A stretch of 63,324 nucleotides of DNA, filler included, from Octopus bimaculoides (taxonomy: Eukaryota), in NCBI RefSeq assembly GCF_001194135.2. It is 8 parts of 8 records of this genome, joined end to end, with 100 filler letters (N's around TTAATTAATTAA, not from the genome) between each part and the next. Parts side by side here need not be neighbours in the genome. Positions count along the whole stretch, not along the records: positions 47,236 to 61,069 come from NC_068997.1; 7 more parts are not named here. One strand, written 5' to 3'. Below, in pieces: positions 1-63,324 of this stretch. Positions within the stretch are counted from its first letter, which is position 1. Each line of letters starts with the position of its first letter. Under the pieces are notes generated by a model that saw only the letters and a list, made by a program, of their open reading frames with translations, was not told the DNA's origin and did not search any database. Position numbers and translations under genes: made by a program.

Positions 1-27
1 ATAGGACGGGCATAGTTCAGTTTCCAG

Positions 28-81
28 CTACCAAATCCACTTACAAGGTTATGGTCGACCGGAGCCTATAGTAGAACACAC
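28..81 (-). mobile_element. fragment of octopus tRNA-derived SINE family A (OK-like)
   Basis: Reverse complement matches the internal segment gtgtcttctactatagcctcgggccgacc...gtggatttggtag seen in full copies at 9875 and 51125. Confidence 0.55.
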
Positions 82-87
82 TATAGA

Positions 88-790
88 TAGGTGTATAAAC
101 AACAAGCCGGTGTATTAGTTTGACGCTCGGGAAGGTGAGAAAATCATTTACGTTTCGAGCCTGCGCTCTTCAAAAAGAAGGAATTTGAGGAAATAAACAT
201 AGAGAGAATTTAAAAGTCTTGTGGATTTAGTGGTCAATCATGGTGACTGGTCGGACAAAGATAGTCGGCCAGGAGAGCTAGGAAGAAGGGGAGATAATAA
301 AGTACTGGTGATACCCAGACGAAGGTGCACGTGCGTGTGTGTGTGAGAGAGTGTGTGCGCGTGTGGACAGGGGCTGGTGACTTTGACGTGTGGATGTATG
401 TGCGTGTAAGTGTATGCGTCTGTAATGTGTGGGTGTGAGGGTGATGGTATGGGTGCTGGGACGTAGTTAGTGCTAGTGTGTGAGGAGTGGTGGGGGTGGT
501 GTGATGTAGTGTGGTAGTGTGGTGATGTGTGGCGGTGTTGGGGTGTGGGTATGTGAGGGTGGGGTATGGGTTTGGGTGAGAATGTAGGGGCGGATGTTTG
601 GGGCTAGGGCGGGGTATGTGGGAGTGGGATGTGTAGAGGTGGGGTATGGATGGAGGAGGTATCAATGAAGGGAGAGGGTGGGTAGGAGTGAAGGATGTAA
701 ACTGCTATTACTCAGCATGGTGATGGTGTGACTATGTGAACTTTAAAGATGGCTTTACAAAACCATCAAACCTATATTTTTTAGGCCGTA
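88..790 (-). mobile_element. probable 3' UTR/pLTR of a Penelope-like element with a degenerate hammerhead motif
   Basis: The minus strand at 140-180 reads ttttgaagagcgcaggctcgaaacgta, homologous to 49198-49270. It is preceded on the minus strand by a C/A-rich low-complexity tract (234-700). Confidence 0.45.
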
Positions 791-1559
791 CTGCTGACAA
801 CTTGGGCTACATTCCCTGTGTATTACTGCACAGAAGTCAACAGAACAAGTCAATTGGTTCCTCACCCCAAGCTGCTGAAAATACCCTCATGGAATTAAAT
901 TTAAATCCGGAGTGACATTAAATACATCTGAATATATATCTGTACATTTATTAATTGTTAACTCAAACTACATCGATATTTTAGAAATTAAATATGTTCT
1001 ACATAAACTTATATTAAAATCTTTAATGCACAATGCATTAAAATGTTAACTAGAAATACATATATCGTGAAAAAATCACAATGTTAGTCAATTATGTATA
1101 GCTTTCTAATTATTTCGGAGAAAACTCTGCATCGGAGAAAACTCTGCATATGTTTTGGTCTCATAATGATTTATCAGAAAATCATAGACTTCGTTGTACT
1201 GTGCATAGCAAAGATGGGAGAAACATGCAGTAAAAATACAAAATAGGACACTGGATACTATGAGAAAAATAAAATTGGTTGTAAGATATATAATTCAGTA
1301 ACCAGAATAAGTTATCATTGATTTTTCCTCATTGCATATCTTTTAATGCCCCACCCTGTTGTAAATATCTTAGAACTTGTTATTGTTTTCCCTGCATATG
1401 GCACATCGCAGTTATCTATTCACAGACAAACTGCATTTTTTTTCTTCTTCACATGTTTCATTCGTCAGACTGTGGCCATGCTGGGGCCCCACCGTGAAAA
1501 ACATTTAGTAAAATGAATAGACCCCTATCGGGCACATAAGGTTGTGATGCAGACAGGTA

Positions 1560-2160
1560 ATCAGAATGGGTATACTAGGCTTCGTATGTTTTACCTCAGT
1601 GTCATGAAGAGAGCAATTGGAGGAAGGGGACTGATAAGTGTGGAAGACTGCGTGCATATTGAATTTGAGTGCTTAATGAGATACCTACCCGAAAGTAAGG
1701 AAACCTTGCTAGTGACAGTTAGGAATGAGTGAGTATTGAAAGCAGAGAAAAAAAGGATAAACAAAGGAAGAAGTACAAACAGGACCTGAAGAAGCATTAC
1801 GCATGAAGGGGATACACAATCAATTCCATATAGTCACCATGTAGAGACTGAGAGCACTATACTTGGCTGTGCAAGGCCAAGCTTTGGCCATAAATTGGAG
1901 GGTCAACCTGAAGAAAGAGCGAATGTCTCTGTACTGCATGAGTGGGTTAACCATTGCTCATATCACAAACGAATGCTCTAGATTTTCCCAAAACCAGTAC
2001 AAGTTGTGACGACGCGATAAGGTAGCGAAAGTGCTACATCGGAAACTGCGCGTAAAGAGGGGGGGCTAGAGAGAGGCAAGACGTGGTATGAGCCCAAACC
2101 GCAGTGAGTGGCAGGGTCAGAGACTTGCAAATCCTCTGGGATTTCCCAATCCAAAGAGGT
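1560..2160 (+). mobile_element. decayed R4/Dong-like non-LTR retrotransposon (RLE type)
   Basis: Peptides GGRGLISVEDCV..E...LMRY...SKE.LL and DKVAKVLHRKL...GLERGKTWYEPKP...KILWDFPIQ, interrupted by stops and frameshifts. Confidence 0.7.
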
Positions 2161-2744
2161 CAGCTACTAGAGTATGTATATATGTATGATATATATATAC
2201 ATATATATGAATACTTATATATATAATGTATATATGGACATATGTATGTGTGTGTAAAAGAGAATTCTTCCTATAATGAAGAAGCAAGTTTCTAACAAGG
2301 AGACAAAAGCGCCATCGCTGGAATCTTCATAGTAACAAGAATAATCTTTCTCTGTTGAACTTTTAGAAAATCCTTACATATTGTACAGTTATGGCGGAAA
2401 GAGCAGGCTAGCCGGCCTCTTTATTTGTGGGAAAATCTTGTATTTTTCCATATTGTCACTTGGACATTTACTAACATAGTCAAATACCCCAATAATCATT
2501 CGTATATATTTACGTATGTAGCATATTCTCTTCAGTTTTTAATTATTTAAATTCGTCCTCTGCGGAAGTAGCTGCTTTCTAACAAAGATACAATGCTCCG
2601 TCTTTGGAAAGTAGATAACGCAAACAATGTCACATTTTAAACTTGAGAAAAATCTTGCACATTTTAACTGATAGACTGTTCTACTTATAGACTGTGCGAG
2701 TTGGCTGAATTCTTTTTCTGAATATTCAAGCTTATTAAGTTGGG

Positions 2745-3203
2745 CATTTACTTACAAAACCAAGACTTCCAATAATTAATGTAAATGCAAATTTGTAATC
2801 TGGATATTGAAGGTGGATATTTCGAAGCAGTTATTCATAGTTATCTTCTCTCTCTTTAATTTTCAAAGACATATTCACATCAGCGAGACAGCTGATCTCA
2901 TACATTTTCTTGTCTGTCCAAAACAACACTATCCAGCCTGTTATGCTTACACTTGATAGATGTTTCGATGGAAATGCTCCACCTGTATTCCTTGTGCTGA
3001 TATTCAATAACAGGGGGATTTCCTCTATTTTTTCCAGGACTCTCTTTTTTCCGGTTTTCATTGTATATTGATTTTGCAACAACCTCCTGTCGCATACAGA
3101 GGTAGTACCTTGATGACACATATGGGCAGCTGTTAATCACATGTGTGATATCTTCCACAGAAATATGATAATCTACATTTTCAGTTGCATCTTGAAACTC
3201 CAA
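2745..3203 (-). mobile_element. decayed RLE-type non-LTR retrotransposon, C-terminal zinc knuckle and endonuclease
   Basis: ITHVINSCPYVSSRYYLCMRQEVVAKSIY ... KCKHNRLDSVVLDR, then EISCLADVNMSLKIKEREDNY.LLRN..LQYPDYKF. Same family as 18681-18960. Confidence 0.75.
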
Positions 3204-3425
3204 GTGCTTCTCTGACCCTTTTGTTTATTAGGTGTGTATGCATGTATGTAAGTATGTATGCATGTATGTGTGTGTGTGTGTGTATATGTATGCATATACT
3301 GGTGTTAAAGCAACCTAAACCTGAAATACCATGTGAATCGGCCTTTATGTGTATATCTGTATGGTCTACGTACGCATGCATGTATGTATAAGTGTGTTCA
3401 TGTACTGATGTATGTATACATACAT

Positions 3426-3559
3426 GTATGGAAGTATGAGAAAGTTAGGTAAGTGGGTAGATTAGGTGGAAGATAGTTAAGCATTCTGATCGTGGTGATT
3501 ACGCCCTAACACAACTGGACATTTAACACATTGTATTGAAAGCTTAGTGCCTATTTAAA
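3426..3559. repeat. unclassified ~120-135 bp interspersed repeat, copy 1
   Basis: Near-identical to 5578-5696 (ttaagcattctgatcgtggt.attacgccctaac...tattgaaagctta.tgcctatttaaa). Confidence 0.75.
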
Positions 3560-4815
3560 CAATTATTGAATTAATAACGTTCTAATTAGTAGTACTTACC
3601 GTTAAGCAGTCGAAATTAATTAAGCCATTGCTCTGATGCCGAATCATACGCCTTGATAGATGTCAAAATGAGCGATGACTTCGCCTGGCTTTCCGCCAGC
3701 CATAACGGAATGCTTTCGCTTCCTTATTTTGTTCTGCTTTATTTTTATTTGCCTTTCGTTCGAATCGCTACTTTTAAATAAGCAATTGTCCGTGTTACTA
3801 GCTTCATCTCATTAATTTTATATTTACTTTGATGTAAATCATTGAATTCAATACTGTATGATTCATGCTACATTAAATTTTTTTTTCGAAATAAATGTTT
3901 TCCCTTGTTTTGTATTTTTTTGTTTTTTTTCTTTCTGCCTCATATATATTTCTTTACTCTCTAAATATGTTTAATGCTAAAATACAGTAAAGACAGAAAC
4001 GATAGACTGATATTTTAAATCTACTTTAGAGATTTCTGTTTTGCAGTAGAACTCAGAGTAGATAAATGATATTGTGCAGAATGTTGAGGTCAAAAAAACC
4101 TTTAGCTGAAAAGAAACAAAAGTCCCTCAGTCTTCGACATGACATTTTCTTTTCTATACAAGTTTCTTTTTTAAAACCCCAATAGTCTGCACGCTATTAT
4201 TTAAGGCATTATCTTCTTCGAACTCCATCATCAAAAAATTTACTTCATATATCTCGAAGTTTCTAACTTCTTATGATGTGATAATCTAAATTTACAGTAT
4301 TTATATTATTCGTTTTGAAAAGAAATCTCACCCCCTTCAACGAGAAATGTCCCACACTCACCTTTCGAATTTTCTATTCAAGCGTCTTTTTTTTTTAATA
4401 TATCGACGTTCTACTTGCTAGTATTTATGATTGTATCTTCATCGAATTCCATCGTAAAAAAAAATTACTTAATATCATTCAAAATTTCTTATTTCTTATA
4501 ATGCAAACATTTACCTTATAATGTTTATTTATATTATGCATTTATCTACATTTTTGAATAGAAGTCTCAGCGAAGGCGACATTGACTTACATTCTCCGTA
4601 GTTGATAACGATATTAACACCAAGCATACAATTTCATTACTTACTTGGCTATACAATTAAATTGACAGTATTCTTCCTCGTTCACGTATTTGATTGAATA
4701 CTGCTGTTAAGATATTTACAAATTATTTACCATTCCACAGACATTTAATGCAGGAAATTTAAATTTTATAGCATACCACTCTCTTCAAATGAGCGTAGTT
4801 GTTGTTGTTGTTAAG

Positions 4816-5029
4816 GAGACAAGCGGGCAGAATCGTTAGCACGCTGGATGAAATACTTAGTGGTACTTCTCCAGTCGCTATGTTCTGAGCTCTAATTCCG
4901 CCAAGGTCAACTTTGCCTTTCATCCTTTCAGAGTCGATAAATTAAGTACCAGTGAAATACTGAGGTCGATGTAATTGACTCATCTCCTCCCCACCAAAAA
5001 TGGTGACCTTTGTGGCAAAATTTAAAACA

Positions 5030-5067
<38 letters not shown>

Positions 5068-5120
5068 GTACCAGCGAAACACTGGGATCAATGTAATCGA
5101 CTAATCCCCTTCCCCCTAAA
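4816..5120 (+). mobile_element. tRNA-derived SINE family B (OR-like) with (ATT)n tail and a partial second copy
   Basis: ggcagaatcgttagcac head and ttccgcc.aggtc.actttgcctttcatcctttc..gtcgataaattaagtacc core, followed by an ATT tail. Confidence 0.8.
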
Positions 5121-5136
5121 AAAATTCATCCCAAGG

Positions 5137-6232
5137 ATTATTATTATCATTTTCCGATTGAATTGCATTTTCTTTCATCTTCTGACCGTATCTCAACTAG
5201 AGACCTAAGGCACGTACCCACATTCCTGAGAATGTGGGTGCTTGCTGTCAATACAAGTTTTTGAGTCTCGTAAATTGTTGGTTTCCCAAGGATCTGGTCA
5301 AAAATTTGTCAGTACCTTTCTTGATCATTCCTAGGACACCTACAACATCGGGAATGGTTTTGGTTTTTAATTGCCACATCCTAGATATCTCAATCTCAAG
5401 GTCCCCTTATTTCGGTAGTTTTTCGAATTCCTTCGCTTAGATATTTCTATCAGTTAGTACTTTCATGTTAATTAACAGGCATGGTTTTCGTTTTAGGTAT
5501 TTGATGATGCTGTCTGGTCTGTTAGTATTTATTTGCCTGTCTGTATGTCTTCCATAATCCAAATAGGATGGTAACTTGTACGGAAGTATGGGGGAGTTAG
5601 ATAAGTAGGTAGATTAAGCATTCTGATCGTGGTAATTACGCCCTAACATAACTGGACATTTAACACAATGTATTGAAAGCTTAATGCCTATTTAAATAGA
5701 TGGCTCTGGATGGTGTTCATACCAGTTCTTAGGCTGCGGATACCATAGTGTCGGCATATTATCCAGTGCAAGTATTGGTCAACTCGATCATGCCTGGAGG
5801 GAAAAAGACTGAGCAACCGAAAATAATGTGATTAATAGTCTCGAGTTTGTCATTCCAGAATCTACACTTTGTGTCTACTTCATTGTGTGTGGCATTAGTT
5901 TGAGGCGACTCTGGTCTTGTGCTGCTAGGATGAATCCTTCTGTTTCGGCTTTCACACCAACACTAAGAAGTTCAGCTCAGTATTCAGGACCATTCTGACA
6001 CATCTATAATACTCTTTCTTGATCTTCTATTTCATTGATCCGGGTTGAATCCCTTCCTTTCGTGTATCCAAAGATACTTAAAGAAGCCTTCTTGATCCAG
6101 GTCCTTGATGATCAAATTGGGCTGTGGTATCAGATGTCAGTTTACCACGTTAGAATGAAATGAAGCTTTTGCACACTTGTCAAGGCCAAATTCAATATTG
6201 ACGACCTGCTTGTAATAGTAACCAAACTACTC
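5137..6232 (-). mobile_element. 5'-truncated, internally deleted R4/Dong-like LINE with (TAA)n tail
   Basis: Minus-strand peptides EFGLDKCAK (RT), KAETEGFILAAQDQS, KCRF.NDKLETINHII.GCS, RHDRV.QYLHWIIC..YG, KNWYEHHPE, NRPD..I...K...CLLIN, DLEIEISRMWQLKT (RLE endonuclease). Ends in an ATT/TAA repeat at 5137-5147. Confidence 0.85.
5578..5696. repeat. unclassified repeat, copy 2, inserted within the R4/Dong-like LINE
   Basis: Interrupts the LINE between KNWYEHHPEP and VTIL. Matches 3426-3559. Confidence 0.7.
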
Positions 6233-8618
6233 GTAAGTTACTCCTTAATATCTTTTAAAAGATAAGATACATTGGATAATGCATCACGTTTGAAACAGAA
6301 GTCATGGCGGATTGCCTTTGACTTTATCTCTATCCTATCATGGCTGACTTGAGGCGAAGCAATAACAACAACTACAATAATAATTGTAACAAGGAGAAGC
6401 GAGTATTCAAGCGCCAAAATAAACAGTAAAAATAGCAACAAAATAGAGAGGTAATGACGACAAACATATTTTATATAAGATTAAATACACACATGCATTC
6501 CGACAGTAACAAAAAAACCGTAAATGTAAAAAGAACAGCTATAAACCAGTATGAAACAATGAAATTATTCCCAACAGCAAAATATCTGTAGCGAAACAAA
6601 AAACAAATAATTATGTTCCACATTTCCAGATGCCTTGCACACAAAACGATTTATAATCTCGCTTAGACGAGATTTCAGAAATATAAAAAATTCGGCCACA
6701 AATGTAGTTTGAGGAAAAGTCACTACGCTGTACGTGCTTTTTGAAAACTGTAGGGTCTTTGTTTGTAGCGATCGTTATAAAAGATTTGGAGAAGGTGGTG
6801 AATATTTGCTCGGACAATGCAACAATTGTCTGAAGATGAAGGTTGTCTGGAGAAAGGGCATTAATTCTAAATACCTTCACCACAAGATGTCTATGGTCGA
6901 AGAATCTAATGCTCACAGCGGTGAGAAGAACGATGATATTGTTCGCATGTAGTGATAAAAAATATCTAATGGGTCTGTGATCGAAAATGCAACAGTAACA
7001 GTAACAAACTATAATCTGTAGCAATAAATATTCAAGCACTTATTAAAAAGGACAACAAAATCAATAACAAAAACAAAAATTTTTTTTCACTTTATTTGTT
7101 GCTTTGCCACAAGTAATCCTATTGGAATTGAGCAAAGAACATCGATATGGCTCATAATCTGGAGTGGCAACGAATAAAAGACGGTTTACTACTTCAAAAC
7201 GTACACCAATCTGCACGTGAGTTGTTTATCGTAGCAGCAACCCCAATTTAAAAGTTGCAGTCCATAACTCACAAAACCGATTACAGGTCAGGAGTAGGAA
7301 ACAGAGCAATATGACATAAAAGAGCATATTCTACAAAATACGAAATTTCAAAGCTTCATCCAACAGAACAGAGGTCACGTCACACTGGATAGTTTTCCTT
7401 TTTCTGTACTGACTCCGACAGCTTGCTACCAATGACCTTCTTTCACCGTCTGTGCAGTGGCAGGGACTTCTGATCGTTGACTTCTGACATTCCATTTGAC
7501 TTGAAATACTAACAAAAGTAGTTGTTGTTACAGTTCTTTTGTTAATATCGTACAACTTCACTTTTTTTCCTGCTGTTTTTGTTAGTAATATTTTTATAAT
7601 GTACAGATCAAGCCCAATACTGGAGTAATACTAATTTCAATGAACCTGAGACAGTTGAAAGGTTGAGCCCACTGAGATTTGAACTGAGAAAGTAAAAGGA
7701 TAGTACAACAAAACAACGCACTTAATGTAATACAACACTGTACGAGTACGTTTTGTAGAGCATTCACCACCATTATACGACCTCATAGATTGACTGTAAT
7801 GAAAACAAACTAATCGACTAAGGCAACAATTATAATAATTAGAGGTAAAGTAATTAGCTATATCCACGAGAGGTCGAGCGCATGTAAGTGAGAGAGAGAG
7901 AGAGAGAGAGAGTGTGTGTGTGTGTGTGTGTGTGTGAGTGAGAAAGAGGTATGGATGCAGGAGACAATTCTAATGAATTCTTTTGCACAGCTAATTGATT
8001 AGTTTAAATCCAGATGATAATTATGACTAGTCAAACTTCAAACGTGAAACCAAACACGACTTTATTTGAAGTCAACGAGTCGCGACATACAAACTAAAGC
8101 ATTTAGGTTTCGGTTCTCCTGACCATCACGTTCCAAGGGACTGATAAAAACGATTTCTTACAATTGTAGATAACCAAGAGTTATTGATTTATTTGTATAT
8201 TTTTTGGGGTTTGATCTGAAGCAGGAATCTGAGGTCAAGGTTTTGGATGCAATTAATGATTTTTTTTTTTGGATAGTTGCAAATCAACAGCCGTGAGGAA
8301 AACACGGGTACGGAAAATATCTCCATGCTAGAAAAACTCTGGAAAAACAAGGGTTGGGATCAGTGATTAGTGCAGTGAATGAGGTTACAGGATGCGCAGT
8401 GTATGGGTGTCGGGGAGAAGAGGGATGAGACGAGAGTACTCGGATGAAGATGGTTCAAGACCAGCCAACCCCGAGGAACAGAGGCCACTGTAGTGTCAAC
8501 GGAAAAGTTAGAGAGAGGAAACAGCATTATACGGGTCGAAGTTTGCTCCGGGTATAAAAATCAACAACAAAGCAACAGCAACCACAAATACACACACGCG
8601 CATACACGTCTCGACATG

Positions 8619-8653
<35 letters not shown>

Positions 8654-9874
8654 NNNNNNNNNNNNNNNNNNNNNNNNNNNNNNNNNNNNNNNNNNNNNNN
8701 NNNNNNNNNNNNNNNNNNNNNNNNNNNNNNNNNNNNNNNNNNNNNNNNNNNNNNNNNNNNNNNNNNNNNNNNNNNNNNNNNNNNNNNNNNNNNNNNNNNN
8801 NNNNNNNNNNNNNNNNNNNNNNNNNNNNNNNNNNNNNNNNNNNNNNNNNNNNNNNNNNNNNNNNNNNNNNNNNNNNNNNNNNNNNNNNNNNNNNNNNNNN
8901 NNNNNNNNNNNNNNNNNNNNNNNNNNNNNNNNNNNNNNNNNNNNNNNNNNNNNNNNNNNNNNNNNNNNNNNNNNNNNNNNNNNNNNNNNNNNNNNNNNNN
9001 NNNNNNNNNNNNNNNNNNNNNNNNNNNNNNNNNNNNNNNNNNNNNNNNNNNNNNNNNNNNNNNNNNNNNNNNNNNNNNNNNNNNNNNNNNNNNNNNNNNN
9101 NNNNNNNNNNNNNNNNNNNNNNNNNNNNNNNNNNNNNNNNNNNNNNNNNNNNNNNNNNNNNNNNNNNNNNNNNNNNNNNNNNNNNNNNNNNNNNNNNNNN
9201 NNNNNNNNNNNNNNNNNNNNNNNNNNNNNNNNNNNNNNNNNNNNNNNNNNNNNNNNNNNNNNNNNNNNNNNNNNNNNNNNNNNNNNNNNNNNNNNNNNNN
9301 NNNNNNNNNNNNNNNNNNNNNNNNNNNNNNNNNNNNNNNNNNNNNNNNNNNNNNNNNNNNNNNNNNNNNNNNNNNNNNNNNNNNNNNNNNNNNNNNNNNN
9401 NNNNNNNNNNNNNNNNNNNNNNNNNNNNNNNNNNNNNNNNNNNNNNNNNNNNNNNNNNNNNNNNNNNNNNNNNNNNNNNNNNNNNNNNNNNNNNNNNNNN
9501 NNNNNNNNNNNNNNNNNNNNNNNNNNNNNNNNNNNNNNNNNNNNNNNNNNNNNNNNNNNNNNNNNNNNNNNNNNNNNNNNNNNNNNNNNNNNNNNNNNNN
9601 NNNNNNNNNNNNNNNNNNNNNNNNNNNNNNNNNNNNNNNNNNNNNNACACAGGTGAAAATAGGGGAAAAGCGGGAAAATGAAATAAAGAACCCAGAAACA
9701 GAAACAGGTTTGAAATCGTTGCCTTTTGCGAGGTAATGCTTGTTCTTGACGTCATTCATTGTCAAAGTCACGGACAGAAAAGGTAACTCTTTCAAGTTTA
9801 GACACAAGACTTGAAATGTGAGAGAGGTGTTAGCCGATATCATCCAAACTATTACATTTTTGTTATATGTACGC

Positions 9875-10436
9875 GTAGGAGTGGCTGTGTGGTAAGTAGC
9901 TTGCTTACCAACCACATGGTCCCGGGTTCAGTCCCACTGCGTTGCATCTTGGGCAAGTGCCTTCTACTATAGCCTCGGGCCGACCAAACCTTGTGAGTGG
10001 ATTTGGTAGACGGAAACTGAAAGAAGCCCGTCGTATATATATATATATATATATATATATNNNNNNNNNNNNNNNNNNNNNNNNNNNNNNNNNNNNNNNN
10101 NNNNNNNNNNNNNNNNNNNNNNNNNNNNNNNNNNNNNNNNNNNNNNNNNNNNNNNNNNNNNNNNNNNNNNNNNNNNNNNNNNNNNNNNNNNNNNNNNNNN
10201 NNNNNNNNNNNNNNNNNNNNNNNNNNNNNNNNNNNNNNNNNNNNNNNNNNNNNNNNNNNNNNNNNNNNNNNNNNNNNNNNNNNNNNNNNNNNNNNNNNNN
10301 NNNNNNNNNNNNNNNNNNNNNNNNNNNNNNNNNNNNNNNNNNNNNNNNNNNTGGGGTCGATTTGCTCGACTAAAGGCGGTGCTCCAGCATGGCCACAGTC
10401 AAAAGACTGAAACAAGTAAAAGAGTAAAAGAGTACC
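9875..10436 (+). mobile_element. full-length SINE family A (OK-like) with an internal (TA)n that causes an assembly gap
   Basis: tRNA-like head gtaggagtggctgtgtggtaag...ccgggttcagtccc. 3' end ggggtcgatttgctcgactaaaggcggtgctccagcatggcc...(gtaaaaga)n. Confidence 0.9.
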
Positions 10437-11680
10437 CTGGAGAGATAAATTCCAAAAATGACTTCTGCAAGGCTTGAATTCAGGGTTCAAACAGGCTGAA
10501 TAAATACAGTAAAATATTGTCTCTAAAGATCTAACGATTTTGGCAAAACATCGTCAGGGAAAATAAGATTATATTAGCATAATTTCATGCATTTATAGAG
10601 AGAAAAGTTCGATTATTTAGCGTGCATGATGCGTTTATTCATAGCAATACGAGCAAATAATAAAGTGCATCTATAGTCATTTGAAGTGAAAAGAAGTATA
10701 TTTCTGATAATTAGGTTATTGAACCTGGAAGGTGAAAATTATAGTTTATTCCAGTACTATTTAAACTCAGAACGTACATGGCTGCGATTAAAAAAACGGA
10801 ATAGATTTACTTTGGCACTCTAGCTCTATTGTTTCTTTTAGTCTACCGTACTTGAGGTAATATAATTCGAAGAATTTGCGGTCTTTAGAACTCGGATCAA
10901 GTTCCTTGAGGGTCGAGTTTCTGGGATCGAGCTCCACTGATGTCACCTTCATACTATATCATTCCAGGGTCGATAAATAAAGTACTTGTCCCAAAATAGG
11001 ATAGATTATTGTCTTCTTCTTCTTCTTCTTCTTCTTCTTCTTCTTCTTCTTCTTCTTCTTCTTCTTCTTCTTCTCTCCCTCTCTCTCTCTCTCTCTCGCT
11101 CTCTCTCTCTCTCTTTTTCTCTCTGCACATAGAGACGTATTTGCATGCACACACACGTACGTATATTCATATAGCTATTGCAATGTTCTACTCTGTCGCT
11201 AGTCTTTTACGTCTTTGTTTTTGTTTTTGCTATGTCTCTTACATTCTCTGTTTATTTTTTCATTTAATTACGTTTGTATAAACTAGATGGACTTAGGTAT
11301 AAAAAGTCTACACTTATTTCATATAATAACTGTTGATTACTATCTTGCAAGATGTCAACCTTGTTCTACCGATACATACATACATACATACATACATACA
11401 TACATACATACATAAATGTTCGTATGTACGTATGTCTGTCTGTATTTATATAGACAGACATACGCACAGACGAAGACAGAGAGGGAGACGTTGTTCGTGT
11501 CTTTTCTCACTGTTTGAGACGAAGGTCTTTTTTTCTCTTTTTCGCACTATTACTCGCTAAGTGACTTTTCTTAGCCTTGTCGAATAACTACCACATGCAC
11601 GTATTTATGAATGTATCTTTCTATATATATATTTACATATACATACATACAAACACATACTTGCACACACACACACATAC

Positions 11681-11723
<43 letters not shown>

Positions 11724-11748
11724 CATATTTGTGCTGTATAAGTATGCA

Positions 11749-12921
11749 CAGTGGTCTACGATAAGTTCTTAGCCAAGGGAGTGAAACAGTAAGCCCAATC
11801 AAGTTTTAATAACTCAAAAATACCCAACAAAACTGTCTGAAAATTTGCACTAATATTTGATAGATCCTCCTTTCGCAAGTTTCTCGGATTTAATACGGTC
11901 TTTCATCGTTTTTGACTATGGTAGCAACAATAGTTTGATCCATGCTATTCCATGTTTTCAAGAGAGTGCTTTTGAGGACTGCCACAAAATTAGCTTGAAT
12001 TTGTCTGTCTAGAAACTCACAGACATGCTCGATGGGGTTCAAGTCGAGGCTCTGAGGTACCTACCCGAGGGGTCTGATGCTGTGCCTTTTTCCAGGCATT
12101 TGAAACTTCGCTTGTCTGATATGGTGATCCATCTTCTTGAAAAAGAGATGTTCTTATCCATTTAACCGGTGTCATAAATCGGAAGCAGTACATTTTCTAA
12201 TATTTCACAGTATTTTCGACCGTCCAACCGTTCACGAAAATTAGCTCAGATTTCTCTCCTGCCCAGACAGCCTCCACCCCCTCCCCCACCAACCACGACT
12301 CCAGGCCTGCCATGTTTCACGGTATCTTGCAAACATTCAGCCTTCCAAGTTTCAGTTTTGTCTCTTCATACATAGACTTGCCTTGAATTCGAATATTGGC
12401 AAAACTTACTTTCATCCGACCACATCACAGACTGTCAAAATTCATTTTTTTTTTCCCCTTGTTGTCGTGTTTCCTAACCCAGTCATACTTTATCCCTTCG
12501 TTGATGTCAACGCTTTCCTTCTTGCAATACTTCTTTTATATCCTAGTTCTTTTAGAACTTTTCTTACAGAGTATAGCAACATTTCCATGTTGTTTGCGAC
12601 CTCTCTGATACTAAGACGACGGTTTCTGATCATTTCCCTCTACAGTTCCTTCCTTTTTCTCTATCTGAAACCGTTTGACAATACTATTAACGGTCGGATG
12701 ATTTATTTTAAAAACTTTGCTATTTCTCTGTTCAGCTTATTATTTGCCCTCTTCGAACTCGCTAATTTCTGTGCTTTCTTTAACTTTCATTATGAAATAT
12801 CATTTGAAAAACCTATTAATCTGCTCAAGATAAGAGAAAATTCAATATAGAATGCAGGAAACATTTTACTAATTATGAAATCTCATAAGTTCAGGGTGGC
12901 TAAAATCATCGTAGGCCATTT
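11749..12921 (-). mobile_element. near full-length decayed Tc1 transposon with degenerate TIRs
   Basis: Minus strand: HTH region, WSDESKF, TVKHG, LDGRKYCEILENVLLP, FQEDG, PQSLDLNPIEHV, GGSIKY*. TIRs cagtggtctacgataagttcttagcca (11749) and tggctaaaatcatcgtaggccatt (12897-12920). Confidence 0.85.
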
Positions 12922-13179
12922 TATGTATCTCAGCTACTGTGATTGTTGCACATTTCTATTTCACTTCTATTTTGTCCTCTGCATATTGTCTTTGTATTTT
13001 CATCACTTCAGTGATATTCAGTATCACTATTCGAAAGAGAGCAATAATACGATTCTTGAATATTAAAAGTATCGACACTATTTTGCTTTTGGTCTCCATG
13101 GCTTATGAGAGGATTTCTGTTTATTTGCTATTTATTTGTCCATTCCGATTTTCAGTACTAGATCCGTAGCTCACAAAGT

Positions 13180-13222
<43 letters not shown>

Positions 13223-26455: not shown

Positions 26456-26955
26456 CATATATATATAATGTGTGTATGTGCGTGCCTGCGTCTATCTATC
26501 TGTCTGTCTGTCTGCCTGGAAAGAGATATGCCACCAATTCTTCAATCTTAATTAGATCTAACGTGAAAGCAATTCTCTCTTTTCTCCGTTTCTTCCTTTA
26601 TTTGTGTGTTTGTGTGAGTGCCTGTAAACACACACACATCTCTCAATCTCTGGTCACATTATGTTTCTGCTAGTCTAATGTTCCTACAAGTCTTGTCACC
26701 AAATGATTTGAGCATCTCGCAAACTTGGGTGCGTTTTTTTTCTTTGTTTTTGTCTTCCTGTAGTAAATTGAACGTATTTTTGAGTTCCGTATATTTCAGT
26801 TGTTCTTGTATATCATCATTGTCTTTTTTGTTCTCTCTTCTATGTGGAACTGTGTTTAGACAGAACACACACGTTCACCATTCTCTTTTTAGTTCGCTGA
26901 CGAAAGCTTTGCGTGATTACAGATTTCTGTGAACATCTGTGCACCAGGAATACAA

Positions 26956-27022
<67 letters not shown>

Positions 27023-28167
27023 GTTGTGTGTGTGTGTGTTCGTGTACTGATTTCTATCTTCCTCTGTCCTCCCTCTCTATCAGTCGTACCTCCCTCTACA
27101 AACACTGCTCTCCCTACCACTCCACATTATTCTTTGCCTTAAATTTGATTCTTTTCACTTCTGTTGAACCTCCTCCTTAATCGCTTCTCTCGTAGAAAAT
27201 ATTTTCGATAAATCTACGAGACTTTTAATCATCTAATTCACACACGCACACGCGCACCCCTGATACATCAGGTCCTCTCTTTCTCTCTCTCTCTCTCTCT
27301 TTATCTGTCTAGTTCTCCCTCTGTCAAACCCTCATTTTCTCCCCCCACTCCCCCCTCATCTCTGACACGTCGGCTTTGTCTCTCTTCATCGTCTGCAAGC
27401 TTATCTCACGCTCTCTTTCTCAGCCTCCATCCCTCGTAGCTCTCTCTTTAACACACACACACCTCTTCCTACCCACAACTCTCCACTACACACACTCTCC
27501 CTCTCTCTCTCTCTCTCTCTAAAACTCTCTCGCATCTTAAAACACACACTCTTCTGCTTCACTTCTGGTGCGACGCCTCTTTAGAATTAAGGAAATGTTT
27601 TCTTTGGCACAACAAATGACACAGTCCACCGAAGAACCGGTGAAGTAATTTCAACGTGGTCGTTCTAACAAGTTAGAAATAGAAGTCAAGTCTCTCCCAT
27701 AATCTGTTATTGTCTCCAGAAAAGGGCTCATAATGAATAATGTAGTCCTAGATGCATTTAGGCAAAAAAAAATGTAAAACGGGGGAAAGCTCTGATTGGT
27801 CACCATCATAACGTATTTAGTTGTCGGTCGGAATGCTAGAAATGATAGCCAAATCTCCTTCGAATCACCAGCTTCTGTCTTAAGAGAAATGGAACAACAA
27901 CAGGCAACTGACAAAACCAACAAAGAATCTCTAAACGGTTGCGCTATCTGCTAGAAACAGCAGTCATTTACGTGTTTTATGTCATGTGGTTTTGTAAATA
28001 TATTAGAATATATCCTGTGGGGGTAACTAGTTGGTCCAACATATGAACATATGGGACCAGAAATGAATTAGTCGGTCAGAAAGAGAAACATATGGCATTA
28101 CATGTCACTGTATCTCTAAAAAGTGGAAACGTCTGCATCTCTGCTTTGTGAAATGACTGGTGAGAAA

Positions 28168-28206
<39 letters not shown>

Positions 28207-28711
28207 TGCTATGGGCTTCTACACAGTTTTCGTCTACAAAATTCGCTCACAACGTATTGGTCGGCTAGGAGCAAATTTAGAAGCCATTCTAGGTTTTGCG
28301 CATTGGAACCGAACCCGTTACCATGTGGTTTGGAGTGAACTTCTTTATTACAACTAATGAATCCTGTTTATATACATTAAAGAGAATAAAACTCTTTCCT
28401 GTGTCATATAGACTCATAACGGCCGGTTTCCATGGTTTGTAAATATATATATATCTATATATGAAATACAAAATACGTACAGCATGTGTGTGTGAAACGT
28501 TGTCGACAAGACAATTGTTACGTGGAAGATCAAAAATACTTTGTGGAGTTGCACAGACACTTCCCCCAACGCTGTAAAGGAGCCGCCTCTGTAAGCGCAG
28601 TGAACCAGTAAGTAACCCATGGGGAAAGCTATAAAACCAAAGACGACCTAATTGTTTACAAAAGATAGGATTTCAAACTAGAAACCCGTCGTTGCTTATT
28701 GAGAAATAGTA

Positions 28712-28925
28712 AGGCCGCAAGTTGGCAGAATCGTTAGCGCTCTGGACGAAATGCTTCGCGGTATTTCGCTCGTCGCTACGTTCTGAGTTCAAATTCTGCC
28801 GAGGTCGACTTTACCTTTCATCTTTTCCAGGTCGCTAAATTAAATACCAGTTGAGTACTGGGGTCGAATTAATCGACTTACCCCCCCCTCACTCCGAAAT
28901 GGCAAAATTTGAAACCATTATTGAG
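28712..28925 (+). mobile_element. SINE family B
   Basis: Complete head, core and tail match to family B. Confidence 0.85.
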
Positions 28926-28959
28926 AAATAGTTTGGTTTGTTTTCGGTTGTTGTGGAAT

Positions 28960-29260
28960 GCGTGAAGGCGCGTATCTTTGGTATTTGGTCCACGATCGGT
29001 CATGTAGTGAGTTCGAGTCGCAGCGGTGCCTTATGTCCTTGAACAAGATACTTTATTTCATGTTACAATCCACTCAGCTGGCAATAATGAGTTGTACCAG
29101 TAATTCAATGGAGGGTGGAAGCCTTGTCACATTCTATGTCATGCTGAATCTCCTTGAGAACTACATTAAAGGTAAACATGTCTGGAGTACTCAGCCACTT
29201 GCACAATAATTTCGGTTGATCGAATCAGCTGGAATACCAGTCGCCGGAACCGACGGAGGA
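28960..29260 (+). mobile_element. SINE family C
   Basis: Collinear with 24787-25045. Contains tgtccttgaacaagatacttta. Confidence 0.75.
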
Positions 29261-30094
29261 CCAGTTGTAGCATGTAATGGTGTTGTTGTTGTAGTTGTTG
29301 TTGTTGTCACCAAGCGTCAGAAATGACAGCAACTCCAGGATAAAAGACACTTCAGCTGTTGATTTTCTTTCCTTCTTTCTTTTCTTTTTTTTTTTTTTAC
29401 TTGTTTCAGTCATTTGACTGCGGCCATGTTGGAGCACCACCTTGTTATATTTTTAGTTCAGGTGTGCCGCCGAATTTTGAGAAAAATATAAGTGTGCCGC
29501 AAGTGAGTAAAAGTTGCGGAGCGCTGGTCTATATGTGAATGTTTTCATGTATACACAAATGCAAATACATATGCATGTGTATATATGTGTATAATGCTTA
29601 TATTGACACATCAATGCATGTACACACACACACACACACACACACAATCCAATTCAGGCAGCAGCAGCCATCCAGCAAGTCCTCTCTCTCAATCTCTGCC
29701 TCCATTAACCTCAATATTTGTCTCTATTTCTAGCTTCGCACCTTTCCATCTCTCCATTGTTCTCCCCCAGCATCAACTTCCCCGCACCTCTTCTCCATCA
29801 TCCCAGTGCCTCCCCATCTCTTCGACATGCTCCAATTCAACAACACTGATATAGACCCACTACGCGCGCGTGCGCGCGTGTGTGTGAGAGCATATATAAA
29901 TGCATAGCATGTGTGTGTGTATATCTTTGTACACACAATCGCACACATGCATATACATTGTGTGTGTGTGTGTGTGTGTGTGTTTATAAAGCTATTTCAG
30001 TTAAGTCTAGCCTCGTTGGCTCTCACATATGACAGGAGAGAGTATGTGTGCGTGTGTGTATATATATGTGTGTGCGTGTGTCAGCCCTCTTCTG

Positions 30095-30465
30095 CATCTT
30101 AAACGCAAGTGAGACGAGGGCTACTACGAAAAGGATAGAACATCCATTGGCTTCGACGCAAAGGGCCATGAAAAGATCCATATTATGAGAGCATTTCGAA
30201 ATGAGATGATTCGGGAATAGAGTAGAGTGGATGCCTGCGATCACAGAATAGGGGAAACCCAAGTTGTGCTGGGCCAGACATATCGTAAGGTGGACACATG
30301 TTGTTGTCGAAAAAGGGAAAACTTGGAAGCCCTCTACGACGATGAGAAGACGATCCAATTAAGTTGGGTCAAGATAGAAAAAATGGTGCAATCAAGACAA
30401 AATTGGAAGTGCATTGTGACCAGCGGTGTACAACAATATCTGATGGCCTGGTCGATAATATGATA
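30095..30465 (+). mobile_element. RTE-clade LINE 3' remnant
   Basis: LNASET...TQRAMKRSIL, RNEMIRE.SRV, KLCWARHIVR (RTE consensus WAGHV.R). Confidence 0.6.
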
Positions 30466-30625
30466 CTGATATCTATCTATCTATATATATATATAGAAGA
30501 TCGNNNNNNNNNNNNNNNNNNNNNNNNNNNNNNNNNNNNNNNNNNNNTTAATTAATTAANNNNNNNNNNNNNNNNNNNNNNNNNNNNNNNNNNNNNNNNN
30601 NNNATATATATATATATATATATAT

Positions 30626-30660
<35 letters not shown>

Positions 30661-31299
30661 TGGATGGATGGATGGATGGATGGATGGATATGTACGTTTG
30701 TATGTACGTTTGTATGAATGTGTGTATGTATGTATGTGTATGTATGTACTGATATGCATATATGTATAAACATGTATGAATGTATGATTGCACAATGTCC
30801 GTATTTATGTGTACATGCACGCACGCTTTGAATGCATGTATTCGATGCATATGTGCATGCCATTGAATTCAAGTCAGCCAGGAACAGATAAAAAGTGCCT
30901 AAGACAAATAGAGAGAGAGAGACACAGATAGTGATGCAAGGGCATTGGTATAGACAGATAGGGAAGAATAAAGAGAGGCACAAACAAAACATAGAGAGAT
31001 AGAGAGGGGAAAAAAATAATTCTCTGTTTCTATATTTGTTTCTTTCGTTTCATATATAAGTATCATTTTAGTTTTAATAAGCCGGTTACATTTATATTTG
31101 AAAACTTCAAATTATAGTTGATTGTGTTCAGTGAAGCCAAAAGCGAGTTGTATTTCGATGGATCTTCGGCAATTTTAGAGTTTCGAATATTATTTTAGCT
31201 GTTCCAATTAGTTATTTGGATATACATGCCTATGAATGTATGTATGTGTATGTACGAGTATATATGGATATTTCACTATATGTATATATATGTTTCTAG

Positions 31300-31347
<48 letters not shown>

Positions 31348-32202
31348 NNNNNNNNNNNNNNNNNNNNNNNNNNNNNNNNNNNNNNNNNNNNNNNNNNNNN
31401 NNNNNNNNNNNNNNNNNNNNNNNNNNNNNNNNNNNNNNNNNNNNNNNNNNNNNNNNNNNNNNNNNNNNNNNNNNNNNNNNNNNNNNNNNNNNNNNNNNNN
31501 NNNNNNNNNNNNNNNNNNNNNNNNNNNNNNNNNNNNNNNNNNNNNNNNNNNNNNNNNNNNNNNNNNNNNNNNNNNNNNNNNNNNNNNNNNNNNNNNNNNN
31601 NNNNNNNNNNNNNNNNNNNNNNNNNNNNNNNNNNNNNNNNNNNNNNNNNNNNNNNNNNNNNNNNNNNNNNNNNNNNNNNNNNNNNNNNNNNNNNNNNNNN
31701 NNNNNNNNNNNNNNNNNNNNNNNNNNNNNNNNNNNNNNNNNNNNNNNNNNNNNNNNNNNNNNNNNNNNNNNNNNNNNNNNNNNNNNNNNNNNNNNNNNNN
31801 NNNNNNNNNNNNNNNNNNNNACTTCAAATTATAGTTGATTGTGTTCAGTGAAGCCAAAAGCGAGTTGTATTTCGATGGATCTTCGGCAATTTTAGAGTTT
31901 CGAATATTATTTTAGCTGTTCCAATTAGTTATTTGGATATACATGCCTATGAATGTATGTATGTGTATGTACGAGTATATATGGATATTTCAATATATAC
32001 ATACATATTTATATTAATCTAAACACGCACACACAAGCATACATACATACATACATACAAACATACATGTAAAAGCGTTTTAATAATTCTTTACTTTAAG
32101 GAAAATATATTTGCTCAGATATCAATCGCTAAAGTACATGTAGAGAAATTAAATATTTTGTAAGAAAAAAAGAAAAGAACGAAGAAAACGATAGATAGAT
32201 AG

Positions 32203-32257
<55 letters not shown>

Positions 32258-32339
32258 GATGAAAATGAAGAATGAAAAAGTTTCTACAAATGAGTGAAAT
32301 TACTTAAATGCTTAGATGAAAAACATTAACTAAAATAAC

Positions 32340-32343
32340 TACA

Positions 32344-32409
<66 letters not shown>

Positions 32410-32415
32410 AAGAAG

Positions 32416-32446
<31 letters not shown>

Positions 32447-32495
32447 TGATGATGATGATGATGAAGATGATGATTACGACGACGACGACGATGGT
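32340..32495. repeat. compound microsatellite (ACT)n(AGA)n(GAT)n(GAC)n
   Basis: Read directly from the sequence. Confidence 0.9.
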
Positions 32496-33223
32496 GNNNN
32501 NNNNNNGTGAAAAGGGGAAGGCTATGAGGAGGAGGAGGAGGAGGAGGAGGAGGAGAAAAGGGGAAGATTAGGAGGAGGAAGAGGAGGGGAAGAGGAGGGG
32601 AAGAGGAGGAGGGGAAGAGAAGGAGGGGGAAGAGGAGCAGGGGGGAGGGGAGGAGGAAGACGAGAAAGAGAATTACCTAGATATCTATCTATATAAAGAA
32701 AGCTTGCGTGTTAATTAGTTTTGAAACTAATAATGTTATTCGAAATTAATAACACTTGCCAAAAACAAATCAATTATCAAAGTCTTCAATGACTAAAACG
32801 TTTTTTTAAAATTCAAATTGTGATATGTTTTTATCGAAATGCGGTTTGAACGTCTTTTAATATTGAATAGTTTAATTCCCTACCAAATAACATTCCTTCT
32901 TTCTTTATTCTTTCCTTTCTACGTCATGACTACTTTCTACAAACATGTCAGCAAACCCACTTCTCCGTTAACTCAGTCTATTGTGAGCCAAATTATGTTG
33001 ATTCCAGTATCCTTTCATACTTGAATGTTTAAGAAGAAAAATGGTTTAATTTGCTTACATTAACTGTACCAAATATAAACTTATCGAATATATCTTTCCG
33101 GCTAAAGTATATACCACAGAATTTATTTCCTCATAACTTTATGAAAAGTCCATATATTTTTCTCCCTGAAACTTTGTGCAAGTACTTTTCAGATGCTATA
33201 CATGTGTATATATGTATATGTAT

Positions 33224-33269
<46 letters not shown>

Positions 33270-33304
33270 GTATGTATGTATATATGTTTGTGTGTGAATA
33301 TATA

Positions 33305-33347
<43 letters not shown>

Positions 33348-33349
33348 TC

Positions 33350-33535
33350 TTTTTCTTTTATTTGTTTCACTCATTTGACTGCGGCCATGCTAGAGGACCG
33401 CCTTTAGTCGAACAAACGACCCCGGAACTTATTCTTTGTAGTCATAGTATTTATTCTATCGGTCACTCTTGGCGAACCGCTACGTTACGGGGACGTAAAC
33501 ACAGCAGCATCGACTGTCAAGCGATGGTGTGGGAT
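33350..33535 (-). mobile_element. 3' half of SINE family A
   Basis: Reverse complement of the ...gtttacgtccccgtaac.tagcggttcg...gactaaaggcgg...gcatggccgcagtcaaatga tail. Confidence 0.8.
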
Positions 33536-33563
33536 ATCTGTATATACATACATACATACATAC

Positions 33564-33610
<47 letters not shown>

Positions 33611-33734
33611 CGCGCGTGCGCGTGTGTGTATGTATGTATGTATGTATACAGTGTGCGTAAGGTATTTGAGGACATTATTTTTGGGTCATTGTGTGTGTGT
33701 GTTTGCGTCCGTGTGTGAATGCTTCCATAAGGCA

Positions 33735-34420
33735 CTCTGCTTCTTGTTTCCTGAATCATAACAGTGCACCCAGGTTTCGTCGCAAGTCACCAGAGACTTG
33801 AGTACTCATGCACAAGAAGTTAGAAGTTCAACCATCTCTCTGCTGTCTTCGACTCATCTTTCCTTCTGCTCCTCACTAAGAACCCTGGGAACAAACTTTG
33901 CAGAAATTTTGTACATGTTTAGATCTTCTTGCCACGCTAACTCTAAATCATCCGTTTATTATCATTATAGGCACACGACGGTCTTTATCCGGAAAATTAA
34001 GAAATATTTTTTAACCAACTTTGATATTCTGACGTCCCTCTTCCTCTCACATTTCTCATCGTCTCTCACCTTCTTTCTGCTGCCCTCGAACTTCTTGTGC
34101 CAGTGAAAACCAGAAGCAATCTGGAGCATTTCATAAGTTTCCATGGCGTTGTTTTTTCTCAGTTTTAAAACTTTAATACTTAGCGAGCTTCCAAATCGTC
34201 TTCTCTCCCGATTGCATTCTGCAAACTAGCCAACTGTGACAAGTGGTGTTTAGCAGGCTATGTCCAAAACGTTGCCATTTCCTTCAATCTAGAATAACAG
34301 AAGTTGGCAGGTCAGCTTATTGGATGTTATGGTAATGATAAAGTAAAATTGCAATGATCTAGGACAGCTCTAACTGCCTCACCTAAAAATGTTTCGAGAC
34401 TTTTGGAGTTTATTTCATGT
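33735..34420 (-). mobile_element. 5' half of a mariner element
   Basis: Minus strand: IKVLKL..N.METYEML, WHKKFEG, LNMYKISAKFVPRVLSEEQKER, SLVTCDETWVHCYD. Confidence 0.75.
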
Positions 34421-34460
34421 ACGTGCGTGTGTCTGTATGTGTGTGTGTGTTTGTGTATAA

Positions 34461-34495
<35 letters not shown>

Positions 34496-35539
34496 CATTC
34501 ATACATACATACATACATACATACATGCATACATACATACATACATACATACATACCTATGAGAGAGAAATAGGGGAATGGAGAGAGAGGGAGAGAGAAA
34601 GAGTGATATAGATAGATACATATATACATACCTATGTATGTGTGTTTATACATATTAAAAACATATAACGTACATACGTACATGCATATATATATATATA
34701 TATANNNNNNNNNNNNNNNNNNNNNNNNNNNNNNNNNNNNNNNNNNNNNNNNNNNNNNNNNNNNNNNNNNNNNNNNNNNNNNNNNNNNNNNNNNNNNNNN
34801 NNNNNNNNNNNNNNNNNNNNNNNNNNNNNNNNNNNNNNNNNNNNNNNNNNNNNNNNNNNNNNNNNNNNNNNNNNNNNNNNNNNNNAAAAAATGCTTTCGC
34901 GAAAAGGAAAAATAACCAAACAATATAAAAATAAAATGAAGAAAACGGTGTTTCTACAACATAACAACTTTGATACACTTTGCCATCACGCACTTAACAA
35001 TGACTCGAACGAAAGAGTGATAAAAAAAAATCGTAAGAAAATAAGTATAGTGTTAAAAACTGCAAAATAAATTACTTGATGAAGAGAAAGAACAACAGAT
35101 TAGAGTGAGAACGGTGTGGTGAGGTATGTGGAATAAACTGAATGGTAAATTATCCAAAGAAGTGTTTTTTTATGGTTTGAGTAATTTGTTTGGTAAATGG
35201 AAGTTATGTCTAGACAATGACTACGTAAACAACGAAGGAGAGGTACAGCGGTCGGTGCAAACGAAGGAATGGTGCTTTGCGTGTGTTTATAGGCGTGTGT
35301 TTATGTGTATTTATGTGTGTGTTTTTCTGTATGTATGTATGTATGTATGTATTATGTATGTGTGGATGTGAGCGTGGGTGTCTGTGGTTGTGAATGTAAG
35401 TGTGTGTGTGTGTGTGTGTGTGTGAGCGTGTGTTTGCGTCCGTGTGTGAATAGATGAAACTGTCAGTCTGCAATATAAGAATGAGATGTTTTAAGACATG
35501 GTGGAAAAGAACAAGATTAATTGGTGAAACAGTGGACGA

Positions 35540-35572
<33 letters not shown>

Positions 35573-36222
35573 CNNNNNNNNNNNNNNNNNNNNNNNNNNN
35601 NNNNNNNNNNNNNNNNNNNNNNNNNNNNNNNNNNNNNNNNNNNNNNNNNNNNNNNNNNNNNNNNNNNNNNNNNNNNNNNNNNNNNNNNNNNNNNNNNNNN
35701 NNNNNNNNNNNNNNNNNNNNNNNNNNNNNNNNNNNNNNNNNNNNNNNNNNNNNNNNNNNNNNNNNNNNNNNNNNNNNNNNNNNNNNNNNNNNNNNNNNNN
35801 NNNNNNNNNNNNNNNNNNNNNNNNNNNNNNNNNNNNNNNNNNNNNNNNNNNNNNNNNNNNNNNNNNNNNNNNNNNNNNNNNNNNNNNNNNNNNNNNNNNN
35901 NNNNNNNNNNNNNNNNNNNNNNNNNNNNNNNNNNNNNNNNNNNNNNNNNNNNNNNNNNNNNNNNNNNNNNNNNNNNNNNNNNNNNNNNNNNNNNNNNNNN
36001 NNNNNNNNNNNNNNNNNNNNNNNNNNNNNNNNNNNNNNNNNNNNNNNNNNNNNNNNNNNNNNNNNNNNNNNNNNNNNNNNNNNNNNNNNNNNNNNNNNNN
36101 NNNNNNNNNNNNNNNNNNNNNNNNNNNNNNNNNNNNNNNNNNNNNNNNNNNNNNNNNNNNNNNNNNNNNNNNNNNNNNNNNNNNNNNNNNNNNNNNNNNN
36201 NNNNNNNNNNNNNNNNNNNNNN

Positions 36223-36269
<47 letters not shown>

Positions 36270-36349
36270 TACAGACAGGCAGGCAGGCAGGCAGAGATGC
36301 ATTTATATGAATATACATATATATGAACACATTCGTATACGTAAATACA

Positions 36350-37620
36350 TACCGTGAGGTGGGCTAAATGTGCATCTCAAGGGGTAACTGTGCACCCATG
36401 TAAAATATTTTTTTTTAATTTTCATAACACACACTAGTGATGTCGATCTTTTCTTTACAGGTGCTGATCTGTTTACGCTAGTTCCAGTGATCTTTGATGT
36501 GAAAAAATGATACCTTTGAGAGACATTAAGAGGTCAGTGGGCAGATTTGAATCCGGAAATGCAATATTATCTGATCTAGTGAACATCCCGAAAGTGGAAA
36601 TATTAAGAGTAAGCTACCTATGATAAAATTGACCTAGAATATTGATTTCTGGCATATTTGTGACACATATCCTGAAGGAGATTGACACTAATTTACATGT
36701 CCCTAGATAAAAATATTAATCAGCAATACCATATTAAAATAAGGTAGAGCTATTACAATAGCACTCATTTGCTGCAGCCACTTGACGTTGGAAGTCTATG
36801 CACCAATGAAAGCAGCATGGAGGAAGGTTCTTACTGAGTGGAAGATGGGTGATAGAAAGTTCTATGTGACCCTGCCAAAGATTCATTTCTCAAAGCTACT
36901 GTTTACCCATCTGGGTAAAACGGAACGCAAAAAAGAATATGCTGTGAATGGGTTTCGAACAACAGGCCTCTATCATCTTAACACACAGAAGGTTCTTAGC
37001 AAGATTTCGAAGCCAGAATTATCATCACATCTGGTAAGCCATATTGTTATTGAACATCTGACGCAACTTCGAGAAGTTTCAGCTAAAAACCTGCAGCGGC
37101 CCGGCGAGGAAATATGATGCACATTTCACCAGGAAAAAGCATCTATATGAATCATGTTACTCCAGGTCCATCTGACCTCCAATCTCAGAGAAAACGAAAC
37201 AGAAACAGGAAGCTACCTATCGACTTAGACGACAGTTCCTCTGAAGGACCAGATGACCCTACTTTATTCCAACCTCGGGAGATGAGGCAGTATTTGAAGC
37301 TACCACCCCTGAAGTGTCCCAGGAAAATTCAGAGCGTAGTGACACATCTAATAAGAAGCTAGAAAATGGATTCTATGTGACTGTAAGATTTTTAGGTAAG
37401 AATGCACCATACCATTATGTTGGTAAACTTTTACATGAGGATGATTCAGGACTATAGGTGTTGCTTTGAGAGGTCGGGTTCTTATCTTTCATTTAAAGAG
37501 CTACAAAATCCTAACTTCTTAAGTACAGACAAAGAAGCAATTGTTAGAATCTTTGCAAAACCTTTATTTGTGAAAAGGATGCATTTAGATCCCTTTGGTG
37601 AAATAGTAATGCATTAAAAA
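36350..37620 (+). mobile_element. pogo-like (DDE_1) transposon remnant
   Basis: STHLLQPLDVG/VYAPMKAAWRKVLTEWK...LPK..F.KLL...NGFRTTGLY.LN. A taccgt..ggtgggctaaa terminus lies at ~36350. Right end uncertain. Confidence 0.65.
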
Positions 37621-37824
37621 TGTTTTTATAAGGCATCAATTTTTTGTTTTGTATTTGAATTATTAATTTTCATTCTTATACTTATCACTGCATCAATTAC
37701 CATGTCAATTGATAGCCAAATGCTTTTTAGGAGTAATGCTTATGTTATGTATCATTTGCACACGGTCGAATGAAGAAAATAGGTTCATGACGTTTTCTAT
37801 TCTACTGCAAATAGAATTCAAGAT

Positions 37825-38044
37825 TAATAATAATTAATCAAAGTTTTGGGGGAGGGGGCTAGTCGATTACATTGATACCAGTGCTTGATAAGGGTTTATT
37901 TCATCAACAACGAAAGGATGAAAGGTATAGCTAACTTCGGCGGGATTTCGAATTCCGAATGTGAAGACAGGTGAAATGCCGCTAAGCATTTTTGTCTGGT
38001 GTGCTAACGATTGTAGCAACTCGCCACTATACTGGTCAATAATG

Positions 38045-38082
<38 letters not shown>

Positions 38083-38215
38083 TAATAATAATAATAATAA
38101 TAATAATAGTCCTTTCTACTGGAAGCACAGGGCCTCAAATTTTGGGGGAAAGGATTAAGCTGATTACACCAACCCCAGTGCGTAACTGGTACTTATTTAA
38201 TCGACCCCGAAAGGC
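37825..38215 (-). mobile_element. two SINE family B copies around an (AAT)n tail
   Basis: Reverse-complement family B core at 37825-38025 and 38105-38215. Confidence 0.7.
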
Positions 38216-38679
38216 ATACAAAACAAAGAACTAAAATTTCTGTCGCTCGATCATAAATGAAAATAGTCCTGAATTTGATTTATTTGATATCGAATGACTT
38301 AAGTTCATAAGTTCAAATTAATTCTTGATTGTTATAATATTGAATGACAAGTTCAATTTGGAGGATTTCGTCGTTCGTTTTCTTTCACATAATGTCTTAT
38401 TTCAATCCTTTACCTCTAGAGTTAGGTAACTTAGACCCTACCAAGCGTACAAAATATTTTGCTAGCCTATCATCACTATATATACCGCATATTACTATAT
38501 ACCGCATTTGTCGGTGCATAAGTTGCACTTGTTTTACTGTTAAATGCATCAAAGATTGTCCTACGTCTAATGCAGCAATACTATGGATGGGAAACCGAAT
38601 GTTGTCGCCTAAGAAACCGAATAATCATAAGTCTGCCAAGCACAACATTATTACTAATAGGGTAAAGAGTAAAGACCAC

Positions 38680-38960
38680 ACTTCGGTCATCAGTGACCAT
38701 GGGATTGTACCTAGAGAGTTCCCCTCCGAGGCACAAGTCTGGACAAGGTAATTTATGGAAGACCAGCAGTTACCCGTGCATACCAGCCTCCCTTCTCCAT
38801 GTCCATCGATATTATCCACGGGAAAGGCAAAGGCTGATACAGCTTGTCACCAGCAACGTGAAAGAAAGTGCCTTGCTCAGGAACACGACACACAACCCGG
38901 TGCAGGAATCGAACTCATTACGTCATGATTGTGAGCCCGAATTTTCAATTACTGAGCCAT
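38680..38960 (-). mobile_element. tRNA-derived SINE (family D)
   Basis: Minus-strand head catggctcagt...gagttcgattcctg and core ttcctgagcaaggcactt. A related copy lies at 39610-39893. Confidence 0.7.
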
Positions 38961-39609
38961 GTACCTTAAAATAAAATTTGAAAACAAGCTAGAATTTCAC
39001 AGTTTTCTAGCAGAAACTTACGAAAATTTGCAGTACGTCGGCAGTTACATAGCGAGGTCACATCATTTCCTCATACCACCTTACCCGGTGCACACAACCC
39101 ACACCTTTTATGTGCCTCACATTACTCACTGACTGTGTTACATTTCAAAAACATTTTTGTAATCATCTAAATGCGATTTCTTCTAGAAAGATGAAAGGAG
39201 TATTGGACTTTCGTCTGCCTTTCAGCTATTTGCAATGAATGGATGATTGCAGAACCTTGAAAGTGAATTACGACGATGGTGGTCAACCGGAGTAACACAA
39301 AACATCATAGCCAAAACTACGTGGTTTACATCCGGCACGGCAATTCTGCTCAAAATATAAACATCTAAACACTAAATATGGAAGACGATAAACTTGAAAT
39401 ACAGTAAAAGTGTGAATTATATGTCACGAATTTCTGGTTTTATATTCATTCTAGTATACTATCACAGTATCATACATTTTTCCTTATACAACTGCTTTAA
39501 GATATCTTTAATTAGGCTGATAATGAAACATACTGAATTTGTTTCATCCCACGTAATATGCTTGTAAAATAAGGGTGCGTCATATACAGGAATACTTGTT
39601 ATACGCCAG

Positions 39610-39893
39610 CAAATTCAGTAACAAGTCTGGGCAATGTTGTCTATAAAAGACCAGCAGTCACCCATGCATACTAGTCTCCTCTTTTTACGCCACTGATATT
39701 ATCCAAGGGAGAAGCAAAGGCCGAGACAGTTTCGCGCCAGTGATATCGCAACTCATTTCTACAGCTGCGTGAGCTGGAACAACGTGAAGTAAAGTGTCTT
39801 GCTCAAGAACACATCACACGGTCCGGTCCGGGAATCGATTCTCACAACCTCTCGGTCGTAAGTTCGACGCTCCAACCACTGAGCCAAGCGACA
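39610..39893 (-). mobile_element. tRNA-derived SINE (family D)
   Basis: Head ttggctcagtggttggagcg...tcgattcccgg and core gttcttgagcaagacacttt. Confidence 0.7.
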
Positions 39894-40498
39894 GGAGCTA
39901 AATATTTAATATTAGTGTTTATCTTAGTTGCCGCCACATATACTCTGTGTGTAACTACCAACACCGCTAAATACAGTGTCAGACTAATCATTATACTAGA
40001 ACACAACTGGATAATGATAAACTATGTGGAACACAAGCTTATACAGTAGCAATTGTACAGCTAACTGTGTAAGCAAGCCGTATATATATATATTTATATA
40101 CATTGATATATATATATATATANNNNNNNNNNNNNNNNNNNNNNNNNNNNNNNNNNNNNNNNNNNNTTAATTAATTAANNNNNNNNNNNNNNNNNNNNNN
40201 NNNNNNNNNNNNNNNNNNNNNNAGAAAGAAACTACACTCAACACTGAATTATAAACGTAGATGAAGTTGGTTTCAAGGACCTAGACAAGATTTATCTCTG
40301 TTGGATTCTGATTCCTTCAGATAGAAGTTAAAAGCTAAACTTATCATAATCACATGTACCATTTAACTAGAGACGAAGTGGGAAAACACACAGAAGAGAA
40401 ACATATTTCGCCTTCTATCAAAGCATGGTGGAATACTAAATCCAGTGATGAAGTTGATCTAATTCTTCATGAGAAATAACGATGTAAAATCTCCCGTA

Positions 40499-40671
40499 CA
40501 GGGACGGACCCAGGGTGTGTGTGTGTGTGTGTGTGTGCTGTGAGGCACATGACCCCCCTCAAGAAAAGAAATGCGCCTTTCTAAATAATGTTATTACACC
40601 CTTTTCTCCTGGAATTATATTCCCTTCTGACCTTGTGCCCTCCCTTCGAAAAATCCCTGGTACCGGCTCTG
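40499..40671. mobile_element. MITE with imperfect TIRs
   Basis: cagggacggacccaggg ... ccctggtaccggctctg. Its right end is almost identical to 44129-44170. Confidence 0.65.
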
Positions 40672-52865: not shown

Positions 52866-55523
52866 CTAAGAGACGAAACTCCAGAGAAAAGGTACAATAA
52901 TAATAATTAAAAAAAATCTTACCGCGGACTTCAAAATCTCCCACTCCAAATTGTGAGTAGGATGATTATATTCGAAGTAATCAAATGGCAAACACCGTTC
53001 ATTACTTTTCTCGGGATAATGAAGAAAGGGACATTGAAGTAAGACGCAGTTCTTTTGTTGAATGCAATGAGAAGCTGTAGGTTTGGTTTCTTCTTGCGAT
53101 GCGCCATTATATCGAAGAATTGCTTCAAATGTATCACTTTTGTTCAATTCTAGTGTCCTTCCACGGATCCAGTAATTTCCGTTACCGTTATTTGCATTTA
53201 GTATAAAGTCAAATCTCTCACCCGGACTGAGGATGACATAATCAACAGCCATTAGTTTTAGTTCATAACCATCAGAGGCAATGACTACCATCTGGTGACC
53301 ATCAATAGACACTTCACACGGGTACAGGAGCCCTGCAGCGATCACTCTAAAACGATATTCTTTACCCGATTCTACTTCAAAGACAGTCAGCGGGGCCCTA
53401 TTGTGTTTCCCTGATTCATCATAATAGCGACCTCGACCATTCACAAGACCAGATTGGAAGTTTAAAGGACTATATGGTGCTCCATCAAGAGATTTAGAAT
53501 TTTCTATTTTTTTACGATTCCAAGAAACTCCAAATTCTGAATTTAAATGACTCACATCGGAGTTGCAGTTAACTTGCTCTTTCTGTTTCTGTCTGTGGTC
53601 ATAAACTGGTTTTCTGAAGCTGTGACACACAGGCAAGTTATCCGGCATTTCTGGCAAGTGAGCAAAGGATTCGTTAAGAAAAAGGGCCATTCCATTGATG
53701 TTGTGTAATTCAATATGGCAGTGCATGAACCATAAACCAGGATTATCGGCCCGTATTCTCACTACAACGTAAGCACCCGTGGGGACCATAATTGTATCCT
53801 TTTGAGTAGCATTTTCCAACTTCAATCCGGGGATGTTGTCTCCCTCCCAGCTGCTGTTTGACCACGTTGCATTGTTACAATAATTCTTTTTCGGATCACC
53901 TCTGCAATCAATATCTTTAGTATCAGATAATATTTCTCCAGATGTTCGGTTGTATTTTGGAAACCCCATTTTAACTACATAAAATGAATGTCCATGCATG
54001 TGTATGGGGTGGGAGAATCCTTTACCTTTTCCCAAGTTTGTCATTACAATCTGGACAGTATCATTGGTTTCCAAATTTAAAGAATGAGTACAATGGCACA
54101 CTCTATCAACGCCACATTTGGCACTATCGCACAAAGTGTCTATTTCGTTCGGTTGTGTTAAAGGATTTACCGTGGGATCCAGGAATGCTCGACCATTTAT
54201 TGATGCCGGTGAGTTCCCAGGTTCACCAGGGAAGCCAAAATTTAAAAAGTATTCCTGAAACTTTCCTTGTCGAAAAGAAGGTGCATGAGTAGGGTTATAA
54301 GGCTCCAGGTCATCAAATTGTAAACATCGTTTATTAGTTTTCTCGGGATAATAAAGAAAGGGACAGTTAAGTAAGACGCAATTCTTCTGTTGAATGCAAT
54401 CAGAAACTGTGGAGTTAGAATCTTCGTCCGGTGCACCTTTATATCGAAGAATTGCTTCAAATGTATTGTTTTTGTGTATTTGTAGCGTCTTTCCACGGAT
54501 CCAGTAATTTCCGACATCGTTATTTGCCTTCAATATAAAATCAAATCTCTCACCTGGACTGAGGATGAAATAATCAACAGGTGATGGTTTCAGTTCGTGA
54601 CCATCGGCAGCAACGACTACCATCTGGTGACCATCAACAGACACTTCAAACGGGTACAGGATCCCCGCAGCAATCACTCTAAAACGATATTTTTTACCCG
54701 ATTCTACTTCAAAGACAGTCAACGGGGCCCCATTATGCTTCCCTGATTCATTATAATAGCGGCCCCGACCATTTACAAGACCAGACTGAAAGTCAAAAAG
54801 ACTATAATGTGCTCCATCAAGAGATTTGGAATTTCCAATCTTTTTATGATTCCAATAAGCTCCGAATTCTGTACTTAAATAACTCACAAGGGAGTCCCAG
54901 TTATGGTTGTAGTCTGTTATTAACATTACATGCTCTTCCATTTTAGGTTTTGTCTTCTCATGTATTATAAAAGCACCAAATATTCCCGTGGTACGTTGTG
55001 TCCCAAGATGAGAATGGTACCAATAAGTTCCAGTTTGTGCAGTATTAAATTCATATCTGAACGATTGACCTGGTAGAATAGGGCATTGTGTAACCCAAGG
55101 TACGCCATCCATATGAGGTGTTCCTTCTTGACGCAAACCATGCCAATGCATTGTCGTTCCTTCTGAAAATAATTGGTTTTCTACTTCAACGATGATTCTT
55201 TGTCCTTTATAAACTTCTATTGTTGGTCCTGGAACTGTGCCATTAACTGCAATCACCTTCACTGGTTCAAAGAAACCATCCATTGTAATAACTTCATCAG
55301 TTGGTATCGGTTGAGCATCCGTACAATTGACGTCATATCTGTAGAGTTTTCCATTACAGGGTTGTACCAAGGTACGATTAACTAACATAGTTAATTTATA
55401 GGAAATTACCAGCTTAAATTCACACTCGTCGTCTTCCATACGACATGTACGAGAGTAAACTAACGGTGAGAAGAGAGCCAGGAGGAACACAATTACGTGT
55501 TCATAGTTGAACCAGTGAATCAT
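52866..55523 (-). CDS. secreted/membrane-anchored multicopper oxidase (laccase-like), intronless CDS, ~885 aa, with duplicated cupredoxin domain 2
   Basis: Single ORF. First in-frame ATG at 55523, followed by a signal-like VIVFLLALFSPLVYS. Copper motifs HWHG, WYHSH, HPIHMHGH and HCHIELHNINGM are all intact. Hydrophobic C-terminus FFLIIIIVPFLWSFVS*. Confidence 0.93.
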   Translation of the reverse strand: MIHWFNYEHVIVFLLALFSPLVYSRTCRMEDDECEFKLVISYKLTMLVNRTLVQPCNGKLYRYDVNCTDAQPIPTDEVITMDGFFEPVKVIAVNGTVPGPTIEVYKGQRIIVEVENQLFSEGTTMHWHGLRQEGTPHMDGVPWVTQCPILPGQSFRYEFNTAQTGTYWYHSHLGTQRTTGIFGAFIIHEKTKPKMEEHVMLITDYNHNWDSLVSYLSTEFGAYWNHKKIGNSKSLDGAHYSLFDFQSGLVNGRGRYYNESGKHNGAPLTVFEVESGKKYRFRVIAAGILYPFEVSVDGHQMVVVAADGHELKPSPVDYFILSPGERFDFILKANNDVGNYWIRGKTLQIHKNNTFEAILRYKGAPDEDSNSTVSDCIQQKNCVLLNCPFLYYPEKTNKRCLQFDDLEPYNPTHAPSFRQGKFQEYFLNFGFPGEPGNSPASINGRAFLDPTVNPLTQPNEIDTLCDSAKCGVDRVCHCTHSLNLETNDTVQIVMTNLGKGKGFSHPIHMHGHSFYVVKMGFPKYNRTSGEILSDTKDIDCRGDPKKNYCNNATWSNSSWEGDNIPGLKLENATQKDTIMVPTGAYVVVRIRADNPGLWFMHCHIELHNINGMALFLNESFAHLPEMPDNLPVCHSFRKPVYDHRQKQKEQVNCNSDVSHLNSEFGVSWNRKKIENSKSLDGAPYSPLNFQSGLVNGRGRYYDESGKHNRAPLTVFEVESGKEYRFRVIAAGLLYPCEVSIDGHQMVVIASDGYELKLMAVDYVILSPGERFDFILNANNGNGNYWIRGRTLELNKSDTFEAILRYNGASQEETKPTASHCIQQKNCVLLQCPFLHYPEKSNERCLPFDYFEYNHPTHNLEWEILKSAVRFFLIIIIVPFLWSFVS

Positions 55524-55547
55524 AGTTGAACCAGTGAGTGCAGATAT

Positions 55548-55805
55548 CTGAAATAACAAAATATAAATATGAGAAACACTGAAATCATCAAAGACGATGT
55601 GACAATTAAATCATGAAATATTTGTAAGTTTCAAAGATGAAGGAATACCAACATATTAAAGAGAGGAAATGAAAATAAAACTTTGTGTGACAGGTAGACG
55701 GGGGTGAAATCAATATTGTTTTGTTAGTAGGACATTTCTGTAGGAACACCTTTTTATCAGGAACGGTTGGTGACACCGCATCATAAGCTAAAAGTGGGAA
55801 ATTAC
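55548..55805 (-). other. predicted 258-bp 5'-UTR intron of the oxidase gene
   Basis: Minus-strand donor GAG|GTAATT at 55805 and acceptor ttgttatttcAG| at 55548, 24 nt before the ATG. Confidence 0.5.
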
Positions 55806-55944
55806 CTCGTGTATTCCTGACAAAGCAGAAACACCGGTTGAAGTAATTTATTTAGTATGTGTGACTGTGAGATACAGTGTGATCCAGAAGATACTAGTAT
55901 ATTCTTTAACAGGAGCACATGATATTTATTACATAATTTGATTC

Positions 55945-55951
55945 TTTTATA
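55945..55951 (-). promoter_or_regulatory. candidate TATA box (TATAAAA) for the oxidase gene
   Basis: Lies ~140 nt upstream of the predicted donor. It would place the TSS near 55920 and give a ~115-nt exon 1 with no productive ATG. Confidence 0.35.
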
Positions 55952-56771
55952 GAGCTACTTATGCTCACGATTATTTTTGTTGACAAGATATTGTAGGTTA
56001 GAGATACGCCGGAGTGGCTTTGCGCTGATTGTAGATCAAGCCAAATTTGCTGTTGTGTAAAGATATTTACTATTTAGAAGACTGATAAATAAAGATTATA
56101 ACCTTCTAAAATTAGAGTGTTATACAGTTAAGAAATATTTCTTATCACATGAAACATCGCTCAATCCAAGCTGTGTCACCTCTATGAAATCGTTTACTAT
56201 TCCAAAAACTGTGCAATCTCCCTTACATTCGTTGAACACACTAAATAATAATGTAGACCCAGAAGTACTTGATCTTGAAGAAAGACATCTGCAATGTTTA
56301 AATATCGAAAATGCTTTCAAATTTTGGCACAAGTTCAGTCAAACGGGAGAAGACGATTGCATCGACCCAAACAATGATAATAGCGACAGAATTCCATACA
56401 TACATACGCACAAACACACACACACACACACACACANNNNNNNNNNNNNNNNNNNNNNNNNNNNNNNNNNNNNNNNNNNNNNNNNNNNNNNNNNNNNNNN
56501 NNNNNNNNNNNNNNNNNNNNNNNNNNNNNNNNNNNNNNNNNNNNNNNNNNNNNNNNNNNNNNNNNNNNNNNNNNNNNNNNNNNNNNNNNNNNNNNNNNNN
56601 NNNNNNNNNNNNNNNNNNNNNNNNNNNNNNNNNNNNNNNNNNNNNNNNNNNNNNNNNNNNNNNNNNNNNNNNNNNNNNNNNNNNNNNNNNNNNNNNNNNN
56701 NNNNNNNNNNNNNNNNNNNNNNNNNNNNNNNNNNNNNNNNNNNNNNNNNNNNNNNNNNNNNNNNNNNNNNN

Positions 56772-56818
<47 letters not shown>

Positions 56819-56821
56819 CGG

Positions 56822-56861
56822 CCAGAGTTCTTTTGTCACATTTCTGTGACCTCATCAGTGG
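56822..56861 (-). ncRNA. hammerhead copy with G12->A core mutation (probably inactive)
   Basis: Minus strand cca-CTGATGA-g-gtcaca(gaaa)tgtgac-AAAA-g-aa-ctc-tgg. Confidence 0.65.
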
Positions 56862-57531
56862 TCCTTTGCTTTCTTCTTTCTTTTTTGTGTCTTTCCTTAC
56901 TAATGATCAGCCATTTCGTATTCCTATTGTATCATTTGCGCATGCTTATACCATTATGTGTCTATGTTTAGTAAGTGTGTGTCTGGAAGAATGTGCCTAT
57001 ATCATCAGTATCCCCTGTTTATACACGCTCGTTTAATGTTTTTATTTATTTTGTTCATGTGTTTATACTTACTTATTTTTTCTATTCTTTCTTTTTTTGT
57101 ATTTAATTTAATTTAATTTGATTTATTTTGTTAATGTATACAGTTATTTAATTCCATTTGTTTATCTGTGTATTGTATTATATTAACATTGTTATCAGTT
57201 TATGGGTATTTTATTCTGTCATAGGTTGTGGTGTGCTGTGTGTGGGTGCTAGTGTTCCATTCTAGTTTCCTATTCAGGCTAGGTTTATCTTCTATTATGT
57301 TTGTAGCTCCTGTAATTTGTCTAAGCGTTGCGTCTGTTCTATATATGGACAAGATTTTAACTTCTATGTTGTTGAGCGAGCCCTTGTGTTCCTGCTCGGC
57401 GTGCTGGTACAGAACCGATGAGTTTTTCTCTCCCTTAAGTTCCCTCCAATGCTCATTTATCCGCTCTCCTATGCTCCGTGCTGATCATTAGTAAGAAAAG
57501 ACACACAAAAAAGAAAGGAGAAAGCAAAGGA

Positions 57532-57571
57532 CCACTGATGAGGTCACAGAGGTGTGACGAAAGAACTCTGG
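57532..57571 (+). ncRNA. minimal type I hammerhead ribozyme, intact core
   Basis: cca-CTGATGA-g-gtcaca(gagg)tgtgac-GAAA-g-aa-CTC^-tgg. Helix I cca/tgg, 6-bp helix II, A-U and G-C pairs in helix III. Predicted cleavage after 57568. Confidence 0.75.
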
Positions 57572-58228
57572 CCGAAATACGATTAATATAAAATAAAGCT
57601 GTAGCAAATGAACACCAAATATAAAGTGCATGTGGTGATGGATAAATTATCACCATTTTATATCTTTTATTTCGCGCATGCGCATTGTTTGTTTTTGNNN
57701 NNNNNNNNNNNNNNNNNNNNNNNNNNNNNNNNNNNNNNNNNNNNNNNNNNNNNNNNNNNNNNNNNNNNNNNNNNNNNNNNNNNNNNNNNNNNNNNNNNNN
57801 NNNNNNNNNNNNNNNNNNNNNNNNNNNNNNNNNNNNNNNNNNNNNNNNNNNNNNNNNNNNNNNNNNNNNNNNNNNNNNNNNNNNNNNNNNNNNNNNNNNN
57901 NNNNNNNNNNNNNNNNNNNNNNNNNNNNNNNNNNNNNNNNNNNNNNNNNNNNNNNNNNNNNNNNNNNNNNNNNNNNNNNNNNNNNNNNNNNNNNNNNNNN
58001 NNNNNNNNNNNNNNNNNNNNNNNNNNNNNNNNNNNNNNNNNNNNNNNNNNNNNNNNNNNNNNNNNNNNNNNNNNNNNNNNNNNNNNNNNNNNNNNNNNNN
58101 NNNNNNNNNNNNNNNNNNNNNNNNNNNNNNNNNNNNNNNNNNNNNNNNNNNNNNNNNNNNNNNNNNNNNNNNNNNNNNNNNNNNNNNNNNNNNNNNNNNN
58201 NNNNNNNNNNNNNNNNNNNNNNNNNNNN

Positions 58229-58273
<45 letters not shown>

Positions 58274-58324
58274 GAGAGAGAGAGAAATGAGTGTGTGTAC
58301 ATGTATTTATGCATGTGTGTGTTT

Positions 58325-58520
58325 GTGTCTGTTTATCCAGCACCACCACTTGTCAACTGGTATTGGTGTGTTTACGTCCCCTTGATGTAACAGTTCTGCA
58401 AAGGAGACTGATAGAATAAGTACCAGGCTTAGAAAATAAAACTAAAACGATACTGGGGTCAATTTATTTCACTAAAAGTTTATCAAGGCAGTGCCCCAGC
58501 ATAGCCGCAGTCCAAGAAAT
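58325..58520 (+). mobile_element. diverged 3' half of SINE family A
   Basis: ggtgtgtttacgtcccc...gatagaataagtaccaggctt...ggggtcaattt...ccagcatagccgcagtc. Confidence 0.7.
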
Positions 58521-58705
58521 GACAGAAAATACGAATACTCACATTTGTGTGCTTCCTTCTGTTCCATAAATTCCTTAATGGCTGGTGTCTTTCTTATCTC
58601 AGTTTCTATTCCCGATGTACACTAATTATTAGGAGCCGGCCTTTCCGATTGCAGATAGCTTTGAAAATGAATTACGCTTTGGTTATACGCGCTATTTATA
58701 CGTGT

Positions 58706-58857
58706 TATATTAGATTCGTTTGTTTATTTATTTAAAATTACGTGCTATTGTTTTCCCTGCGATCGAATTACACTTCCACTTTTGTTATGCGTCTTCACGA
58801 TCGCAAGTGATAACAACAGCACGTAATTTTAAATAGATAAATAAACGAATATAATAC
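58706..58857. repeat. ~150-nt palindrome with ~60-bp arms
   Basis: attcgtttgtttatttatttaaaattacgtgctattgtt...gcgatcg is the reverse complement of cgatcgc...aacaacagcacgtaattttaaatagataaataaacgaat. Confidence 0.85.
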
Positions 58858-58969
58858 AGAACGGAACATATACAGCGTGATCAGACGAAATGTAGACATA
58901 TCATTATTCAAATAATGCAAATTGATATATCGAATTTAAATATACTCAAATAAAGCCCCGAAAATGTAG

Positions 58970-59655
58970 ATAAGATGATGGGTTTAATTTTCAGTATATC
59001 CACCCTCGGCGGAGATTATCCGCCGGAGTCTCGAAACAACTTGGGAGCAAGTGGTACGAATAGTTTCTTCGGAGATTTCGTTGTGGCATTTTCACAAATG
59101 GTGCTCAAGAGCTCTGAGACTCGTGTGAGAATTAGCACGGGCTTTGCTGTCAGGGATAAACCATATGCCAAAGTCCATCAGACTGATGTCGGAGGAAGAA
59201 ATCTTTCAACCAGAACAACTTGAAGTTCCCTCGACACCATTCTTGGACATTTTTAGTCGCATGAGATATTGCGTTATCTTGTTGAGGAGTTACACTTTCG
59301 TCCCCAATTGTTGCAATAACCCAAGGGACTACTTTATCCTTTAACATGTTGGTTGATTTTTACACCCTCTTCAGTGAAAATTAGAGGGGTCTTCACGCCA
59401 TTTGAAGTCACACCCACCCACACCCTAATGAATGCAGGTTTCTGCCGCCGAAAGGATAATCTTTGTTTGACCGGAATGTCCTCTTTATTTACTGCATACA
59501 TACAATCATTTTGTGGATTGTGGTACATTTGCACGTTTCATCTGTGTACAGTATTGGTGGCTTCGTGCCATCTCAATTTTTGCAGAAGAAGCTTTGCTAT
59601 TTGTAGTCTTTTTCTCTTTGTGGCTTCAGACAAAAGATGTTCTGATATCATGCAA
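58970..59655 (-). mobile_element. maT/DD37D-type Tc1-mariner transposase remnant
   Basis: ILYTDE, HNPQND, RRQKP..I.VWVGVTSNGVKTPLIF.EEGVKINQ, QQDNAISH..K.VQEWC..NF, MDFGIW, AEGGYTE*. The third catalytic residue is D. The 37 spacing is reconstructed across small deletions. Confidence 0.8.
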
Positions 59656-59663
59656 AGAAATAA

Positions 59664-60020
59664 TTGAAGATCTTACAGCGACTACAACAGCAGCAACAAC
59701 AAAATCAACAATTGCTGGAATTAATGTTGAAGAAGTCTGAAAATACTTCACGTTCGTACTCTCCAGACAGCAAAGGAAACTCGATTGAAGAATTCAGTTA
59801 TTATCCAGAAGAAAGGATTACCTTCTCTACATAGTTTCGAAGATACCAAGAGATCGTCAAAGAAGAATTGAAAAACTGGACAAACGCGAATAAAGTAGGA
59901 CTACTTTTAAGAAAGTTATTCCTTGCCGAACACGAAAAATATAGGAATTATATTCTGCCGAAGAAGCCAGGTGAGATTTGTTTCGATGAAACAATTGCTG
60001 GACTTCGCACATCGGCGGCG
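59664..60020 (+). mobile_element. Gypsy (K02A2.6/Mag-like) gag N-terminal remnant
   Basis: SIEEFSYYPEERITFS.*FRRYQEI...KVGLLLRKL...EHEKYRNYILPKKP.EI.FDETI, with one stop. Confidence 0.75.
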
Positions 60021-60063
60021 CCCGCAAGATTTGCGGAGTAATAGAGCTTGAACAAAATGGTGG

Positions 60064-61012
60064 TTGCTCGGAGATGGGGAGCGAAAGGTAAAACCAGTCT
60101 ATAAGCCAACAAAAGTGAACGTGTGGTGACGCAATAGCAGTGGCGATGGTGGTGATAGTCGTGACTAAGATGGTAGGGATAGGGTTAAAGTCATTGATAT
60201 GCATAAGAACATGGGTCTGCAGTCATTACAGACTCTGGTCTAACGACATATGGTGGGGGGAGGGGAAAGGAAACTGCACCTATTTCCAACGTGCAGACTG
60301 GAGCAACATAAAACGAAGTACCTTGCTGAAGGATACTATGCATTGCTCGTACCAGGAAGTGAACCAACAGTCTTATGTTTCAGAGTCCAATTTCTTGACT
60401 TCTCACCCACATGACTTTCATTTAAGCAATACAACTTCCTTATGTGTATCACTCTTGCACAGCGTATGGCAGCATTTCTTCTGACTCCTTGGGTTCGGTG
60501 TCCAATCTAGGGGATAAAATATGTTCCGGCTAAGCACCGGGATCGAAGTAATGGAATTGGACCCGCCCTCTCAAAAAAATTGCTGGCCTTGTGCCTAAAG
60601 GTGAAGTAAAGTGAAACATTTAGAACTGGAAATTTTATCAGACAAATTACTATTGCCTTACATTGGTAATTTATGTTAAGTAATTTCAACTCATTAACAT
60701 AAAAAATTCAAAAAATTTATGAGCAGGAAACTGTCGAATTTAATTTAGACAACCTCAACGCATATCTTCTACTGATAGTGTAACGAATGGAAATAACGAG
60801 TACTTTGCTGCGCATGCCACACCAACTGCTTTATTATTAGAAGCATTGACATAATGATTGCAGACCCATGTTCTTATACCTATCAATGACTTTAACCGTA
60901 CCCACCATCATCACAGTCACCACCACCACCACCACTGCAACTGCGTTCACCGCACGTTCACTTTTGCTAACTTATAGACTGGTTTTACCTTCCGCTACTC
61001 GTCTCCAAGCAA
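60064..61012. repeat. long diverged inverted repeat (arms 60064-60228 and 60852-61012)
   Basis: aaggtaaaaccagtctataag...ggttaaagtcattgata...taagaacatgggtctgca occurs in opposite orientations. Confidence 0.85.
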
Positions 61013-61349
61013 ACATTATCGCTTGATACACACACACACACACACACACACAAATATATATATATATATNNNNNNNNNNNNNNNNNNNNNNNNNNNNNNN
61101 NNNNNNNNNNNNNTTAATTAATTAANNNNNNNNNNNNNNNNNNNNNNNNNNNNNNNNNNNNNNNNNNNNGGTGAAAACAGAGTTGATGGGAAAACAGCTG
61201 AAAGAAATGAAAGATAAAAAGTGAAACAAGAAAATAAATGTATATTGTTCTGAGAGAAGACAGCTATTGAAACAATGGATTGTGTTAAAGACTTAAAGGA
61301 TTGATTTATTGTTTTGTTGAGGAGATGCAAAAGAGACTGAAAAATCATT

Positions 61350-61569
61350 GTATCATTGTGGTATCTGTTAAAAATCATTTTCTTTTGGAAAGTAACCTCA
61401 TGAAACACAAATGTATTGAGAGAAGTGAGAAACCATATCCCAGTGGTATTAGTGGTAGATTATTCTCTAAAAGGTTTGCTATAACTGTTCACATACGTCT
61501 TCACACAGGAGAAAAACCATATCGCTGTCTGACTTAACTGCTTTACGTTCTCAGAAACGCATTCATACA
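61350..61569 (+). pseudogene. three degenerate upstream C2H2 finger units
   Basis: YHCGIC*KSF..SNLMKHKCI, YPSGISGRLFSKRFAITVHIRLHTGEKP, and a deleted unit ending QKRIHT. Confidence 0.65.
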
Positions 61570-62583
61570 ATGGTAAAACGATATCAGTGTGACATCTGTG
61601 GTAACTCATTTTCAAAAACTGATGGACTCACTCATCATAAACGTACTCATACAGGAGAAAAACCATATCAGTGTGATATCTGTGCTAAATCATTCTCTAG
61701 AAATTATGTTCTCAATAGGCATAAACGTACTCACACAAGAGAAAAACCATATCAGTGTGACATATGTGGTACATCTTTCGCTAGAAATGATGGTCTTACT
61801 ACTCATAAACATATTCACACAGGAGAGAAGCCATATCACTGCGATATATGTGTTAAATCATTTACTCAATCTGATCACTTAGCTAAGCACAGACGTATTC
61901 ATACAAGAGAAAAACCATATCACTGTGACATCTGTGGTAAATCATTCTCTAGAAAATATAATCTCACTTGTCATAAACGTCTTCATACAGGAGAGAAGCC
62001 ATATCAGTGTGATATTTGTGGTAAATCATACTCTGTGTCTGGCCACTTAACTGATCACAAACGTACTCATACAGGAGAAAAACGATGTTACTGTGATATC
62101 TGTGGTAAATCATTCTCAAGAAATGTTCTTCTCACTAGACATAAACGTACTCATACAGGAGAAAAACCATATCACTGTGATATCTGTGGTAAATCATTTA
62201 CTCAGTCTAGTAACTTAACTAATCACACACGTACTCATACAGGAGAAAAACCATATCACTGTGATATCTGTGCTAAATCATTTTCTCAGTCTAGTGACTT
62301 AACTAAGCACACACGTACTCATACAGGAGAAAAACCATATCATTGTGATATCTGTGCTAAATCATTTTCTCAGTCTAGTGAATTAACCAAGCACACACGT
62401 ACTCATACAGGAGAAAAACCATATCACTGTAATATCTGTGGTAAATCATTCTCTGAATCTGGTAACTTAACTGATCACAAACGTACTCATACGGGAGAAA
62501 AACCGTATGCGTGTGGTATTTGTGGTAAATCATTCTCTAGAAATAATGTTCTCACTAATCATAAACGTATTCATACAGGATAG
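61570..62583 (+). CDS. C2H2 zinc-finger protein with 12 tandem fingers (337 aa)
   Basis: Twelve CxxC-x12-HxxxH units with TGEKP/TREKP linkers at exact 84-nt periodicity. Confidence 0.85.
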   Translation: MVKRYQCDICGNSFSKTDGLTHHKRTHTGEKPYQCDICAKSFSRNYVLNRHKRTHTREKPYQCDICGTSFARNDGLTTHKHIHTGEKPYHCDICVKSFTQSDHLAKHRRIHTREKPYHCDICGKSFSRKYNLTCHKRLHTGEKPYQCDICGKSYSVSGHLTDHKRTHTGEKRCYCDICGKSFSRNVLLTRHKRTHTGEKPYHCDICGKSFTQSSNLTNHTRTHTGEKPYHCDICAKSFSQSSDLTKHTRTHTGEKPYHCDICAKSFSQSSELTKHTRTHTGEKPYHCNICGKSFSESGNLTDHKRTHTGEKPYACGICGKSFSRNNVLTNHKRIHTG

Positions 62584-63190
<607 letters not shown>

Positions 63191-63324
63191 AGTGAGTTAG
63201 GGTTACATTTAGCTATTCACTTAGAAGTGTTACTCTATTATTGTTCCTCACACAATGGTAAACTTCGCATGACAATTTTTTTTCACTTGTGTAATATATA
63301 CCCTCGACTTCACCTAATTATTGA

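What the first reader, a model, noticed from the sequence alone, without database searches (positions are those of the whole stretch)
52866..54902. Four-domain multicopper oxidase: in-frame duplicate of cupredoxin domain 2 appended after domain 3, then a membrane anchor
Seen: 52952-53570 repeats 54284-54902 (offset 1332 nt). By manual alignment, 149 of 201 residues are identical (~74%), with no indels or stops, many third-position changes and the Cys cluster CIQQKNCVLLxCPF..RC retained. The ORF ends in FFLIIIIVPFLWSFVS* with no cytoplasmic tail. Known: laccases have domains D1-D2-D3, and D2 carries no Cu ligands but helps form the substrate pocket. Some MCOs (Fet3p, hephaestin, GPI-ceruloplasmin, insect MCO1) are membrane-tethered. 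Inference: this is an unusual D1-D2-D3-D2'-TM/GPI architecture kept under selection, with D2' possibly acting as a stalk or a second substrate/partner-binding module.
Basis: partly seen in the sequence, partly recalled or inferred. Interest (0 to 1): 0.82.

Follow-up and report, generated by a model that had tools for sequence, protein, structure and literature searches.

The report
Octopus laccase with duplicated middle domain
One gene in a cluster of Octopus bimaculoides laccase (copper oxidase) genes carries an old in-frame copy of its own middle domain after the catalytic core, but the supposed membrane anchor is just intron sequence, and the insertion in fact put the family's real membrane-anchor exon out of frame.

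Summary
The repeat is real. Window 52953-53570 is an in-frame copy of 54285-54902 (206 codons, 84% nt, 151/206 aa, no indels or stops). The gene is Octopus bimaculoides LOC106881494 isoform X1 (873 aa), already in NCBI and UniProt.

The "membrane anchor" is not real. The ORF reads through a consensus splice donor (GCG|GTAAGA, exon ends at 52923) into a T-rich intron, and two paralogs give the same kind of hydrophobic tail when read through.

Normal octopus laccases are D1-D2-D3, an acidic linker, a phase-1 intron, then a small exon encoding a TM helix. In this gene D2' replaced the linker. The exon now ends in phase 0, so the TM exon (49786-49899, still open in its old frame but diverged to intron-like levels) is read as MQRNNP*.

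D2' is sister to the gene's own D2 (97% bootstrap). The duplication looks older than the O. bimaculoides/O. vulgaris split.

Branch-specific dN/dS is about 1 for D2', 0.2 for resident D2 and 0.30 for the gene's D1-D3. Even so, D2' has no stops or indels, keeps its four Cys, and its changes avoid conserved columns.

Best reading: an active, probably secreted laccase carrying a relaxed but still foldable passenger domain. This is a lineage-specific variant of modest interest.

The parts
55547..55558 (-). The last 11 intron nt, ending in the conserved 3' splice acceptor (tttcag|, AG at 55549-55548), plus the first exon base (55547). Coding exon 1 therefore starts 24 nt 5' of the ATG. The upstream part of the 897-aa ORF (LLFQ...) is intron/5'UTR, not protein.
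   Evidence: The acceptor is conserved in all six paralogues/orthologues aligned. Fused gene models splice into exactly this point.
52923..55523 (-). Coding part of exon 1 of LOC106881494 isoform X1 (867 codons): signal peptide, D1, D2, D3, short linker remnant, D2', and 10 further codons.
   Evidence: 100% match to P0001. The window is identical to GCA_001194135.2 CM046617.1.
55501..55537 (-). Perfect 19-nt x 1.9 tandem repeat over the start codon. It is a 12-nt in-frame microduplication that gives MIHWFNYEH instead of the family's MIHFN.
   Evidence: TRF; alignment with five paralogues/orthologues.
54951..55262 (-). Cupredoxin domain 1 (Pfam Cu-oxidase_3), with the HWHG and WYHSH copper-ligand motifs.
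   Evidence: These His residues fall in invariant alignment columns.
54285..54902 (-). Resident domain 2 segment (repeat copy 1; Pfam Cu-oxidase).
   Evidence: Branch omega about 0.21-0.23.
53676..54113 (-). Cupredoxin domain 3 (Pfam Cu-oxidase_2), with the HPIHMHGH and HCHIELH....M ligand motifs.
53571..53624 (-). Remnant of the post-D3 linker (HSFRKPVYDHRQKQKEQV). Homology with paralogue C ends here, 12 nt before D2' begins.
   Evidence: blastn of gene A against gene C.
52953..53570 (-). D2': an in-frame duplicate of the gene's own domain 2 (repeat copy 2), sitting where paralogues have an acidic low-complexity linker.
   Evidence: Sister to A_D2 with 97% bootstrap. Omega about 1. Predicted cupredoxin fold.
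52923..52952 (-). Ten codons (NLEWEILKSA) between D2' and the donor. Their origin is unclear.
52866..52922 (-). 5' splice site (GT at 52922-52921, GCG|GTAAGA) and the T-rich start of the intron.
   Evidence: Donor score is 7.9 versus 7.8 and 8.2 for the paralogue donors. The region is homologous to paralogue C's donor/intron start. Paralogues give the same kind of tail.
49902..52922 (-). Intron (about 3.0 kb), with blocks homologous to the intron of paralogue C.
49881..49901 (-). Annotated terminal coding segment MQRNNP*. This is the TM exon read in the wrong frame, after the acceptor tttacag|.
49786..49899 (-). Ancestral TM-anchor reading frame of the same exon (AKEQPVKMAVGAVIADVGVLSLLVVVLNLILLTRQKT*). 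It is still open, has the same length and stop position as in paralogue C, but is only 70% nt identical (B-C is 90%). It needs a phase-1 junction.

Best explanation
This is gene A of a tandem cluster of laccase (three-domain multicopper oxidase) genes on Octopus bimaculoides chromosome CM046617.1. The family plan is one large exon (signal peptide, D1, D2, D3, acidic linker), a phase-1 intron of about 1-5 kb (about 1.7 and 2.5 kb in paralogues B and C), and a small exon encoding a type-I TM helix plus a short basic tail. In gene A, a 618-nt copy of its own D2-coding segment was inserted in frame into exon 1 and replaced the linker. This is an intragenic partial duplication, and by synonymous divergence it probably predates the O. 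bimaculoides/O. vulgaris split. Exon 1 now reaches the ancestral donor in phase 0 instead of phase 1. The TM exon is therefore read as MQRNNP*, and its TM frame has drifted to intron-like divergence.

The predicted product is a soluble, secreted laccase: D1-D2-D3-D2' plus a short tail, with no anchor. All copper ligands are intact, and its catalytic body is under the same purifying selection as its paralogues.

D2' carries no copper ligands and evolves about three times faster at the protein level than resident D2, with an average omega near 1. It has nevertheless kept an open frame, its four conserved Cys and its core residues.

Inferred, not shown: D2' is tolerated as a foldable passenger domain. 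Two indirect pressures would keep it that way. First, a nonsense or frameshift mutation inside it would lie far upstream of the last exon junction and would probably trigger nonsense-mediated decay of the whole laccase mRNA. Second, a misfolding C-terminal domain would impair secretion.

For: Identity and annotation:
- The window equals GCA_001194135.2 CM046617.1, and the product equals P0001, LOC106881494 isoform X1.

Family gene plan:
- P0005 maps as aa 1-673 in one exon plus aa 673-710 (TM) in a second exon.
- The donors of paralogues B, C, D and O. vulgaris are all XXX G|GTAAGG or G|GTATGT, phase 1.

D2' replaces the linker:
- Gene A 26-1940 matches C 14-1928. A 1953-2564 matches C's D2. 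Homology resumes at A 2599 = C 2015, the donor, and continues in intron blocks.

Frame and anchor:
- Gene A's donor is in phase 0.
- No phase-1 donor scoring above 3 bits in my simple consensus scan lies between D3 and D2'.
- The TM exon is open only in the phase-1 frame.
- It is 70% identical to C, while B-C is 90%.

Origin of D2':
- (A_D2, A_D2') has 97% bootstrap.
- dS(D2, D2') is 0.345, against 0.149-0.19 for the P0123/P0002 orthologue pair.
- The O. vulgaris and O. sinensis loci fetched have no D2'.

Selection:
- D2' branch: 12 S / 37 N. D2 branch: 21 S / 18 N.
- ML omega for D2' is 0.97 against a background of 0.39, LRT p = 0.015; omega = 1 is not rejected.
- Gene A's own branch for D1-D3 has omega 0.30, with omega = 1 rejected at p about 1e-9.
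- Copper-ligand His/Cys/Met fall in invariant columns.

Residual constraint on D2':
- Only 1 of 35 D2'-specific changes falls in columns at least 90% conserved (9.2 expected, P = 1.2e-4).
- pN/pS is 0.49 in conserved and 0.86 in variable columns.
- P(no stop) is about 0.19. P(no indel) is about 0.013, given 0.088 indels per substitution in homologous intron blocks.

Fold:
- AF2 core pLDDT is 85-98. The best PDB matches are laccases, probability 1.0.
Against: - There is no transcript or read-level evidence here. The splice junctions come from the NCBI model plus consensus and homology, and I could not inspect RNA-seq.
- The assembly is short-read based. N gaps flank the 6.7-kb gap-free contig that holds the gene, so a local misassembly cannot be formally excluded.
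- The ML codon model is my own simple implementation on 206 codons. The parsimony counts are small.
- Gene conversion among paralogues may distort polarisation and dating: dS varies from 0.24 in D1 to 0.64 in D3.
- The TM exon has kept its length, stop position and an open, still hydrophobic frame (mean Kyte-Doolittle 2.55). That would also fit occasional use of the TM frame through an unseen phase-1 splice, or a frame loss later than the duplication.
- The NMD and secretion-quality-control explanation for ORF retention is an inference from general eukaryotic biology and was not tested.
Confidence: 0.7

Rival explanations
1. This is a membrane-tethered (TM or GPI) four-domain MCO, D1-D2-D3-D2'-anchor, in which D2' is maintained by selection as a stalk or as a second substrate- or partner-binding module.
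For: The ORF is open through D2' with no indels. Core residues and the Cys cluster are kept. The paralogues are indeed TM-anchored. The read-through tail is hydrophobic (KD 2.27). A TM-frame ORF persists downstream.
Against: The tail lies 3' of a consensus donor that is homologous to the paralogues' donor, and paralogues give similar tails when read through. The annotated product ends MQRNNP. The TM exon is out of frame and has diverged to intron-like levels. Omega on the D2' branch is about 1.
Confidence: 0.06
2. Assembly artefact. D2' belongs to another, unassembled or collapsed laccase paralogue and was joined to gene A by the short-read assembler.
For: The assembly derives from short reads and has N gaps 145 nt downstream of the TM exon and about 900 nt upstream of the ATG. 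The locus is a cluster of similar paralogues. No independent contig with this ORF was found.
Against: Gene, D2', intron and TM exon all lie in one gap-free stretch, 49736-56436. The two junctions share no repeat that could mislead an assembler. D2 and D2' differ at 16% of positions, so they would not collapse. D2' is sister to gene A's own D2 and not to another known paralogue. Flanking homology to paralogue C is colinear on both sides of the insert. A random chimera would stay in frame and free of stops only by luck.
Confidence: 0.06
3. D2' is neofunctionalised. After duplication its former interdomain surfaces were remodelled under positive selection while the core stayed constrained, giving a new binding or regulatory module on a secreted laccase.
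For: An average omega near 1 combined with strong avoidance of conserved columns implies site heterogeneity. Several hydrophobic-to-polar replacements occurred (W2C, Y8H, Y16S, V130N, Y184H). The domain has persisted for longer than the species split by dS.
Against: pN/pS in variable columns is 0.86, not above 1. No orthologue with D2' is seen in O. vulgaris or O. sinensis. Two new unpaired Cys (W->C, F->C) look more like drift. There are no functional data.
Confidence: 0.13
4. The whole gene is a decaying paralogue, an incipient pseudogene that lost its anchor, and the open frame is only a matter of time.
For: It lost the family's TM anchor. No orthologue was detected in two other Octopus species. 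It carries an odd microduplication at the start codon.
Against: Omega on gene A's own branch for D1-D3 is 0.30, and omega = 1 is rejected at p about 1e-9. All copper ligands and invariant residues are present. An 867-codon exon has no stop.
Confidence: 0.05

Closest known systems
Canonical animal three-domain laccases (mollusc laccase family; insect laccase/MCO; solved example: termite laccase BP76, PDB 8r7i)
   Same: Same D1-D2-D3 order of the Pfam domains Cu-oxidase_3 / Cu-oxidase / Cu-oxidase_2. All copper-ligand motifs are present. Identity is 45-79% to mollusc laccases. The D2' model superposes on the middle domain of 8r7i and of fungal laccases.
   Different: It has an extra, ligand-free copy of the middle domain after D3. 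None of the best 120 plus 150 homologues inspected shows this.
Its own paralogues in the O. bimaculoides cluster (LOC106881493, LOC106882161, LOC106882155, and the downstream gene annotated as LOC106881494 isoform X2) and the O. vulgaris / O. sinensis laccase-like genes
   Same: Two-coding-exon plan, conserved acceptor 5' of the ATG, homologous donor and intron blocks, and 71-79% aa identity.
   Different: Paralogues have an acidic linker and an in-frame TM exon (type-I anchor). Gene A has D2' in place of the linker, a phase-0 junction and therefore no anchor.
C-terminally TM-anchored multicopper oxidases (yeast Fet3p, vertebrate hephaestin); comparison from general knowledge
   Same: The octopus paralogues share the layout of ectodomain plus a single C-terminal TM helix and a short cytoplasmic tail. 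Fet3p (1zpu) appears among the structural matches of D2'.
   Different: Gene A itself does not keep the anchor in frame. No ferroxidase-specific features were examined.
Six-domain MCOs formed by internal duplication (ceruloplasmin, hephaestin, factor V/VIII A domains); comparison from general knowledge
   Same: These are precedents showing that cupredoxin domains in MCOs multiply by intragenic duplication.
   Different: They arose by duplicating whole units that preserve interdomain copper sites. Here a single ligand-free middle domain was appended out of order (D1-D2-D3-D2').

Membership tests
Three-domain multicopper oxidase / laccase | Three cupredoxin domains in the order Cu-oxidase_3, Cu-oxidase, Cu-oxidase_2 | tested here: met
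   Pfam E-values are 4.8e-44, 1.2e-59 (two stretches) and 2.3e-33.
Three-domain multicopper oxidase / laccase | Four copper-ligand motifs (HxHG, HxH in D1; HxxHxH, HCHxxxHxxxxM/L in D3) | tested here: met
   HWHG, WYHSH, HPIHMHGH and HCHIELHNINGM are present in the translation. H126, H128, H170, H172, H505, H508, H510, H601, C602, H603, H607 and M612 fall in invariant columns of a 48-sequence alignment.
Three-domain multicopper oxidase / laccase | Phenol-oxidase (laccase) rather than ferroxidase or ascorbate-oxidase activity | not testable with these tools
   Only source names ('laccase', 'laccase-like') are available. No assay was possible.
Type-I membrane-anchored MCO (as in its paralogues, Fet3p, hephaestin) | A C-terminal hydrophobic helix encoded in frame in the mature mRNA | tested here: not met
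   Exon 1 ends in phase 0, while the TM exon needs phase 1. The spliced product ends MQRNNP*. The paralogues meet this feature.
GPI-anchored MCO (as GPI-ceruloplasmin) | A C-terminal hydrophobic GPI signal peptide in the translated product | tested here: not met
   The hydrophobic tail exists only in the unspliced read-through. The spliced C-terminus ...EILKSAMQRNNP is polar. No GPI predictor was available, and transcripts were not seen.
Intragenic domain duplication (as opposed to fusion with a neighbouring paralogue) | The extra domain is most closely related to the same gene's own domain | tested here: met
   The NJ tree gives (A_D2, A_D2') 97% bootstrap on all positions, 76% on third positions and 93.5% on positions 1+2. 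Later gene conversion between the two copies cannot be excluded.
Pseudogene | Disabling mutations, or neutral evolution of the coding body | tested here: not met
   There are no stops in 867 codons. Omega on gene A's branch for D1-D3 is 0.30, with omega = 1 rejected at p about 1e-9. Only D2' (omega about 1) and the TM exon look relaxed.

The most novel reading that the evidence does not exclude
D2' is not a passenger. It is a remodelled, copper-free cupredoxin module that has been retained since before the O. bimaculoides/O. vulgaris split. On this reading it gives a secreted octopus laccase a new binding or regulatory function, for example substrate or matrix docking or self-association. Loss of the TM anchor would then be part of the same shift from a cell-surface to a soluble enzyme.
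Probability: 0.13. Interest if true: 0.5.

Novelty: new variant of a known kind. Interest (0 to 1): 0.3.

Why it matters
In practical terms, this corrects a misreading. In intron-containing genomes, a hydrophobic ORF tail just after a GTAAGA donor is typically T-rich intron and not a membrane anchor. Here the true anchor is a separate exon that the duplication put out of frame.

In biological terms, it is a clean natural case of an out-of-order domain duplication inside a single exon. One ORF contains a constrained catalytic body (omega 0.30) and an appended copy evolving at omega about 1 that has nevertheless stayed open and foldable. That makes it a possible test case for how indirect pressures, such as NMD avoidance and secretory quality control, preserve "passenger" domains long enough for new functions to arise.

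It also shows that cephalopod laccases of this clade are type-I membrane proteins arranged in tandem clusters, with read-through or chimeric gene models. That is useful for annotation. None of this bears on a long-standing open question, and function is untested.

Tried and rejected
- Searching the 5.8-billion-protein index with the 278-aa D3-end/D2'/tail peptide, to find independent (for example Logan or RNA-seq derived) contigs spanning the junctions. It returned only 5 distant hits and not even P0001 itself, so it says nothing either way.
- Exact look-up of the 885-aa read-through ORF in public assemblies. Nothing was on record.
- Looking for a degenerate D3' after D2', which would indicate fusion of two tandem genes. 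tblastn of the protein against the whole piece found nothing beyond the ORF.
- Looking for an 'isoform X2' that skips D2'. Isoform X2 turned out to be the downstream paralogue B, with a first coding exon inside gene A's TM exon.
- Looking for an alternative phase-1 donor upstream of D2' that could restore the anchor. The scan of GT sites in the last ~800 nt of exon 1 listed none there scoring above 3 bits. Phase-1 GT sites exist only inside D2' (for example exon end at 53222), and they lie in coding motifs that are conserved in the resident D2.
- Longer homologues (P0024, P0065, P0088, P0090, P0122, P0127) as possible four-domain relatives. They are fused tandem-gene models or carry unrelated extensions such as fibrinogen_C or Sushi.
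- Literature searches for cephalopod or mollusc laccase architecture and for four-domain MCOs. They found nothing specific.
- Other ORFs of at least 80 aa in the piece. None had a Pfam hit.
- A full-length AF2 model. I did not run it because the tool returns no interdomain contact or PAE information.
Full report
**What is there**

The piece (window 47236-61069) is identical to Octopus bimaculoides assembly GCA_001194135.2, chromosome CM046617.1. On the minus strand there is an 897-codon ORF, 55559-52866. From the ATG at 55523, its product is 100% identical to NCBI's 'uncharacterized protein LOC106881494 isoform X1' (P0001, 873 aa, XP_014787383.1 / XP_052829984.1, UniProt A0A0L8FS61 'Laccase'), except for the last residues.

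Pfam finds Cu-oxidase_3, Cu-oxidase (two stretches) and Cu-oxidase_2. All copper-ligand residues sit in invariant columns of a 48-sequence alignment.

**The observation**

The repeat is real.
- ORF residues 220-425 (54285-54902) align without gaps to residues 664-869 (52953-53570), with 151/206 aa and 519/618 nt identical.
- There are no stops or indels.
- The boundaries are sharp.
- The four conserved Cys are kept.

**The 'membrane anchor' is intron**

Ten codons after D2', the sequence reads AAG TCC GCG|GTAAGATTTTTTTTAATT. This is a consensus 5' splice site. Its score is 7.9 bits in a simple matrix, against 7.8 and 8.2 for the known donors of two paralogues.

The NCBI model ends ...EILKSA + MQRNNP. 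That short exon lies at 49901-49881, behind the acceptor tttacag|.

Reading through the equivalent donors of the neighbouring paralogues gives the same kind of short hydrophobic tail: GMFYASSFIFFL* in gene B and GKGCFIFIVL* in gene C. So VRFFLIIIIVPFLWSFVS* is a compositional by-product of a T-rich intron start.

**The family plan and what the duplication did**

The close relatives are all about 700-730 aa. They are O. bimaculoides P0004/P0133, P0005, P0123 and P0131, O. vulgaris P0002, O. sinensis P0003 and cuttlefish P0006. Each ends in an acidic or low-complexity linker followed by a TM helix and a short basic tail.

In the genome, the TM helix and tail are a separate small exon. P0005 maps as aa 1-673 and 673-710, about 2.5 kb apart. 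The intron is in phase 1 in B, C, P0123 and O. vulgaris P0002 (...XXX G|GTAAGG or G|GTATGT).

DNA comparison of gene A with gene C shows the following:
- colinear homology A 26-1940 = C 14-1928;
- then A 1953-2564 = C's D2 (612-1223);
- then homology resuming at A 2599 = C 2015, exactly at the donor;
- then homology continuing through intron blocks.

D2' therefore sits in exon 1 in place of the linker.

Gene A still has the TM exon. In the ancestral phase-1 frame it reads AKEQPVKMAVGAVIADVGVLSLLVVVLNLILLTRQKT* (49899-49786). It has the same length and stop position as in gene C.

Exon 1 of gene A, however, reaches the donor in phase 0. The exon is therefore translated as MQRNNP*.

My simple donor scan found no phase-1 GT site scoring above 3 bits between D3 and D2'.

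The TM exon of gene A is only 64-70% identical in nt to those of B and C. B-C, C-P0123 and C-O. vulgaris are 89-90%. That places it at the level of the homologous intron blocks (70-76%). The annotated product thus has no anchor.

**Origin and age**

A neighbour-joining tree of the 618-nt D2 segments puts D2' as sister of gene A's own D2 (97% bootstrap). This pair is sister to the P0123/O. vulgaris P0002 orthologue pair, and B, C and O. sinensis P0003 form the other clade. So this is an intragenic duplication, not a fusion with a neighbour. No D3' remnant follows D2'.

dS(D2, D2') is 0.345. The orthologue pair P0123/P0002 has dS 0.19 in D2 and 0.149 overall. By this clock the duplication predates the O. 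bimaculoides/O. vulgaris split.

No protein more than 79% identical to gene A was found in other species. The two fetched loci from O. vulgaris and O. sinensis have no D2'. However, P0002's true O. bimaculoides orthologue is P0123. Gene A therefore has no detected orthologue.

dS varies strongly along the genes: A versus P0123 gives 0.24 in D1 and 0.64 in D3. This suggests gene conversion in the cluster and makes dates soft.

**Selection**

Pairwise dN/dS between the copies is 0.35-0.46, but that figure hides an asymmetry.
- Polarising differences with four outgroup D2s gives 21 S / 18 N on the resident D2 branch (pN/pS 0.23) and 12 S / 37 N on the D2' branch (0.84).
- A GY94-type branch model that I wrote for this analysis gives omega 0.97 for D2' against a background of 0.39 (LRT p = 0.015).
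- Omega = 1 is not rejected (p = 0.94), and resident D2 is 0.21.
- The same kind of model gives omega 0.30 for D1-D3 on gene A's own branch. This is indistinguishable from the background of 0.35, and omega = 1 is rejected at p about 1e-9.

So the enzyme body is constrained and the gene is not a pseudogene, while the appended copy is relaxed about three-fold.

D2' is still not drifting freely.
- Of 35 D2'-specific replacements, only 1 falls in the 54 columns that are at least 90% conserved among 115 non-octopus homologues (9.2 expected, P = 1.2e-4). Only 5 fall in the 73 columns at least 80% conserved (12.4 expected, P = 0.0025).
- pN/pS on the D2' branch is 0.49 in conserved columns and 0.86 in variable columns.
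- Simulated neutral substitutions leave the frame free of stops about 19% of the time.
- With 0.088 indels per substitution in homologous intron blocks, the chance of no indel is about 1%.

An AlphaFold2 model of the segment has a core pLDDT of 85-98 and a beta-sandwich fold. The linker and the last 14 residues are disordered. Its best PDB matches are the middle domains of laccases: termite BP76 (8r7i) and fungal laccases, probability 1.0.

**Mechanistic reading**

Shown:
- the architecture;
- the intron read-through;
- the frame mismatch with the TM exon;
- the intragenic origin of D2';
- relaxed but non-zero constraint on D2';
- a constrained catalytic body.

Inferred: the product is a secreted, unanchored laccase carrying a foldable passenger domain. 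The open frame would be kept because a premature stop inside D2' would lie more than 50 nt upstream of the last exon junction and would expose the mRNA to nonsense-mediated decay. The core would be kept because a misfolding C-terminal domain would compromise secretion. These are general principles applied here, not tests.

A neofunctionalised D2' remains possible (about 0.13). An assembly chimera is unlikely but cannot be excluded without reads (about 0.06). The reasons it is unlikely:
- the gene lies in one gap-free stretch, 49736-56436;
- the junctions share no repeat;
- flanking homology is colinear.

**Comparison and novelty**

This is a member of the animal three-domain laccase family, with all defining features met. 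It departs from its own TM-anchored paralogues by an out-of-order extra D2 and by loss of the anchor.
- Among the best 120 homologues, only P0001 has a second Cu-oxidase stretch after D3. The longer hits that were scanned or read (P0024, P0065, P0088, P0090, and cluster members P0122, P0127) are fused tandem-gene models or carry unrelated extensions.
- Among the best 150 of 1.84 billion cluster representatives, no match extends colinearly beyond query residue 668.
- I found no paper describing it.
- The protein itself has been in public databases since the 2015 annotation.

I rate it a new variant of a known kind, of modest interest.

Noticed in passing
window 55501-55537 (minus strand, over the ATG at 55523): A perfect 19-nt x 1.9 tandem repeat. 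It is a 12-nt in-frame microduplication (GGTTCAACTATG) unique to gene A. The N-terminus becomes MIHWFNYEHVIV instead of the family's MIHFNVIV, and a second, out-of-frame ATG is created. The effect on the signal peptide is unknown.
   Followed up: partly
window 49852-49878 (minus strand) and L001 15646 onward; proteins P0133, P0127, P0122: NCBI's 'isoform X2' of LOC106881494 (746 aa) is really the downstream paralogue B. Its model starts at an ATG inside gene A's TM exon (MAVGAVIAD), uses an internal donor (GAT|GTTGGT), and splices to the conserved acceptor 24 nt 5' of B's ATG. O. vulgaris models P0127 (1375 aa, two laccases fused) and P0122 (812 aa) join at the same acceptor. This suggests read-through or chimeric transcription along the tandem cluster, or systematic model fusion.
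   Followed up: partly
window 55547-55560; equivalent positions in L002, L003, L004 and L005: All paralogues and orthologues share an acceptor (ttttgttatttcag|ATATCTGCAC) 24 nt upstream of the start codon. The frame is open across ISA(L/H)TGST-M, so the coding exon is preceded by a 5'UTR intron. The first 4 codons of the 897-aa ORF are intron.
   Followed up: partly
L001, L002, L005 (CM046617.1, about 49.06-49.17 Mb): At least four laccase genes lie within about 110 kb: P0123, C/P0005, B/P0133 and A/P0001. B and C are convergent, and A and B are in tandem. dS between paralogues differs about 2.5-fold between D1 and D3, which hints at gene conversion in the 5' half.
   Followed up: partly
window 53565-53567 and 53316-53318 (D2' residues 2 and 85): D2' gained two cysteines absent from every other D2 compared (W->C in NWDS->NCNS, and F->C in LYPFEV->LYPCEV), in addition to the four conserved ones. 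In a secreted protein these would be unpaired or would form a new pair.
   Followed up: no
window 49314-49735, 56437-56771, 57698-58228: Assembly gaps (N runs of 422, 335 and 531 nt), several of them abutted by (TA)n, (AC)n or (AG)n microsatellites. The first gap starts only about 50 nt after the stop of the TM-frame ORF, so the 3' UTR of gene A is incomplete in the assembly.
   Followed up: no
window 49196-49305 vs L001 22529-22639; window 56814-56911 vs 57480-57579 (inverted): Short dispersed repeats of about 100-110 nt at 93% identity, within the locus and near the gaps. They are probably interspersed-element fragments and were not identified.
   Followed up: no
L004 (O. sinensis VCDQ01003116.1), around locus 5353-5408: The O. 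sinensis laccase-like gene P0003 needs a frame change near residue 419 (NCBI flags it 'LOW QUALITY PROTEIN'). This is either a sequencing error or a real frameshift in that paralogue.
   Followed up: no
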